From NCBI GenBank assembly GCA_965197905.1, contig CBDAOB010000003.1, forward strand, positions 64,001 through 128,000: a stretch of DNA of 64,000 nucleotides, read 5' to 3'. Under the pieces are notes generated by a model. The model searched no databases and was not told the origin of the DNA. It worked only from the letters and a program-made list of their open reading frames with translations. Made by a program: the position numbers and the translations under genes. The stretch comes from Candidatus Latescibacterota bacterium. Its GTDB lineage: Bacteria > Latescibacterota > UBA2968 > UBA8231. This document shows positions 1 through 64,000 of this stretch, piece by piece; positions within the stretch are counted from its first letter, which is position 1, and each line of letters opens with the position of its first letter.

Positions 1-619
1 ATCCCATGATCAACGTGCGCCGCTTGGTCTCATCGTTTGGCATTGAACTGTGAATACAGTTGTTGAGGTAGACTATCGCATCACCCGCCTTCAGCTCAAC
101 CGCCATCGCCCCGGGCAACGGCACGACCCCCATGCGGCGCTCGATTTTGCGCTCCTCGGCATTGTTCCGCCGCCGGTGGCTTCCAGGAATGAAATGTAGA
201 AAGCTGTCGTCGTAGAGAGGGACGTTCCACTGCAGATAACAAGGACCGTTAAGTCTGAGATCCTCCTGCAATCCATCGAGGGGCGCCATGTCGATCGGGT
301 GGACGTCGCGATGCCAGCCCGTGCCTGAGGCACACAACACGAACATTCCCAGCGGGGTCACGGCTGGCACATCCATCAACTGCTGACTGAAGCCCAGGGT
401 GCGTGCTTCGAAACAGAATTCAACCGCGTCGGCCGTCGATCCATCAACCCAGTCGGTCATGGTGAAACGGCTCTTCAGACATGACTCGGGAGCCCGTTCG
501 GCCATGCGATCGACGCTCTTGCGCAGCGGCTGGAGCTCGTCGGGTTGAATCAGGTCACGGACAATGACATAACCCAACTCCATAAGCTGCGTTCTCTGTT
601 CGTCTATGGTCGCCTTCAT
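1..619 (-). CDS. PhyH-like Fe(II)/2-oxoglutarate dioxygenase (partial, runs off the left edge; not in ORF track)
   Basis: Manual translation from ATG 619 (ATGA overlap with the upstream stop): MKATIDEQRTQLMELGYVIVRDL...GWHRDVH...QWNVPLYDD..FIPGSHRR...LKAGDAIVY..CIHS; frame stays open to base 1. Confidence 0.8.
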   Translation of the reverse strand, partial: MKATIDEQRTQLMELGYVIVRDLIQPDELQPLRKSVDRMAERAPESCLKSRFTMTDWVDGSTADAVEFCFEARTLGFSQQLMDVPAVTPLGMFVLCASGTGWHRDVHPIDMAPLDGLQEDLRLNGPCYLQWNVPLYDDSFLHFIPGSHRRRNNAEERKIERRMGVVPLPGAMAVELKAGDAIVYLNNCIHSSMPNDETKRRTLIMG

Positions 620-1560
620 AGTTCCTGCGAGGCTGAGGCAGCCGCCGCCAACTCGGCTAACTCCAGCGCCTTTCCGTAGTTGAGCCTCACTCCGTCCGCA
701 GGGGTGCCGCCCGGCGGGGCGTAGTGAGAGGCAACCGCGATGACGACATCTGCCTGATCGCGGGCGAAGGATCGGAACAAGGCGGCGTAGTCCGGATCCC
801 CGGTGCCGAGCTCGCACCACTCGAACTTGCACGATGGGCCATCTATGGTGCGCGTGTCCTTGAGGTGCAGGCTCGTCAGGTATGGCTTGAGGTTTTCATA
901 ACCGGCCGTCACCGTATCGAACTCGCTTGCAAGCATGGCATCTCCGGGACACCACTTGGCCTTGAAGCGCGGCGAATCGATCTGCTCTACAATCTCCACG
1001 TAGTGGCGGCTGGTGTTGACGTACTCCCAGGGGTGGACGCTGAGGCAGATGTCGATGTCGTACTCATCCGCGAGATCGGCGACGATGCGAAACGCCGCGA
1101 CGATCTTTTCCAGTTCCGCCGGCGGGATATGGCCGCCACCCGTGGCGTAGCGTTTGGACCAGGTCGGGCTCGGTCGCGTAAACTTGTGGAACTCGCCTGG
1201 CCAGGCGAACGTGGAGCACTGCGCGTTTGGCGATCCCACAATCTTTGCAAACGCCATGGTGCGGCGGAGATTCTCTATATCGCGCTCGAACTCCTCGTAG
1301 GTGCGAAGACCGGCGAGGTCGACCTCGTCGATGTGAAGCGTCTTGAACGGGAAGGGAGTGGCCCCTACCCCGTGGGTCTGCAGGCCGGCATCCTCCAGAA
1401 CAGCCCTGCAGTGCTTGGCGTGCTCGTCGGTCAACATGTCCTCGGAGACGAAGTACTCTACATAACGCGCCCCCAGCTCCCGTGCCACCCCCGCGGCCTC
1501 CTCGAAAGGCAGCGCGGTTTCGGCCAAGAGGACGCCCATTTTGAACTCGTAGTCGTTCAT
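616..1560 (-). CDS. Xylose-isomerase-like TIM barrel (sugar phosphate isomerase/epimerase family), atypical active site
   Basis: LHLKD and LGTGDPDY motifs; clear paralogue of 47940-48893. Confidence 0.8.
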   Translation of the reverse strand: MNDYEFKMGVLLAETALPFEEAAGVARELGARYVEYFVSEDMLTDEHAKHCRAVLEDAGLQTHGVGATPFPFKTLHIDEVDLAGLRTYEEFERDIENLRRTMAFAKIVGSPNAQCSTFAWPGEFHKFTRPSPTWSKRYATGGGHIPPAELEKIVAAFRIVADLADEYDIDICLSVHPWEYVNTSRHYVEIVEQIDSPRFKAKWCPGDAMLASEFDTVTAGYENLKPYLTSLHLKDTRTIDGPSCKFEWCELGTGDPDYAALFRSFARDQADVVIAVASHYAPPGGTPADGVRLNYGKALELAELAAAASASQEL

Positions 1561-1799
1561 TCCTTATTCTCTCCCATGAGCATCCATCGTGCCCGATGTG
1601 ATTGATAGGCTCAACCTATGATCGTGACTGGGCAGAAGCAAACGACGCACCTTCACGACGTGCGTTTGACTCGACTAGTGACGACGTTGTTTGTTCTACG
1701 GCTCGCTGAGGACGGCACCGACATGGAAGGACATCACCGAAGCATGTCAGAGGTTTCAGAAGTTCTGCACACGAAGAAGGTCTTGAGAGGGAGCCGGCG

Positions 1800-2198
1800 G
1801 TGACCTCCAACCGGATCCTGAAGTTGCTTCTTCGACTTTCGGGCAGTTCATCACTTCTGGCACTGATTTTTGTAGGAGCGCCGTATACATGGATGGACTC
1901 GATACATTCGGCACTGGGAATGGGTCAGCTTCCCGACACGCCTGTGGTTGGCTACCTTGCCAGATCTACGTCCTACTTCTACGCCTTGCTCGGTGGGCTC
2001 TTCTGGGTAGTTTCTTTCGATCTCGGCCGCCATCGTCGAGTATTAATCTACCTGGGTGCCGCCATTACAACGTTTGGTGTGGTGCTTCTTATTGTAGATT
2101 GGTCGGAAGGGATGCCGTTTTTCTGGACACTTTGGGAAGGTCCTTTCGTAACCGTGTTTGGACTTGCCATATTGTTCCTGGTTCGCGGCGTCGAATGA
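1800..2198 (+). CDS. Hypothetical membrane protein (about 4 TM)
   Basis: 132-aa ORF with four hydrophobic segments; GAGGGAG upstream of the GTG start. Confidence 0.7.
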   Translation: MTSNRILKLLLRLSGSSSLLALIFVGAPYTWMDSIHSALGMGQLPDTPVVGYLARSTSYFYALLGGLFWVVSFDLGRHRRVLIYLGAAITTFGVVLLIVDWSEGMPFFWTLWEGPFVTVFGLAILFLVRGVE

Positions 2199-2210
2199 GG
2201 TGATTCGCGG

Positions 2211-2696
2211 GTGCCATCACTTAACCAGCTTTCCTTCCCCATGGCGCTTGTGGCCGCGCTCGGTTGCGGGCTCATCGCAGGAGTCTTTTTCGCCTTTTCT
2301 ACGTTCGTAATGAAGGCTCTCTCTCGGCTATCACCCCATGAGGGGCTTGCGGCAATGCAGGCCATCAATGTGGCTGTCTTGAATCCATGGTTTCTGGGAA
2401 CATTTATTGGTACCGCCCTAGTTAGCCTTGTCGCTTCGGTTCTCTCACTGGTGCAGTGGGGGACACCGGATGCTCCTTACCTGCTGTTCGGTGGCACCGT
2501 CTATCTGCTCGGCTGCTTCCTGGTCACGATTGTATTCAACGTTCCCCGAAACGAGGCCCTAGCAACGGTCGTTCCCGGTGATCCAGAAGCAGAATCCCGA
2601 TGGACTGGGTACGTCTCCACGTGGACCACTTGGAATCATGTTCGCACGGGGGCGGCGTTTGCCGCTGCAGTCTCGTTTTGCTTTGCGCTCGGCTGA
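2211..2696 (+). CDS. DUF1772 / anthrone oxygenase family membrane protein
   Basis: GLIAGVFFAFSTFVMKAL, AMQAIN, NVPRNEAL, WTTWNHVRT motifs. Confidence 0.88.
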   Translation: MPSLNQLSFPMALVAALGCGLIAGVFFAFSTFVMKALSRLSPHEGLAAMQAINVAVLNPWFLGTFIGTALVSLVASVLSLVQWGTPDAPYLLFGGTVYLLGCFLVTIVFNVPRNEALATVVPGDPEAESRWTGYVSTWTTWNHVRTGAAFAAAVSFCFALG

Positions 2697-2805
2697 TGCA
2701 TGAGCCGAGCCCCGTTTGACCCGACTATGCCCCCGTCGCCCAGGTTGTGTCTGGCGCGGCACCTATTGAGATCGCATACAACCAATTCCCTGAGGAGCAG
2801 CGAGC

Positions 2806-4265
2806 ATGGAAGTTACTCGCGACGGTCTGGATCCTTCGGCGAAAGCATTGGCACTCAACCTCGATCAATCGATCTACGGCACCATCGCCGAGATCGGTGC
2901 CGGGCAGGAGGTGGCGCGGCGTTTTTTTGCGGTGGGTGCAAGCTCGGGGACCATCGCCAAGACGATGTCGGCCTACGACATGGCTTTCAGTGACCAGATT
3001 TACGGACCCGCCAAACGGTACGTGTCCAGAGAGCGCCTAGTGGGCATGCTCGACCACGAATTCTCCCTGCTGCTCGAGCGTCTCGGCAAATCACGGGGCG
3101 AACACACGCGTTTCTTCTCGTTTGCGAACACCGTGGCGGCTCGAAACTTCAAAGGCACCAACGAATGTCATGGGTGGATGGGTGTGCGTTTCCAATCGTC
3201 ACCGCGGCAGGCGCCGAGCGAAATAATCCTCCACGTGCGCATGCTCGATACGGCCAATATCCTCCAGCAGGAAGCGTTGGGTCTATTCGGCTTAAATATG
3301 ATCTACGGAGCCTACCACCTCTTCAACGAGCCGAGCATTTGATCGGTTCCCTCGCCGACGAACTCGGCACTGAACGCATCGAGGTGGATGTAATCGAGTT
3401 CAACGGCCCGGTTTTTACCCATGTGGACCAAAGAAAACTAAACTTGGCGCTGTTGGAACGCAGATTCACCGATGCGTTGCTCATCGGTCCCGACGCGGAA
3501 ATGAAGCTGGCTTCGGAGAAGCTACGCCGCAAACCCGTGTTGCTTCTGAGGGGAAGCTTCCGTCCGGTAACCATGGCAAACGTGGCCATGCTCGAAGCGG
3601 GCGCTCGTCAATTCGCGGAAGATGCCAGCCTTGCAGGAAACGCGCCAACGATCGTTCTGGAAATGACCATCAAGAACCTGCTCGCGCACGACCTGGCTGA
3701 GCGCAGTACGATCCTCGGTATCGCCGATTCCCTCGCCGCCCTGGGCCACTACGTGTTGATAACCGACTATCCGGAGTATTTTCGGCTGAGCAAGTACCTG
3801 CGCCGTCATACCGACGAACCGATCGCGATTCTGCTGGGCGCCAACAACCTGTTCCATCTGTTCGACGAGAATTTCTACGTCGCGCTGGAAGGCGGCATCC
3901 TCGAAGCGTTCGGACGATTGTTCAGCCACCGCGTAAATATGTACGTGTATCCCATGGCGCGGGAGCCATTCGAGAGCCACTTCGAAGCGCGCGGGATCGA
4001 TCTCGGCGAGTTGGGCATCCAGGCGGAAGCTCTGGTCACTGCTGAGAATCTACAGGTGTACCCGGATCAGCAGGAGCTCTACCACTACATGCTGCAATCC
4101 GGACTGATTCGCCCCATTACAGAGTACGACACGGCCCGCACCAAGTTGTACTCGACGACAGTTCGGGCGCAGCTGCGAGACGGGAACCCCGCCTGGAAGA
4201 CCGCTGTGCCCGCGGCGGCGGCGGCTATCATCGAGGAACAGGAACTCTTCAAACGCGACGATTGA
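2806..4265 (+). pseudogene. Conserved nucleotidyltransferase-like protein (family often labelled nicotinate-nucleotide adenylyltransferase or 'TonB-dependent receptor'), frameshifted near 3333
   Basis: N half YGTIAEIGAGQEVAR..KTMSAYDM; C half RGSFRPVT...LEGGILEAFG in another frame; restoring one base in GAG CCG AGC gives ...NEPEHLIGSL... Confidence 0.75.
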
Positions 4266-4287
4266 TGTGGTGCCCTGCCACTCTCAA

Positions 4288-4456
4288 CTACGGTATCGGT
4301 ACCAGATCGTACTTCTCACATTCTTCTTCGCCGCACCGCAGACAGTTTTTCGGATCCTCGCCACAATATTCTTCTCTCTTCTTCGTCGCTCTTGATGCCA
4401 ACGATCACCAAGAACGCCGCCAAGATAGTTAGAAGCAGCGGTAGTATATCGGCCAT
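4288..4456 (-). pseudogene. Small membrane-anchored Cys-rich protein (about 55 aa), one-base frameshift
   Basis: MADILPLLLTILAAFLVIVGIKSDEEE, then after one extra A in GAAGAAGAGAGAAGAA: EEYCGEDPKNCLRCGEEECEKYDLVPIP*. Confidence 0.55.
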
Positions 4457-4481
4457 GGCAGCTCTTTTCGTCCGATATTCA

Positions 4482-4501
4482 GATAAAAAGATAAATTTAT
4501 C
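4482..4501. promoter_or_regulatory. Putative Rrf2 operator, copy 1
   Basis: Palindrome GATAAAAAGATAAATTTATC; near-identical to the reverse complement of 4592-4611; downstream of a minus-strand TTGACG (4531-4536). Confidence 0.6.
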
Positions 4502-4560
4502 GAATTTGAATAAAAGCAGACATCCTCACTCGTCAAGTACATGACTGTAAGGAATAACAG

Positions 4561-4591
4561 TTGACATTCGACCAGAAATATCGCTTATTGT
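4561..4591 (+). promoter_or_regulatory. Putative sigma70 promoter for the Rrf2 gene
   Basis: Perfect TTGACA at 4561; TATTGT at 4586 (19-bp spacing, so the -10 is uncertain). Confidence 0.45.
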
Positions 4592-4611
4592 GATAAAAAT
4601 CTCTTTTTATC
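4592..4611. promoter_or_regulatory. Putative Rrf2 operator, copy 2
   Basis: Palindrome GATAAAAATCTCTTTTTATC directly downstream of the putative -10. Confidence 0.6.
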
Positions 4612-4637
4612 TTGTTATTTCAACCGCGGAGTAGCTC

Positions 4638-5081
4638 TTGATACTGTCCCAGACATGCCAATACGGATTGCAGGCAACGATATTTCTCGCGGTTCAGGGG
4701 GAGGCGCCGGTCCTGAGCAAGGAAATCGCCACTCAGCTGGGTATTCCGCCCCACTTTCTTGCCAAGATTCTCCAGGGCCTCTCCAAACGCGGCCTGTTGG
4801 TCTCTTTCAAGGGCCGAGGAGGCGGTTTCAAACTTTCTCGAGACCCCAACGCCATAACCCTGATGGACGTAGTGCTGGCGATAGAGGGCGAGGGGTTTGG
4901 CACTCGGTGTCTGCTGGGGCTGGCAGAATGCTCCGAAGAGGTGCCCTGTCCAATTCACTCCCAATGGAAGGTGGTCAAGGCCGCGACTCTTCGCATACTC
5001 GGCGAGCAGAGCGTCAAAGATCTGGTTGACGGCGCCTCTCGAGCCAGCCGATGGCTCCTGCCAGGGATTCCCTTGCCTTAG
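4638..5081 (+). CDS. Rrf2 family transcriptional regulator with Fe-S-type Cys motif
   Basis: FLAKILQGL..GLLVSFKGRGGGF wHTH; CLLGLAECSEEVPCPIH. Confidence 0.92.
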   Translation: MILSQTCQYGLQATIFLAVQGEAPVLSKEIATQLGIPPHFLAKILQGLSKRGLLVSFKGRGGGFKLSRDPNAITLMDVVLAIEGEGFGTRCLLGLAECSEEVPCPIHSQWKVVKAATLRILGEQSVKDLVDGASRASRWLLPGIPLP

Positions 5082-5228
5082 AATCACTGATCACCGGTGC
5101 CGCCATGACCGAACTCTTGCGTGGCAGAATGGCGGCGAGCCCGTGAATTTCTACTCAACGGGCTACCCTGGATCTACCGCTCGGCAATAAGGGAATCAGG
5201 GCTGGATCCTGCGGTAGCCGTGCCTGTC

Positions 5229-6068
5229 CTAATCGCCTCCGGCCGCCAGCTCCACAATGCGCTCGGGCGCCTGCCCGGCATACTCCACAGAGTTTGAATG
5301 GGAAGGCTCACCTCTAGGCTCGAAGTTCAACACACCCGCGTATCCGATCTCTCGCAGCTTGGCGAAAAGCTCGACCCACTGAATCTCGTCCCCCTCCACG
5401 AGAGGAGGATGGTGATCCTGACCTTTCTTGAAACCGTGCATATGAATATGGCGTAGGCGGTGCCCACACTGCTCGAGAATCTGCGTGGGGCCTCCGGGCA
5501 GGGTCATCGGATTCTGGTCGTCAGCGTTGCGCACGTGTCCGATATCCAGAATCATGCCCACCTGCGGGTGGCCCATGGCATCGAGGAATTCGACGCGGTC
5601 CTCTATCTGAGGTCCGCGAGTCGTATTTTCCACCGTGATGACCGCCTCCGTGCCTTCGATGTGCCGGGCCAACTCTTCGTAGGATTTTACCATGACATCG
5701 TCGGCATCCTTGGCGTGCGAACCCCAAAGTTTGCCGCCCTGCTCCAACATGGTGTCGATCTGGCGCCGGCAACGATCCACTCGCTCTTGGCGCTGGACCT
5801 CACCGTCAATATCGGAAAAGTTCGTCTTGAAACAGTGATAGGCTACGACTTCGACGCCGCATGCACGGCAGGATTCTCCCACCCATTTCATCGAACGCTT
5901 GTCGGACATATCGTACTGCTCGGGACTTTCGAGTAGCTCGATCCTGACGATTCCGTGGCGGACCAGCTCTTCCAGTGCACGCTCCCCGAAGGGCCGGTGT
6001 CCCCAAAACACGTAGGTCGATATGGACAGACGGTCTTTGATCTGTTGAACCGTATAGAAATCTTTCAT
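5229..6068 (-). CDS. Sugar phosphate isomerase/epimerase (xylose-isomerase-like TIM barrel)
   Basis: VEN, LDIGH, HIHMHG, HHPP, NFE motifs; start reassigned to ATG 6068 after AAAGGAG. Confidence 0.85.
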   Translation of the reverse strand: MKDFYTVQQIKDRLSISTYVFWGHRPFGERALEELVRHGIVRIELLESPEQYDMSDKRSMKWVGESCRACGVEVVAYHCFKTNFSDIDGEVQRQERVDRCRRQIDTMLEQGGKLWGSHAKDADDVMVKSYEELARHIEGTEAVITVENTTRGPQIEDRVEFLDAMGHPQVGMILDIGHVRNADDQNPMTLPGGPTQILEQCGHRLRHIHMHGFKKGQDHHPPLVEGDEIQWVELFAKLREIGYAGVLNFEPRGEPSHSNSVEYAGQAPERIVELAAGGD

Positions 6069-6069
6069 C

Positions 6070-6231
6070 GTGTCGAACTCCTTTCGGATTAGTCGCCAAA
6101 TGGCGCTGGGCGTCTTCACTATCTGCGTGCGCAATCGCGCTGATTAAGTTGCTTCCAGTGCTCTTCGATGGTTGGTTCCATGTCGAACTATGCGCGTGGT
6201 TCCGGAGCGCATCGACATGAATCGGGCTCAT
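6070..6231 (-). pseudogene. Remnant of a GntR/FadR-type regulator (N-terminus fused to an FCD-like tail)
   Basis: AGGTG RBS + MSPIHVDALRNHA, then in shifting frames FDMEPTIEEHWK and LISAIAHADSEDAQRHLA. Confidence 0.4.
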
Positions 6232-6333
6232 GGGTCACCTACCACTCATCGCGATCCGAGGAAACGATAATACCACGTCCGCAACGCACGAACAACAAGG
6301 ATTAACTGTCAAATATGCATACAGGAGGAAAAC

Positions 6334-6753
6334 GTGATATCGCGTGAGACGAGCCTAAAGAGGATAATTCTGGTGCGCGTGGCACCGGGGGAAGACATTC
6401 TGTTGGGACTGCGAAAGGCCGTAGTCGCTCACGGCATCGTGAACGGTCTCATTTTGACCGGTTTTGGTTCGGTGAGCCATTCTCACTTTCACGTGGTGAT
6501 GAGTAACGAGTTGCCGCCCAAGGAGAGCTACCCAAAGAGCATTCAGCCCCTCGATGTTTGTTCCTTCAACGGTTTCGTACTGGACGGGAGTGTGCATTGC
6601 CACATCGATTTTTCCGACGAGCGCAACGGATTCGGGGGCCATATCGAGGAGGGTACGCTGGCGCTAACCTTCGCGAACATCGCCATCGGCGAGATCGAGG
6701 ATAGCGTCAGCATTGTCGGATGGGACACGATCGCAGAGGAGGAGACTCTGTAG
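6334..6753 (+). CDS. PPC/DUF296 domain protein
   Basis: RVAPGEDIL, GFGSV, HCHIDF..GFGGHIEEG; AGGAGG RBS. Confidence 0.85.
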   Translation: MISRETSLKRIILVRVAPGEDILLGLRKAVVAHGIVNGLILTGFGSVSHSHFHVVMSNELPPKESYPKSIQPLDVCSFNGFVLDGSVHCHIDFSDERNGFGGHIEEGTLALTFANIAIGEIEDSVSIVGWDTIAEEETL

Positions 6754-6772
6754 TGGGAGGGATCGGTTCGCT

Positions 6773-7926
6773 ATGCTGAGTTCGTCCCTCCGTAACCCGA
6801 TCACATTGTTTCGCGTACCCGGTTCGTCGACCCTTCGGATTCTGGGGATCGTGCTGAGTATTCGGCTTCTGGTGGCGATCTGGACCGCCCACACCTCGGG
6901 GACCGCCCCTTTTGACGACGAGTTTGTCAACAGTTGGACTCGATGGGATGCGGAACACTACGTGTTGATTGCGGAAGACGGGTACCGTTCTCCTGACGAG
7001 TCGCCGAGCCGCCTCGAATTCGTCAGCCGATTCCCACCGCTTTTCCCTCTTGCAACCGCCGCCACCCGCGCGATCACGCCTTTATCAACGGCCGCTTCGG
7101 GAATACTGCTCTCGATCACGTTCCTGTTTCTTGGCTCCGTACTGGTCTTTCGCATCAGCTGTACTCTTTTCAAGTCGAGGGAAACAAGCTACTGGAGCGT
7201 ACTGTTTCTCAACCTTTTCCCCACCTCCTACTTTGCCAGCGCTCCATATTCTGAGGCGATGTTCCTGTTTCTCATGGCTCTCTATTATTTCCTATTAGTG
7301 GAAAGAAGACAATTCTTGGGTCCTGCCATTGTGTTCACCGCGATGATTCTAACCCGCTCAGTAGGACCTGTCCTTTATCCTGTTCACATATATTTGTTTT
7401 GGCGCGAAAGTACCAAAGGTCCGAAGGAATGGCTTGGGCTGCTCCTACCCGGAATGACGTTCTTTATGCATCTTGCCGTCGTGCATCTCGTACTCGGTAT
7501 GCCGGGTTATCTGGAATCGACCGAACGATTCAGCATACGTGTGTTCTCCAGGCTTCCTTTCAGCGAGAAACAATAGATGCGATTGATTACTTCATCGACC
7601 ATCCTGGTCACATTCAGAACGCCGATTTCATGTACGGTGTTGGCTACAACGCTCTTTTCATGATGTTGGGCGACAGGCTCTGGTGATCTACGGCCTGCGG
7701 AAACTCGACCGCCTTGTTTAATATTTTCTCGGTGACGCACCTTCTATTTCTCTCTACGATCGGTGTGATGATCAGTGGTCCAAGATTTTTCTTCGTTCAT
7801 CTTCCGGTCTTTTTTATCCTTGCTCGGATCCCATCCCGGTTGGCGAAGGTCGGCATCGCCCTATGCTCGTTGGTGGCGCTACTAGTGTTCTCTGGTCGAT
7901 TTGTGACTGGGCTGTGGACATTCTGA
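6773..7926 (+). pseudogene. GT-C / PIG-V-like mannosyltransferase membrane protein, disrupted
   Basis: RWDAEHYVLIAEDGY, FPPLFP, APYSEAMF motifs; frameshift near 7566 and further breaks near 7670-7715; final fragment ends SGPRFFF...GLWTF*. Confidence 0.7.
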
Positions 7927-8097
7927 TAGCGGGATCGCGGAGCATCGGTCAGCGTCTCTCCTGCCCGCCGATCCGTCCACAGTTGAGATTTGCGGTTAGC
8001 TTCACTTGATTAGGGGCGCTCCGCCCCCCTTCTTTGAGTGGCCACGCCGTGGTCAACGCGGATCAACAGCAATGCAACCGATGGAGGCAGCGCTTCG

Positions 8098-9354
8098 ATG
8101 GCACACGACATAGCACAGCTGAATGGTGTGAAATACCGGATTCCGGAATCCCCGGTTGCCGTCGTGTGTGTTGACGGCGGCGACCCGGAATATTTCACGG
8201 CTGCGAAGAAAGCAGATGTCATCCCCAACATCGCTCTTTTCATGGAAGAAGGGTTCAGCAGCATCGCTCACTGCGCCATTCCGAGCTTCACATGCCCCAA
8301 CAATATTTCCATCGCGACGGGCGGACCTCCCGAGGTCCATGGGATTTCGGGTAATTTCTATCTGGATCGGCAGACCGGTGAGGCGGTGGTTATGACCGGG
8401 CCCGAGCTGATGCGGTCGCGTACCGTATTCGATGTAGTTTCGAAAGCCGGCGTGAAAACCGTCGTCATCACTGCAAAGGATAAACTGCGTCAGCAGCTCG
8501 GAAAGGACCTGGATGTGAGCGCCGGCAATGCCTGCTTTTCGTCCCAACACGCAGACCGTTGCACGATGGATGAAAACGGCATCGAGCGGGCACTCGACTT
8601 CGTGGGCCAGCCGCTACCTGACATGTACTCGGAGGAATTGTCGCTGTTTGTGCTCGATGCGGGTATCAAGTTTCTCGAGCAAGATGCCCGTCCGGGTCTG
8701 CTGTATTTGTCTCTGACTGATTATGTGCAGCACAAGTATGCTCCGGATCACCCAAAAGCGATCGACTTCTATAAATCGCTGGATGATCGCTTCGCACGCC
8801 TGGTGCAGCTTGGCGCCATCATCGGCTTCGTCGCCGATCACGGGATGAAAGACAAGTGCGCCGCCGACGGCACCTACAACATCGTCTATCTCCAGGATCT
8901 TCTGGACGAGCGTTTTGGAGCGGGCAATACCAAGGTCATCTGCCCGATTACCGATGCATTTGTTGGCCATCACGGATCACTCGGCGGTTTCGTTCGCGTC
9001 CATTGTTTCGATGGCGCTCCTGTGCAGGATGTGGTCGACTTCATTCGACCAATCGAGGGCATCGATGAAGTGCTGGAGCGCGGGGCGGCGGCGACCCGGT
9101 TCGAGCTTCCGTTCGATCTCGAGGCCGATGTCGTCGTGATTTCCAGTGAGAGTTACTGTGTCGGCATGGGACGCGACGATCACGATCTCGCCGATCTGAA
9201 CGGGGAGCGCCTGCGGTCACACGGCGGCATTTCCGAGCGTGACGTGCCTTTCGTGATCAGTCGGCCTCTCAACGCGGAATACCTTGCCCGAGCGCAGTCG
9301 GAGCAGCTGAAAAACTACCACATTTTCGACTTTGCGATAAACGGCACGGCTTGA
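8098..9354 (+). CDS. phnA: Phosphonoacetate hydrolase
   Basis: VVCVDG, PSFTCPNNISI (Thr nucleophile), YLSLTDYVQHK, ADHGM, LRSHGG; GGAGG RBS. Confidence 0.9.
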   Translation: MAHDIAQLNGVKYRIPESPVAVVCVDGGDPEYFTAAKKADVIPNIALFMEEGFSSIAHCAIPSFTCPNNISIATGGPPEVHGISGNFYLDRQTGEAVVMTGPELMRSRTVFDVVSKAGVKTVVITAKDKLRQQLGKDLDVSAGNACFSSQHADRCTMDENGIERALDFVGQPLPDMYSEELSLFVLDAGIKFLEQDARPGLLYLSLTDYVQHKYAPDHPKAIDFYKSLDDRFARLVQLGAIIGFVADHGMKDKCAADGTYNIVYLQDLLDERFGAGNTKVICPITDAFVGHHGSLGGFVRVHCFDGAPVQDVVDFIRPIEGIDEVLERGAAATRFELPFDLEADVVVISSESYCVGMGRDDHDLADLNGERLRSHGGISERDVPFVISRPLNAEYLARAQSEQLKNYHIFDFAINGTA

Positions 9355-9373
9355 TCAGCAAGGAGTCGGACTC

Positions 9374-10471
9374 ATGTCACAACGCACCGCGCGTGCAGCC
9401 GTTTACGATGCCCCGAACACGCCATTCGCGATCAGGAACTATCCTCTGAGAGACGTGCATCCTGATGAGGTTTTGGTCCGGGTCGTGATGTCGACGATTT
9501 GCCGGTCCGACATCCATTCGTACCACGGCCATCGGCCGAACCCGTGCCCCGGGATTCTCGGGCACGAGATCATCGGGGTCATCGACCAGCTCGGGGCGGA
9601 CATCGAACGCGACATGCGGGGCGATCCGCTCGCCGTCGGAGACCGGATCACCTGGACGGAATATTTCCATCATGGCGAGTCCTACTATCGCGATGTCCAT
9701 GACATGCCGCAGAAATCGCATGGGGTCAGAAAATATGGGCACGACCTGGTGGAAGAGGATCCACATTTTCTCGGCGGGTTTGCGGAGTATTGTTACGTCG
9801 TGCCGGGAACCGGCATCTTGAAACTCCCTGAAGAACTGAGCGACGAAGAGGCGACACCGATCAATTGCGGTGTCGCGACCATGGTTTGCGTCACCGAGGC
9901 AACGCAGATTCAGATGGGAGATGTCGTCGCGATCCAGGGACTCGGACTCTTGGGGCTCTACGGATGCGCGATGGCCAAGTCCCGTGGGGCACGTCTGGTG
10001 ATCGGGCTCGATGCGGTCGCGGATCGCCTCGCGGCGGCCAAAAAATTCGGTGCAGACGTCGTCATCGACATATCGGGCCGCGAAGAGGATGACATCGTTG
10101 CTCAGGTGCGCGAGTTGGCGCCGCCCGATGGCGTCGATGCCGTGATCGAGGTTTGTGGTGCTCCAGCCGCAGTCCCGGCAGGAATGAAGATGTTGCGCAT
10201 CGGCGGGCGTTACACGCTTGCCGGTCTGGTCAACCCCGATGCCCACGTCACGGTCGATGCCAATGTGTTTGTGAAGAAGTGGATCACGCTGCGGGGCATC
10301 CACAACTACCACCCGCGGCACCTGATCCAGGCGCTGGACTTCGTCGTGGCCAACCGGGAGCGATTCCCGTTCAAGGACATCGTCGATTCAAAATTCAAGC
10401 TCGATGATCTCGACGAGGCCTTCAAGCGGGCGTCCGCACGCTCGGTGCTGCGCGCCGCGATAGTACCGTAA
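9374..10471 (+). CDS. Zinc-binding MDR alcohol dehydrogenase (resembles the phosphonate-catabolism-associated clade)
   Basis: ICRSDIH, GHE, QGLGLLG, RGIHNYHPRHL; AAGGAG RBS. Confidence 0.85.
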   Translation: MSQRTARAAVYDAPNTPFAIRNYPLRDVHPDEVLVRVVMSTICRSDIHSYHGHRPNPCPGILGHEIIGVIDQLGADIERDMRGDPLAVGDRITWTEYFHHGESYYRDVHDMPQKSHGVRKYGHDLVEEDPHFLGGFAEYCYVVPGTGILKLPEELSDEEATPINCGVATMVCVTEATQIQMGDVVAIQGLGLLGLYGCAMAKSRGARLVIGLDAVADRLAAAKKFGADVVIDISGREEDDIVAQVRELAPPDGVDAVIEVCGAPAAVPAGMKMLRIGGRYTLAGLVNPDAHVTVDANVFVKKWITLRGIHNYHPRHLIQALDFVVANRERFPFKDIVDSKFKLDDLDEAFKRASARSVLRAAIVP

Positions 10472-10485
10472 GAGGATCGCTATTC

Positions 10486-11943
10486 ATGCCAGCAGAAACG
10501 CCTGATCTCGACTTCAAGCCAAAGGGACTGTTCATCGGTGGAGAATGGATAAAGGCCGGCTCCGGCCAGACCATTACTACGATCAACCCCTCAAACGGTG
10601 ACGTGCTCGGCGAAGTGCCGCTTGCCAATGAGGTCGATGTTGACAAGGCTGTCACAAGCGCCAAGGAGGCGTTTCCGGCATGGTCGGCTTTGCCCGTCGC
10701 GAAACGTCCCGAATATCTCCTGCGTCTTGCTCAAGCGATCGACGAAAATGCCGAACTTCTGGCGCTGATGGATGCCGTGGACAGTGGCAACGCGGTCTCC
10801 GGGATGCGCGCCGACATGAAATGGACGGCCGACACTTTCCGATACTTCGCCGGCCTGGTCACCGAGATGAAGGGCGAGACCCTGTCACGCGAGCCCGGCC
10901 ATCTCAACCTGACCTTGCGCCAACCCTACGGCGTGGTTGCCAAGATCAATCCCTTCAATCACCCCTTCCGTTTCTGCGCCGAAAAGGCGGCGTCGGCGCT
11001 GGCCGCCGGAAATACCGTTGTCATCAAAGGACCGGAACAAGCCCCGCTCTCCAGTCTGAAGCTAGGCGAGCTCTGCCAAGAGATTTTCCCGCCTGGCGTC
11101 GTCAATATCGTCACGGGGGACGGTCTGACAGGTTCGGCAATGGTGCGACACAAGGACGTACCTCGCATCGGGTTTGTGGGTTCAGTCGAGACGGGGCGAA
11201 TTATCGCTCGCGAAGCGGCCGAGGGACTCAAGGAGGTCACGCTGGAGCTGGGTGGAAAGAACCCTATCATCATTTTTCCTGACGCCGACCCAAACGAGGC
11301 GGCCGCCACGGTCGTAAAGGCGATGAACATGAATCGTCAGGGACAGTCGTGCTCGTCGACATCACGGGTGCTCGTGCATGAATCGCTGCACGACAAGGTG
11401 AGGGCCGAGCTCGTCAAAGTGGCGTCGGCGATTCCGATCGGTCTTCCATGGCTTGAAGGTGCTGAAATGGGACCGCTCGTTTCCCAGCAACAGTACAACA
11501 GGGTGCTGCGATATATCGAATATGGGCATGCGGATGGCGCCACGCTGCTGACTGGCGGCGGTTCGCCCGATGATCCGGACCTCAAGAGGGGATTCTTCGT
11601 AGCGCCTACGGTGTTCGACGGCGTGACACCGCAGATGCGCATCGCCAGCGAGGAGATCTTCGGTCCGGTCATGTCGATCATGGGCTGGACCGATTTCGAC
11701 GAGATGATCGAAGTCGCAAACGGTGTCATGTACGGGCTGACTGCGTCTATCGTAACCAACGACTTCGGTGCGGCGATGCGAGCGGCCGAACGGGTGGAAG
11801 CGGGCTACGTCTGGATCAATTCATCCGGCCGCTATCTGGGCGCTCCCTATGGGGGCTGGAAACAGAGTGGTATCGGTAAAGAAGAATCCTTCGAGGAGCT
11901 CCTGAGCTACACACGCCTGAAGAATGTGAACATGCGCTGGTAA
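10486..11943 (+). CDS. NAD(P)-dependent aldehyde dehydrogenase (PhdK-like motifs)
   Basis: PFNHP, LELGGKNP, GQSCSSTSR, EEIFGPV, PYGGWKQSG. Confidence 0.92.
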   Translation: MPAETPDLDFKPKGLFIGGEWIKAGSGQTITTINPSNGDVLGEVPLANEVDVDKAVTSAKEAFPAWSALPVAKRPEYLLRLAQAIDENAELLALMDAVDSGNAVSGMRADMKWTADTFRYFAGLVTEMKGETLSREPGHLNLTLRQPYGVVAKINPFNHPFRFCAEKAASALAAGNTVVIKGPEQAPLSSLKLGELCQEIFPPGVVNIVTGDGLTGSAMVRHKDVPRIGFVGSVETGRIIAREAAEGLKEVTLELGGKNPIIIFPDADPNEAAATVVKAMNMNRQGQSCSSTSRVLVHESLHDKVRAELVKVASAIPIGLPWLEGAEMGPLVSQQQYNRVLRYIEYGHADGATLLTGGGSPDDPDLKRGFFVAPTVFDGVTPQMRIASEEIFGPVMSIMGWTDFDEMIEVANGVMYGLTASIVTNDFGAAMRAAERVEAGYVWINSSGRYLGAPYGGWKQSGIGKEESFEELLSYTRLKNVNMRW

Positions 11944-11994
11944 CAAGCTGGCGCGGAGATGAACTCCAGCCAATCGAGAGGAGCCCGAAACAAG

Positions 11995-12966
11995 ATGGCC
12001 GAATCCATTCACTATCGCGGCAGGCTTGAAGCGTACTGCCTGGCCCAGCAGGAGTTCACGCTCGAGCTCGTCGACGCGACGTTGCGGGCTTACCCGCCGG
12101 CCCTGCCAGAACCGCCGCCGCGACGGCTGGCATTACAGCTGCTGGATCATGTGCTGCACGAGGAACCCGCCGCGAGCAAGCCGTGGCTCCAAGCCTTCCA
12201 CCACCGCCGCATAGCCGCCGCCGCCGACGACATCGAAGCGACGCTCGTCCGTTCGGGTGGTGCGGTGTGGAAGCTCTACGACCATGGCTTCGTCGTGCGC
12301 ACCCCGGAAGTGACGCTGGAGTTCGACCTCACGCGGGGTCACTCTGCCGGCGTCCCTGCTTTCGCCGTGGCGGATGAGGTGCTCGACCGGATCGCCGACG
12401 CCTGCGACGTGCTGTTCATCAGCCACCTCCACGAGGATCACGCCGACCCTCACGTCGCAGCCCGTTTCCTCGTCCAGAACAAGCCGGTGGTCGCGCCGCC
12501 ACAGGTGCTGGAAGAGGAACCGTTCCACGAGCGCATCACTCACCTTCCGCGCGAGCCCCACGTGCTGCACGAGCTGTCGGTGCACGGTGGAGAGGTGCTC
12601 CTGCGGGTCGCCGCCAATCCGGGTCACCAGGGCATCAAAACCGAGAACAACCACCATGTGGTGGTCGCGCCCTGTGGATTCACCGTGGTCCACACCGGCG
12701 ACCAGGGCTATACAGACGAACTCGACTGGTTGGACAGCGCCCACGAGCACTACCGGGTCGACCTGTTGCTGCCTAACTCCTGGGTGCCCGACTTGCTGGG
12801 GGTGGTGGCCGCATACGATCCGCGCTTCATCGTCCCAGGCCACGAGAACGAGCTGGGCCACGACGTCTCCCACCGCGAGCCCTACTGGCTTTCCTACGTG
12901 CGCATGACGACGAACGCCGAGAAGCTTCTGGTGATGACCTGGGGCGAACGCTTTGACGTGCCATAG
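11995..12966 (+). CDS. MBL-fold metallo-hydrolase (UlaG-like)
   Basis: SHLHEDH, HTGD, PGHENELGH; start could instead be 11959. Confidence 0.82.
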   Translation: MAESIHYRGRLEAYCLAQQEFTLELVDATLRAYPPALPEPPPRRLALQLLDHVLHEEPAASKPWLQAFHHRRIAAAADDIEATLVRSGGAVWKLYDHGFVVRTPEVTLEFDLTRGHSAGVPAFAVADEVLDRIADACDVLFISHLHEDHADPHVAARFLVQNKPVVAPPQVLEEEPFHERITHLPREPHVLHELSVHGGEVLLRVAANPGHQGIKTENNHHVVVAPCGFTVVHTGDQGYTDELDWLDSAHEHYRVDLLLPNSWVPDLLGVVAAYDPRFIVPGHENELGHDVSHREPYWLSYVRMTTNAEKLLVMTWGERFDVP

Positions 12967-12975
12967 AGGACAACC

Positions 12976-14271
12976 ATGACTACCGAGCTTGCTGCGCATA
13001 TCCTACAGACCCCTCTTTGCGACACCCACGAACATCTGCGCAAAGAGCACACCTGGATCGATGAGGGACCCGACATCCTCCAGGATCTCTTCGGCAACTA
13101 CGTTGCGGCCGACTTGAAAACGGCAGGTGCCAACACCGCGGCTATCGAGCGTCTGCTACACAAGCCAGAGGCACCGGTGGGCGACCGCTTTCGCGATATC
13201 CAGAGTGCGTGGCATGCCACCCAGTTTACCGGCTACGGCGAAGCGGTCCGGCTGATTGCAAGCAAGATATACGGACTGGAGGAACTGACAGCCGGTGGTC
13301 TGGACCAGGCGCAGACGCGATTGACCGACCTGCGCAGACCGGGAGGGCGTTACGATCTGCTCAAGAACGTGGCGAATCTGGACCACATCCAGACGGATGA
13401 CGGCTGCTGGCCTTGTCTGCCCGATCGCTCGGGCTTGGACTTTTTCTTCTACGATATCTCCTGGGCGGGATTCTGCAACGGCCACATCGACCCTGAGGCT
13501 ATCGAAGCGGAAACGTCGGTTGCCGTCAACGATCTGAATTCGCTCGACAAATCCATGGCCGCCATTTTTGCGAAGTACGCGTCGGTCGCCATCGCCGTCA
13601 AAGCCCAGCACGCCTACAATAGAACCCTCCTTTGGGAGGAGCGAACGCGAGAAGATGCATCTCAGGCACTAGACGCCGTCCTGAGCGAAGGCCCCGAAAA
13701 CGTACCCGAAGCAACACGTCTTTGCCTGGGTGACTGGTGCTGGGCAAGAGGAATCGAGCTGGCAGTCGAGCACGACCTCCCGTTCAAGATCCACACCGGA
13801 TATTACGCCGGCAACGATCGCATGCCGGTGGACCGGATCCGCGCCGGCAACATGTGTCCTCTGCTGGCGAAATATCTGGACGCCCGTTTTGTGCTCATGC
13901 ATATCGCCTACCCGTACAACAACGAGCTGATCGCCATCGCCAAACATTACCCCAACGTCTGGGTAGACCTATGCTGGGCGTGGTCCATCGATCCTTTCAG
14001 TTCCGCGGATTTTGTCCGGCGATTCATCCACACGGTTCCAGCGAACAAGCTTTTCGGTTTCGGCGGCGACACGGGATGGCCCACGAGTTCGGCCGCGTAT
14101 GCAATCCAGATGAGACACTGGTTCACGCGGGCGATGGAGAGTGAGGTTGCAGAAGGCTTATTGACCGAGCAACAGGCAAAGCGGGTTGCATCTCGAATCA
14201 TGCACGACAATCAGTACGACTGCTTCGATCTGGAGGGGACACGCCGCAACATCGCCGAAGCCGCAGCCTGA
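12976..14271 (+). CDS. Amidohydrolase family protein (Amidohydro_2)
   Basis: DTHEH, KIHTG, LMHIAYPY, VDLCW, FGGD. Confidence 0.87.
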   Translation: MTTELAAHILQTPLCDTHEHLRKEHTWIDEGPDILQDLFGNYVAADLKTAGANTAAIERLLHKPEAPVGDRFRDIQSAWHATQFTGYGEAVRLIASKIYGLEELTAGGLDQAQTRLTDLRRPGGRYDLLKNVANLDHIQTDDGCWPCLPDRSGLDFFFYDISWAGFCNGHIDPEAIEAETSVAVNDLNSLDKSMAAIFAKYASVAIAVKAQHAYNRTLLWEERTREDASQALDAVLSEGPENVPEATRLCLGDWCWARGIELAVEHDLPFKIHTGYYAGNDRMPVDRIRAGNMCPLLAKYLDARFVLMHIAYPYNNELIAIAKHYPNVWVDLCWAWSIDPFSSADFVRRFIHTVPANKLFGFGGDTGWPTSSAAYAIQMRHWFTRAMESEVAEGLLTEQQAKRVASRIMHDNQYDCFDLEGTRRNIAEAAA

Positions 14272-14298
14272 CCCGCGCCCAGGGAGCCCAACAGGTCT

Positions 14299-15429
14299 CT
14301 ACGGTCGCACGCGTGCCCAGCAGGCGTTTTTGATCGTTTCGTCGCCGGCGTAGAACACGGTGAAGAGATCCCCGTTGGGCAGGAGCGCAATGCGGGGATG
14401 TCCGAAACGCCACCGTTCCATGTCCTTCCAAAGCTCGGCCCCCGAACGCGATCCCTCGGCGCCCGATTCGGTTCCGCGGGAGCTGTCGTACACCCTCAAA
14501 TCGCGCGATCGATCCCAGGTCCGGCCAAAATCCGGGCTGAAAGAGAGGTTGATTCCTGGAGGATCCCGGCGATGGGGGTAGGCCGCCACCAGCCGATCGC
14601 CGCCGATGGCCAGGGGTTGGCAATGTTGACCAGGTAGGCCAGTGGGTTCGGGAGCGGACCAGTGACGCGCATCGGCGCTGCCCCACGATATATGAGCGTC
14701 GATGTCGTGACCTTTGAGAAAATCGTGCGTCCAGAACATCGCCACCAAGCCACCTGAAGAGGGATGTCTGTCGATTCGTTGATCCCAGTAGGCCACCTCG
14801 TGTTCGGGGTGTTGGGCAACTGTCACAAACTCGGACCAGGAGACTCCGCCGTCGCCGGAAATGCGCAGGCGGGCACCGGGTTGGCCCGGAGACGGATCGT
14901 CGTACTCCTTCCAGTGCTCGTACGGCTGGCAGAGGAAACCATCGGGAAGCTTGAAAACGGCGCAGGTACAGGGCGAAGCAGCTACGTGAGGAGTCGTCTC
15001 CATAACGCGAGGCTGGCTCCAGCTACGGCCGTCGTCGCCGGAGGTTGCGTGCAGGATCTGCATCGGAAGCAGCCCCTGAGTCCGGGGATTGATAAACGGC
15101 AGCTCCGGGCGCGAGCGATTGACCCAAAGGAATGAGGCTGTAAGCTCTCCGGGTTCCAGCTCAGTGAGGCTCATCGTTTTGATTTCGCCGGTTATGCCCG
15201 AAAACTCGGTCTGGCCATACCCGTCGTAACGGAGTTCCCACGACTCGCCCATATTCTCGCTGGCGAAGATACAGGCGTGACCGTCGGCGGAGTGCCTGGC
15301 AGTGCCCCAGCGCCCGGTAACCAAAACGGTTCCACGCCGAGTCACAAAAACATCCGTGAACGCACTCGAGCGCCGATATTGTGGACCGCTGGCTCCGTCG
15401 AACACCAGCCCAGAGGAGATCAGTTGCAC
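14299..15429 (-). CDS. Sialidase/BNR Asp-box beta-propeller protein
   Basis: Repeated Asp-boxes SENMGESW, SGDDGRSW, SGDGGVSW, SPDFGRTW. Confidence 0.82.
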   Translation of the reverse strand: MQLISSGLVFDGASGPQYRRSSAFTDVFVTRRGTVLVTGRWGTARHSADGHACIFASENMGESWELRYDGYGQTEFSGITGEIKTMSLTELEPGELTASFLWVNRSRPELPFINPRTQGLLPMQILHATSGDDGRSWSQPRVMETTPHVAASPCTCAVFKLPDGFLCQPYEHWKEYDDPSPGQPGARLRISGDGGVSWSEFVTVAQHPEHEVAYWDQRIDRHPSSGGLVAMFWTHDFLKGHDIDAHISWGSADARHWSAPEPTGLPGQHCQPLAIGGDRLVAAYPHRRDPPGINLSFSPDFGRTWDRSRDLRVYDSSRGTESGAEGSRSGAELWKDMERWRFGHPRIALLPNGDLFTVFYAGDETIKNACWARVRP

Positions 15430-15438
15430 GGGTTACAA

Positions 15439-16695
15439 CCCCTATTCCCCATATTGAACCTGAAAACCGCTTTTCAAAGGTGCCATAAGATGTTATAGGC
15501 AATATAATAACGATTGTTTCTGGCGATGAATATGGGTCATCCCGAGGGTGAAAGGATGAGAATGGGTTTTGATGGTGGAATCAAGCTTGAATTTCATGGT
15601 GCAAAAGTGACCTCTGACGGGGGTCTTTTAGCGTATCGTGAACTTGATGATGCGCTGGGATTATTCGATGCCGTTTCTACGGCTTTATCGGACCAACGTA
15701 CTGGCCGTAATATCCAACATGCGATGGCTACCTTATTACGCCAATCCATTTATAGCCGTCTTGCGGGGTATGAAGATGTCAATGACGCCGAGCGTCTCTC
15801 GGTTGATCCTGTCATGAGAGCGCTCACCGGGGAAAAGGGCGCCCCACAAACAGGCCGCCAGCGTCAACACGATGGGGCGTTTTGAAACTAAGATACTGAC
15901 TCCGCACGAGAATCTCGGAAACTTGTCAGATATTAATGGCAAGTGGGTTCAAAAAGCGATGGGTAAGACCCCTCATCAGCGAATCATTCTGGACCTGGAC
16001 AGTTCAGAGAGCCCGGTACATGGCGAGCAGGAGGGATCAGCTTACAACGGCCATTTCGGGTGTACCTGTTTCCATCCGCTGTTCTGCTTCAATCAGTTCG
16101 GGGATTGTGAAGGCGTCCTGCTGCGCTCTGGTAATGTTCACAGCGCTGATCGTTGGAAGGAAGTTCTGCAACCGATCGTCAAGAGATACGAGAACAAAAA
16201 GAATAGGAAATACTTTCGTGGCGATGCGGCCTTCGCCAAACCAGAAATCTATGAATACCTGGAGGGAAACGGCCTCTTGTATGCCATCCGGATGCCTGCC
16301 AACCAACTCCTCCACGAGAAAATACGACCCCTGCTGACTCGACCGGTGGGCCGACCACCCGAAAAGCCGATAATCTGCTGGTCCGAGTTCAGCTATCAGG
16401 CCGGCAGTTGGGATCGACCGCGGTGGCGATAGACCAGACGTTATTTGCCGAGATCTTGGCCCGAATCAAGCGTTTACGCAATTATTCTGTCTAGAACATC
16501 ACTTTCCAAAGTGAAGCAATGGATACCTGTCTCTAATCGGTGAATGTGAACATGGAGATCATGATAATTCGGAAAAACAAGGCCGTTCTTAATGCAGAAA
16601 TTTGTCCGTGGAGCAAAGTGGACGGCCATTCCTTATTATCAAACAGAGTCGAGTTCAATCTAAACCCCAACTGATTTTGATATGGGGAATACCAG
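15439..16695 (+). mobile_element. IS1380-family insertion sequence, defective (internal deletion and frameshift)
   Basis: Terminal inverted repeats CCCCTATTCCCCATAT (15439-15454) and ATATGGGGAATACCAG (16680-16695), 13/16 match; encloses the transposase remnant. Confidence 0.85.
15532..16494 (+). pseudogene. IS1380-family DDE transposase, frameshifted and internally deleted
   Basis: EFHGAKVTSDGGLL, GYEDVNDA, LDLDSSESPVHGEQEG, RGDAAFA; extra G near 15831; jumps from SWDRPR to the C-terminal VAIDQTLFAEILARIKRLR. Confidence 0.88.
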
Positions 16696-16826
16696 CTAAG
16701 TCAGGCGGCAGACAAGAAACTCTAATGAACGGACTGTCGAAAACTGGTTGGTTGATTTAAACTGGCCTGCAAACAGAAATCGTTTGTGGAACTGCAATCC
16801 AATGCATACCGAAGGACAGAGACCCA

Positions 16827-17957
16827 ATGATTAACGAGCTAGCAACTCTGAGAAACGGTCGATCCGGGCGGTTCTCATCCTGGGACAAGACCGGCAGGAA
16901 CAAAGACCATTGGCTCCTCGAACCGGGTGAATCCAGAGTGCTTGCAGACATCGAGGGACCGGGCGCTATCACCCATATCTGGATGACCCAGTTGAACCAC
17001 TATCGGGAGTGCTTACTGAAGATTACCTGGGACAACGCGAAGAAACCCAGCGTCCTCGCGCCCTTGGGAGACTTCTTCTGCCTTGGGCACGGCATCGCCA
17101 ATAGCTTCCAATCGTTGTTGTTCACGGCGTCGACGAACAGAAATAACGAGTTCAATCAGGGCTGTGCGCTCAATTGTTACGCGCCCATGCCATTCAACGA
17201 GCGCGCCGTAGTTGAGTTGATCAACCAGAGTGGCGAGACACACATGCAATTCTTCTATGTCGACTACGAGAGTTATGCCCAACCCCGACCCGAGGCTGGC
17301 TACTTTCACGCAGAATTCCACCGATCCAATCCGTTCGGTGGCTGGGGTCACGAGATACGGGTCGGTGCCGCTGAGGCCGATATTGCCAACAAGGGCAAGC
17401 TAGCCTGGGACAACAATTACCTTATCCTAGAAACCAAAGGCAGGGGTCATTACGTCGGCTGCAACCTTTCTGTCACCAACTTCAAGGGAAACTGGTGGGG
17501 CGAAGGTGACGACATGATTTGGGTCGATGGCTACAAGTGGCCTCCGGATCTTCACGGAACCGGGAGCGAAGACTATCTCAATCAAGCATGGGGTATGCAG
17601 CCCAACGCATTTCTGCGCAACGGCTCGTCCATCTATGAGAAAAACACCAACGGCTACCAGACCAGCTACGTGCTACACATTGAAAACCCCGTCCGTTTCG
17701 AAAAGGAGATCAGGGTCACCATTGAGCACGGTCACGGTAACCATCTGGCCAACGAGATGTCGTCGGTAGCCTATTGGTACGCGGAACGACCAGCGAGCGT
17801 AGTTTCGCCACCGCCGGTGGGCAAACGCCTCCCGGTCCTCAGGGATAACCAGGGAGGTTGGTTATCCGACAAGAAGAGTAAGTGCCCGGGAAAGCATATC
17901 ACTCCGAACACCGAGATGAAGAAGATGAAGGCGAGGTGGGCGAAAAAGAACGGGTGA
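16827..17957 (+). CDS. DUF2961 family protein (GH172-related)
   Basis: GPGAITHIWMT, PLGDFF, WWGEGDDM, GTGSEDY, IEHGHGN. Confidence 0.88.
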   Translation: MINELATLRNGRSGRFSSWDKTGRNKDHWLLEPGESRVLADIEGPGAITHIWMTQLNHYRECLLKITWDNAKKPSVLAPLGDFFCLGHGIANSFQSLLFTASTNRNNEFNQGCALNCYAPMPFNERAVVELINQSGETHMQFFYVDYESYAQPRPEAGYFHAEFHRSNPFGGWGHEIRVGAAEADIANKGKLAWDNNYLILETKGRGHYVGCNLSVTNFKGNWWGEGDDMIWVDGYKWPPDLHGTGSEDYLNQAWGMQPNAFLRNGSSIYEKNTNGYQTSYVLHIENPVRFEKEIRVTIEHGHGNHLANEMSSVAYWYAERPASVVSPPPVGKRLPVLRDNQGGWLSDKKSKCPGKHITPNTEMKKMKARWAKKNG

Positions 17958-18231
17958 ACAGCCGTACAACTCCTTAACCAAAGCGTTTCACCGGGAATTA
18001 TTGTCAAGAGGACAGTACCATTTCGAGAATCGGCAATCCAATCAAGTCGAAACCGGAATCGATCGCAACCAGACCCCGGCCCCTTTCAGGTACGCCGAGA
18101 ACTGGGCGCGGGCGTCGTTCGCGGGCTACGAATGTTTGGGCAGAACCGCCTTCTCCACGAAAACCCTTCAATATAGTACTGGCGTGGTTACGATTGTAGC
18201 CGACCGTCTGCGCAGAACCAGAGGAGAACCG

Positions 18232-19860
18232 ATGCCCGCAACACATCGACCTGCGATTCAAGGGGAACGCCACATGGTTTCCTCCACGCATTATCTCGCC
18301 TCCATGGGCGGGATGCGGATTCTTGAGCAAGGAGGCAATGCCGCGGATGCGGGGGTGGCTACCGGTATGTGTATCAACATGGTGGAGACCCACCTGACGC
18401 AGTTTGGCGGGGTCGCACCGATTCTATTCTGTCCGGCATCGGGGCCGCCGCAGACGATCAGCGGGTTGGGGCGGTGGCCCAGAGCGGCAAGTATCGATTA
18501 TTTCCGCGACCATGAGGGCGGCGATTTGCCTCCGGGCATTTTGCGCTCGGTCACGCCCGCTGCTCCAGACGCCTGGATCACCGCCCTGGATCGTTTCGGC
18601 ACCATGACCTTCGCAGAGGTTGTTCAGCCTGCCCTCGAACTCGTGGAGAATTGGCCCGCCCGCTATGCGGGACAGAAGGATATGGCTACCACGTTTCGAC
18701 GGCTGGTGGAGGCCGAAGCCCAAAGCGGAGGAGATCGTCACGCCGGATTGAAAGCTGCCCGGGACCTGATTTACAGGGGGGAGATCGCCCGGGAGATCGC
18801 AGCGTTCAGTGAGCAGGAAGGCGGGCTTCTGCGGGCGGAGGATCTGGCGGCCTTCGAGGTTAGGGTGGAACCCCCGGAACGTATCGATTACAAGGGGTAC
18901 GGGGTCTATTCCTGCGGAGCCTGGTGTCAGGGACCCTCCTTGTTGATGGCACTGAATATCCTGGAAGAATTCGATCTGCAGGCGATGGGGCACAACGGTG
19001 CGGACTATTTGCATCTGATTCTGGAAACCATGAAGCTGGTTTTCTCAGACCGCCACCATTACTTCGGCGACCCTGATTTTGTGCAGGTTCCCATGGCAGG
19101 TCTTTTGTGCAAAGCGTATGCGAGGGGCCGGGCAAAGTCCGTTGATCTGACACAGGCCGCACCCGATATGCCGATGCCGGGCGATCCCTGGCCTCACCAT
19201 CCCGAATCGCGATCGGAAACCGGTCCGGTGCCCGCCGCTAAAGCAACGAGCGGGAAATATCCCGTCACATGGGAACGAGACACGGCTTATGTCTGTGTGG
19301 TGGACGGTGACGGCAACGCCTTTTCGGCCACTCCGAGCGATCCGGTCGACTGGACCCCGGTGATACCGGGGTTGGGATTCGGCATGTCCGGAAGAGGATC
19401 GCAGACCTGGTTGGATCCGGACCATCCGAGCGGTTTGGAACCGGGCAAGCGGCCCCGGCTCACCCCCAATCCGGCAATGGTACTGAGGGACGGGAAGCCG
19501 TTTATGCCTTTCGGATGTCCGGGAGGAGACGCTCAGGTGCAGGGCATGTTGCAGGTATTTCTGAACGTGGTGCTATTCGGGATGGACCCCCAGGAAGCAA
19601 TTGAGGCTCCGCGGGCGGTGTCGCACTCGTTTCCAAATTCGTTCTGGCCCCATGGTTCGCGACCGGGCGAAGCCGTGGTGGAGTCGCGGGTAGACGAGGG
19701 GGTGCGGCGAAATTTGTCGGAACGGGGGCACAAGATTCAGGACGATGAGGCATGGTCGCGTGGGGTGAGTCGGGTGTGCGCGATTTTGGTCGATCCGGTG
19801 ACCGGGATGCGGGTTGGAGGCGCTGACCCGAGAGGTCCGAGCTATGCGATTGGCTGGTAA
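18232..19860 (+). CDS. ggt: Gamma-glutamyltransferase family protein
   Basis: GGNAADA, DTAYVCVVD (Thr nucleophile), PGKRPR, PGGDAQ, GGADPR; start reassigned to the ATG after GAGGAG. Confidence 0.85.
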   Translation: MPATHRPAIQGERHMVSSTHYLASMGGMRILEQGGNAADAGVATGMCINMVETHLTQFGGVAPILFCPASGPPQTISGLGRWPRAASIDYFRDHEGGDLPPGILRSVTPAAPDAWITALDRFGTMTFAEVVQPALELVENWPARYAGQKDMATTFRRLVEAEAQSGGDRHAGLKAARDLIYRGEIAREIAAFSEQEGGLLRAEDLAAFEVRVEPPERIDYKGYGVYSCGAWCQGPSLLMALNILEEFDLQAMGHNGADYLHLILETMKLVFSDRHHYFGDPDFVQVPMAGLLCKAYARGRAKSVDLTQAAPDMPMPGDPWPHHPESRSETGPVPAAKATSGKYPVTWERDTAYVCVVDGDGNAFSATPSDPVDWTPVIPGLGFGMSGRGSQTWLDPDHPSGLEPGKRPRLTPNPAMVLRDGKPFMPFGCPGGDAQVQGMLQVFLNVVLFGMDPQEAIEAPRAVSHSFPNSFWPHGSRPGEAVVESRVDEGVRRNLSERGHKIQDDEAWSRGVSRVCAILVDPVTGMRVGGADPRGPSYAIGW

Positions 19861-19875
19861 ATCTCAGGGCAACGA

Positions 19876-22803
19876 ATGCGCATGAGATTTGTGCGCGGAC
19901 ACAGCCACTGGAGCTTCTCCCTGCTGCTCGTCCTGGGGGTGGGAACGGCAGCAGGGCAACGGGGGCAAACTCAACTGCAGGTTGCCGAGGTGGAACCCCC
20001 ATCGCCTTTTCTACAGCGCACCTTCCCGCGCTATCGCAACTACGCCTTTCAGCAATTCACCAATCCCCAGGACCACGCCTCCCCTTACGCCGATCGGCCG
20101 AGAGCCTACTTCGGCTCGTTGGGTACCGAGCTCATCACCGGGTACGAACTGTATACATGGAGTGAAACTCGCTTTCCAGGACAGCAGTACGGGAGCAGGA
20201 TGTTCAAGGATATGAACATCTTTCGCCCGGTCTTCGACCACGTGATGGTCGGGCGGGACGGTTACGGCAACTGGGGCTACAGCGCCATTGCCGGGGACGG
20301 TCTGATGGCACGATTGAGCCCCCTGACCTTGTCCAAAACGGATTTCAACGGGCTGCGATTGGATGGATCTACGCCTTACCTGAGATTTACAGCCCTGGCC
20401 TCGCGTCAGGAGCGCCAGCCCGCCAACCCAACCAGTGTAAGCGCCAACTGGAACATCGACGGCACCTTCGTATCCGAGAGCAATACCCTATTTCTGGGTG
20501 GCCGGCTTGAGACCCAGATAGGTTCTCTGCGCCTGGGACTGAACGGAGCCAACGTACACCTCTACCAGAGCACCCAACCAGGCAACAGCCTCAAAGGGAG
20601 AGTGCGTCCCGACCATCCGCTCGTAGACTACATCCTGGTGCGTATCGCCGATGATTCGCCTGCCGACGGCAGCGGAGCTGTCGTCCAGGAGATCCGGCTC
20701 ATTCTCAATGGCGAAACTCGACCCGACATCCTGCCCCAGGTAGTCCGACACCGCGAAGGTGTGCCGACTCAGGTCGGCTCCGTCTCTCGAGCCACTGGCG
20801 AGTTCAGCCCGATAATTTACAACAATCCGAAGCCGGTCTTCGGATTTGAAGGTGGTCCCTACCGGGAAAGAGAAGTGCCTGCCTATGCGGACTACCTTTA
20901 CCGCTTTGCCCATGAAGCAGGCGAGGACGTGAGCGGAGATACCAACCTTGAGGGATTGCTGGCCAGCTACGCGATCGAATCGCCGGAGAACGTCCTTCAC
21001 GCCGACGGCGACGAAGTGCTCATCTGCCTGTTCGATGTGTCGCAAGAGCCGTTTGTGGAGTCCGTGGAGGTGGAGGCATTGATGGGAAACGACTACCGCA
21101 TCGATGTGGCTATCCAGTGGGTAAACAATCCTCGCGGTCGCAATCTAGCATCGAAATTCCAGAGCAGTTACTACCGCACCGTGCGGCGCGCCCGGGGCAA
21201 CGTGCAGGACCTGTCCAATCTGCGGCGCGTGCGTTTCGGCATTGGTGACAACACCGCGCTCTTTGTCTACAGCGCGGACGCCAACTTCAGTCTGGCCGGT
21301 CTGGAGATCAACGGCGAGTACTCACGCTCGGCCCTCTACTCCCGCTACCCGGCACAGCTGGAGGGAGAGCGAGTTTTTGGACAAGCGCCCCGATTCGCCG
21401 AGCGCGACGACGCCTATTATCTGCAGGCCCTGCGGTGGTTCGGGCGGGGAAACCTGGGCGCGGAGTACTTTGCCATGAATCCCCAGTACACTACCGAGCT
21501 GCGCACCTTCCTGAAAGGAGAGATCGTCTACGACTACGGCGACCTGGCGGGCTTAACCAACTCGACCCTTTACTGGCGGCTGATCCAGGACAATGATGAT
21601 GGCGACCGCTACCCCGACCGGCCATTGGGACACATCCTTGGCGCCGGCAGGTTCGCTGCCCCCGTCGATCCCGATGGAGTTTTTCCTGGCCAGGATGAGG
21701 ACAACGACGGTTGGCCCGATACCAATCGGAACTTCAATGACGTGCCCGATTACGAAGAACCCTTCCTCATCTACCATGTCGAACCGAACGATTACACCTA
21801 CGGCCTGGACCGCAACAACAATGACGAGCCCGACGCGCGGGAGGACGATCACGACGTGGACTATCCGTACGATCTAGACCAGCGCGGTCTGCACCTCTTT
21901 GGCCACCTCGATCTGACGCGGCGCTGGTCGGTGGGATTGGGACACCACGACGTCGACCAGATAGCCGGCGCCGGGCGCAACAGATCCACCTATGCCCTGC
22001 TGAACTATCGTCTGGAGGGAGCGAAGCGGTTGCGGCGCATCTTCTTCGAAAACCATTTGCGCCGGGTAAAGGACGACATTCCGGATGAGTATCTGCAGCT
22101 GGTGGAAAAACCGTCGCGCGGTTCCGTGAAGGCCGGAGATGGTGGGCTGGAGATAAACGTGTTCGGATTTTTCAACAAAGATAAGCGAGAGGACCTGCTG
22201 TTCTACAGGGATAGCTTTGTCAACGAGACCTATATGGAAAGCGCGCTCAACCCATGGTCCACTCTTCACCTGGTGCAGAAACTGCGGTTGCGTCTCAACT
22301 GGCAGCAGGGGGGAGAGGCAAGCACCGGCACCTTTCAGCGCCAACGCCGCCTGGACTATTGGACCCTGGTCAGCCGGGCGGAGTACACCTGGCACCTCGG
22401 CAAGCTAAGCCTGACGCCGCAATACAAATTCCTGCTCCTGCGCCTCATCGATCGGGAAGCCGACGTCGCTCTGCGCTCGGAGTTCAGTTCGATCCCCATA
22501 GTTGGCCTGGAGTACCCGCTCCTCAAGAAAACTACGTTGCGGGCAGGACTGCAGGGCCTTGGACCCTTGCCGTACCGACTGGAAGACCGGGAACAGACGC
22601 GCCGCTCCTTCGAGCAACGCACTACCTTCATCAGCCTGACCAACCGCACGGGTTACTTCGGCTACGACCTCTACACCATCATCGGCTTCGCGCGGAACAA
22701 GAAGGACTTCAAAGATCCGTTCCGTCGAGCCGATGGTTTTAATACCTGGTCGGTGTTTGTGCGCTCGTTGATCGGCTTCACCGAATATGGACGCCTGCTC
22801 TAG
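19876..22803 (+). CDS. Large secreted / probable outer-membrane hypothetical protein with Asp-rich Ca-binding-like repeats
   Basis: 975 aa; signal-peptide-like N-terminus; DNDDGDRYPD, DEDNDGWPD, DRNNNDEPD; alternating aromatic beta-strand pattern at the C-terminus. Confidence 0.75.
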   Translation: MRMRFVRGHSHWSFSLLLVLGVGTAAGQRGQTQLQVAEVEPPSPFLQRTFPRYRNYAFQQFTNPQDHASPYADRPRAYFGSLGTELITGYELYTWSETRFPGQQYGSRMFKDMNIFRPVFDHVMVGRDGYGNWGYSAIAGDGLMARLSPLTLSKTDFNGLRLDGSTPYLRFTALASRQERQPANPTSVSANWNIDGTFVSESNTLFLGGRLETQIGSLRLGLNGANVHLYQSTQPGNSLKGRVRPDHPLVDYILVRIADDSPADGSGAVVQEIRLILNGETRPDILPQVVRHREGVPTQVGSVSRATGEFSPIIYNNPKPVFGFEGGPYREREVPAYADYLYRFAHEAGEDVSGDTNLEGLLASYAIESPENVLHADGDEVLICLFDVSQEPFVESVEVEALMGNDYRIDVAIQWVNNPRGRNLASKFQSSYYRTVRRARGNVQDLSNLRRVRFGIGDNTALFVYSADANFSLAGLEINGEYSRSALYSRYPAQLEGERVFGQAPRFAERDDAYYLQALRWFGRGNLGAEYFAMNPQYTTELRTFLKGEIVYDYGDLAGLTNSTLYWRLIQDNDDGDRYPDRPLGHILGAGRFAAPVDPDGVFPGQDEDNDGWPDTNRNFNDVPDYEEPFLIYHVEPNDYTYGLDRNNNDEPDAREDDHDVDYPYDLDQRGLHLFGHLDLTRRWSVGLGHHDVDQIAGAGRNRSTYALLNYRLEGAKRLRRIFFENHLRRVKDDIPDEYLQLVEKPSRGSVKAGDGGLEINVFGFFNKDKREDLLFYRDSFVNETYMESALNPWSTLHLVQKLRLRLNWQQGGEASTGTFQRQRRLDYWTLVSRAEYTWHLGKLSLTPQYKFLLLRLIDREADVALRSEFSSIPIVGLEYPLLKKTTLRAGLQGLGPLPYRLEDREQTRRSFEQRTTFISLTNRTGYFGYDLYTIIGFARNKKDFKDPFRRADGFNTWSVFVRSLIGFTEYGRLL

Positions 22804-22929
22804 CCGCCCGTGGCAAAAAGCTCATGAAGCCGAATTCTTGAAATTCGGCCCACGTCCCTGCACGGGCTGCTACCCGTCTCCCAGAGCGTCGCGGTGGTCG
22901 AGCGCGCGTTGGAACTCGGCGCCAATCAT

Positions 22930-23964
22930 CTATTTGTACAGAGTCTTCAGGGCAGTACCCTTCTTCGCGCTCTGCCGGGCAAGGTCCAGTATGTGGATCG
23001 GCCTCCGCGCCCACTCAGGACTAATCACCAGCTTGGTCCCTTTTACCAGATGATTCGCAACGTTCTTGTAGAATTTCGGCCACTGGCTCGCCGCGTTGGT
23101 GCCCCTCGTAATGACCTTCTGATCTCCCCTCTGCTGGATCATCTCATAGGTTCTATTGTCGAACAGGTAGCTCCCCCTGGTACCGGAGATCTCGAGCATT
23201 CCTTCTCTTGGATTCGCCTCGACGCTCGACATGGTTAGTGTCAGCCATTTGCCGCTTTTAAAACGTACAACGGCCGAGGCGACGTCTTCATTGGTATCCT
23301 TTTTCCACGCCGTCTTGGACGCCCAAAATCCCGACCGTGTGTATCCCGCCACTTCGGTCATATCATCACCCATGATCTGGAGCGCGTATTCGAGAAGGTG
23401 GACACCCCAATCGTACATGATCCCGCCTGAGATAGACCTGCTGGATCGCCACCAGTCTCCCGGCAGACCGTGTCCCCCCATATGCGCCTCGATCCGGTAA
23501 ACATCCCCGATCGCCTTCTCTCGGCGGATATGCTTCAATGCCTCGAGCACACATCCGTCCCAGTGCCGATTGTGATACGCCGTTAACAGAAGTCGGCGCT
23601 TCTTGGCCTCGCGGATCATGGTGTCGCACTCTGCTGTCGTGATCGCGAGCGGTTTTTCGCTGACAACGCTGCGGCCGGCGCGCAGACATTGCAGCGCGAG
23701 CTTGGCGTGGGTGTTGTGCGGCGTGATCAATACAACAAGATTGACATCTGATTTCTTCAGCATCTGTGAGGCGGATGCATAAGTCCCGATCCCCGGTAAG
23801 TCTTCCTCGGCCACCTTGCGTCTCTCTGGGTCGAGCTCGGCCACGCAAACGGGAGTCATTCCAGCCGATTGCATGTCGGTCAGGTGCCGCTGCCCCATTC
23901 CGAACGCACCGCTGTATCCGATCACGCCAACCTTGATTTCTTTCGCTCGCTTGAATTTGCCCAA
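22930..23964 (-). CDS. Gfo/Idh/MocA oxidoreductase
   Basis: GVIGY, EKP, HNRHWD, DWGVH; TTG start after AAGGAG. Confidence 0.88.
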   Translation of the reverse strand: MGKFKRAKEIKVGVIGYSGAFGMGQRHLTDMQSAGMTPVCVAELDPERRKVAEEDLPGIGTYASASQMLKKSDVNLVVLITPHNTHAKLALQCLRAGRSVVSEKPLAITTAECDTMIREAKKRRLLLTAYHNRHWDGCVLEALKHIRREKAIGDVYRIEAHMGGHGLPGDWWRSSRSISGGIMYDWGVHLLEYALQIMGDDMTEVAGYTRSGFWASKTAWKKDTNEDVASAVVRFKSGKWLTLTMSSVEANPREGMLEISGTRGSYLFDNRTYEMIQQRGDQKVITRGTNAASQWPKFYKNVANHLVKGTKLVISPEWARRPIHILDLARQSAKKGTALKTLYK

Positions 23965-24030
23965 CTCGATCTCCTTTCGCCGAGCTTCAACCGGGACTGC
24001 AGTGGTCGGTCCCCTCACTCGCACCGTGCA

Positions 24031-24756
24031 TCACATCGCCTCTTTGCCGATGCGAACGAATCCTTCCGCATGCGTGCACTCCTTCATGCCGGCGATAATC
24101 TGCGCCTCAAGCCCTCGATACTTGGCGAGGATGGAGTACTGCTCCACCAGCGACGGCTGTGCCGCGAGCTTGCTCATGGCCAGAACCTTGCGCTCCATCG
24201 TGGTGTCGATGTTGACGTAAAAGTCCGGGAGAAACTTGGTCACCGGCGACGTCGCCAGCTGCGCTTCGTAACAGACGTACTTGGGCACTGCACAGGGCGC
24301 ATGCTCCGTCTGAAGGCCGGGCACATCGCAATAGGTCCGTGCCCACAACACGGCCTGAGCGGTTTCCACGTGATCCGGATGCAGGATATCGTCGATCCAG
24401 TGACAGAGAATCAGGTCCGGCTTAAAGGCCCGCACCGCATCGATAATCTGCAGGCGGCGCTCCGGTCCGAGCAACAACGGGCAATCGCCGAAATCGAAGC
24501 AGTCTATAGTGGCCCCGAGAACCCCCGCCGCTCCTTCGATCTCCTCTCTGCGAACGGTTTTGATCTCGTCCAGCGAGGGCGTCGGATCAAGCGCATACAG
24601 GGCCGGCGCCTCGCAGCGTTCCCCGTAGGACAGGTCGTGAATATGCACGGTAGCTCCCGCGTCGATAAAACGCGCGATGGTACCACCGGCGCGCGAGCAG
24701 AAGTCGGCGGCGTGGGCGCTGAAAACGAGCACTCGCTCGTGCTGCATGAATGACAT
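24031..24756 (-). CDS. PIG-L family protein, GalB (4-oxalomesaconate hydratase)-like
   Basis: SAHAADFCSRAGGTIA, LSYGER, HPDH. Confidence 0.8.
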   Translation of the reverse strand: MSFMQHERVLVFSAHAADFCSRAGGTIARFIDAGATVHIHDLSYGERCEAPALYALDPTPSLDEIKTVRREEIEGAAGVLGATIDCFDFGDCPLLLGPERRLQIIDAVRAFKPDLILCHWIDDILHPDHVETAQAVLWARTYCDVPGLQTEHAPCAVPKYVCYEAQLATSPVTKFLPDFYVNIDTTMERKVLAMSKLAAQPSLVEQYSILAKYRGLEAQIIAGMKECTHAEGFVRIGKEAM

Positions 24757-24766
24757 GGCAATCCCC

Positions 24767-24967
24767 CTAGCCAGAGTTGGCATTGGTGATAGTGCGTTCG
24801 ACCGAGCGCGCGAGCAGTTGCCGCAGACGTGCGGGAAACTGCGCGTAGAGTTTTTTCGGCACCAAAGGCCCGGCGGGTCCCTGGAGATCTTCAAGAACAC
24901 AGTATCCGTGTTCTTCGATGTCGGCTATGGCTTCCGCAACCGCGGTTTTGGACGTCACTGTAACCAC
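24767..24967 (-). pseudogene. Hollowed PhyH-dioxygenase remnant (N- and C-terminus only)
   Basis: AIADIEEHGYCVLED fused in frame to GPLVPKKLYAQFPARLRQLL; 66 aa, no HxD...H core. Confidence 0.6.
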
Positions 24968-24968
24968 C

Positions 24969-25799
24969 TTAGCTGAACCGAATGGCCTTGAATTTCTCCA
25001 TCTGCTCGGTGATGGCAATCTCCGACGGCAGCCGCTCGACGCTCGACGCACCGTAGAATCCATCGACCCCTTGCGTATTGTGCAGTACGTATTCCGCATC
25101 CTCCGGCATGGAGATCGGACCTCCGTGACAGAGCACGATAACGTCGGGATTCGTCGCTTTCGCCTCGTCGCAGATCTCCTGCACCTTGGCCGGACATTCC
25201 TCCAAGGTAAACGCCGTGGACGCACCAATCGCACCTTTAGTCGTAAGCCCCATGTGAGCGACCACGACGTCGGCGCCGGCCTCCGCCATCGCTTTGGCCT
25301 CCTTCACATTGAACGCGTAAGGCGTCGAAAACAGATCCAGTTCGTGGGCTTGCCGAACCATCTCTACCTCTAAAGCGTAACCCATGCCGGTCTCCTCCAG
25401 GTTGGCGCGAAACATGCCGTCGCAAAGACCGACCGTGGGGAAGTTCTGTACTCCGGAAAAACCGGCATCCCGCACCTGTTTGAGGAAGCGGTCCATCAGT
25501 CGGGTGGGATCCGTGCCGCAGACTCCCGCTAGCACCGGGGTGTCATCGACGATGGTCAACACCTCGCCGGCCATCTCCATGACGATTCCGTTGGCGTCCC
25601 CATACGGCATGCATCCGGCCAGCGATCCGCGACCGTTCATTCGAAAACGGCCGGAGTTGTAGATGATCAAGATGTCGACTCCGCCGGTTTCCTGACACTT
25701 GGCACTGATCCCGTTTCCGGCGCCTCCGCCGACGATCGGCACCCCTTCGTCAATCCGTTTTCGCAGCCGATCCAAAACCTGTTGTCGTGTAAAAGCCAT
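24969..25799 (-). CDS. TIM-barrel signal transduction protein (PEP hydrolase family)
   Basis: GAGNGISAK, YNSGRFRM, GVQNFPTVG, HMGLT, GFYGASS. Confidence 0.9.
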   Translation of the reverse strand: MAFTRQQVLDRLRKRIDEGVPIVGGGAGNGISAKCQETGGVDILIIYNSGRFRMNGRGSLAGCMPYGDANGIVMEMAGEVLTIVDDTPVLAGVCGTDPTRLMDRFLKQVRDAGFSGVQNFPTVGLCDGMFRANLEETGMGYALEVEMVRQAHELDLFSTPYAFNVKEAKAMAEAGADVVVAHMGLTTKGAIGASTAFTLEECPAKVQEICDEAKATNPDVIVLCHGGPISMPEDAEYVLHNTQGVDGFYGASSVERLPSEIAITEQMEKFKAIRFS

Positions 25800-25813
25800 A
25801 ATTCGCTCCGTTC

Positions 25814-27037
25814 CTATTTCTTCTGACTGATCAGGTCCAGCATCATCTCAACGGCCCTGGCCGCGAACTCGGGGTCGTTGATGTTGTGATCCACCTCTTC
25901 GACTGCGATTCCATCCTTCAGGTTGGCTTTGATCGTATCGAAGATCACCTGGTCCACATCGCGGTCGCAGAACCGCTCCCCCTCCCCATCGAGAATCGAC
26001 ACTCCCTTGAGGGGAAAGAGGAAAGCCACCGGTCCCTTGGCCGCGTTCGCTTTCCCCGCGAACGCCTTTCCCATCTTCTCGTTCTCCTCTGTATTCGTCC
26101 GCATCAGTGTGACCGACGGATTCCACTCGTAGAAGTTTCTCTTCGCATCGACGTACTCCCTGGGAACCGTCTCCATCCCGCCGAAGTTGGCCATGTCGAC
26201 GCAGCCCGGCACTATCAAATGTGGCAATCCCATCTGTCCGGCAGCGTCCAATCGTTCGGGGCCGGCGTCGAACACTCCGCCGCAGACAGTGTCGGCCCAT
26301 TCAGTGGTGGTTATGTCCAACACCGCGTCTACCAGTCCCTCCCGCACCAGGCTCTCCATGGCTTTGCCGCCGGTCCCGGTTGCGTGAAAAACCAACACCT
26401 CGTATCCCTTCGTCGAAAGCTGCTCCATACAGTCGTTCACACAGTCGGTGGTATTGCCGAACATGGAGGCGGTGATGACTGGCTTGTCATCCGTGCTTTC
26501 CGGAACCTCTGCGTCCACCATGCCGCATACGGCACCGGCTGCGCGCGCAAAAATAATTCGCGAGACACGGTTGATGCCGGCCACGTCGACGATGGAGGGA
26601 ATCATGGTGATGTCCTTGGTACCCACGTAGACCGCCACGTCCCCGGAAGCTGCCGTGGAAACACAGACCTTCGGCATACCGACGGGGAGTGTGCGCATTG
26701 CTGAACTGACCACGGTTGTGCCTCCCGTCCCCCCCATGCCGAGGATGCCGTTGATTTTTCCTTCCTCTTGCAATGATTTGACAATGACCGGGGCACCGTC
26801 GCACATGATCTTCATCGCCTCGCCGCGATCCTTGTTTTCGCGCAGCTGATCGAGCTTGCCGCCGCCCGCCTCAGCCAGCTGGTCGGCTTCCACATCCACC
26901 GGGAAGAGAGTGGTCGAACCCAAAACGCCGGTGTTCACCGTAAGTACCTCTTTCCCTCGGGCGAGTATCTGCTGCCGCACGAAAGCGTATTCCGGTCCTT
27001 TGGTATCGAAGGCTCCAATCAAACAGATCTTCTTCAT
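25814..27037 (-). CDS. Tm-1-like ATP-binding domain protein (UPF0261)
   Basis: DTKGPE, SMFGNTT, FHATGTGG, DITTTE, PGCVDMANF, HNINDPEFA. Confidence 0.9.
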   Translation of the reverse strand: MKKICLIGAFDTKGPEYAFVRQQILARGKEVLTVNTGVLGSTTLFPVDVEADQLAEAGGGKLDQLRENKDRGEAMKIMCDGAPVIVKSLQEEGKINGILGMGGTGGTTVVSSAMRTLPVGMPKVCVSTAASGDVAVYVGTKDITMIPSIVDVAGINRVSRIIFARAAGAVCGMVDAEVPESTDDKPVITASMFGNTTDCVNDCMEQLSTKGYEVLVFHATGTGGKAMESLVREGLVDAVLDITTTEWADTVCGGVFDAGPERLDAAGQMGLPHLIVPGCVDMANFGGMETVPREYVDAKRNFYEWNPSVTLMRTNTEENEKMGKAFAGKANAAKGPVAFLFPLKGVSILDGEGERFCDRDVDQVIFDTIKANLKDGIAVEEVDHNINDPEFAARAVEMMLDLISQKK

Positions 27038-27161
27038 TATCTAACCTTCCTCTACCTTTCTGATTCTAGATGACGCAAGTTAGCGTCCGGTTTTACCTTC
27101 GCCAACCCCCCAACTCCAGATTCCTGGCGGACGGCGCCCACGCCACTCGAGACGGGACGTT

Positions 27162-29018
27162 TCAACCGGTGGCCTCATCCTCTGTTTTCCTCGTCCTGTT
27201 CCGCATATCGAGATAACCTTCGAGCATGGTCAGAGCGATCGACTCGGCATAGGAATAGATGCGGCGCAGGTAGTCTACGAGGTCGAGATGAATCTCGCTG
27301 CTTTCTAGCGATTCCTGCCGTTCGGCGCTCAGTCGTTGGTAATGGGTTATGCGATAGGTTCGGTGCTGAATAACCAGTTCCGGTTTTGCGCGCACAACTT
27401 CCCGTGCACGATTTCCGTCGTTTTCTTCGAACGCTGTCATGGCCGTGTCGTAAGCGGACAGCACGTTCTGGTGAAGTGTTAGGAGCTCGTCCCTGCCCTC
27501 TTCCGAAAAACCGATATTGCCTTGGGCCTTCTTCTGCAACAGAGGGCTCAGGTCCTTCTTGATCAGATCGCCGATATGCTTCAGATCGGTCGAGACATCC
27601 ATTAGCTGAGTAGCGAACTCCGACTGTTGCTGGTTGAGATTTCTGCGGGAGATCTGAATGAGGTAGTCGTTTATCTGGGCGCTGATGTGAACGACCTCAG
27701 CTTCCCGTTCAGACACCCTGGCATGCAACGAGAGGTCGTTCTGTACGAAGCAGGTCATGATATTTTCGATCATTTCGCGCACCAATCGCCCCACGCGGAG
27801 GATTTCTCCCCGGGTCTGTTCGAGAGCGATCGAGGGCACCGTCAGGAGATCGGGATCCAGGTGAACAGCGGTCCACTCCAGTGGGGCGCCCGATTCCACA
27901 ATCCGTGGTGCGACTTGATCGGGAACCAGCTTTTCGACCAGACGTGCGAATTGTGCGCCGAACGGCAACAGCAGCAAGGTGTTGGCGATGTTGAATATGG
28001 TGTGGGCGTTGGCGATCTGACGGGGCGTCTCGGCTGCGAGTTTCTCAGTCCCGGAAAGCCCGGCAGTCTCTGGCGACACGTTCAAAACGAGGGCCGCTAG
28101 ATGGTCGATAAACCAGACCCATATCAGGACTCCCGCAACATTGAAGAGGACGTGGATAAGGCTGGCTCGCAGTGCCTCCCGCGGCTTGCCTATGGATGCG
28201 AGCATAGCGGTAACGCAGGTACCGATGTTGGCCCCGAAAATAAGAGCGATTCCCGCCTCCAGAGAAATCAGCCCTTGGCCAGCCATGGCAATCACCACGC
28301 CGGTGGTGGCCGAGGACGACTGAACGAGGCCGGTAAATGCCGCGGCCACTAGAATACCTAAGGCCGGGGTCTCCATGCGCACCATCAAATCCAGGAACGG
28401 ACCGTAGGTGCGCAGCGGTTTCATGGCACTGCTCATCAGACTCATACCGAAGAACACCAGGCCCAATCCCATAAGCATGGCCCCGTATTGGCGCACGGTG
28501 TCTTTGCGGGAGATGAAGAGCATGGCGAAACCGACGGCGATCATCAGCAGAGCCACCTTGGTCACTTTGAAGGCGATTATTTGCGCTGTCAGGGTCGTGC
28601 CGATATTGGCTCCGAATATGATTCCAACCGCCTGAGAGACCGAGAGGATGCCAGCCGTAATGAATCCGACAGTCAAGACCGTGGTGACCGAGGAAGATTG
28701 AATAATCGCGGTTACTATAGCACCGGTGATCGCCCCCATAAAGCGGTTGGTAGTGAGGCGGGCTAGGATATCCTTGAGCCGGTCTGCAGCCAGCGCCTTG
28801 AGGGCGTCTGACATCTGCTCCATGCCGAAGAGGAACAGGGCCAGTCCACCCAGAAGTCCCATACCCATGGTCCAAAGATCGAGATCGGTGGACCCACCCA
28901 ACGAGGAATTCGTGGAACCGCTCGCCGCAAAGACCTTGGCTACGAGCATCAGCACTGCCACCAACGATAAGGCTAGGGCCATTCTGGCCCCTCCGAAAAA
29001 TCTGGTCATAATCCTCAT
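27162..29018 (-). CDS. Na+/phosphate cotransporter (NptA/PNaS) with C-terminal PhoU-like domain
   Basis: Two QSSS motifs, GANIGT twice, IANAHTIFN. Confidence 0.92.
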   Translation of the reverse strand: MRIMTRFFGGARMALALSLVAVLMLVAKVFAASGSTNSSLGGSTDLDLWTMGMGLLGGLALFLFGMEQMSDALKALAADRLKDILARLTTNRFMGAITGAIVTAIIQSSSVTTVLTVGFITAGILSVSQAVGIIFGANIGTTLTAQIIAFKVTKVALLMIAVGFAMLFISRKDTVRQYGAMLMGLGLVFFGMSLMSSAMKPLRTYGPFLDLMVRMETPALGILVAAAFTGLVQSSSATTGVVIAMAGQGLISLEAGIALIFGANIGTCVTAMLASIGKPREALRASLIHVLFNVAGVLIWVWFIDHLAALVLNVSPETAGLSGTEKLAAETPRQIANAHTIFNIANTLLLLPFGAQFARLVEKLVPDQVAPRIVESGAPLEWTAVHLDPDLLTVPSIALEQTRGEILRVGRLVREMIENIMTCFVQNDLSLHARVSEREAEVVHISAQINDYLIQISRRNLNQQQSEFATQLMDVSTDLKHIGDLIKKDLSPLLQKKAQGNIGFSEEGRDELLTLHQNVLSAYDTAMTAFEENDGNRAREVVRAKPELVIQHRTYRITHYQRLSAERQESLESSEIHLDLVDYLRRIYSYAESIALTMLEGYLDMRNRTRKTEDEATG

Positions 29019-29032
29019 GCGATCATCTCACT

Positions 29033-29476
29033 TCAACGGTTGGTCGAGCTCCGAACTGCGAGCACCGGGCACTGGCAGGCGCGCAGAACCCGATCGGTCA
29101 CGCTCCCGATCATGAGTCGTTTCAGGCCACTGTGCCCCTGGGTTCCGAGCACGATCAAATCAACCTTCTCCTTTTCCGCAACGCGAACAATCTGCTCGGC
29201 AGGCAGGCCGGGCACGATATGGGCATCGAATTTCTCCCACTTCTTCAGGTGTTTTCCAACAAATTCGGACATCATGGAGGAAGCCGCCTCTTCCATATTT
29301 CGCAACACCTTGCGTCCTGCCTTTTTCGAAGCGTAAAATCCCGGAGCATCCGCGGGGTCGTGGAGTACGTGCAGCAAAAGCAGATGTGCATCGAAAGGCA
29401 ATGCCCACTTGAGAGCTTCCCGGAGGGCTTCAATCGATCCCGGCGAAAAATCGATAGCTACAAGCATCTTTTTCAT
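29033..29476 (-). CDS. Universal stress protein
   Basis: LVAIDFS, DLIVLGTQG, GSVTDRV, CPVL. Confidence 0.92.
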   Translation of the reverse strand: MKKMLVAIDFSPGSIEALREALKWALPFDAHLLLLHVLHDPADAPGFYASKKAGRKVLRNMEEAASSMMSEFVGKHLKKWEKFDAHIVPGLPAEQIVRVAEKEKVDLIVLGTQGHSGLKRLMIGSVTDRVLRACQCPVLAVRSSTNR

Positions 29477-29721
29477 GTTGGGTACTCCGTAGAATGGGTT
29501 CCGTCTGATTTTAGTTTGATCTTGGGACGCTGAGGCCGAGGTGTGCCACTGCGGACGTCGACCTGGGCCTCAGAAGATGATCATTCCTTCCAGGTAATGA
29601 TAGCGCGGTATATCTTACCCAACCAAATAATCACCTGTTCTGACCGTGGTTTTTCCGATCACGGACGCCCGCTCTGATTCGCGGTTGGAGCTATGGACAT
29701 TCTAATGACGGAAACGGAACA

Positions 29722-30828
29722 ATGAAAACCTATGAAGATCTTGGAGTTACGACCTTCGTAAACGCAAGCGGTACCATAACGACTCTGGGCGGGAGCTTGA
29801 TGCGGCCGGAAGTGCTGGAGACAATGGCCGAAGCCGCGCGGTCCTACGTTGATCTCTTCGAGTTGAATCAGAAGGCGGGCGATTACCTGGCGCGGCGCAT
29901 CGGCGTAGATGCCGCCCACATCTCGTGTGGCGCTGCGAGCGGCATGCAACTGGTGGCGGCCGCTTGTCTCACCGGTTCCGATCCGGAGAAGGTCCGTCTC
30001 CTGCCTCACACAAGAGGCTGGCGCAACCAGTTCGTGATCAGCATGGTGGATTCTCATTTCTACATCCACCAGGGAATCGAGATGTGCGGGGGCAAGCTGG
30101 TGGGTGTGGGCAGCAGGACGCGCATCACCACCGAAGACATTCTGGGCGGCATTGGATCAAGAACAGCGGCTATTGTGCATTTCTTGGGCAAGCAGAGCCG
30201 GGTACAACTGGAAGAGGTGGTCGCCGGCGCCACCCAACACCAAGTTCCCGTGATCGTGGACGCGGCCGCGCAACTGCCTCCACGCTCGAACCTGGTAGAG
30301 ATATTGGAGATCGGAGTCGACGCCGTGGTCTTCAGCGGCGGCAAGGGGATGCGAGGTCCACAAACCACGGGACTCGTGCTCGGAAAAAAAGCGGTGGTCG
30401 ACGGGGTGCGCTTGAACGCCAGCCCGTACAGCGCCATCGGTCGGGGTATGAAGGTGGGCAAGGAAGAGATCATGGGTTTGGTACAGGCCGTAGACCTGTT
30501 TCTTGCCGGCAGCGATGCCGAAGACTGGGCTCGCTGGAAGCGGCAGGCGGACACTGTAGCTGCCGCGGTGGATGGGATCACAGGTCTAAACGCCCGCATG
30601 GTTGATCGAGGCCAACGCCTGTCCCCGGATGTTCCGCGATTACTCATCCAGAGTGGAGATAACCGCCGATTGGACGGAGCGATTCGCCACCTGCGTGGCG
30701 GTGAACCCTCTATCGTGGTCTATCGCGATGCGAACGGAATTGTGTTGGATTTCATGACCCTTCAGCCGGGCGAAGAAACTCTCCTCGCCGAAAAGCTCGT
30801 GCAGAGCCTCACGACTGAAGGAGCTTGA
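29722..30828 (+). CDS. SelA-like PLP-dependent enzyme (DgaE-like)
   Basis: NASGTITTLGGS, VDAAAQ, FSGGKGMRGPQ, GRGMKVGKEE. Confidence 0.85.
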   Translation: MKTYEDLGVTTFVNASGTITTLGGSLMRPEVLETMAEAARSYVDLFELNQKAGDYLARRIGVDAAHISCGAASGMQLVAAACLTGSDPEKVRLLPHTRGWRNQFVISMVDSHFYIHQGIEMCGGKLVGVGSRTRITTEDILGGIGSRTAAIVHFLGKQSRVQLEEVVAGATQHQVPVIVDAAAQLPPRSNLVEILEIGVDAVVFSGGKGMRGPQTTGLVLGKKAVVDGVRLNASPYSAIGRGMKVGKEEIMGLVQAVDLFLAGSDAEDWARWKRQADTVAAAVDGITGLNARMVDRGQRLSPDVPRLLIQSGDNRRLDGAIRHLRGGEPSIVVYRDANGIVLDFMTLQPGEETLLAEKLVQSLTTEGA

Positions 30829-30866
30829 TCGCGCTGCCGCAGGAAGACAGAAACCCGTTCCCACCC

Positions 30867-31670
30867 TTAAGACACGGTAACCTCTCCCACAGGTCGTGTT
30901 CCGGATTCATAGGTCGGACGCCAGCGGTCGAAAGCCAGGGATTCCTCCTCGTTCAGCCCGCAGAGCCAGTTCCACGTACGAATCCGCCGACGGGTATCCC
31001 GGTAGGATTCTATGGCACTTGTGTACGGACAAGCAGGGCGATCGACGTATTCGGGTATCTCCTCCGACTCGATCAACCAATCGCGCTCTGGTGGGGATTG
31101 GCGGTGAAAAGAAAACTTGATCATGCTGCGGCGGTTCGAACTGAGCTTCGGACCTGCCCTGTGCCAAATGCCGTAACGGGTTAGAACTACCGTGCCCGCT
31201 TTTACAACAAGCGGTAGCTGGCCGGCGAGATCGCCATAATGGGCGATGGCGTCGCGGTTCACGGCGCGGCAGTGGGAGCCGGGCAGGACTATGGTAGGTC
31301 CATCTTCGAGGTTTACGTCGAGAGGATAGTAATAACATTGAATCTCCCGGAATTCGTAACCGGAGCCGGAGACTCCATCTGAATGCCAGTGCTGTCCCAC
31401 AAACGGTTTTTCGAAGAGATGATGGTGCCCTCCGGTCGGCATCAGAAAATTCTTGCCGAGAAGCGACCGAACCACGCCGCCTACTTCCGATTGCAGCAAT
31501 ACCTCCCGGACAAATGCGAGCGAACCGACCAACTCTTTTGCCGGGCCGGCCTTTGCAGTACTGCACTCTCGATTAAAGGCGTCATCCACAACGGCATCGA
31601 GTACCACGTAGCCGTTCGCGACGAAGTCCATCACCTCATCATCGTTCATCGAGGGTTGTATATCAGCCAT
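30867..31670 (-). CDS. Phytanoyl-CoA dioxygenase family protein
   Basis: WHSD, LPGSH, IWHR. Confidence 0.85.
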   Translation of the reverse strand: MADIQPSMNDDEVMDFVANGYVVLDAVVDDAFNRECSTAKAGPAKELVGSLAFVREVLLQSEVGGVVRSLLGKNFLMPTGGHHHLFEKPFVGQHWHSDGVSGSGYEFREIQCYYYPLDVNLEDGPTIVLPGSHCRAVNRDAIAHYGDLAGQLPLVVKAGTVVLTRYGIWHRAGPKLSSNRRSMIKFSFHRQSPPERDWLIESEEIPEYVDRPACPYTSAIESYRDTRRRIRTWNWLCGLNEEESLAFDRWRPTYESGTRPVGEVTVS

Positions 31671-31684
31671 AAGAAAGGGCCTCC

Positions 31685-32041
31685 CTACACCCATTTTTGC
31701 AGAATATAATCGAAGCCGACATAGTCATTACCGAGGTCTTTGTATTCATACATTTTGGAAACGGGAAATTGCACCACCTGCCAGCCGTCAGCCATCGCAT
31801 CGAGCACCGATCTGTAAGGGGGTTCGTCCGACGGTAACGTCGGTTCGTGATCTTTCGTGGGGTCATAGAAAACCCAACCAACGATCCCTGACCGCAGGTT
31901 GGTCGATCCCGCGGTCAAGTACAAAAGCAGTTGTCGGGGCGTCGTTACCAGGTCCTCCAACTGGTCAAGGTCTGACGTTGCCAGTGGTCCAGTCTCCAGC
32001 TTCGCCCGACTCGCTGTGATCCATTGCGCAATGGCGCTCAT
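31685..32041 (-). CDS. Hypothetical protein co-transcribed with the PhyH gene
   Basis: 118 aa; PPYRSVLDAMADGWQVVQFP; GGAG RBS. Confidence 0.7.
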   Translation of the reverse strand: MSAIAQWITASRAKLETGPLATSDLDQLEDLVTTPRQLLLYLTAGSTNLRSGIVGWVFYDPTKDHEPTLPSDEPPYRSVLDAMADGWQVVQFPVSKMYEYKDLGNDYVGFDYILQKWV

Positions 32042-32311
32042 GACGGGGTACTCCGATTCACGGGTGGTAGTTTTCTCATGAGGATGCTTTGTTGACATGG
32101 TAGCAGGAGAGACTCGAGCAGGCAAGTGCAATGTTCGTTCAGGTTGTCTCGTCTCAGCGATACTTACTCTCGCTCCAGTTCTCGATTATTATGAGTTAGA
32201 ATGAACGACACTTAAGACGCGAAGCAAAAGGGCCGACATGGCGCGTTTGTCGGTGGTCTTCCAGCTGCCGACGAGGCAGTCTGGGCGCATGACCGAACGG
32301 TATCGAGGGCT

Positions 32312-33823
32312 ATGACTCAATACGTTGCCGCCATCGACCAGGGCACGACTAGCACTCGTTGCATGCTGTTCGGTCATGCCGGCAAAATAGCTGGCAGCCA
32401 TCAGCTCGAGCACCGGCAGATCTATCCACAACCCGGTTGGGTGGAGCACGACGCGCTCGAAATCTGGACCAACACGCAGAAGGTTGTTACACAGGCGCTC
32501 TTGCAGGCCAGTGCCTCCGCCGTAGACATCGCAGCCGTGGGCATAGCCAATCAACGAGAAACCACCGTGGTCTGGAATCGTGGAACGGGCCAACCGTATT
32601 ACAACGCACTAGTGTGGCAGGATACGAGAACAGACCAGATTTGCGATGAGTTAGCGCGACAGGGCGGACAAGATCGCTTCAGGCTCCGGACGGGATTGCC
32701 TTTGGCGACCTACTTCTCGGGACCCAAGATAAAGTGGCTGCTGGACAATGTTGAAGCACTGCGCTCGGCCGCCGAACGTGGAGAAGTGCTTTTCGGCACC
32801 CTGGACACCTGGCTGGCATGGAACCTTACCGGCGGCGCGGACGGCGGCGTTCACGTGACCGACGTTACCAATGCCTCTCGCACCATGCTCATGAATCTCG
32901 AGGGAGCAAGTTGGGACGAGGACCTCCTGGAAGCCATGACGATACCGAAATCCATCCTGCCCGAGATCCGCCCCTCCAGTGACCCCAGGATTTACGGCCG
33001 GACTAGGAGCGATGGTCCCTTCGGTGGAACCATACCTCTATGCGGCATACTCGGGGATCAGCATGCGGCAATGGTAGGCCAGGCCTGCTTGAGCCCGGGA
33101 GAAGCCAAGAACACCTACGGAACCGGGTGTTTTATGATGCTCAACACCGGCGCGGACATCGTTCCCTCCAAACATGGGCTGTTGACCACCGTCTGCTACA
33201 AGTTCGGTGACGAACCAACCATTTATGCTTTGGAGGGTTCCATTGCGGTCAGTGGGGCTTTGGTGCACTGGCTGCGGGACAATTTGGGCATCATTCGATC
33301 AGCGGCCGAGGTTGAGGATCTGGCCCGAACGGTTGATGACAATGGCGGTGTCTACTTCGTGCCCGCTTTCTCCGGTCTCTTCGCTCCCCACTGGAACAGC
33401 GGTGCCCGTGGAGTCATCGCCGGATTGACCGGCTTTGTCAACAACGGGCATCTCGCCCGGGCCGCATTAGAAGCAACCGCATTCCAGACTCGCGAGGTGC
33501 TCGACGCGATGAACGCCGACTCCGGAGTGGATCTCACCGCGTTGAAGGTAGACGGTGGGATGGTATTCAACGATCTATTGATGCAGTTTCAAGCAGATGT
33601 ATTGGACGTTCCGGTTATTCGCCCACGAGTTACCGAGACAACCGTCCTGGGTGCCGCGTATGCGGCGGGACTGGCGGTTGGTTTCTGGAAAAACACGGAC
33701 GAGTTGCGCAACAATTGGGGTGTGGACAAAACCTGGCGTCCGGTGGCAGATGACGCAGCCCGCACAACACTCTATCACCAGTGGAACAAAGCGGTAACCC
33801 GCACGTTCGATTGGATAGAATGA
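32312..33823 (+). CDS. glpK: Glycerol kinase
   Basis: [46 protein letters not shown]. Confidence 0.97.
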
Positions 33824-33876
33824 ACACGCACAGGTAATCGACGGAGGGCAACGTGATACCGAAAGGGGGGAACAGC

Positions 33877-34308
33877 ATGTCGGAGCCAAACAAAGAAAGC
33901 TGCAAAGTGGTTCGTTCGGAAGGAACCTACAGGGGGAAACAGGATTTCACCTATTTTGCGGGAATCTCGGCAGAAAATACCGGAGCTCGGGGAATCTGTA
34001 TGCATCTGTTGACGATCCCTCCGGGTCAACGGGCCAAGGCTCACCTCCATGAGAGCCATGAAACAGCGATTTACATCATTGATGGCGTAGGTGATATGTG
34101 GTATGGTGAGGACCTGGCTGATCACCTGGTGGTCAAGGCCGGCGAGTACCTTTACATACCTGCCGGGATGCCCCACCTGCCGTACAACGCCAGCGAGACC
34201 GAGCCCTGTACCGCGGTTATTGCTCGGACTGATCCCAACGAACAAGAAAGTGTGGTACTGTTGCCCGAATTGGATCAGCTGCACTCATCAGGAGAAACGT
34301 CATGTTAG
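33877..34308 (+). CDS. Cupin domain protein
   Basis: AHLHESHETAIY, PHLPYN, RTDPNEQESV. Confidence 0.88.
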   Translation: MSEPNKESCKVVRSEGTYRGKQDFTYFAGISAENTGARGICMHLLTIPPGQRAKAHLHESHETAIYIIDGVGDMWYGEDLADHLVVKAGEYLYIPAGMPHLPYNASETEPCTAVIARTDPNEQESVVLLPELDQLHSSGETSC

Positions 34309-34673
34309 CTTCGATGAATCGCGTCATCGTTTTTGTCGGCGACGTCGAAAAGTGCGCGGAATTCTATCGCGATACCTTCGACTTGTCCCCAATAGAGAGC
34401 ACACACGCGCCCAAACAATGGCTGGAACTGGATGCCGGCGGGTGCCGTTTGGCCTTCCACAAAGCGCACGGATCCGACGGTCCCGTCGACGGACCGACCG
34501 GCGGTCCGCAAAACCCCCACAAGATCGTGTTCCAGGCCGATGATGTAGCGGCGACGCGAGAAGTGCTCATTGAGCGAGGGGCTGCAATGGACGCCGTCCA
34601 AAGCTTCGGTGATCTGGTGATGTGCGATGGCGCGGATCCTGAAGGCCATCGGTTCCAGATCGCGAATCGCTAG
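34302..34673 (+). CDS. VOC/glyoxalase family protein
   Basis: FVGDV..FYRDTF; DPEGHRFQI. Confidence 0.85.
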   Translation: MLASMNRVIVFVGDVEKCAEFYRDTFDLSPIESTHAPKQWLELDAGGCRLAFHKAHGSDGPVDGPTGGPQNPHKIVFQADDVAATREVLIERGAAMDAVQSFGDLVMCDGADPEGHRFQIANR

Positions 34674-34706
34674 GGAAGAGACGCGCCTCTTCGAGCCGAG
34701 AATTCC

Positions 34707-35582
34707 ATGGATTCCACTTGCCTCCAGTACTGCATGACCGATGAGCAACGGAACATCTTCGATCAGGAAGGGTATCTAATCGTCGAAGATGCGTTGGATG
34801 CAGAGTTCATCCAGCGCCTGATCGAAGCCGGCGATCGGGTGGATCGGCGGGAACGCCAGAGTCAGGGTCTCGATGCCGACAAGCTGCTGTCCAAGTTTCG
34901 CACTATCGTAGAAGACGAGGTTTTTCTAGAGCTGCTCGACTGGCCAAAGACCTTCCCATTGATCTGGGACATTCTCGGCTGGAATGTCCAACATTACATT
35001 TCCCATCTGATCTACTACCCCCCCGAGCAGGATGACGAATCAGCCCCACCCGGTGTATGGCATCAAGACGGCGGCCGGCCCGTCCCTGAAATGGAACGGC
35101 CGCACCCGCGTCTGTCGCTGAAGATCGGATTCTGGCTGACAGACATCAACGACCCGGATCGTGGCGGTATCCGCATCGTTCCCTCGAGTCACAAACGTGA
35201 CGAGGTTCCCGAACGACAACCGGATGTCGAGCCGGAGGGGATGTTGCAGCTGCCGGTGAAAGCGGGAACCGCGGTGCTGTTCGACCGACGAATGTGGCAT
35301 TCGCGCGGCATCAACACATCGAATAGTACGCGTAAGGTACTGTTTCTGGGCTACAGCTACCGTTGGCTGCGCGGGCTCGATTACAACCTCATACCGGAAG
35401 AAATCCTGGAGAAATGCGACCCCATCCGTCGACAGCTGCTGGGCGATGGCGTCGACGTGAAGGGTTGGTGGCAGCCCACCGACGACGACGTCCCACTCAA
35501 AGGGTGGCTGCTGGAGCACAAGGGAGAGGCGTACGTCGAACGGATATCGGAAAAGCAGTGGGAACGGGATAAGTGGGCGTAA
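34707..35582 (+). CDS. Phytanoyl-CoA dioxygenase family protein
   Basis: WHQDG, VPSSH, MWHSR. Confidence 0.88.
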   Translation: MDSTCLQYCMTDEQRNIFDQEGYLIVEDALDAEFIQRLIEAGDRVDRRERQSQGLDADKLLSKFRTIVEDEVFLELLDWPKTFPLIWDILGWNVQHYISHLIYYPPEQDDESAPPGVWHQDGGRPVPEMERPHPRLSLKIGFWLTDINDPDRGGIRIVPSSHKRDEVPERQPDVEPEGMLQLPVKAGTAVLFDRRMWHSRGINTSNSTRKVLFLGYSYRWLRGLDYNLIPEEILEKCDPIRRQLLGDGVDVKGWWQPTDDDVPLKGWLLEHKGEAYVERISEKQWERDKWA

Positions 35583-35589
35583 TAGACCC

Positions 35590-36369
35590 ATGCTGACCAC
35601 GGAACAGATCAGCTTCTTCGAGACCTTTGGTTTCCTTTGCCTGCGACAGCTCTTTTCGTCGGCGGAGATGGCAGACTTCACCCGCGAATTTGAGGAGCTG
35701 ATGAAGGTCAATCCGGGCGTGAGGACCGGGCCTACGCACCAGGCCGTTTCGCCTTTCGTGGAGTTGGGTCCTACGCTGACCCGGCTCCCGGAAGATGACC
35801 GCATTTATTTGCCCATGGAGCAGCTCCTGGGTTCGGAGTTTATCTGGGGGGGCTCAGAAGGGGTGTCGGGCACTTTCAACGAGACCAACAATCACAATTG
35901 GCATTGCGATCGTGCTGGCCAGATTGATCTGCAGTATACCCGCATCAAGATCATGATCTATCTACAGCCGATGGGGAAAGAGACTGGAGCGTTGCGGGTC
36001 ATTCCCGGTTCCCACCACGCCAAATTTCACCGCGGTTTGCTGCCGCTTCACGACCAGCACGAGGAAACATGCCCGGGCGCCTTCGGTGTCGACGGTCCCG
36101 ATCTATGCTGCCATGCGCTCGAAGTCGATCCGGGGGATGTGGTTGTGTTTAACCACTATCTCTTCCATGCGGTCTACGGAAAACAGGAGGGGCGTCGATA
36201 CGTCGCCTTGAAGTTTGCAGCGGAGCCAAAAAACGAGGCGGAGTACAACGCGTTACGGCCTAACCAACAGGATGCGTCACAGCTGGATGTGTCCTATCGC
36301 CACAGTGACCGGCCGCGAGTGCAGGGTATGGTGGCGAAGCTGTTGGAATGGGAAGCGAAACTGGGATAG
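35590..36369 (+). CDS. Phytanoyl-CoA dioxygenase family protein
   Basis: FFETFGFL, WHCD, IPGSH, LFHA. Confidence 0.88.
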   Translation: MLTTEQISFFETFGFLCLRQLFSSAEMADFTREFEELMKVNPGVRTGPTHQAVSPFVELGPTLTRLPEDDRIYLPMEQLLGSEFIWGGSEGVSGTFNETNNHNWHCDRAGQIDLQYTRIKIMIYLQPMGKETGALRVIPGSHHAKFHRGLLPLHDQHEETCPGAFGVDGPDLCCHALEVDPGDVVVFNHYLFHAVYGKQEGRRYVALKFAAEPKNEAEYNALRPNQQDASQLDVSYRHSDRPRVQGMVAKLLEWEAKLG

Positions 36370-36529
36370 TGCCCTGTATCGAAAATTGCCTGTATTAATT
36401 CGCCGATCCATCCCGACCTGCTGCGTTGCGCTCATTCGGCGTATTTCACCAATACGCCTCGATCGCGCGCCTTGCAGGCCGGGCGACTCGGCGCCTTCAT
36501 TTCACAAGCCTACTTCCGATACAGGGCAC
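36369..36529. repeat. MITE-like element, copy A (161 bp)
   Basis: TIR GTGCCCTGTATCG...CGATACAGGGCAC; central hairpin GGCGTATTTCACCAATACGCC; near-identical to 58294-58454. Confidence 0.85.
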
Positions 36530-38374
36530 TTAGTTGTCGTCCTCGCGCTCGCTCAACAAATCGCCGCGCTGTAGGCGCTCGGCATTTTCGCTCGACCAGA
36601 GGATATTCTTCATCACCTTCTGCGCGGTGATGTAGCGCGTGGCGGCCAGGAGATGGATCCGCTTTTCTTCCGGGTCGGTGCTCAGATCGAAATGGCGGAA
36701 CGCCACCTCCAGTACCTGGAACATGTGCAGCTCGGCGTCCTCCCTAAGCATGATGTGTCCGAGGGTGTGTCTGAGCTTCTGCAGGTCCCTTTCTTCAGCC
36801 AGGTATTGATTCACCAGGCTTTCCGCTTCGTACACCTTCTGGAAATCGGCGAACTCCTGCAAGCGGTCCAACATCGACTCGTCAGAGTCGAACGCCTCTT
36901 CCATCTTTTGTTCCGCTCGGGGCACGCGCGCTGCCGGCATGTTGAGCCAGCGCAAATAGGTGAGAAAGACAGCTCCGTGGAAAAGTCCCCTCAGCAGCTC
37001 CTTGCTGGCGGCATACTGGAAGGCGCAATACAGGGCGTGGCCATAGGAGTAAATGTTGGCGACGTCGTGCCAGTCCCCCTCGTTCTTTAGATGAAAACGC
37101 ACGGTGCGCACGGCGCCGGCGAAGGTCATGGCGCGACAGATCTGAATGGGCGGCACGCCGGCGCGAAGTTTCTTCTCCACCTGGACGAGGATCGGCTCGA
37201 ACTCATCCCCTAGCATCACCTGGGCAAATTCGGCGATATCCAGGGAAGCTTCATTTTCCTGGTTGTCGAGCCAGATCTCGTCCAGCCGGCCGAAGATCTC
37301 TTCCAGATGAGGACGGCTATCGGCCCAGCGCGAGGTTTCCTCGTGGCGGGTCCGTGTGACCAGGTCCACGACAATGGGTCGCAGGATTTCGTGAGCGCCC
37401 TGCCATTCCACGTACTCGAGGGCCTCGAACATCTTGTTGGCGAAATCCAGCGCGTGGCCATCCCCGGTGAAATAGAAATCGGTGGCGGAGCAGAAGACAA
37501 GATCGGCCAGTACCTCTCTGGAATGGCCCCGGTCGTAGAGGGTCAACAAGATGCGCTCGGCCGCGCCCTGGTGCCGCTGATCGACAAAGGTGCGGAACCA
37601 GCGCTTGAAGGTCCCCAGGTCCTGATCTTCGCTGGCCCGAGGGAAGGGGAAACGCTGGCGTCGCGAGCTACCGGAGGTGCGACGGGCAATCTGGGTGAGA
37701 CCGTGCACCAGAAACAGGTTCCTGTCCTTGGGTGCGATATCGTCCCACATATTAGCGGCCAGGGTGATGATCGCCACCCCCGAAGACCAGCCCTCGCTGG
37801 TCTTGTGGGCCCCGTAGTAGAGACCCTGCTGAATAATCTCATGGGCGGAAGCCCCCGCCTCTCGCAGCGCGGCGACAGCTTTGGCAATCAGAAACGAGCT
37901 GCGGTCTTTCAAACCTTGCTCAAGGGCCCGTTTGCCTCGGTCTATCAGGCGCCGGCGGGCCTCCTCTTTTTCGCCCGGTGACAGTCCTACGTAGACATAG
38001 CCGTCGTCTCGGACTTCCAGGGGAAAGCTTTTGAGATCGTCGCCCGAGGTGAGCAGACATCCGCCGGTGTTCAGATCGAATTCCCAATGGTGCCAATGGC
38101 AGATCAGCACGCCATCTCGTATGCTGCCCTTGGACATGGGGTATCCCATGTGCGGGCAGCGATTGTCGACGGCGTGGAACTTGCCTCGATAACGAAACAG
38201 GGCGATATGGTTGCCCTCGATGCTAAAGGGCTTGCCCACGTCCTCCTCCACTTCGTCGACCGGGCACAGTTTGTGGAAGACACAGTTCTCCGGGTCCATC
38301 ACCGGTTGGGAATAATCACCTAGTGAGAAGACCTCTCTGTCTGTGTGGTTGGTCGCCTGAGTCGTATCCGTCAT
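36530..38374 (-). CDS. Rieske [2Fe-2S] domain protein with long helical C-terminal region
   Basis: CPHMG...CHWHHWEF Rieske motifs; 614 aa. Confidence 0.85.
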   Translation of the reverse strand: MTDTTQATNHTDREVFSLGDYSQPVMDPENCVFHKLCPVDEVEEDVGKPFSIEGNHIALFRYRGKFHAVDNRCPHMGYPMSKGSIRDGVLICHWHHWEFDLNTGGCLLTSGDDLKSFPLEVRDDGYVYVGLSPGEKEEARRRLIDRGKRALEQGLKDRSSFLIAKAVAALREAGASAHEIIQQGLYYGAHKTSEGWSSGVAIITLAANMWDDIAPKDRNLFLVHGLTQIARRTSGSSRRQRFPFPRASEDQDLGTFKRWFRTFVDQRHQGAAERILLTLYDRGHSREVLADLVFCSATDFYFTGDGHALDFANKMFEALEYVEWQGAHEILRPIVVDLVTRTRHEETSRWADSRPHLEEIFGRLDEIWLDNQENEASLDIAEFAQVMLGDEFEPILVQVEKKLRAGVPPIQICRAMTFAGAVRTVRFHLKNEGDWHDVANIYSYGHALYCAFQYAASKELLRGLFHGAVFLTYLRWLNMPAARVPRAEQKMEEAFDSDESMLDRLQEFADFQKVYEAESLVNQYLAEERDLQKLRHTLGHIMLREDAELHMFQVLEVAFRHFDLSTDPEEKRIHLLAATRYITAQKVMKNILWSSENAERLQRGDLLSEREDDN

Positions 38375-38523
38375 GGTGGACTTGCCTGTGGGAGTGGTTT
38401 AACCACCACTGTATAGATTCGCGTGCAAAAATCAGTCGGGATTTGGCCTGAACTCGACTCTCTTGATAATACAGATTGACCGTGTGACCACAACTTGCTG
38501 CCCCGACGAGATCGACCAGAGAG

Positions 38524-38625
38524 ATGACACTGATAGTTCGCGAGAACGGACTGGGATTCGAAATCCTCGACGAAGAGCCGACAAGCAAAGCTATTGAGGC
38601 GCTCTACGACACCTTCTGTGATTGA
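38524..38625 (+). pseudogene. 33-aa mini-ORF, probable hollowed gene remnant
   Basis: MTLIVRENGLGFEILDEEPTSKAIEALYDTFCD*; protein-like composition in an intergenic gap. Confidence 0.35.
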
Positions 38626-38667
38626 GTGAGATATGCTCTAGCCGGTCCGACCAGCCGGGCTCGAGAG

Positions 38668-39672
38668 TCAGGCCAGATCTACGGCCTGGCCCTTTCTTAT
38701 CGATTCGTGGATCGCATCGATCGTTTTCATAGTGCCGACGCTGTGATCGGGTGTGATGCGGTGAGGGATCCCGCTGTCGAGGCAATCGCAGAGGTGGTCG
38801 AGCTGTAATACGAACGGATCGACCGGTTGAAACTCAAAACTTTCGGTGGCGTCTCGTGTCTGCACGAGCAGGCGAGTTTTCTGATTTTCGTTGTTGAAGG
38901 CCGGATCCACGCGAATTTCACCTTCAGTGCCAGCGATTTCGAGATATTGGGAGGGATGCTGCAGCCAGCTGAAAGTGAGCTGCGCCACCGCACCATTCGG
39001 AAAGTTTAATACCGCGGCAACGTCGAACTCCACCTCATCGCCGTAGGAAGCCGTGGCATAGACCCGTTCGGGATCGACCCCCGCCAAAGAGCGGGCGTGG
39101 TTAAGCACGTAACATCCCAAGTCATAAACGATTCCACCTCCTTTGTTGCGGTTATACCTCCAGCTTGCGGTCGGCGTACACCTTTCCACGGGGCGAGCGC
39201 TGGTAAAGGTTCCACGAATAGCGGTGAGCCGGCCGATAGCGCCGCCATCCAGAAGCTCCTTGGCTTTCAGATTCAGCGGGTGATGCAGCGATTTCAGGGC
39301 CTCTGCCAGGAGGACGCCATTATCCAGCGCGGTGGCGAACATCGCTTGACTATCCTGCGCCGATTGGCTGATCGGCTTTTCGCACAAAATTGCCTGCACA
39401 GATCCGCTTCGGGCGATCCGGTTGCTGACCTCGGCATGAAGCGGACCCCAGGTGCAGACGATGGCGATGTCCAGATCTTCGGATCGGAGCATCTCTTCCA
39501 GGTCGAGGTAGCCCCGCTTCAGCTCGAATTCAACCACGAACCGGTCGACAGCCTCCTGCGAGACGTCGCACGCAGCACACAGCTCGGCTTTTTGCGAATC
39601 AAACGCCGAGCGAGCGTGTATTCGGGAGATACCGCCTAAACCGACGATGCCAACCCGGTAGATAGCGCCCAC
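38668..39672 (-). CDS. Gfo/Idh/MocA oxidoreductase
   Basis: GIVGLGGI, CEKP, DLGCY. Confidence 0.88.
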   Translation of the reverse strand: MGAIYRVGIVGLGGISRIHARSAFDSQKAELCAACDVSQEAVDRFVVEFELKRGYLDLEEMLRSEDLDIAIVCTWGPLHAEVSNRIARSGSVQAILCEKPISQSAQDSQAMFATALDNGVLLAEALKSLHHPLNLKAKELLDGGAIGRLTAIRGTFTSARPVERCTPTASWRYNRNKGGGIVYDLGCYVLNHARSLAGVDPERVYATASYGDEVEFDVAAVLNFPNGAVAQLTFSWLQHPSQYLEIAGTEGEIRVDPAFNNENQKTRLLVQTRDATESFEFQPVDPFVLQLDHLCDCLDSGIPHRITPDHSVGTMKTIDAIHESIRKGQAVDLA

Positions 39673-39676
39673 CCTA

Positions 39677-40771
39677 CTACTTCCACTGGTCGAACGGATT
39701 CCTTCCGTCAGGCAGCGGAAGAGAGACTCGCGTCCCGGAGATGTGGGCGGCGTGGGCCATCATCGCCATCTCTGTATACAGCAAGGTATTCTCGCCCTGG
39801 ACCAGCTCGTACTCCGGGGTTTCCCCTTTGAGCATGGCAACCATCGAGCGGGCCATGCGATGATGAGCGCGAACCCACTTGTCATCGTCGGGTGGAGGTT
39901 CGGAGGGAATAATCTCCCAGCGATCGTCCCCAAATGGGGGCGGACTGGCTCGCGGGTGATAGAAGATATCGGGAGTGTTAGAAACCGGCCCGGGTAGAGA
40001 AAGAGAGCCCTCCGTGCCGAAAAGGTCAACGCGATAGGGGGTATCCTTGCTGTCACCCTCGTAGGATTCGAAATCTGCCGCAAAGCCGTTTTCGAAGGCG
40101 TAGTAGGCTTTGATGCCGTTGCCTGCCACTAATCCCATTCCCTCGATCCCCTGGAAGAGGTCGGCCGGCGTAACGCTGCGCCCATCCTTGGTGATATGAG
40201 CCTGGCACCAGAGCGGCGGACCGGCAATCTGCCAGAGAAAGTCGAAGAAGTGAGGATAGAGATCGAGGAAATACTGGTTCCCGCCTTTGGCGTAGCCATT
40301 CATGCCATATAACCGCGCCAAGCGTGGTGCCCCAATCTTCCCCGATTTTATCAACGGAATGGCAGTCTGTTGAATAGGCGGGTGTCCGCGCCAGGGATGG
40401 GCGAGGACGAGAAGGGAGCCATTCCGTTCGCAAGCGGCCATCATCTGGACTACCTCCTCAGGCGTCGCTGCGGCCGGTTTTTCCAGGTAGATATGGCCCC
40501 CTCGTTCGGCGACCTCGATCACGATGTCGCGATGATCGCCGACTTCGCGGGTGGCGACGACCGCGATGTCTGGCTTCTCCCGATCCAGCATCTCCCGGTA
40601 GTCGGCGTAACCCGTCTGTGCGCCGGTCCGTTCGAGGGCGCTGGCGCGGCCTGTGTCATCGGGATCGGCGAGCGCTACAACCGTGGTTTCCTCGACGCCT
40701 TCGAAGGATCGGTCCATAAAGTGGCCGTAGTTGCCCCGTCCCGTGTGCCCAATGATTGCAACCTTAAACAT
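39677..40771 (-). CDS. Gfo/Idh/MocA oxidoreductase
   Basis: IGHTGRGNYGH, YLEKP, DLYPH. Confidence 0.86.
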   Translation of the reverse strand: MFKVAIIGHTGRGNYGHFMDRSFEGVEETTVVALADPDDTGRASALERTGAQTGYADYREMLDREKPDIAVVATREVGDHRDIVIEVAERGGHIYLEKPAAATPEEVVQMMAACERNGSLLVLAHPWRGHPPIQQTAIPLIKSGKIGAPRLARLYGMNGYAKGGNQYFLDLYPHFFDFLWQIAGPPLWCQAHITKDGRSVTPADLFQGIEGMGLVAGNGIKAYYAFENGFAADFESYEGDSKDTPYRVDLFGTEGSLSLPGPVSNTPDIFYHPRASPPPFGDDRWEIIPSEPPPDDDKWVRAHHRMARSMVAMLKGETPEYELVQGENTLLYTEMAMMAHAAHISGTRVSLPLPDGRNPFDQWK

Positions 40772-40952
40772 TTTCTGGAGTCCAATCTCATGCGGTTTGA
40801 TCGATTGCGGTGCTCGACGGCAGCTTCTACGTTATCATACAATGCAATTCTTTATACGCAACAACCGGGAATAATTTACACCTGCCACCCCAACGACCTC
40901 GGCCTCAGTTGGAGCGAGTGACCATCGCGCCGGAGGGGACGCCGCTTCGTCC

Positions 40953-41789
40953 GTGACCCTCCTCGTCCTCGCCATTCTCACCTCTTTCACCTTCGGACAG
41001 CTGTGGAAGTGGTCGCAGCGCCAGGGCTGCTACGCGCCGCTCGTGGTGACGGTCAACTATCTCGTTGTGGCCCTGTTGGCCGCCATTTATCTGCTGTCTC
41101 AGGGAGGCATCGAGCTATCCCCGACCGTATGGAAGGTCGGGATAGTGACGGGCTGCACCTTCATCGTTGCCATGTGCCTGATGACGTGGGCGCTGACGGT
41201 ATCCGATATGGCGACCATCCTCACAGCTTTCCGCCTCTCCATCGTCGTCCCTATCGTCGCTTCCGTAGTCCTGTGGCAGGAAGAGGTGACCCTAAGTCAG
41301 CTCGTCGGCATCGCCCTGGCGCTTTCAGCCTTGCTGCTGATGAGCGGCGGGGCCCGGGCCATCACCGGTGGAGCCCTGTTTCGGCACGGAGGCCTGGCCC
41401 TCGCCGTGTGCTCGATGCAGGGCGTCAGCCACACCAGCGCCCGCTGGGTCCACCATGCCGGGCTCGACGATCGTCATATGGAGGTGCTGCTGGTGACCGC
41501 CGCCACCGCCGGCCTTTTCGGCGCCGTCGCCCTCATAATCCTGCGGCGGCCAGTCGACGGGCCCAGTTGGCGCATGGGTGTCGGCATTGGTGTCTTCAAC
41601 GTCGCCGCCCTGGCGGTCTTTCTAGCCGCACTGGCGCGTTTCCAGAGTGCCCAGTTCTTCCCCGTCTCCGGATGCGCCATCGTCATCATGGACAACATCT
41701 TCGCGCACGTGGTCTGGCGAGAGCGGCTCTCCGTTATAACCGCGATCGGTGCCGTCATCGGCGCCGGATCGATATTGCTCGTGCTTTGA
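40953..41789 (+). CDS. EamA/DMT family transporter
   Basis: About 10 hydrophobic segments with an internal repeat (LWQEEVT / VWRERLS). Confidence 0.82.
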   Translation: MTLLVLAILTSFTFGQLWKWSQRQGCYAPLVVTVNYLVVALLAAIYLLSQGGIELSPTVWKVGIVTGCTFIVAMCLMTWALTVSDMATILTAFRLSIVVPIVASVVLWQEEVTLSQLVGIALALSALLLMSGGARAITGGALFRHGGLALAVCSMQGVSHTSARWVHHAGLDDRHMEVLLVTAATAGLFGAVALIILRRPVDGPSWRMGVGIGVFNVAALAVFLAALARFQSAQFFPVSGCAIVIMDNIFAHVVWRERLSVITAIGAVIGAGSILLVL

Positions 41790-41792
41790 CTA

Positions 41793-41940
41793 CAGGGCTC
41801 TGTTCAACATCTATCCCTGTATTTCGCCGTCGATGCATCCCGGCTGGCCGCGTTTCGTTCGCTCGCCATATTCCACCAATATGGCTCGCTCGCGCGCCTC
41901 GACACCAAAATCTCAAGGCTTTCTATTGAACAGAGCACTG
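41793..41940. repeat. MITE-like element, divergent relative (148 bp)
   Basis: TIR CAGGGCTCTGTTCAA...TTGAACAGAGCACTG; core GCGTTTCGTTCGCTCGCCATATTCCACCAATATGGCTCGCTCGCGCGCCT resembles copies A/B. Confidence 0.7.
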
Positions 41941-41947
41941 TGGAGAT

Positions 41948-42673
41948 TCAGCCAGAATCGCTGAGATGGGTCACATGTTTGCCGGCTGGCGGCTCGAAGC
42001 GCGCTGAGTGGGCTCCGACGAAATGACATATGAAGCTTCGCCGCCAGCGATCGGCGGTGAGATTGTTTGAGGATCCGTGAATCGTCTTGCCGTGAAAATA
42101 GAGGGTATCACCCGGTTGCATGTCCAGACCGAGTCCATGGGAGCCTGCAGGCATGACGGTCTGAACCTTGGTAAAGGAGACAGTGGTATCGGCTGCTTCC
42201 ACTTCCAGCAGACCCAGCTTGTGTGAACCGGGAACGACGACCATCTGTCCTACCGCCTCATCAGATAGATCGAGTGAGACCCAGACTCCAATCAGCGGTT
42301 CGATTGGAATATATTGCTGATCCTGGTGTAGGGCCTGCCCATAACCACCGGGGGGTTTGAAGTAGAGCATGGTCTGCTCGAGCACCGGCCCATCTTCGAT
42401 CAGCTGCGCGACGGATTCCAACATGCTGGCACTCCTGGACCACTGTTCGGTCTGCTCATCCCAGTTCTGCATGTTGATCATGCGAGGGTACTGATGATTG
42501 GAATCTTCGGGGTGTTCCTTCAAGCCTGCGTGGTCGCCTGGCTTGGGACCTTCGACACGCATGCGCATGTAATGCTCCATCATCAGCCGCGCGGTGTCCA
42601 CCTCGAACAGGCCCGACTCGACCACGTAACCTACGTCGTTGTACTGGGCGACCTGCTGGCGGGTTAGAGGCAT
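41948..42673 (-). CDS. Phytanoyl-CoA dioxygenase family protein
   Basis: YFKPPG, LHQDQ, VPGSH, TIHGS; start reassigned to ATG 42673. Confidence 0.87.
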   Translation of the reverse strand: MPLTRQQVAQYNDVGYVVESGLFEVDTARLMMEHYMRMRVEGPKPGDHAGLKEHPEDSNHQYPRMINMQNWDEQTEQWSRSASMLESVAQLIEDGPVLEQTMLYFKPPGGYGQALHQDQQYIPIEPLIGVWVSLDLSDEAVGQMVVVPGSHKLGLLEVEAADTTVSFTKVQTVMPAGSHGLGLDMQPGDTLYFHGKTIHGSSNNLTADRWRRSFICHFVGAHSARFEPPAGKHVTHLSDSG

Positions 42674-42680
42674 AACGCTC

Positions 42681-43811
42681 TCAGAAGAACCAGTACTGGC
42701 CGTGCTCGGCGAATCGCTCTTTTGCCACCTGCACGGCGTCGGCGTCCAGGTCGAATCCGAGACCGGGCCGTTCCGACACATCGAGTTGCCCTCGGTTTGG
42801 CACCAGCGGTGGTGAAGCGACCAGGTCGCGCTCGAGCAGCTGACACATAATCTGGTTTCCGTCGTCGAGATTGCGGATCGTCGCCGCGACCTGATTTGCG
42901 GCGCAGGTAGTGATACCGGTCTCATGGACGACGCCGTGTATGCACACGTTCAGTCCGGCGGCTTCGGCGATCGCAGCGGCCTTCTTGAAACCCAGGAGAC
43001 CACCGGTTTCATGGGGTCCGATGACGATCAGATCGGCGGCCTGGCGACGGCACACCTCGTAAACATCACCAAGTGTCAGCACACTCTGGTCCGCCGCGAT
43101 CGGTACGTCGACCGAGCTTTTTACCTGACGCAAAGCTTCGATGCTGTCATTGAGTGTTGGCTGCTCGACAAACTCCGGCTCGTACTTCTGTAGCTTGCGA
43201 ATCATCCGGACCGCGGTGACCGGATCCCAGGCTTCGTTGGCGTCGAGTCGCAAACGCCGGTCGCCTATCACCTGGCGAACCGCGGCCACATTCGGCAGAT
43301 CGGCCTCCTCGCCGCGGCCAACCTTCATGTAGAAAACCTCAAACCCTGCATCCACTGCCTGCATAGCGGAGTGCGCGAGCTGTTCGGCGTTGTCGCCCTG
43401 AGGAAAGGCAAAGTATGAAATCTGGCGATGCACGGCGCCACCCAGCAGCCGATGCACCGGCTGTTGGCACGATTTGCCGATAGCGTCCCACAGCGCCATT
43501 TCGAGGCCGGACCAAAACCGATTGCGAAAGCGGCAGGTCACATTTAGAAAGGTCGCACTGCTGGCGCGCTGGAAGAGACGCTCTATATCGAACACCGGTT
43601 CGCCAACGAACAACGGAGCGAGTGCTTCGTAGGTTTTCTGCAGCCCTTCCACGGCAATGAAACCGCAGGTTTCACCAACACCGACTATGTTCGCATCGGT
43701 TTCGACCTCCACGAGCATCGACGTAGCGCCGCGTCCCGTAGCCGAGCTCATGAAATATTGCTGATGGTAGGGTAGGGCGAGGGGTGTGGTGCGAATCGCG
43801 GTGATTTTCAT
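42681..43811 (-). CDS. Mandelate racemase/muconate lactonizing enzyme family protein
   Basis: EMALWD, LDANE, VEQP, ADQS, PGLG. Confidence 0.9.
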   Translation of the reverse strand: MKITAIRTTPLALPYHQQYFMSSATGRGATSMLVEVETDANIVGVGETCGFIAVEGLQKTYEALAPLFVGEPVFDIERLFQRASSATFLNVTCRFRNRFWSGLEMALWDAIGKSCQQPVHRLLGGAVHRQISYFAFPQGDNAEQLAHSAMQAVDAGFEVFYMKVGRGEEADLPNVAAVRQVIGDRRLRLDANEAWDPVTAVRMIRKLQKYEPEFVEQPTLNDSIEALRQVKSSVDVPIAADQSVLTLGDVYEVCRRQAADLIVIGPHETGGLLGFKKAAAIAEAAGLNVCIHGVVHETGITTCAANQVAATIRNLDDGNQIMCQLLERDLVASPPLVPNRGQLDVSERPGLGFDLDADAVQVAKERFAEHGQYWFF

Positions 43812-44074
43812 GATTCCAGGCGGTTAGAGGACTGGCCAGTTGCCGCGGGTTAGCTTTACGGAGTGGCACCTTGCCGACTCATCAGTTCGCGCCGATCTTG
43901 TCGCGTTTTGCGAACAGGCGGCTAAAAAATTATGGACCAGAAGGCGTTGGTCAAGCGGAGCGTCGAGCTCTCTTGCCCCTGATTTCGGAGGCGCCTATCA
44001 TACGAACGTTCGGCCCTCGGCGGCTTTCGCGCCGGTCAGACAACAGATTGCAATTTTATAAAAGGAGCGCACCA

Positions 44075-45235
44075 GTGGCAGATCCCCGTATCACCCAGCT
44101 CGAAACCATTTCGTTCAGCTACGAGAAACGCAACCTCGGTACCGATTATCATGGATTCAATCTTGTCTACGAAGAAGGTGCCGTGCAAACAGCCGGCGGT
44201 ACCATACTGCTGGTGCACACGGACGCCGGTGTAACGGGATGCTCTCCGTTCTTGTCGACGCTTGACGAGGCCGTGTTGCCGCGCGTCTGGCCGTTCCTGA
44301 AGGGACGGAACGCCCTGGAGCGCGAGTTCATCTACGACGAGATCGAGCGCGCCCAGCGACAGCAAGCACGCATTGGAGTAGCGGCAATCGATGTGGCGTT
44401 GTGGGATCTGGCCGGGCGTCTGTTCGAGCAGCCAATCTACCGCCTGCTTGGCGGCTGGAAACAATCCGTACCCTGCTACGCCTCCACCTACCATGGCGAC
44501 GAGAACGGCGGGCTCGACAGCCCGGAGGCGTATGCGGAGTTTGCAGTTGAGTGCAAGGAGATGGGCTACCCGGCCTTCAAGATCCACGGTTGGGGCAACG
44601 CTCCGGTGCGACGGGAGGTCGAAAACGTTCTGGCTGTGCGTCGGGCAGTGGGTGACGACATGGATCTCATGCTCGACCCCGCGTGTGAGCTGCGGACGTT
44701 CGGTGATGCGGTCAAGGTTGGGCGCGCCTGCGACGACGCGCGCTTCTATTGGTACGAGGATCCTTTCCGAGACGGCGGTATTTCCCAGTTCGCGCACCGC
44801 AAGCTACGGCAACTCATCCGCACACCGCTGTTGCAGACCGAGCATGTCCGCACCTTGGAGCCGCACATCGATTTCGTCCTGGCCGACGCCACCGACTTTG
44901 TCCGAGGTGATATCGGCTACGACGGCATCACCGGTGTCATGAAGCTCGCTCACGCCGCCGAAGCCCTCGGCATCGATATCGAATTCCACGGTCCCGGGCC
45001 GGACAAGCGGCAATGCATGGCGGCGATCCGCAACACCAATTATTACGAGCTTGGTTTGGTGCATCCAAAGACGCCCGCCAGCAACATGCATGGACTTTAC
45101 GTGGACTACTCGGACGCCCTGGATGCGATCGATGAGCGCGGGCACGTCCCGATACCGAACGGTCCGGGCCTCGGGGTAGATATCGACTGGGATTGGCTGA
45201 AGGCACACGAGACCGGCCGTCGGGTTCTCGATTGA
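44075..45235 (+). CDS. Mandelate racemase family dehydratase
   Basis: DVALWDL, FKIH, LMLDP, WYEDP, PGLG; GTG start after AAAGGAG. Confidence 0.88.
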   Translation: MADPRITQLETISFSYEKRNLGTDYHGFNLVYEEGAVQTAGGTILLVHTDAGVTGCSPFLSTLDEAVLPRVWPFLKGRNALEREFIYDEIERAQRQQARIGVAAIDVALWDLAGRLFEQPIYRLLGGWKQSVPCYASTYHGDENGGLDSPEAYAEFAVECKEMGYPAFKIHGWGNAPVRREVENVLAVRRAVGDDMDLMLDPACELRTFGDAVKVGRACDDARFYWYEDPFRDGGISQFAHRKLRQLIRTPLLQTEHVRTLEPHIDFVLADATDFVRGDIGYDGITGVMKLAHAAEALGIDIEFHGPGPDKRQCMAAIRNTNYYELGLVHPKTPASNMHGLYVDYSDALDAIDERGHVPIPNGPGLGVDIDWDWLKAHETGRRVLD

Positions 45236-45239
45236 GGCC

Positions 45240-46163
45240 ATGACCGAATTCACTTGGTACCAGAACGGGGACTGGATCCCCCAGAGCGAGTTCACGCTGG
45301 ACCCAGACGACCGCGGTCCAAGGTTGGGCGACCAGGTAGTGGACGTGGAGAGAACATTCGGCGGCAAGGGCTTCAAGCTCAAAGAGCACATAGACCGGCT
45401 CTATAAGTCTCTCGCGCATGTGCGCATCGATCCGGGGCTCTCCCCCGAAGCGATGCTCGCGATCACCGAGGAAGGGATTCGCCGGAACTGGACCCTGGTT
45501 GCGGATGGGAGCGATCTGAGGATTACCCAGCTCGTAACGCGGGGCCCGGGCTCGGGGAGGGCGTGGGCGGCAGGACCTCCGAATGTATACGTCAAGTTTG
45601 GCGAGAACAACATGGCCAACTGGGCCCACCATTATGACGAGGGCGTGCACGGAGTGATCACCAAAATCCGCAGCTATGACCCCGACAGCATCGATCCCAA
45701 GGTCAAGCACCAGAGTCGGATCAACATGGCACTGGCAGAGCTCGAGGCCAACGACATGGATCCGGGCGCCTGGCCGATCCTGTCGGACAAGGACGGCAAT
45801 CTCACCGAAGGGTCGGGTTATAACCTCTTTATGGTTGAGGGAGGTGCCCTCCGCACCCCGACGGACCGCGCCACACTGGCCGGCATATCCCGTGACACGG
45901 TTATCGAGCTGGCCGGGACGCTGGGGATATGTGCCACCGAAGAGGATCTCCAGCCGTACGATCTCTACACGGCTGACGAGGCGTTCTTTTGCAGCACTCC
46001 TTTTGCGATCTTCCCCGTGCCTCAGGTGGACCGCCGCAACATCGGCGGCGGAAACCCCGGCCCGGTAACGCAGCGGCTCCTGGCGGTGTGGAGCGAGTTG
46101 GTCGGCGTTGACATTGCCGAGCAGGCCAGGCAGCAGGCTCTGCGGGCCGCGACGGTCCGTTGA
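45240..46163 (+). CDS. Class IV PLP-dependent aminotransferase family protein
   Basis: EHIDRL, KVKHQSR (PLP Lys), EGSGYNLF, LAGISR, ADEAFF. Confidence 0.88.
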   Translation: MTEFTWYQNGDWIPQSEFTLDPDDRGPRLGDQVVDVERTFGGKGFKLKEHIDRLYKSLAHVRIDPGLSPEAMLAITEEGIRRNWTLVADGSDLRITQLVTRGPGSGRAWAAGPPNVYVKFGENNMANWAHHYDEGVHGVITKIRSYDPDSIDPKVKHQSRINMALAELEANDMDPGAWPILSDKDGNLTEGSGYNLFMVEGGALRTPTDRATLAGISRDTVIELAGTLGICATEEDLQPYDLYTADEAFFCSTPFAIFPVPQVDRRNIGGGNPGPVTQRLLAVWSELVGVDIAEQARQQALRAATVR

Positions 46164-46211
46164 GCCATCGACGGGATTCGCAACGCATGCCACGTTTGCC
46201 AGAGCCAGCAC

Positions 46212-47015
46212 TCACAATCCCTGAATCCACGCCGCATTCTCCGCCAATTCTCGCACATCCTGCGGCCGGCTTATTTCGTACATGAATACTCCGTCATAGC
46301 CGATGTCGCCCAGCGCCCGGTTCACTTCTTGCCAGGCGATGTTTCCACGTCCGGGCAGCAGATGCTCGTCCAGCTCACCGTGATTGTCGTGCAGGTGGAG
46401 TGTAATCAGATGCTCCCCGATCGCCCGCAGCGCCGCAGCCGGGTCACCCGCAAGGTTGCGGTGGCCAACGTCGATCACCACGCCTACGTTTGGCGCCCCG
46501 AGAGCCTCCATGAGCGAGAGGAGACGTTCCGGCTCGCAGGTATAACCTCCTTTGCCCATGTTTTCCAGCGCCAGCCGCACGCCAGCCGCAGCCGCGTACT
46601 CGGCTACCTCCCCCACGTTCTGCACAAAAGCAGCCAGCTTTTCGGGTCCTTCCTCTTCATCCGGCTCGGGGATGGCTATATCGTGAGTCACGAGGATACA
46701 ACCCCCTAGCTCGGCGGCCAGGTCCACCGCCTGCTTGTGATCCGCAAGCGCCTTGTCGCGCTGGGTCAGATCGAGGTTCGCCAGATCGCTTGCTGGATCG
46801 CGATGCTTCATGTGGATATGGATAGAGTTGAGGTGAAAACCCATGTCGCGTAGCGCCCGCTGGAGGAAGGCGCGAAAGTCAGGGTCTTCGTACGCGAAGT
46901 TGGGGTGATAGTCGCACAGCTCCAGCGACTCGATACCCTCTACGCGAAACCTCTCCAACACCTCGCTGGTCAGAGGCTCCTGCTTGAACGGAATGGTCGA
47001 AGCGCCGAGTCTCAT
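46212..47015 (-). CDS. Sugar phosphate isomerase/epimerase
   Basis: ALENM, IDVGH, LHLHDN, DEHLLPG, MYE. Confidence 0.88.
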   Translation of the reverse strand: MRLGASTIPFKQEPLTSEVLERFRVEGIESLELCDYHPNFAYEDPDFRAFLQRALRDMGFHLNSIHIHMKHRDPASDLANLDLTQRDKALADHKQAVDLAAELGGCILVTHDIAIPEPDEEEGPEKLAAFVQNVGEVAEYAAAAGVRLALENMGKGGYTCEPERLLSLMEALGAPNVGVVIDVGHRNLAGDPAAALRAIGEHLITLHLHDNHGELDEHLLPGRGNIAWQEVNRALGDIGYDGVFMYEISRPQDVRELAENAAWIQGL

Positions 47016-47017
47016 AC

Positions 47018-47812
47018 CTAGTTCAGATCGATGGTCATACCATCGTCCGCGATAAAAACACGGTCGCCAACGATAGCCCGCGCTTTTTTGTATTCACCTT
47101 CGGCGTCTGCAAGGATCGCTCGACCATGATGAAAGAATCCCAAGCGCCCGAACGGCGCATTGTTGTCCATCAAATAGGAACACACCTCATCAACCTGATG
47201 GTGGCCGGTTTCCATGATAAAAAGGTCGCAGCCTTCGTCAATGAGTGGCATGGCTTCGCTAACGTGTTTGATGTCGCCTGAGGAGACGATCGATCTGCGG
47301 GCAGTTTCAATGCGGAAGGAAAAGGATTGCCATGGGTGCCCAGTGGTTGGGTCACTCAGGTGTCCGTTGTGCAGTGCGGTGACTTTCAAACCTTCGATAT
47401 CAACGATGGTCCCATCTACATAGGTCTGTGCGTCGGGTTCAAAGGGTAGGATGAGTGTGTCGGCCGGCCCCTGGAGCACATCGAGAGCACCCTGCCACAC
47501 GCGAAGACTGGGAATGCGAACGGGAAAGGTGCCGCCGGCAATGCTGCGGGCAGGATCGTCATTGCGGCTTTCGAGTTTCCGAAGGGTGCCCAACAGATTG
47601 ACCAGGCCTCCCACATGATCGAGATGGCAATGCGAAATGCAAAGTGAGCGAATGGCGAGGAGGTCGATGCCCATTAGGTGTGCGTTGTAGGAACATCCTT
47701 CGCCGGCGTCAAACCAGTAAACACCGCCACCGTGTTCGATGACATAAGATGTATGAAAGCGATCCGGCATCGGCTCGGTGCCGCTGCAGCTGCCGAGAAA
47801 CGTGAGTTTCAA
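47018..47812 (-). CDS. MBL-fold hydrolase (RNase Z-like)
   Basis: FLGSCSG, FDAGEG, SHCHLDH, SGDI. Confidence 0.82.
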   Translation of the reverse strand: MKLTFLGSCSGTEPMPDRFHTSYVIEHGGGVYWFDAGEGCSYNAHLMGIDLLAIRSLCISHCHLDHVGGLVNLLGTLRKLESRNDDPARSIAGGTFPVRIPSLRVWQGALDVLQGPADTLILPFEPDAQTYVDGTIVDIEGLKVTALHNGHLSDPTTGHPWQSFSFRIETARRSIVSSGDIKHVSEAMPLIDEGCDLFIMETGHHQVDEVCSYLMDNNAPFGRLGFFHHGRAILADAEGEYKKARAIVGDRVFIADDGMTIDLN

Positions 47813-47939
47813 TGGGTCCTCCCGTGATAATACCTAGACAGCTGACCGCTATTCCATTGACCGGGCACAGATATCGCGGTATTTGACCTGACCGACACCG
47901 AACTTATAATGGGCGTCAACCCAGGCAAGGGGCGAAGGA

Positions 47940-48893
47940 ATGACTTCACACAACTTCAAGCTCGGCATGTCTCTCCCCGAGCCGCAGCTGCCGTTCGAAA
48001 AGGCCCTGGATCTGGCCGCGGAGCTGGGGGTCAAGTACATCTGGCACTTGTGCAACGGCGAGCTCAACGGAATGGCCGGGGACAAAGCCATCGTTGACAT
48101 GACGGAGGCCGAGATCGACGCCATGCAAGCGCAGCTGAAATCCCGCGACCAGGAGTTCTTTCTGCTGCTGAACAGGCCCCATTTCAAGGGTATCTACCTG
48201 GCGGATTTCGACCTGGACAACATGGAAGAGCACCCGACATTCAAGCGGGACTTTGACGAGCTGAAACGTACCATGGAAGTCGCTGCCTACCTGGGCGTTC
48301 CCGCCGTCAATGCCTTTTCCTTTCTGTGGCCTGGCGAGCTGGCTGGCAAGCAGACCTGGCCGATGCGCTGGATGACGCGCGGGGGTATCATATCAGATCT
48401 GGACATGGACAAGCTGGTAAAGGCGTTCTCGCTGGTAATGGAACAGGCCGAGCGCCACAACGTCGATGTTGCTCTCGGGATGATGCCGTGGAACTATACC
48501 AACACAACCGGCAACTTCCGTCGCGTCGCCGAGCGTGTCGGCTCCCGCCGCATGAAGGTGATGTGGGGTCCGGCCGACAACACCAACTGTGGCGAAAACG
48601 ACACCGCTACCGCCGGTTTCAAGAATATTCGTCCCTATCTCTACGGATTGCACATCAAGGACCTGCGCGTAAACGACGGTCTAAGCCTCGATTTCGAATA
48701 TTGTCCATTCGGGGAAGGGGACACCGACTACCTGACCGTTTTCCGCAATCTGCGAGACCACGATTGCGACGTCTTCGTCTCCATAGCGAGCCATTTCCAA
48801 CCACCCGGAGGCACTAACGTGGATGCCATACGCATCAACGCGGCCAATATCAAGAAACTGATCAAGCAGGTAGAGGAAGAGAAGCCGCAGTGA
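47940..48893 (+). CDS. Xylose-isomerase-like TIM barrel, atypical (paralogue of 616-1560)
   Basis: WPGE..TW, PWNYTNT, LHIKD, GEGDTDY, ASHF.PPGGT. Confidence 0.82.
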   Translation: MTSHNFKLGMSLPEPQLPFEKALDLAAELGVKYIWHLCNGELNGMAGDKAIVDMTEAEIDAMQAQLKSRDQEFFLLLNRPHFKGIYLADFDLDNMEEHPTFKRDFDELKRTMEVAAYLGVPAVNAFSFLWPGELAGKQTWPMRWMTRGGIISDLDMDKLVKAFSLVMEQAERHNVDVALGMMPWNYTNTTGNFRRVAERVGSRRMKVMWGPADNTNCGENDTATAGFKNIRPYLYGLHIKDLRVNDGLSLDFEYCPFGEGDTDYLTVFRNLRDHDCDVFVSIASHFQPPGGTNVDAIRINAANIKKLIKQVEEEKPQ

Positions 48894-48948
48894 CGGAGAT
48901 GGCTACTGATGAGACGCGAAGCTGCAACCCTAGGAAAGTGAGACACTG

Positions 48949-49953
48949 ATGGCAGACAAAGTGAGAGTCGCATTGATCGGCGCGGGGGGCATGGGCATGA
49001 ATGTCCACCTCCCTTGTCTGGCGAGTTTGTCCGATGTCGAATTAGTGGCTGTCTGCGACGTGGTAGAGGAGAAGGCGCAAGAGGCTGCACAAGAATTCGG
49101 CATCCCTCTGAGTTTTTCCGACTACAACGAGATGCTCTCCGCAACCGATCCCCAGGTGGTCTATGCCGTATTGAGACCTCAGGACCTCTACGAACCGGCA
49201 GCGGTGGTCCTCCGGCAGGGGCGGCATCTCTTCGTCGAGAAGCCGTTGGCGATGACGGCGAAACAGGCACAGATGTTGGCTTATCTCGCCCACGAGCATT
49301 CCTGCCTTACGGCGGTGGGTTTTCAGAGGCGGCACATCCCGGCGCTCACGGCGCTAAAGCCGCGGGTCGAGGAACAGGGACCGATCCACCAGGCAACCGT
49401 GAGTTTTCTCAAGGGGGGGCAGCACTTTCCCCTCGACAAGCATGCCGGCCTCTGGGGCGCCGTGATTGACAACCTGACGGTGGATGGAGTTCATGCGGTG
49501 GACAACCTGAGATTTCTTTGCGGTGGTGAAGTGGTAAGTGTGGCGGCCCATGTTCGCGCCCGCTACGTGCCGGGGCCAATGCCCAACGAGTTTACCGCTC
49601 TGGTGTCGTTCAGCACGGGTGCGGTCGGTATCCTCAACTCCAGCTACGCTACTCGTATCGGTGTGTTTCGAGCTGAGTTCCACAGCAGGAACATCACCGG
49701 CTACGTGGATGCGAACGGTCAGTCGTTCATCAGGGCTGGTCGAGAAAAGTCGGAGGTGTACGAGTCGAAGGAATTTGGAACTGCAGGAGGAGCACCGGGG
49801 GACAACCATCTGCATTGGGCCGGTTTCTGGCATGAAAACCGGCATTTCATCGATTGCGTGAAAGAGGGACACCAACCATTGACCCACTTTGCCGACGCCG
49901 TCAAGACCATGGAGCTGGTGGAGCAGATCCACAAGGTGGGCGCCAGAAATTGA
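48949..49953 (+). CDS. Gfo/Idh/MocA oxidoreductase
   Basis: IGAGGMG, VEKP, GFQRR, DGVHAVD. Confidence 0.88.
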   Translation: MADKVRVALIGAGGMGMNVHLPCLASLSDVELVAVCDVVEEKAQEAAQEFGIPLSFSDYNEMLSATDPQVVYAVLRPQDLYEPAAVVLRQGRHLFVEKPLAMTAKQAQMLAYLAHEHSCLTAVGFQRRHIPALTALKPRVEEQGPIHQATVSFLKGGQHFPLDKHAGLWGAVIDNLTVDGVHAVDNLRFLCGGEVVSVAAHVRARYVPGPMPNEFTALVSFSTGAVGILNSSYATRIGVFRAEFHSRNITGYVDANGQSFIRAGREKSEVYESKEFGTAGGAPGDNHLHWAGFWHENRHFIDCVKEGHQPLTHFADAVKTMELVEQIHKVGARN

Positions 49954-50325
49954 CGGAACAGCGAACCGTCGGTGTGCGCCGGATCGAACTTGGTGATGTC
50001 AAACACGTCAAGGTCCACTACGACGACCGTCTCTAACGTCGTCCGAGTCGCGTCCTCCCTTTAATCCTCGCACATACCTGGCCGGGCGTCTTCGTTTGCA
50101 GAGTTGCCGTGAGAGCCGCATGGTTCCAACGACTCGATGACTGTGGCTCTCAACGCCGAACATCACCTCAGCGGCTCCTGCCTGACGAATACGACTCGAC
50201 GATGGTCATAATTGTGTGTTCATGCGCCATTAACAGAATCCAGTGTGCTGATCGATTTGGTTAGGTAACTATCTATAGTTAGTAAAAACAATAGTTTATG
50301 TAAAAAGCGCAATAGTACGGAATAT

Positions 50326-50341
50326 CGGCACGTAACTTGCA
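50326..50341 (+). promoter_or_regulatory. Sigma54 (-24/-12) promoter of the cyclase operon
   Basis: CGGCACGTAACTTGCA (GG-N10-GC); AT-rich upstream tract with IHF-like AAACAATAGTTTA at 50286-50298. Confidence 0.75.
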
Positions 50342-50422
50342 ATAGTGAATTATTCCATGTAGTTTGCCAGCCCTGAGCCAGGTTGTGACTGGGGTGGATT
50401 GATTTCTTCGGAGTGAGTGGCC

Positions 50423-53400
50423 ATGAAGTGCCCAAACTGCAGCTTCGAGAGTCCCGCCGAGTTTTTATACTGCGGCAAGTGCGGCACAAGGATCGATCAC
50501 ACGGCGGCGAAGCGGGGCTTTATTCCGCCCAATCATCCAGTACGCAGCACTCGGGACGCCACAGATTCGGTGGCCCAACAATCAGCAGCTGCTGACGCCG
50601 AACGACGGCAGCTCACTGTCATGTTCTGCGATCTGGTCGGCTCGACGCCCCTCGCCGAACGGCTGGATCCGGAAGAGCTGCGCGAAATTCTGCGGCAATA
50701 CCAGGAAACCTGCAGCAAGGTAGTACTCAGGTTCGAAGGGCACATCGCACGCTATCTCGGCGACGGGTTGCTGGTCTACTTCGGGTATCCAAAGGCGCAT
50801 GAAGATGATGCTCATCGAGCAGTGCGGGCCGGACTAGGAATTCTTGCCGCGATGACTCGACTGCGGATGCGCTTCGAGAAAGAGAAAGGTATATGTCTGG
50901 ATCTGCGTTTGGGAATCCACACGGGCCTGGTGGTGGCCGGAGACATGGACGCCGGTGAAGAGCTAGAAACAATGGCTGTTGTCGGCGAAACTCCCAACAT
51001 AGCCGCACGACTGCAGACTCTGGCCGAGCCCAATTCCTTGATCGTGAGCAAAGCTACCAAGCAACTCGTCGAAGGTTTCTTCAATTGCCGAGGTCTGGGG
51101 AAAAAACAGCTAGAAGGGATTTCAGTTCCCGTCGAGGTGTACGAGGTTCTCGACGAAAGTGCCGTGCGGAGCCGGCTGGAGATCACCGGACCCAGGGAGA
51201 TGGCGCCGCTGGTGGGCAGGGATCACACTGTTGGACTGTTGATGGACGGATGGGAAAAGGCGAGGGAAGGGATTGGTCGGGTAATGCTTATCAGTGGGGA
51301 GCCGGGGATTGGGAAGTCTAGACTCGTTCACGTAATAAAGGAGCATGTTTCAGAGGATCCCACTGCGTGGCTGATGGAATGCCGGTGTTCTCCGTACCAC
51401 CAGCGCACGGCATTCTACCCCATGGTGGATCTCCTTGAGCGGATCGTGCTCAAGATCGGGCACGACGAATCAGCCGCGGAGCGCCTGGCGAAGTTAGAGA
51501 AGCTACTCCTACAGCTCGGGCTGCCGCTGGCCGAAGCGGTGCCACTCCTTGCGGAGCTACTGGCTCTGCCATCCAATGGCAGGTATGAGGAACTCAGGCA
51601 GTCTCCAGAGGAACGCCGTCGCCAGACGATGGATGCTCTTACCAATATCCTGCTGGAGATTGCCAAGCGACAACCGCTGCTTTTCGTGGTCGAGGATCTC
51701 CACTGGATCGACCCGACGACCTTGGAGCTGCTCAATCTGGTCGTGGACCAGGGGCCCAGCGCACGCATTTTCGCACTGTTCACCTATCGACCTGAATTCA
51801 TTCCCACGTGGGCGGGATGAGCTTTCGTGACGCAAGTGGCTCTGACCCGATTGACCACTCAGCAGATTCAGGAAGTGGTCGGCTGGGTTGTGGGCGGGAA
51901 GGCATTGCCCGACATGGTGATGGAACAAGTGGTCAGCAAAACAGACGGTGTGCCACTGTTCGTAGAAGAGCTGACCAAGATGGTGCTGGAGTCCAATCTC
52001 CTAAAGGAGACGGACGACCGTTACGAGCTAGTTGGCCCATTGCCGCCCCTGGCGATTCCAACTACCCTGCAGGACTCCCTCATGGCTCGTCTAGATCGGC
52101 TGGGCGCGGCGAAGGAGACGGCGCAGCTGGGTGCTACTTTCGGCCGCGACATTCCGTTCGAGTGGTTGCGGGCCGTAACCACATTGGACGAGGCTGAGTT
52201 GCAGCGCCATGTCAACACCTTGGTAGAGGCGGAACTGCTGTTTGCGCACGGCGAGGCGTCGTAGGTGTCATACGCCTTCAAGCACGCCTTGATACAAGAC
52301 GCGGCGTACCAGTCGCTACTGGTAAGCACCCGCCAGGGCTATCACGTACGCATCGCCAACACACTTGAGACCCGCTTCCCAGAAATGACCAAGTCACAGC
52401 CTGAGCTCATCGCCCACCATTACACCGAAGCGGGTCTGAGCGAGCAGGCCGTGCCGTACTGGCGCTGGGCCGGCGAGCTTGCTACTGCAAAATTCGCCAA
52501 TCGCGAGGCGATCGATCACTTCGGCAAGGGACTGGGACTGATTCGCGACCTGGAAAAAGCCGACAAGCACGCGCGGATAGAGTCGGAGTTGCAGCTCGGC
52601 ATGGGGTATGCCCAGCATCGGGATGGCCGGACTCTCGAAGCAATGGAAGCTTTCGAAAAAGCCGCGAGATGTGCCAGGGATGCGAAATCGACAGACTGTC
52701 TTGCTCGCGCTGCTATCGGCTACGAAGAGGTGCGATGGCGATTCAACCTGGCAACCGATGTGGGCCGAGAACTCCTCGAAGAAGCCGCGCAGCGATTAAG
52801 TGAGGAAGATAGTATCCTGAGGGCGAGCGTTCTGGGAGCGCTGGCTAGAGAGTTGACGCATGCCGATCCCGAGCGTTCGAGCGCGCTGTGGGAGCAAGCG
52901 ATAAGGCTGGCTCGGCGGGCGGGAGATTCCGAAGCGCTATACGTCGTTCTGAGGGGGAGCCTTTTCGCAAATCGGAGACCGGAAACATTCGCCCAGCAGC
53001 TGGCCGTGGTTGAGGAAGCGATGCAGCTCGCGGTACTCCTGGGCGACAAGGAACGCGAGCTGGACATGCATGGGTTTCTGTTATACCAGCATCTCGAAGC
53101 GGGTGATCTGCAGGCAGTCACGCGGAGCCACAAGACTAGCAATGAATTGCGGAAGGTTGTCCACCTGCCGTTTTACGACCACATATGGATGCTAAACGAG
53201 GTGACGCTCGCATACCTTAGCGGCCGTTTCGATGAGGCGGAGCAGTTGGCGCAGGAAGCCCAGGTTCTCGGTGATAAGATGGAGCTGGACGTGGATGGTC
53301 CGTACGGCATGCAGATGTTCAACATTCGGAGACAGCAGGGCCGGCTGCGGGAGGTGGCACCGCTGGTTGAGCTCTTCCTGGAACAATATTCGTTGGATTC

Positions 53401-53947
53401 CACGTGGAGACCGGGACTCGCTCTCATTCACGCCGAACTGGGCAACATCGAGGAGGCGAGAGCCGAGTTCGAGAATCTTGCAGCCAGCGATTTCACCGAC
53501 ATCCCCAGAGACGCCATGTGGACCGGCACAATGTCGTACTTAAGTGAGGTCTGCGTCTTCCTCGGCGACCGTCGACGGGCAGCGCTTCTGTATCAGCTGC
53601 TGTTGCCGTACGTGGGCTATAACGTGATGGTGGGCGCGGGCGTAATGTGTTACGGTGCCGCCTGTCGCTATCTAGGTAATCTTTCAACCGTCCTGCGCCG
53701 CTGGGAAGAAGCGGAAAAGCACTACGTAGAAGCGCTACGACTCAACCTGCAACAAGGTGCGAGACCGTACGTGGCCCACACCCAGTGCGACTACGCCGAA
53801 ATGTTGCGCGCGCGCGGCAGGAACGCCGATCGAGCAAGGGCGGATACCTTGTTAGAGGAGGCGGCTGTGTTGGCGCGGGATCTCGGTATGAACGAGCTGG
53901 AAAGCAAGGTAGAGTCCCGTCGTGCGCCCGCGCCTGCGCGCGATTGA
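50423..53947 (+). pseudogene. Zn-ribbon + class III nucleotide cyclase + AAA/STAND ATPase + TPR-like protein, interrupted by in-frame TGA (51818-51820) and TAG (52262-52264)
   Basis: CPNC..CGKC; MFCDLVGST, YLGDG, GIHTG, GETPNIAARL; GEPGIGKS, VEDLHW; GVPLFVEEL, FKHALIQDAAY; the three ORF-track pieces share one frame. Confidence 0.85.
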
Positions 53948-54005
53948 TGTGTGGGTCAGACGGGCTTGAGATGCCAACGTATTAGCCACCAACAAGGAGT
54001 TGAAT

Positions 54006-54269
54006 ATGCCACTGTTCTTGATCGAGCGAAACTTTGCAGAACAACACTTGCCGACAGAGACAGGCATCCGGGAGGTGACGAAGGCAAATGCAGAGGAAGG
54101 GGTCAAGTGGCTGTTTTCGTTCCTCAGTGCCGACAAGCGGAAGACTTACTGCCTGTACGAAGCCCCGAGCGCCGAGCCAATCCGCAAGGCTGCCGACCGG
54201 CTCGGTTTACCGGCGGATGTGATAGTCGAGGTTAGCGAGATTGGCCCCGAAATGTTCTCGCGGGCGTGA
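54006..54269 (+). CDS. DUF4242 (SCO4226-like) small protein
   Basis: MPLFLIER, KTYCLYEAPS, GLPAD; AAGGAG RBS. Confidence 0.82.
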   Translation: MPLFLIERNFAEQHLPTETGIREVTKANAEEGVKWLFSFLSADKRKTYCLYEAPSAEPIRKAADRLGLPADVIVEVSEIGPEMFSRA

Positions 54270-54275
54270 CCCCAT

Positions 54276-55736
54276 TTGATCATGACCGGTTACATCACAT
54301 TCCTCGGATCTACCGGGCTGTTGGCAGGTGTCCCCTCTGCTGAGTTGCAGGCCATTTCCGACTCGGTGGAAAAGATCGAGCTGCAGCGGGGAGCAACCCT
54401 ATTTCGGGAAGGGGATCCAGGAGATGCCGTTTACCTCATCAAAGAGGGGAAGCTCCGGCTCGAAAGTAACGAGGTGCCTATCGCCAGCCGCACCGTTGGC
54501 GATACGGTTGGCGAACTCGCTTTGGTAGACAACGAAAGGCGGAGCGCCTCCGCCGTCGCCGATACAAAGGTGGCCCTCCTCAAGTGGTCCAAAGAGAACT
54601 TTCACGACACATTGCGGCGAAGCCCGGAAGCGGCGCTGGGTATTTTGCGAGTGTTGTCGGCCAAGTTGCGCGAAGATGTGGCTGTCCAGGTGATCACTGC
54701 GAGGCAGTTGCAGCAGGCAAATGAGCAACTCGAAAGGGAAAACCGCAGCCTGCGGGTGCGCCTATCCCCTACGCCCGAGATGGTTACCGACAGTCCTCGC
54801 ATGGAGCAGGTGATCGAACTGGCACGCAAGGTGGCGGACACCTCAAGCACGGTCTTGCTGCGCGGTGAGAGCGGTACCGGCAAGGAGGTATTGGCGCATC
54901 TGATTCATCGCCACAGCGACTATCGCGACGGTCCGTTTATTCCCGTACACTGCGCCGCACTGCCCCGCGACCTCCTCGAAAGCGAGCTCTTCGGCCACGA
55001 AAAGGGTGCGTTCACCGGCGCTACCGCGCGCCGCGTCGGTCGCTTTGAGTTGGCAGATGGCGGTACGCTTTTTCTAGATGAGATAGGAGAACTGGATCAG
55101 GACATCCAGGTCAAGCTGTTGCGGGTGCTGCAGTCGCAGGAGTTCGAGCGGATTGGGGGCAGCAAGACCATTAGCGTGAATGTACGGCTGATCTCGGCGA
55201 CCAATCGAAACCTGGAAGAGGCGGTTGCCTCGGGCGGGTTTCGGGAGGATCTATATTACCGATTGAACGTAATACCAATCTTGTTGCCGCCTCTCCGCGA
55301 GCGGCGAGAGGATATCCCGCTGTTAGTGGAGCACTTCCTCGCACAGTACAGCAAAGAGCTTGCTCGGCCCGCATGCCGGGCATCCGCCCAGGCGATGGAC
55401 ATGTTAGCTAGCTATTCATGGCCCGGGAACGTGCGCGAGCTGCAGAACCTGGTGGAGCGAATGGTCGTCGTGGTTGACGATGAGATCATCGGACCGTTGC
55501 ACCTGCCGCCGGAGATGCAAGGACTAAGGAATCCGATAACCGATCCGGTCCCTGCAGGGATGGAGCCTCTTGCCGAAGTCGAGGAGAGACATGTCAGAGC
55601 TGCCCTCATTCGATGTGGCTGGAATCAGAGTCGCGCGGCCAGGCTTCTCGAGATCTCCCGCGAGCAGCTCCGCCATCGGATCAGACAGTACCAGATCGAG
55701 GGGCCTTGGAAAGTCGGCGCTCCGGAGCGCAATTGA
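54276..55736 (+). CDS. cNMP-binding domain sigma54-dependent enhancer-binding protein (Fis-type HTH)
   Basis: [76 protein letters not shown]; start could be ATG 54282. Confidence 0.93.
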
Positions 55737-55882
55737 GTATTCATGCATAAATAATTGTGCACATACGCTCAGTTAGAAGTCGACCTCTGGCTATAAAATG
55801 TGTGTCGCGGCCGCTCGCAAAACTCCATAAATCATTGTTAATACGAAAGATTGAAACAGGTTTGTGCGATGAGTGTGCCTGC

Positions 55883-55898
55883 TGGTCCGCTAGTTGCA
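55883..55898 (+). promoter_or_regulatory. Sigma54 (-24/-12) promoter of the flavoprotein operon
   Basis: TGGTCCGCTAGTTGCA (GG-N10-GC); IHF-like site on the minus strand at 55828-55840. Confidence 0.6.
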
Positions 55899-55955
55899 AT
55901 GCATACAGGGTCGAACATGCCCACAAACCTCACCTTAGAAAAAGGAGTTACCGCA

Positions 55956-57158
55956 ATGAGCCAGACGACAGCTGCTGAAATGGTCGGCACGAACGGCCAG
56001 GTACTGTCAGAGGATACCCTTCAACGCTGCCTCGAACGGGCCCCCGGCTATGATGAGGGGAACACATTCTTCCAGGAAGATTTCGATGAACTGAAGGATG
56101 CGGGTTATCTAACCATGGCCGTCCCGAAGGAGTTGGGCGGCAAGGGGATGACGCTAGCCGAGGTAGCTCGGGAACAAACTAGACTAGCATACTTTGCGCC
56201 TGCTACGGCTCTCGCTATCAACATGCATCTCTACTGGACCGGGTTGGTTGCCGACGTGTGGCGGTCCGGCGACCGCTCGCTGGAGTGGTTGCTGACCGAG
56301 GCCGCGGCCGGTGAGGTATTCGCGGCCGGTCACGCCGAAAGCGGCAACGACCTTCCGGTTCTGCTATCCACGACCAATGCCGAACGGGTTGACGGCGGCT
56401 ATCGGTTCACCGGACACAAGTCATTCGGAAGCCTGACCCCCGTGTGGACGCGACTTGGAATTCACGGCATGGATACCAGCGATCCCGAAGCGCCGAAGAT
56501 TGTGCACGCCTTCATGACCCGAGACGCCGAGAACTACACCATCAAAGATACCTGGGATGTTTTGGGCATGCGCGCCACGCGCAGCGACGACACGCTGCTC
56601 GAAGGGGTGTTTGTGCCGGACCAGTATATCGCTCGGGTTGTGCCCCCGGGTGCCGCCGGAATCGATCTGTTTGTCTTGGGCATATTCGCATGGGCGCTGC
56701 TGGGTTTCGGCAGCGTTTACTACGGGCTGGCGCGAAGGGCTTTTGATGTGACCATAGAGGCGATCAAGAAAAAGACCTCGCTCGGGCTTACTCGCTCGAT
56801 GGCCGACCACGCCGGGGTCCAGCACGTCGTCGCCGAGATGGCGATCGAGCTGGAGTCTATCGGTCCTCACCTCGAGAAGATCTGCCAGGATTGGTCCACT
56901 GGGGTCGATCATGGCGCCGAGTGGGGAGCGAAGATCTGCGCCGCGAAGTACCACGCCGTGGAGGGCTCGTGGAAGGTCGTCGACAAATGCATCGAGGTGG
57001 CCGGCGGCTTTGGAATCTTCAAGAAGGCAGGGTTGGAGCGCCTGTTCCGGGATGCGCGATTGGGGCGCATCCATCCCTCGAACTATTTCCTCACTCACGA
57101 GTTCGTAGCGAAGACAGTCCTGGGGATCGACCCGGACGAGGCACCGCGGTGGGGCTAG
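55956..57158 (+). CDS. Acyl-CoA dehydrogenase-fold flavoprotein
   Basis: VPKELGG, FTGHKSFGS, WDVLGMRATRS, LERLFRDAR; ATG after AAAGGAG. Confidence 0.88.
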   Translation: MSQTTAAEMVGTNGQVLSEDTLQRCLERAPGYDEGNTFFQEDFDELKDAGYLTMAVPKELGGKGMTLAEVAREQTRLAYFAPATALAINMHLYWTGLVADVWRSGDRSLEWLLTEAAAGEVFAAGHAESGNDLPVLLSTTNAERVDGGYRFTGHKSFGSLTPVWTRLGIHGMDTSDPEAPKIVHAFMTRDAENYTIKDTWDVLGMRATRSDDTLLEGVFVPDQYIARVVPPGAAGIDLFVLGIFAWALLGFGSVYYGLARRAFDVTIEAIKKKTSLGLTRSMADHAGVQHVVAEMAIELESIGPHLEKICQDWSTGVDHGAEWGAKICAAKYHAVEGSWKVVDKCIEVAGGFGIFKKAGLERLFRDARLGRIHPSNYFLTHEFVAKTVLGIDPDEAPRWG

Positions 57159-57227
57159 TAACGGAGGGCGAAAGGGCGTGGCGAGCATTATCAAGAGGGC
57201 CAGAACGCCAATTAAGGTGGTGCTACA

Positions 57228-57405
57228 ATGACTCAAGCTGATACCAGCAACAATCAAATGTCCGTGCTTCGAAGTCCGTATGAAAAACTCGCAGGTTGTT
57301 ATCATCTGGTGCGCATTACCGACAAGATCCGCTTAGTTTCGATGCTTCAAGATCGAGGACTGGGATGAGGGTCGTTTACTAGACTTGAAAGGCATCGAGC
57401 GATGA
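57228..57405 (+). pseudogene. Hollowed DUF5069-like gene remnant
   Basis: LRSPYEKLAGCYHLVRITDKIRL, then in another frame KIEDWDEGRLLD..., ending in an ATGA overlap with the next gene. Confidence 0.55.
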
Positions 57406-58241
57406 ATTTGCCAACAATGCAGCTTACCAACATCAATGGCATCAACTTGGAAATCTCGGATCGTGGATCGGGAGATCCCGTCGTGTTTATTCACGGCGCC
57501 AGTGGGGACGAGTGTTTCGCGGTCCTTGAGGAACCCGCCCTCGCCGACTCTTATCGTCTGATACATTATCATCGACGCGGCTGGGGCCAGAGCGAATGTC
57601 TGGAGATGCCGGTCAGTAACGAACTACAGTCAGCGGACTGCCAGGCGCTTCTTCGACATCTGGGCATCGGACGGGCGCACTTCGTCGGTCAGTCCGGTGG
57701 CGGCATCGTGGCCTTGCAGGTCGCGCTGGACGCTCCTGAGATGGTGCATTCTATTGCCCTGCTCGAACCGGCGCTGCCTTCTGTTCTTTTCAACGCCGCG
57801 GAGTTCGGTGCCGTAGCGGAAAAAGCCGTGGCGGCGTACGAGTCAGGTAACAAGGCTGACGCGATCGACACCTTTGGCCAGGAGGTAGCCGGGGTTGATT
57901 ACCGCAAAGTGTTTGACCGGACCTTGCCGCCCGGCAACTTCGAACGTTGGGTGGCCGACGCGGATACTCTATTTCAGGCTGATTTCCCAGCTTACCCTGC
58001 ATGGACCTTTGGCGGTGACGAGGCCGCTCGTATTTCGCAGCCGACACTCAACATGATGGGGGCCAATACCAACTCTTATTTCCGGGAAATTTACGAAACT
58101 GTGTGTTCATGGGTACCTCACGCGGAGAACTTCGTTCTGCCCAACGCGACCCATGCCATGCTGCAGACGAATCCGAAAGCTGCGGCTGAGCGTTTAGCAA
58201 GCTTCTTCTCGAACAATCCGTTGCAAGAGGGGATGGCATGA
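57402..58241 (+). CDS. Alpha/beta hydrolase
   Basis: FIHG, RRGWG, GQSGG nucleophile elbow, THAM. Confidence 0.88.
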   Translation: MNLPTMQLTNINGINLEISDRGSGDPVVFIHGASGDECFAVLEEPALADSYRLIHYHRRGWGQSECLEMPVSNELQSADCQALLRHLGIGRAHFVGQSGGGIVALQVALDAPEMVHSIALLEPALPSVLFNAAEFGAVAEKAVAAYESGNKADAIDTFGQEVAGVDYRKVFDRTLPPGNFERWVADADTLFQADFPAYPAWTFGGDEAARISQPTLNMMGANTNSYFREIYETVCSWVPHAENFVLPNATHAMLQTNPKAAAERLASFFSNNPLQEGMA

Positions 58242-58293
58242 AGGCAGAGTGCGTGGACGAAACAGGAACTACGCCAAAAGCTGCGGGGGCCTA

Positions 58294-58454
58294 GTGCCCA
58301 GTATCGAAAATATGCCTGTATTAATTCGCCGATTCATCCCGACCTGCTGCGTTACGCTCACTCGGCGTATTCACCAATACGCCTGGATCGCGCGCCTTGC
58401 AGGCCGGGCGACTCGGGGCCTTCATTTCACAAGCCTACTTCCGATACAGGGCAC
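58294..58454. repeat. MITE-like element, copy B (161 bp)
   Basis: CTA-GTGCCCAGTATCG...CGATACAGGGCAC-TAG; near-identical to 36369-36529. Confidence 0.85.
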
Positions 58455-59251
58455 TAGCTACTCCTCAGGGCTTCCACCTGACGGCGCCCGATCTCTTTGA
58501 TCAGGACATCGGGCTGCGCGTCCAGCTTCGAATAGGCGGGGTTTCCTCGCGGCATCTTCTTGAAAGGACTGTTCCGTGCGGCGTTGTAAGAGCAGATCAA
58601 CGCCCAGCGGCGCTGATCGCTGTGATTGTGATCGGAACAGTGCATCAGATTGCAGTCAAAGAACAGAGCTGAGCCGCGGTCCATCTCGCAGTTAACCAGT
58701 TCCATATGCTCCAGCGCTGCGTCCACCCGCTCCGCATCGGCGCTCATCTGGCCGGCGACGTAGTGGTGCTCAACGCGGCCTATCTTGTGTGACCCCCGAA
58801 TCGCCTTGATGCAGCCGTTTCGCTCCGTCGCCGGGTCTACGGCGACCAGGCAGCTTGCCAGCAGTGGGAAAAGACAGGCGTGCTCGACGTACCAGTAGCC
58901 GTAGTCCTGGTGCCACTCCCATGCTCCGCCTACGCGCGGATCCTTGAACATCATCTTGTGATTCCAGTGGTACGCCTCACCTTCGAGAATCTGCTCGATG
59001 GGTCCCAACAGGCGGGGACAACGCACGAAGGCAGAGTAGATGTCATCGTCGAGCACGGTGCGCGCCGTCAACCGGGTGATGCCGCCGTCGCCGTCCTCGC
59101 GCACGTATGACTCGTCGGTCAAGCTTTGATCGGTCTCGGCGATCTGCTGTAGAAGATCCATCTCTTCACCGTCGAACAGTCCTTCCACTAGCAAAAAGCC
59201 ATCGGCGCGAAACTGCGCTAATTGGGCGTCGGTCAGGTTGGAGGAATCCAC
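58454..59251 (-). CDS. Phytanoyl-CoA dioxygenase family protein (EctD-like motif)
   Basis: KMMFKDPRVGGAWEWHQDYGYW, GSH, LMHCS; start GTG 59251 or in-frame ATG 59362. Confidence 0.87.
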   Translation of the reverse strand: MDSSNLTDAQLAQFRADGFLLVEGLFDGEEMDLLQQIAETDQSLTDESYVREDGDGGITRLTARTVLDDDIYSAFVRCPRLLGPIEQILEGEAYHWNHKMMFKDPRVGGAWEWHQDYGYWYVEHACLFPLLASCLVAVDPATERNGCIKAIRGSHKIGRVEHHYVAGQMSADAERVDAALEHMELVNCEMDRGSALFFDCNLMHCSDHNHSDQRRWALICSYNAARNSPFKKMPRGNPAYSKLDAQPDVLIKEIGRRQVEALRSS

Positions 59252-59836
59252 GAATCTTGGCTCGCCTTTTCGCCCAGTGTACGGAGCACCGAGAGTATCA
59301 TCAAGACCGACGGTGTTGATCGCCTGATCCGAGCAACCTCCGGCTAGTATTGCTTTTGGCATGCGCGGATCCCTCCTATATTGGCAACAGAATTTGCATA
59401 GTCCGCGTGTGCACGAACATCGATCGGATGTTGCGGTTCTGATGGCAGTCTGTTCATCGAGGCGTTCGGACTGGTCCAGGGCTCGGATTTTCGCCGGGGT
59501 CTTATCAGTTCTCTCCCTGAACTCTACTTCAAGATACTGGAGACCACGATTGAGCTCCTGGCTCAACGGGTCAGCCGAACAAGTGCCGCTGTAGAGGTGG
59601 CAGACGGTCAGTCCGGACTCTGGTAGAGTGAAGAGCGCGGCAAGCAACCACCCGCATGCCCATCACGCTGGTAGGCGCGGAAGATGACGCCCCCTATCAT
59701 GCGGTCCCTTGGTGGCTACCCCCTTCGACCTTTGAAATCTACGCTTCTGTAACTTGCATTTACTAGATCGTTCAGCTACCCTAACGCCTGCCAAGAACGA
59801 CCAGCCAGACTGGAGAGGACAAAGCGAGGACGATAT

Positions 59837-60970
59837 ATGCGTGTAACGAGCGTCAAAACGACCCCTCTTTCCATCCCGCTCAAAGAAACTTACTACTACA
59901 GCCAGGGGGCGGTGGCGGGAGGCAATTCGATTCTGATCGAGGTTGAAACCGACGAGGGCATCGTCGGGATCGGGGAAGCGTGCGGCGATCGATCGGCGTC
60001 AGCCGTGCTGGGGGTCGTTCATGCCGCGGCTAGAATCCTGGAGGGAACGAGCCCTTTCGAGATAGAACGGTTCCTCTATCGTTTCTATCGCGAAGCGAAA
60101 TGGGATGACATGCGCCGATTTGCCAATCAGGCGCTGGCGGGCGTCGAGATGGCGCTTTGGGATATCGTCGGAAAGGCGGCGGGACTTCCACTGCACGCGA
60201 TTCTGGGTGGGGCGCTCTACGATCGGATCAATCACTTCGGCTTCTTGCAGGGCGACGAACCGACCAAACTCGCGGACGATGCGTCCATGTGGCAGGAACG
60301 CGGATTCGACGTGCTCTATTTGAAGGTGGGGCGTGGGCGCCAGCGGGATCTCGCCTGTGTCGAGGCGATTAGAACCCGGGTGGGACCCGAGATGAAACTT
60401 CGCGTTGATGCCAACATGGCGTGGTCTGTGGGTGAGGCTATTCAGGAACTCAGGGCTCTGGCGAGCTACGATATCGACTTCGCCGAACAACCGGTACCCT
60501 AGTCCGATTTGGATGGACTCGTCCGGGTTCGCGACGCCGTACCCATGCCGATTGCCGTCGACCAGGGTTGTTTTACCGAGCACGAGGCCCTGGAGGTAGT
60601 ACGGAAGAAGGCAGCTGACGTGATTGTGGCAGGGTTGCATGAGACCGGCGGAATCTCAGGCCTGCGCAAACTCTCGGCTGTTGCCGGAGCAGCCGCATTA
60701 CCCATCTGCCGGCACGGGGTCATGGGAGAGACCGGGGTCACCACCCTTGCTTCGCTGCAGGTCCTCGCCTCCATTCCAAACCAGACCCGTGGCCACCAGG
60801 TCATGCATCAGCTCTTCGAAGCCGATATCGTAGCCGAGGGTGTCATAGAATTCGATGGTGGCGATATTGTTGTGCCCGATCGACCGGGATTGGGCATCGA
60901 ATTAGATTGCGATCGGGTAGATGAGTACGCCAGGCGCTATGAGCAAAGCGGGCCCTACTGGCCCTGTTAG
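59837..60970 (+). pseudogene. Mandelate racemase/MLE family protein with in-frame TAG at 60500-60502
   Basis: EMALWD, VDAN, EQPVP*SDLDGL...VDQG...PGLG, all in one frame; paralogue of 42681-43811. Confidence 0.85.
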
Positions 60971-61007
60971 GTCCTCCCTTGTCACCAGTAGCGGCGACCA
61001 CGCGCGA

Positions 61008-61164
61008 CTAATCGAACCGCATCTCCAGCTGCACACCGTCGAGGATCAGGTCTGAAGCGAGCGAGTCGTTGCGGCGGTCCAGGTGCAGCTCCACGTCGTT
61101 GTTTCCCGTTCTGACCAGGTCCTCGCCTCTGGCGCCAGCGGGCTTCCTGTCTCGTCGCGCTCAT
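61008..61164 (-). pseudogene. Hollowed gene remnant (N-terminus fused to the C-terminal tail of a larger protein)
   Basis: GGGAGA RBS + MSATRQEARWRQRR, then in another frame EDLVRTGNNDVELHLDRRNDSLASDLILDGVQLEMRFD*, which resembles the C-terminus at 63813-64000. Confidence 0.55.
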
Positions 61165-61180
61165 GGTTTTTCTCCCATTT

Positions 61181-62104
61181 CTACTGAAACCATTTTCTCA
61201 ACCCATCCTGCAGAAAGACAAATTCATAGTCCTCTAGGGCATCCCGCAATGTCTGTTTTCTGGTCTGCCAGGAAACCCTCTCTACCATCTGCCTCAAAAC
61301 CCAGTAGCCCGCATCCAGTTTGCACCTCAGATAAGCTTCCTCACCCTTGAACGCATTGAAGCCACCGAACAGGCGTTTCGCTGCCGCAGTATCAAGCCCC
61401 TCAGGTCCATCGGTCAGCGCGCTCGCCATCTGCCAGTAGTCGATTTCAGCCGGACAGAGATCCGCGTCATCGAAATCGATAATTCCGGTCAACTGCTCAG
61501 CGTCGAACAAAACGTTGGTAAGGTTTATGTCTTCGTGAACCAAAACCTCGGGTGGTGAGCGCAGAAAAACCGGCTGGTTCTCTGTCCAGAAAGCGATCAT
61601 GGACTGCACGATCTCTTTGCTCGTGACAGGGTCCTCGAGGGCCTGTTGGCCGAACTGCAGAAACTCCTGGTTCCGGCGTTCTACCCACGGTTCCGATCCC
61701 GAAAAGTGCTTAATTGTGGTTGTATCCACTTCATGCAGCTTTTTCATCTCGTCGAGCACTGGACCGAGACGGAGTTCCCTTTGCGTCGCATCCAATTTGC
61801 TCCAGCAGAAACCAAGCGGTTTTCCCGGCAGCCAGGTGACCACCATCACCGGCCACGGAAACGCCACGCGACTTTCATCGAGATATACCAGGCGGTTGGA
61901 TTTGATCTTGCCTTCGATCGCCTGCAGGATGCTGGCGGATTTTCCGAAATGTCTGCCGTCGCTTCCAGCCCCCAGCTTGACAACGAAGTCGCCCGCCTTG
62001 AACACCTTGTTGGCAATGCCAACCCTTTGCCTGATTACGCGATCGACGCGAGGGAGATCAGCGGCTTCAAGGACCTGGTACGCGGCTCTTCTAAATTGAT
62101 CCAT
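61181..62104 (-). CDS. Aminoglycoside phosphotransferase/choline kinase-like protein
   Basis: FVVKL, LVHEDINLTNVL, IIDFDD. Confidence 0.85.
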   Translation of the reverse strand: MDQFRRAAYQVLEAADLPRVDRVIRQRVGIANKVFKAGDFVVKLGAGSDGRHFGKSASILQAIEGKIKSNRLVYLDESRVAFPWPVMVVTWLPGKPLGFCWSKLDATQRELRLGPVLDEMKKLHEVDTTTIKHFSGSEPWVERRNQEFLQFGQQALEDPVTSKEIVQSMIAFWTENQPVFLRSPPEVLVHEDINLTNVLFDAEQLTGIIDFDDADLCPAEIDYWQMASALTDGPEGLDTAAAKRLFGGFNAFKGEEAYLRCKLDAGYWVLRQMVERVSWQTRKQTLRDALEDYEFVFLQDGLRKWFQ

Positions 62105-62205
62105 TCGAAAATTGAAGGAGTAGTAGTGCGTGAAAGTTATGAAGGCGTAGGAACAGGGCGAAGAGCGAATACCACGTATCAGAAGGCCGCGGCGGCGGTA
62201 GACCT

Positions 62206-63768
62206 CTAAATCTTGTAGGCAAAAACCTTGGCGCGAAACATTCGGATGCGGATTGTCAAGGTCTCTCCGACCGCTGAAATATCGCTCTTGCCATTCCAGG
62301 TCACGAGCCTGTCACCCTCGTCGCCGTAGATCCAGTCGCAATCCTCGAACGTCAATCCGGGAGTTCCTTCGCCGTCGGGATACTTGCGGGATGGCACCTT
62401 GTTGCGCAACTCCACCTTTATCCAGCCGCCGTTGTCGCAGCGGTAATTAAGGCGCAATTCGTGCTGTCGACGTTTTTGAGTCGGCACGGTGAAACGACCT
62501 TCGTTCTCGGCTTCGATGCCGCACAGACGATGGGGTTCCCACCGCGCCCAATGTATCTGTTCGCCATCCCAGGGCATCGGCGTACCCGGATGAAAGCCGT
62601 TATGGAGGCTGGTACCTCCGATGAGAGATACCGCCCAACGGCCGTCCGGCAGCTCCACCGGTCCACCTTGCGCATAGACGGCGCCGTTGATTCCGCTACC
62701 TGGGGGTCCCACGCGGATGCTAGGACTCCGTTGCGGCCGGTTCCAGATGAGACCGTCGCGACTGAAGGCGATCTGGTTGTCCACGTGACCGCTGATCTGG
62801 TCGAAGACGTGGACGAGCATGCAGTGCACGTTTTTGCGCCCGGGGTACGGGAAGTAGTGGCCACCGTAGAAAGAGATCTGCGGTCCGTCGTGAGCATCCG
62901 GGTAAAGCACCAGCTTGGGTGGCGGCCAGTTGCGAAAATCTCGGGTGCGGGTGAAACCGATACACCGTCGCGTGTAATCTTGTTCAGGGGTGCTTTGCGC
63001 CAACCTCTTGATCTCTTCATGTGCCAGGCCGTGCAAACGGATGTAAGCGAAATAGGTTTTCGTTTCCGGCTCGAAATTTGGATTGCCGGCGGTCCCGTCC
63101 GAGGGCATGTCGGCCACCGGTTTTTCGATCTGCGTCCAGTGCATGAGGTCGGGGGAGATGAAACCGCGCACGAAGGCGCGCATGACCATAGGCGGTCCCT
63201 GGTAGCTGTCCCCGGCGTATTCCATTTCGCCCATGCGCTTCAGGCCCTCTTCAACAGAAAGCTCTTCGCCGGTGTCGGAGTCGAACATGCCGGCGACTTC
63301 AACCCAGGACTTGAAGCGCTCCTCGGGAGGTGCCTGGGGATCCTCTACTACGGGGCCGACGCATTGATCGCACACCAGGTTGTTGGCGGTCGAACCGTTG
63401 AATTCGATCCGGCCGATCTCCGGTCGCGTCCACTGGTAGCCATCCTTGCTGTAGCGGTACGAGGTGCCGCCCTTGGCGCGATATAGCATGTTGTACTGGC
63501 CGTCTCCCTGCCAAACGTAGAGTGGCAACAAATGTCCTTCCCAATCGGCATCATCCCTGAAGAGCACCTCGGACACATCTGCCTCTTCCACGGTCAGCCG
63601 GATACCGGAAGGCGAGTCGAACAGGCCGAACTGGCCGTGCCGATCCTTCCAACGGTTGCCGGGGTAGACGTCGAACCAGTCGAAGAAAGGTTGCCACTCC
63701 CCCGAATTTTCTCGGGCTTCAAAGCCAAATGGTGCGCCCGGTAGTCGTGCGTTTCCTGTTTCAGCCAT
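62206..63768 (-). CDS. Hypothetical beta-propeller (GH32/43-like fold) protein
   Basis: SKDGYQW, SPDLMHW, TRDFRNW, SRDGLIW repeats; ATG after GGAAGG. Confidence 0.72.
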   Translation of the reverse strand: MAETGNARLPGAPFGFEARENSGEWQPFFDWFDVYPGNRWKDRHGQFGLFDSPSGIRLTVEEADVSEVLFRDDADWEGHLLPLYVWQGDGQYNMLYRAKGGTSYRYSKDGYQWTRPEIGRIEFNGSTANNLVCDQCVGPVVEDPQAPPEERFKSWVEVAGMFDSDTGEELSVEEGLKRMGEMEYAGDSYQGPPMVMRAFVRGFISPDLMHWTQIEKPVADMPSDGTAGNPNFEPETKTYFAYIRLHGLAHEEIKRLAQSTPEQDYTRRCIGFTRTRDFRNWPPPKLVLYPDAHDGPQISFYGGHYFPYPGRKNVHCMLVHVFDQISGHVDNQIAFSRDGLIWNRPQRSPSIRVGPPGSGINGAVYAQGGPVELPDGRWAVSLIGGTSLHNGFHPGTPMPWDGEQIHWARWEPHRLCGIEAENEGRFTVPTQKRRQHELRLNYRCDNGGWIKVELRNKVPSRKYPDGEGTPGLTFEDCDWIYGDEGDRLVTWNGKSDISAVGETLTIRIRMFRAKVFAYKI

Positions 63769-63812
63769 AGTGTACCTTCCCGGTGAGGTTTCCTCAGGGT
63801 CGGACGCGGAGG

Positions 63813-64000
63813 TCATTCGGCGCGCACATTCAGCAGCACGCAATCGAGTGCCATCGGTGCCCTTGCAGAGTCAGCCCGCGTGTTCAAGCTGACTTCGAGC
63901 CTGTTTTCACCCTTGACGACCCGCTCGGGCTGCACTTCGCACTCCAGCCAGTGCGCGGCGGGCGCCGCGTCTAGAGTCTTCTGCGGTAGTAGACCATTCA
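63813..64000 (-). CDS. C-terminal part of a hypothetical protein (partial, starts beyond the right edge)
   Basis: Open frame ...HWLECEVQPERVVKGENRLEVSLNTRADSARAPMALDCVLLNVRAE*. Confidence 0.65.
   Translation of the reverse strand, partial: NGLLPQKTLDAAPAAHWLECEVQPERVVKGENRLEVSLNTRADSARAPMALDCVLLNVRAE

Follow-up and report, generated by a model that had tools for sequence, protein, structure and literature searches.

The closest described relatives of the locus analysed here are the pbfG-phnY-phnA clusters without phnW listed by Piazza et al. 2026 (PMC13576164), who reported that PbfG oxidises 2-hydroxyethylphosphonate (HEP) to phosphonoacetaldehyde (PAA) with a kcat/KM of 88,500 M-1 s-1. The gene trio in our window (the whole stretch of 64,000 nucleotides that was analysed) resembles them in combining phnA with a pf00107 Zn-dependent alcohol dehydrogenase (ADH) gene and an aldehyde dehydrogenase (ALDH) gene, with neither phnW nor pbfD, and the predicted chemistry is identical. 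It differs in that its ALDH is not PhnY and in its order, phnA-ADH-ALDH, often extended by phnCDE and a LysR gene. With the PhnW-PhnY-PhnA pathway for 2-aminoethylphosphonate it shares the predicted final two steps, whereas entry would be by alcohol oxidation instead of transamination, and the genome has no PhnW. The original prediction had placed the ADH at the entry of a route from HEP via PAA and phosphonoacetate to acetate and phosphate, and this chemistry is supported by synteny, by conservation of the PbfG residues and by PMC13576164. The HEP route has by now been published in that paper, and the ALDH belongs to a lineage separate from PhnY and is not its orthologue. The new element is the ALDH, not the pathway.

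The gene trio and its genomic context

The trio had been described as tightly spaced and co-oriented, and this is borne out by open reading frames separated by gaps of 19 and 14 nt, each preceded by a purine-rich run resembling a ribosome-binding site (Table 1). For phnA, the GGAGG at 8083-8087 favours the ATG start at 8098 over an alternative in-frame GTG upstream at 8038. The hairpin 5' of phnA may be the upstream boundary of the unit; the consensus scan that gave it found 11 sites where 5.3 are expected. A consensus scan of 7500-14600 found no sigma-70-like promoter. Two co-oriented ORFs downstream (11959-12966 and 12976-14271) were rejected as members of the unit because they are nearly absent from the relative loci, the first occurring in none of those fetched and the second in L001 alone. 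The trio itself is likely a catabolic operon.

Table 1. Features of the trio and its upstream flank, in window coordinates.
Feature	Position	Strand	Basis
phnA, phosphonoacetate hydrolase, 418 aa	8098..9354	+	TIGR02335 over cut-off
Predicted HEP dehydrogenase, PbfG-type Zn-dependent ADH, 365 aa	9374..10471	+	TIGR03366 is best family
ALDH of a non-PhnY lineage, predicted phosphonoacetaldehyde dehydrogenase, 485 aa	10486..11943	+	PF00171
Terminator-like GC hairpin with T-rich tail, 5' of phnA	8013..8027	+	consensus scan only

The absence of phnW and phnX from the window, noted earlier, held in our searches, and in the genome as a whole, which is 91% complete, PhnW, PhnX, PhnY, PhnJ and PepM gave no match over cut-off. 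Six other ALDH-like regions of the genome match TIGR03250, the PhnY family; the best match (379 bits, C5) was rejected as a PhnY, fitting lactaldehyde dehydrogenase better (522) and having no phosphonate neighbours. Other routes to PAA were likewise discarded: there is no PhnW, an IS1595 transposase interrupts the gene of a TIGR03364-type FAD oxidoreductase, and a PhpC-like Fe-ADH, at 186, stays under its cut-off of 424. The genome yielded no phosphonate importer, its single PhnD-like candidate and sole TIGR01098 match being a selenium-type ABC protein that adjoins senAB.

The first gene product scores 532.6 bits against TIGR02335 (PhnA; cut-off 407.55) and matches the S. meliloti PhnA 3szy with an E value of 6e-113. 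Aligned with 3szy, it retains T65, D26, K127, K129, D208, H212, D247, H248 and H375, which we take to be the Thr nucleophile, the metal ligands and a Lys pair; T65 is the position changed to Ala in 3t02. Directly after this Thr, a Cys replaces Asn (PSFTCPNN for PSFTNPNN), as it does in 51/78 rows.

The second gene product contains PF00107. An HMM search proposed earlier confirms TIGR03366 (HpnZ_proposed, phosphonate-associated ADH) as its best family, 157 bits ahead of the next, but at 287.5 bits it falls below the cut-off of 328.1, as do five members of its clade (285-306 bits). Its identity to WP_284687237, a PbfG of Table S2 in PMC13576164, is 37%. At C43, S45, R54, H64, H123, C165, K301 and N311 the protein agrees with the modelled site of PbfG: the catalytic zinc ligands C45/H66/C166 correspond to C43/H64/C165 and the HEP contacts S47, R56, H124 and N298 to S45, R54, H123 and N311, with R288 replaced by K301, a numbering transferred by spacing via L199 and L201 (offsets 4-5, seven sites in L201) and not directly onto the C. 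protaetiae PbfG. This residue set is conserved in 79-80 of the best 80 ADH loci, whereas R54, H123 and N311 are each missing from 7/7 Zn-ADHs of similar identity used as controls. In a quick tree built from 33 rows, with 7 from the outgroup and one from Table S2, the ADH groups with PbfG-like proteins apart from other Zn-ADHs (SH-aLRT 98), its clade forming a separate subclade. This subclade, found mostly in Alphaproteobacteria, is missing from Table S2. A further difference is the absence of the four-Cys structural zinc site, where H100, S103, R106 and H116 stand. PMC13576164 notes such a loss only for Bacteroidota PbfG (Fig. S10 legend), and the site is thus not strictly defining for PbfG. 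The ADH is predicted to oxidise HEP with NAD.

The aldehyde dehydrogenase compared with PhnY

For the third gene product, an ALDH (PF00171), TIGR03250 ranks 25th of 41 families, with 231.8 bits where the cut-off is 635.65, and identity to PhnY is 28%. Likeness to PhnY (S. meliloti, PDB 4i3t) extends to the superfamily, the operon slot and the catalytic residues (N158, K181, E254 and C289, all intact). In a quick 51-row tree, this enzyme and its close homologues (hereafter the trio-type ALDH; support 100) nest within their relatives of 45-49% identity (97, 100), apart from PhnY (100). We presume these relatives to be a PhdK-like (2-carboxybenzaldehyde dehydrogenase-like) group; they share an NHP motif with the trio-type ALDH, one member of which is labelled '2-formylbenzoate dehy...' by one source, and the nearest plasmid relative (52.5%) adjoins pcaDHG genes.

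The 2014 work of Agarwal is said to have given R108, H159, R290 and R447 of PhnY a role in phosphonate binding. The trio-type ALDH retains two of these four, H159 and, as R449, the invariant R447 (an Arg in 8/8 aligned PhnY rows). H159 is not diagnostic, since it is present in all 22 nearest relatives. R108 is replaced by W (67/69 rows; W113 here) and R290 by S (69/69; S288 here), and R162 (69/69) and R284 (68/69) are found instead. Together with R449 (69/69) these arginines are specific to the clade, as the 22 nearest relatives have no Arg at positions 162, 284 and 449 and no adjoining phosphonate genes. Judged by sequence, the trio-type ALDH is a non-orthologue of PhnY from a different lineage; it looks like a convergent replacement of PhnY and likely takes its place in the pathway. 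Literature searches, with most subscription journals outside their coverage, found no non-PhnY PAA dehydrogenase.

Conservation and distribution of the trio

Conservation of the trio, for which a synteny survey had been proposed, was confirmed in the best 80 of 294 GTDB loci of the ADH, some of which end at contig ends: phnA lies upstream in 65, the trio-type ALDH downstream in 64 and both in 61, counts that come from related genomes and near-duplicate loci and are not independent. Because 61 of these 80 loci have it, the order phnA-ADH-ALDH is not due to chance. Genes of the phnC/D/E ABC type cluster in 44-47 of the 80, and 26 carry a phosphonate LysR-like gene. A true PhnY occupies the ALDH slot in three (L052, L069, L078), and none has both enzymes. 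Of these PhnY-bearing trios, the two whose phnA is complete nest within the PhnA lineage partnered by the trio-type ALDH (SH-aLRT 100), the slot having been swapped in place. The ADH stands without either partner in 11 loci; in the eight genomes of the nine tested, phnA lies elsewhere in 7/8 and is adjoined by PhnY in 6/7. Conversely, five genomes with the trio-type ALDH have no PhnY-level match, the best reaching 379 bits in G000 and at most 279 in the others. Exclusivity is not absolute, since G343 holds the trio-type ALDH, a true PhnY, a PhpC-like Fe-ADH and phnA in one cluster; given this, the trio-type ALDH might have a second role.

In a reciprocal check, the ADH was present in 9/9 metagenome loci of the trio-type ALDH with upstream DNA and in 0/43 loci at 43% identity or less, and none of 22 matches at 45-49% identity (301 genomes of G041's order) lay within 1.5 kb of the ADH or of phnA. 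On PLSDB plasmids neither the trio-type ALDH nor an ADH of the clade was found (best 52.5% and 36%). Hosts of the trio are Alphaproteobacteria, Gamma- and Betaproteobacteria, Spirochaetia, Methylomirabilota and genomes labelled Latescibacterota.

Proposed pathway and competing explanations

In the proposed pathway the ADH would oxidise HEP to PAA, the ALDH would convert PAA to phosphonoacetate in place of PhnY, and hydrolysis of the C-P bond of phosphonoacetate by PhnA would release acetate and phosphate. PMC13576164 showed that HEP oxidation by PbfG is uphill, so an irreversible ALDH step would pull the first one. HEP would be turned into acetate and Pi with a net gain of 2 NADH, and neither O2 nor C-P lyase would be needed. 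The ALDH would have been recruited from a general aldehyde dehydrogenase lineage and would have acquired a pocket for anions (H159, R162, R284, R449) that converges in part on that of PhnY. We consider it highly probable that the trio is a catabolic operon of this kind with the ALDH replacing PhnY, each activity and the substrate being inferred from the identity of the genes, their synteny, the residue patterns and the trees. Weighing against it are the G343 cluster, the loss of R108 and R290 from the ALDH, the features of the ADH that depart from PbfG (a TIGR03366 score under the cut-off, no structural zinc, Lys for R288) and the lack of a phosphonate importer among the matches in this genome.

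Could the ALDH serve another anionic aldehyde, while the ADH and PhnA act on HEP and phosphonoacetate and a different cellular ALDH oxidises PAA? The two missing PhnY arginines, the retention of both enzymes in G343 and the six further TIGR03250-matching regions, the best of them lactaldehyde-dehydrogenase-like, would fit this explanation. We nevertheless regard it as improbable, given the in-place swap with PhnY, the complementary occurrence of the two enzymes across genomes and the PAA oxidation step required between ADH and PhnA, for which the trio-type ALDH is the sole candidate beside them. Marginally less probable still is a trio co-adapted to a different hydroxyalkylphosphonate, such as hydroxymethylphosphonate via phosphonoformate (PhpE/PhpJ-like) or a substituted C2/C3 compound. 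All three proteins are indeed divergent, with PSFTCPNN in PhnA, a separate ADH subclade and a different ALDH pocket, and a passage in PMC8942020 proposes PhpJ as an ALDH for phosphonoformaldehyde. Against this, the ADH has the residues of the PbfG set, and with the Cys-variant PhnA it stands beside a true PhnY in L069 and L078, which ties the pair to PAA and phosphonoacetate. Phosphonoformate, moreover, is known as an inhibitor of PhnA, not as a substrate.

A biosynthetic role (PAA to HEP) is favoured by the greater efficiency of PbfG in vitro as a PAA reductase and by two Actinoplanes copies that lie in biosynthetic clusters (PMC13576164). However, the genome has no PepM over cut-off, the neighbours across relative loci are a hydrolase and importers, and gene order is conserved over several phyla, so that this role seems very remote, as does the reading of the trio as phnA loosely associated with unrelated dehydrogenases. 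As for HEP degradation, we hold it probable, if less firmly than the pathway itself, that the trio-type ALDH is a second, independently evolved PAA dehydrogenase family with its own three-Arg phosphonate pocket. Together with a PbfG subfamily free of structural zinc, it would define a HEP-degrading operon across Alphaproteobacteria and several other phyla, missed by the PhnY and TIGR03366 profiles at their cut-offs. The effect would be modest in size, the trio occurring in 3 of 60 sampled phnA loci versus 29 with PhnY. If the trio-type ALDH does the job of PhnY, surveys keyed on phnY or on the TIGR03366 cut-off miss these clusters, and the enzyme would be a clean example of convergence in how members of the ALDH superfamily recognise a substrate.

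Family assignment of the three genes

The original prediction described three tightly spaced, co-oriented genes, and the ORFs indeed share one orientation, with intergenic gaps of 19 nt and then 14 nt. Judged by sequence, the first gene is a PhnA family member; S. meliloti PhnA can be aligned with its product from end to end, and the threonine mutated in 3t02 is shared. The third gene encodes an aldehyde dehydrogenase of 485 aa (with its clade, the trio-type ALDH) that is not a member of the textbook PhnY family, TIGR03250. Family profile searches of the 91%-complete genome placed none of PhnY, PhnW, PhnX, PhnJ and PepM above cut-off. No phosphonate importer was found in this genome. The closest labelled locus by ADH (98% identity) belongs to Candidatus Latescibacterota.

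Features of the window, its genome (G000) and relative loci (L-numbers)
Feature	Location	Strand	Remarks
PhnA ORF	8098-9354	+	TIGR02335, 532.6 bits vs cut-off 407.55
Zn-ADH ORF	9374-10471	+	best family TIGR03366, 287.5, below cut-off 328.1
Trio-type ALDH ORF	10486-11943	+	PhnY model ranks 25th of 41, 231.8 vs cut-off 635.65
Gene with HLHEDH motif	11959-12966		metallo-beta-lactamase-like by eye; no match in Pfam and NCBIfam searches; 74% paralogue on contig C4; in none of the relative loci fetched
Transposase-like frame	15514-16432		two overlapping pieces (by eye)
Na/Pi cotransporter-like gene	27210-28607		15 kb from the trio; 24.5% identity to the gene following PhnY in L069
Split TIGR03364-type FAD oxidoreductase	L214:12182-15375 = G000:C3:1034182-1037374		two pieces (234.7, 78.3 bits), IS1595 transposase between them; possibly a lost amine-oxidation entry to phosphonoacetaldehyde
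Selenoneine cluster	L215:7244-11331 (G000:C2)		selenium-type ABC substrate-binding gene adjoining senA and senB
Phosphonate cluster of genome G343	L204:13545-16501 + L195:734-12494		LysR, ketopantoate-reductase-like and alpha/beta hydrolase genes also present
TnpB gene	L014:4724-5965		between phnA and ADH
PbfG-type ADH near SauS-like acylating aldehyde dehydrogenase and HAD hydrolase	L020:2544-8744; L164:3413-6651		unrelated loci; AEP-type ABC binding protein also in L020
PbfG-signature ADH of a Streptomyces plasmid	L201:3971-9038		followed by PhoD-like phosphatase and phosphonate ABC transporter; no phnX or phnA within this stretch

The alcohol dehydrogenase and the predicted route

PbfG, which belongs to the pf00107 Zn-ADHs, was shown by Piazza et al. 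2026 (PMC13576164) to oxidise 2-hydroxyethylphosphonate (HEP) to phosphonoacetaldehyde (PAA). The equilibrium of this reaction lies on the HEP side as long as PAA is not drawn off, and phnY-phnA, with phnW absent, are frequent neighbours of pbfG. Because both this activity and such clusters are in print, the pathway originally proposed was already known: its chemistry most likely stands, but its novelty does not. We are fairly confident that the most likely mechanism runs from HEP through PAA and phosphonoacetate to acetate and Pi. The ADH would convert HEP and NAD+ to PAA, the trio-type ALDH would convert PAA, NAD+ and H2O irreversibly to phosphonoacetate and so pull the first step, and PhnA would cleave phosphonoacetate with H2O to acetate and Pi, much as in the PbfG-PhnY-PhnA route.

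In a search for the phosphonate-associated ADH family, as originally suggested, TIGR03366 is the best family but scores under its cut-off. The window ADH shares 37% identity with a Table S2 PbfG member from Chondrinema (WP_284687237), found via a plasmid search. The PbfG modelled site, given in the paper as C45, S47, R56, H66, H124, C166, R288 and N298 (PMC13576164), corresponds to C43, S45, R54, H64, H123, C165, K301 and N311, a correspondence set by spacing and not by alignment with the assayed PbfG itself. These positions are kept in 79-80 of the best 80 of 294 GTDB loci matched with the ADH (position 301 is K/R in 79), and an actinobacterial homologue (L201) has seven of the residues at offsets of 4-5. 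R54, H123 and N311 are all missing in 7/7 control Zn-ADHs (33-37% identity, phnA/phnY not nearby). In a quick tree the window ADH clade (100) joins PbfG-like proteins (98), with the controls apart. The structural zinc site is missing, as in Bacteroidota PbfG (PMC13576164). We class this ADH clade as a PbfG-type subfamily with a predicted HEP dehydrogenase activity.

Gene order among relatives

The trio proved conserved in a synteny survey of the same best 80 of 294 loci, some truncated by contig ends: phnA precedes the ADH in 65, the trio-type ALDH is the next gene after it in 64, and 61 have the two partners together. One locus (L072) carries a frameshifted trio-type ALDH under the detection threshold used for this count. 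True PhnY (741-757 bits) occupies the ALDH slot in three loci (L052, L069, L078), and no locus among the 80 holds both. In an unrooted PhnA tree, L069 and L078 nest within the lineage partnered by the trio-type ALDH (100), which suggests that the third gene was exchanged in place, in one direction or the other. Genes for phnC/D/E-type ABC transporters are clustered in 44-47 of the 80 loci, and a TIGR03339-like LysR gene in 26. Eleven loci have neither partner; for the nine tested (eight genomes), phnA lies elsewhere in seven of the genomes, adjoined by PhnY in six of these. A genome search of one partnerless case (G348, 2.3 Mb) gave no phnA match. Five genomes with the trio-type ALDH gave no PhnY-level match.

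The aldehyde dehydrogenase clade and its distribution

Could the trio-type ALDH do the work of PhnY? The two share 28% identity, and in a quick tree (51 rows) the trio-type clade (100) is nested among 45-49% relatives (97, 100), with PhnY (100) standing well apart. The trio-type ALDH retains all of the catalytic residues N158, K181, E254 and C289, and its E184 would fit a preference for NAD. Positions 162, 284, 449 and 484 each hold a basic residue in ≥95% of the 69 trio-type rows and rarely do so among 22 near and 31 generic ALDH rows, the groups being set by identity thresholds with near-duplicates included. R284 lies five residues ahead of the catalytic Cys; R449 aligns with Arg in 8/8 PhnY rows (R447, L069 numbering), a position that is His in 22/22 near relatives. 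We take R162 and R449 to map to substrate-channel-lining positions of human ALDH2. PhnY presumably uses R108/H159/R290/R447; the trio-type ALDH is without R108 and R290, and H159 is common to it and its near relatives. The trio-type ALDH probably does PhnY's job.

In genome G343, a trio-type ALDH gene lies divergent from a true PhnY gene in one cluster, which also holds phnA, a PhpC-like Fe-ADH, a pair of MFS transporters and a VOC-family gene that looks FosX-like. This cluster, perhaps a multi-phosphonate island, ties the trio-type ALDH to phosphonate genes even without the window-type ADH, but shows that the trio-type ALDH and PhnY can coexist.

No catabolic non-PhnY PAA dehydrogenase is described in the available parts of PMC8942020, PMC10574752, PMC5845264, PMC3266647 and PMC12366243, and our literature searches, with most subscription journals outside their reach, found no paper on one. 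As far as its available parts go, PMC13576164 defines clusters in its methods by PhnX or PhnY/PhnA, lists no Pseudomonadota in Table S2 and does not use the phrase "aldehyde dehydrogenase" in its main text.

Among 60 metagenome loci fetched with the trio-type ALDH, 17 have at least 80% identity; the ADH is present in all nine of these with upstream DNA and phnA in all five long enough. The other 43, at ≤43% identity, have neither. Across 301 genomes of the order of genome G041 (five candidates scored per genome), three carry the trio-type ALDH (67-83% identity), and 22 further matches at 45-49% have no ADH or phnA within 1.5 kb. Of 60 phnA loci, a sample biased to canonical phnA because it comprised the 30 top scorers of each of two groups, 29 have PhnY within 1.5 kb, 28 neither PhnY nor the ADH, three the ADH then the start of a trio-type-like ALDH gene, and none both PhnY and this ADH type. 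Within the window's own family (24 other genomes), four carry this ADH at >90% identity together with phnA and the trio-type ALDH. In at least four more, phnA and a PhnY-like gene accompany another ADH (33-37%). The trio has likely spread horizontally.

What the first reader, a model, noticed from the sequence alone, without database searches (positions are those of the whole stretch)
50200..58241. Candidate self-contained cyclic-nucleotide to sigma54 signalling circuit (STAND cyclase + DUF4242 + cNMP-bEBP + target operon)
Seen: a tight operon encodes a Zn-ribbon/class III cyclase/AAA-STAND/TPR-like protein, a DUF4242 mini-protein, and an enhancer-binding protein (bEBP) whose only sensor is a cNMP-binding domain and whose GAFTGA motif is intact. 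A sigma54 promoter precedes this operon (50326-50341). A second one precedes the downstream flavoprotein, DUF5069-like remnant and hydrolase genes (55883-55898). Known: bEBPs activate -24/-12 promoters, and STAND ATPases are ligand-gated switches. Inference: the cyclase makes a cNMP that activates the bEBP, which then drives both its own operon (positive feedback) and the catabolic output genes. This would be a CRP-independent second-messenger module that I do not recognise as characterised.
Basis: partly seen in the sequence, partly recalled or inferred. Interest (0 to 1): 0.8.

Follow-up and report, generated by a model that had tools for sequence, protein, structure and literature searches.

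The report
Decaying cyclic-nucleotide-to-sigma54 signalling cassette
A bacterium carries an inserted gene block in which a rare transcription activator with a cyclic-nucleotide pocket appears to switch on a flavoenzyme from a sigma-54 promoter; the cyclase gene meant to feed it is broken, so this is the remnant of an untested circuit, not a working one.

Summary
A separate assembly confirms both. A second sample keeps the TGA, lacks the TAG, and deletes 30 bp from the activator's nucleotide pocket. The 8.4-kb block is absent at this site in a closed sister genome, so it is an accessory cassette in decay.

Best-supported link: cNMP-bEBP to downstream sigma54 promoter. All 3 complete orthologues are followed by a strong site. 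Among 80 loci of the flavoprotein, only the one with this activator has such a site. About 50 of those 80 loci carry a STAND+DUF4242 pair wired to transcription by an HTH or by a kinase plus ECF sigma. Here the STAND lacks an HTH and its cyclase motifs are intact, which fits a cyclase-cNMP-bEBP relay.

The full synteny was found in no other genome. Feedback at the first promoter, the nucleotide's identity and a catabolic role are not shown. The host has 8 other cyclase domains and Crp-type HTHs. I found no paper on a cNMP-gated bEBP; the scan noted similar modules on other DNA. New variant; interest 0.5.

The parts
49954..58348 (.). Accessory cassette (about 8.4 kb), absent at this site in the closed same-genus genome G002, where the flanking GFO gene and the PhyH-side sequence lie 29 bp apart
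50286..50298 (+). IHF-like site (1 mismatch to a recalled consensus) about 40 bp upstream of P1; weak evidence in AT-rich DNA
50326..50341 (+). P1, sigma54 -24/-12 site CGGCACG-N4-TTGCA; score 17.6, 0 of 300 shuffles
50423..53947 (+). Broken gene: zinc ribbon - class III cyclase - STAND ATPase - TPR. Catalytic D70, D114, N192, R196 kept; base-selecting positions are R110/A185 where CyaB has K/T. An intact 1175-aa orthologue exists (P0014, 76%)
51818..51820 (+). In-frame TGA stop, shared by X1, X3 and X4; P0014 has Arg here. Leaves a 465-aa product with the cyclase and most of the NTPase domain but no TPR sensor
52262..52264 (+). In-frame TAG stop; present in X1, read as CAG in X3 and X4
54006..54269 (+). 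DUF4242 / SCO4226-like protein, 87 aa, intact; lacks the nickel ligands His76 and Glu74 of SCO4226
54282..55736 (+). cNMP-binding domain - coiled coil - sigma54 AAA+ (GAFTGA intact) - Fis-type HTH; 484 aa from ATG (TTG at 54276 gives 486 aa)
54488..54517 (+). 30 bp missing in X3 and X4 (residues 72-81, including the pocket's Gly79-Glu80). Record P0001 is frameshifted at the same place
55744..55761 (.). Imperfect palindrome (14 of 18) just after the bEBP stop; candidate upstream activating sequence, unproven
55828..55840 (-). IHF-like site (1 mismatch to a recalled consensus) upstream of P2; weak
55883..55898 (+). P2, sigma54 -24/-12 site TGGTCCG-N4-TTGCA; score 12.2, 2 of 300 shuffles; a counterpart exists in L017
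55956..57158 (+). Acyl-CoA-dehydrogenase-fold flavoprotein, 400 aa, intact; nearest solved structures include KijD3-type (3M9V), DnmZ and nitrososynthase oxygenases; below every NCBIfam cut-off
57228..57368 (+). 46-codon remnant with the first 25 of 133 profile positions of DUF5069
57402..58241 (+). Alpha/beta hydrolase, 279 aa, G-x-S-x-G kept; a relative was found in only 1 of 80 flavoprotein loci
58291..58460 (.). Genome-wide repeat of about 170 bp at the right edge of the cassette

Best explanation
An accessory cassette whose ancestral wiring was: a STAND-TPR sensor, paired with DUF4242, switches on its fused class III cyclase; the cyclic nucleotide binds the N-terminal pocket of the bEBP and relieves inhibition of the AAA+ domain through the coiled coil; the bEBP activates sigma54 RNA polymerase at P2 (flavoprotein, DUF5069, hydrolase) and perhaps at P1. 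The cassette is now decaying: a shared nonsense codon cut off the sensor half of the cyclase, and later lesions differ between populations. In the window's strain the bEBP-P2-flavoprotein arm looks intact and could respond only to nucleotide from other cyclases or from the truncated product. Step odds: cyclase gene broken 0.9 (shown in DNA); bEBP drives P2 0.8 (comparative inference); bEBP binds a 3',5'-cNMP 0.75 (motif inference); the local cyclase was its source 0.55 (inference); feedback at P1 0.4 (inference only); role of DUF4242 as a sensing partner unshown.
For: (a) Stops confirmed and dated by reads; an intact orthologue exists; internal stops are rare in this genome's paralogues, 1 of 65 hits. 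(b) The block is absent from the sister genome. (c) The three complete orthologous bEBPs form one AAA clade (98 SH-like, with one non-cNMP protein inside). Each is followed by an AT-rich spacer and a sigma54 site scoring 12.2, 14.7 and 16.6. (d) Of 80 flavoprotein loci, only L017, which has the bEBP, has a strong site (14.7; next best 9.0). (e) 50 of 80 flavoprotein loci have a STAND+DUF4242 pair: winged HTH 32, kinase plus cyclase-like domain 14 (12 beside an ECF sigma), cyclase-like domain only 2, cyclase plus LuxR 1, none detected 1. Only 1 of 17 cyclase-like domains showed all the catalytic motifs. The window's STAND has no DNA-binding domain but has the catalytic motifs, and the bEBP is the only transducer in the cassette. 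(f) Pocket residues G79, E80 and R89 are invariant. Sister cNMP-SpoIIE genes lie directly beside a STAND cyclase (G020) or near a GAF cyclase (G094). (g) No sigma70-type site in 49900-58500, against 3.2 expected.
Against: The cyclase-DUF4242-bEBP order was seen in no second genome. G069's bEBP drives an STAS gene and sits beside cNMP-SpoIIE; G093's follows a short-chain dehydrogenase on a 7.9-kb contig. No DUF4242 from a contig as long as P0014's (846,342 bp) was among the best 120 hits. The genome holds 9 cyclase domains and 23 cNMP domains. The base-selecting residues are non-canonical, and the R/A pair occurs in 2 of 100 relatives. No convincing shared enhancer between P1 and P2: the shared 9-mer has p about 0.2, and the 7-mers shared with G069 have p about 0.03, post hoc over four word lengths, although the two HTHs are nearly identical. 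The 80 loci are the best of 346, and many are related Acidobacteria, so they are not independent.
Confidence: 0.55

Rival explanations
1. Chimeric neighbours. The bEBP-P2-flavoprotein unit reads the cell's general cNMP pool. The STAND cyclase-DUF4242 pair is a separate module under P1, driven by another bEBP, and it decayed because it was never needed.
For: The bEBP-promoter unit exists without an adjacent cyclase in 2 of 2 other complete cases. The genome has 8 other cyclase domains and 20 other bEBP hits, 14 with GAFTGA. No convincing shared enhancer.
Against: STAND+DUF4242 accompanies this same flavoprotein in 51 of 80 loci, and L071 holds the same subfamilies (TPR 39-40%, DUF4242 69%, flavoprotein 74%), so the pair is no chance neighbour of the target. 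The bEBP ATG lies 12 bp after the DUF4242 stop. The pocket is lost in a population that already carries the TGA.
Confidence: 0.25
2. The circuit still runs. The 465-aa product before the TGA is a sensor-less, constitutive cyclase that locks the loop on, and the pocket deletions in other populations were selected to switch it off.
For: The whole cyclase domain with D70, D114, N192 and R196 lies before the stop. The TGA is shared by both samples. Two different lesions hit the same spot of the pocket.
Against: No expression or activity data. The product ends in a cut NTPase domain. Relaxed selection explains the same lesions, and the DUF5069 gene is also a remnant.
Confidence: 0.1
3. The stops are recoded (selenocysteine or read-through), so the cyclase is full length.
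For: The genome has a tRNA-Sec.
Against: Two different stop codons; the orthologue has Arg and Gln there; the TAG is CAG in another sample; 1 of 65 paralogue hits has an internal stop.
Confidence: 0.03
4. The cNMP-fold domain senses something other than a 3',5'-cyclic purine nucleotide, or the cassette is a Pycsar-like defence system using cCMP or cUMP.
For: Non-canonical base-selecting residues; PycC and PycTIR profiles match weakly.
Against: The nearest structures are CyaB (E 2e-30) and PKG/PKA/Crp domains. The PADLOC hits cover only the generic domains. No TIR or membrane effector is in the cassette.
Confidence: 0.07

Closest known systems
Rhodospirillum centenum gcyB-gcyC-cgrA cGMP feed-forward loop (PMC4681086, PMC10187061; passages read)
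   Same: Cyclase genes in one operon with a cNMP-binding transcription activator that turns on its own operon and further targets.
   Different: There the receptor is a Crp protein with a CAP-type box. Here it is an AAA+ bEBP with -24/-12 promoters, the cyclase is a STAND-TPR fusion and is broken, and feedback is unproven.
One-component bacterial enhancer-binding proteins (NorR, DmpR, NifA, FhlA, RtcR; architecture from PMC7175178 passages)
   Same: N-terminal sensor, AAA+ domain with GAFTGA, Fis-type HTH, adjacent sigma54 promoter.
   Different: The sensor is a cNMP-binding domain plus coiled coil, shared with cNMP-SpoIIE phosphatases of the same class (62% over 168 aa in G069). It scores below the cut-off of all 25 listed NCBIfam bEBP families.
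Mycobacterial cyclase-ATPase-LuxR proteins Rv0386, Rv1358, Rv2488c (PMC4452763; passages read)
   Same: Class III cyclase fused to a STAND ATPase; frequently pseudogenised.
   Different: They carry their own LuxR HTH. The window's protein has none and has a different TPR family. The label SWACOS for cyclase-linked STANDs is recalled; I did not test it by a tree.
SCO4226 / DUF4242 (PMC4186839; parts 2-3 of 5 read; PDB 4OI3)
   Same: PF14026 match above cut-off.
   Different: His76 and Glu74 align to Val, and the protein has a single His, so nickel binding is not supported.
Pycsar (PycC + cNMP-binding effector)
   Same: Cyclase gene near a cNMP-domain protein.
   Different: No TIR or membrane effector; the receptor is a transcription activator; only weak generic PycC hits.

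Membership tests
Bacterial enhancer-binding protein | Sigma54_activat domain with Walker A/B, GAFTGA, R finger and sensor II | tested here: met
   PF00158 243 bits; motifs read; fold matches FleQ/NtrC1
Bacterial enhancer-binding protein | C-terminal Fis-type HTH | tested here: met
   PF02954 E 4e-12
Bacterial enhancer-binding protein | Host has sigma54 and a nearby -24/-12 promoter | tested here: met
Bacterial enhancer-binding protein | Identifiable upstream activating sequence | tested here: inconclusive
   Palindromes follow the stop in all three orthologues but do not agree between G000 and G069
Bacterial enhancer-binding protein | ATP-dependent activation of sigma54 RNA polymerase | not testable with these tools
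   needs an assay
Cyclic-nucleotide-binding domain (ligand-binding type) | Phosphate-binding cassette G-E-x-A-L...R-S/T-A | tested here: met
   G79, E80, R89, S90, A91 invariant; align to PKG domains; G79-E80 deleted in X3/X4
Cyclic-nucleotide-binding domain (ligand-binding type) | Measured cNMP binding | not testable with these tools
   needs an assay
Class III nucleotide cyclase | Two metal-binding Asp and the transition-state Asn/Arg | tested here: met
   D70, D114, N192, R196 align to CyaB; kept in 83 of 100 relatives
Class III adenylyl cyclase | Adenine-selecting Lys and Asp/Thr | tested here: not met
   R110 and A185; product unknown
STAND ATPase switch | P-loop NTPase, helical/winged domains and repeat sensor in one polypeptide | tested here: not met
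   All parts are encoded, but two stops split them; met in orthologue P0014
TOMM kinase/cyclase fusion (TIGR03903) | Score above cut-off | tested here: not met
   P0014 scores 499 against a cut-off of 706; no kinase domain
SCO4226-like (PF14026) | Profile match above cut-off | tested here: met
   67 bits against 28.5
SCO4226-like nickel binder | Nickel ligands His76 and Glu74 | tested here: not met
Pycsar | PycC plus TIR or membrane effector | tested here: not met
Crp-type cNMP feed-forward operon (CgrA-like) | Receptor has a Crp HTH | tested here: not met
   No PF13545 match at this locus; two over cut-off elsewhere in the genome
Two-component flavin monooxygenase versus acyl-CoA dehydrogenase | Assignment to a named family | tested here: inconclusive
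   All NCBIfam scores far below cut-off; top structures include N-oxygenases

The most novel reading that the evidence does not exclude
A cNMP-binding domain fused to an active sigma54 AAA+ activator is an undescribed, Crp-independent class of cyclic-nucleotide transcription effector, apparently formed several times by domain swapping (in this class from cNMP-SpoIIE phosphatases). In this cassette it was the relay by which an NLR-like STAND sensor with a DUF4242 partner controlled its own operon and a widespread flavoenzyme through a locally made, possibly non-adenine cyclic nucleotide. It would be one interchangeable wiring of a sensor-target pair found across many phyla.
Probability: 0.35. 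Interest if true: 0.75.

Novelty: new variant of a known kind. Interest (0 to 1): 0.5.

Why it matters
Bacterial cAMP/cGMP is read at the level of transcription mainly by Crp-family proteins (PMC10187061, listing and passages). A bEBP gated by a cNMP pocket would join second-messenger and sigma54 signalling directly and give an energy-dependent, tightly off switch. Three natural versions (G000, G069, G093) with predicted promoters make this a simple test. The comparison also ties the uncharacterised STAND+DUF4242 pair to one flavoenzyme in about 50 loci, which is a lead on what these sensors detect. The locus itself matters less, because it is broken and unique among the genomes searched.

Tried and rejected
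Assembly error as the cause of the stops: rejected; X1 may be the source sample, but X3/X4 share the TGA.
Recoding: rejected.
Full-length orthologue among 30 close relatives: none; the G005 hit beginning at residue 30 is a receiver-domain bEBP.
JGI metagenome scan with P0145: 4 weak cNMP-only hits, no orthologue.
DUF4242 in the genome holding L017: 0 matches, but the control rang nowhere and the genome is fragmented.
A 1385-aa cyclase 35 kb from G069's bEBP: no STAND or DUF4242 match around it.
Shared enhancer for P1 and P2: not significant; p values printed there for empty sets are meaningless.
Rfam: no match. ESM Atlas: generic bEBP clusters below 0.9 only.
RNA: no RNA holder listed.
AlphaFold model (6 sequences, pTM 0.45): shows the domains and the linker helix, not their packing.
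The DNA around P0014, P0164, P0179 and P0182 could not be fetched.
The organism's phylum was not named by any tool.
Literature: searches showed no paper on a cNMP-gated bEBP or on DUF4242 with STANDs (listings only, unless stated). Subscription journals are not searched, and one search was swamped by eukaryotic papers. Passages of PMC3162934, PMC12316311, PMC7159879, PMC2447327 (only 20,587 characters held) and bioRxiv 10.64898/2026.01.04.697583 gave nothing on it. The 11 supplements of PMC12316311 had no 'cNMP_binding' or 'PF00027'. The supplements of PMC3162934 and of the preprint were not seen and could list this architecture or this STAND clade.
Full report
OBSERVATION. The genes are there in the order given, and both -24/-12 sites are at the stated coordinates. 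Genome-wide, 16 of 42 sites with at most one mismatch to the recalled consensus are intergenic, against 11.5% expected, so this host uses canonical sigma54 promoters. rpoN is intact. A matrix trained on 33 other sites gives P1 17.6 (0 of 300 single-letter shuffles) and P2 12.2 (2 of 300; reached by 49 of 2678 real and 8 of 2678 shuffled upstream regions). P1 is strong and P2 moderate. No sigma70-type site was found in 49900-58500, against 3.2 expected.

The cyclase frame has a TGA at 51818 and a TAG at 52262. A contig of run X1 spans 49900-55000 without a difference. Runs X3 and X4, one sample of another study, keep the TGA, read CAG at 52262, and lack 30 bp from 54488. That removes bEBP residues 72-81, including the Gly-Glu of the phosphate-binding cassette. 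Record P0001 is frameshifted at the same place (inferred from the protein, DNA not seen). An intact 1175-aa orthologue, P0014 (76%), has Arg and Gln at the two stops. Only 1 of 65 paralogue hits in five families has an internal stop, so this is local decay, not recoding. The DUF5069 gene is a 46-codon remnant. In the closed same-genus genome G002 the flanks are 29 bp apart, so the 8.4-kb block is accessory.

THE ACTIVATOR. All catalytic motifs and the pocket residues are kept. The fusion is rare: 4 of the best 150 representatives cover both domains. In 168 phylum genomes the N-terminal module matched 6. These are complete bEBPs in G000, G069 (P0145, 64%) and G093 (locus L017), one cut by a contig end in G097, and cNMP-SpoIIE phosphatases in G069, G020 and G094. 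The cNMP domains of these bEBPs and phosphatases, with P0179 and P0002, form one clade (95/96). The AAA domains of G000, G069 and G093 group together, with P0164, P0179 and P0182 outside (FastTree). This suggests domain swapping and more than one origin; I ran no formal clade test.

THE ACTIVATOR'S TARGET. All three complete orthologues are followed by an AT-rich spacer and a sigma54 site (12.2, 16.6, 14.7). In L017 the gene behind it is the same flavoprotein (77%); in G069 it is an STAS protein. Among the best 80 of 346 flavoprotein loci, only L017 has a strong site upstream; the next best scores 9.0. This is the best evidence that the bEBP drives P2.

THE SENSOR AND THE TARGET. The flavoprotein is a regular neighbour of STAND+DUF4242: 51 of 80 loci by tblastn and 50 of 80 by ORF pairing; many are related Acidobacteria. 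In those pairs the link to transcription is a winged HTH (32), a kinase with a cyclase-like domain (14, 12 of them beside an ECF sigma factor), cyclase plus LuxR (1), cyclase-like domain only (2) or none detected (1). Only 1 of 17 cyclase-like domains showed all the catalytic motifs by a simple pattern test. The window's STAND has no HTH but keeps D70, D114, N192 and R196, as do 83 of 100 relatives. A cNMP relay is thus the natural way for it to reach transcription, and the bEBP is the only candidate in the cassette. This is inference. The base-selecting residues (R110, A185) are non-canonical, so the nucleotide is unknown. The DUF4242 lacks SCO4226's nickel ligands. In two relatives it is fused in front of SpoIIE, which fits an input role.

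AGAINST. The three-gene order was found nowhere else. DUF4242 matched 3 of 168 genomes, the TPR part 2 of 168 (the second over residues 5-190 only), and the flavoprotein 2 of 168; all counts include G000. Neither other complete bEBP has a cyclase beside it. One indirect hint points the other way: DUF4242 P0402 and cNMP-bEBP P0179 both list a longest contig of 19,870 bp. Similar length matches pair DUF4242s with STANDs of this TPR type (50,004, 30,829 and 13,261 bp). The DNA could not be fetched. The host has 9 cyclase domains, 23 cNMP domains, 2 Crp HTHs over cut-off and 20 other bEBP hits, so neither nucleotide nor P1 activation must be local. No shared enhancer stands out. 'Catabolic' is unproven: the nearest structures include biosynthetic N-oxygenases.

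COMPARISON. It works like the R. centenum gcyB-gcyC-cgrA loop (passages), with a bEBP and sigma54 in place of Crp. It is a member of the one-component bEBPs by every sequence test. It is not Pycsar, not TIGR03903, and in this strain not an intact STAND. Ten searches found no paper on a cNMP-gated bEBP. Earlier notes of this scan describe STAND+DUF4242 pairs, a Crp-wired version and a Flavobacterium cyclase-cNMP-bEBP module. They are unchecked AI notes and gave leads only.

VERDICT. Observation partly confirmed; interpretation partly supported. A decaying accessory cassette with a plausible ancestral cNMP-to-sigma54 relay (0.55). The lasting result is the cNMP-bEBP with its downstream promoter. 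New variant of a known kind; interest 0.5.

Noticed in passing
window 59837-60970 (+): Mandelate-racemase/enolase-family gene split by an in-frame TAG at 60500-60502; the G002 orthologue (92%) has Trp there.
   Followed up: partly
window 58291-58460: Repeat of about 170 bp with some 8 near-full copies in this genome and copies in G002; no Rfam match. It marks the cassette's right edge.
   Followed up: partly
L116 13885-18302 (G069): cNMP-SpoIIE, an inverted partial bEBP remnant, the cNMP-bEBP, a hairpin-T terminator, a sigma54 site and an STAS gene: a possible cNMP-controlled partner-switching module.
   Followed up: partly
L119 3324-8142 (G020): cNMP-SpoIIE gene directly upstream of a zinc-ribbon cyclase STAND, with a second cyclase-STAND nearby.
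   Followed up: partly
L013 667-1734; L014 1393-2547: DUF4242 fused in front of a SpoIIE-type phosphatase in two genomes of the host's family.
   Followed up: no
L017 2634-2850: The orthologous bEBP has an FhlA-like HTH and a perfect 11-bp inverted repeat just after its stop, a clear enhancer candidate; HTH type judged from recall.
   Followed up: partly
L026, L028, L037, L038, L041, L049, L063, L073, L083, L085, L087, L095: ECF sigma + kinase-pseudocyclase-STAND + DUF4242 converging on the flavoprotein gene in Gemmatimonadota, Proteobacteria and Acidobacteria.
   Followed up: partly
G000 whole genome: tRNA-Sec present; no tRNA found on contig C3 (1.2 Mb).
   Followed up: no
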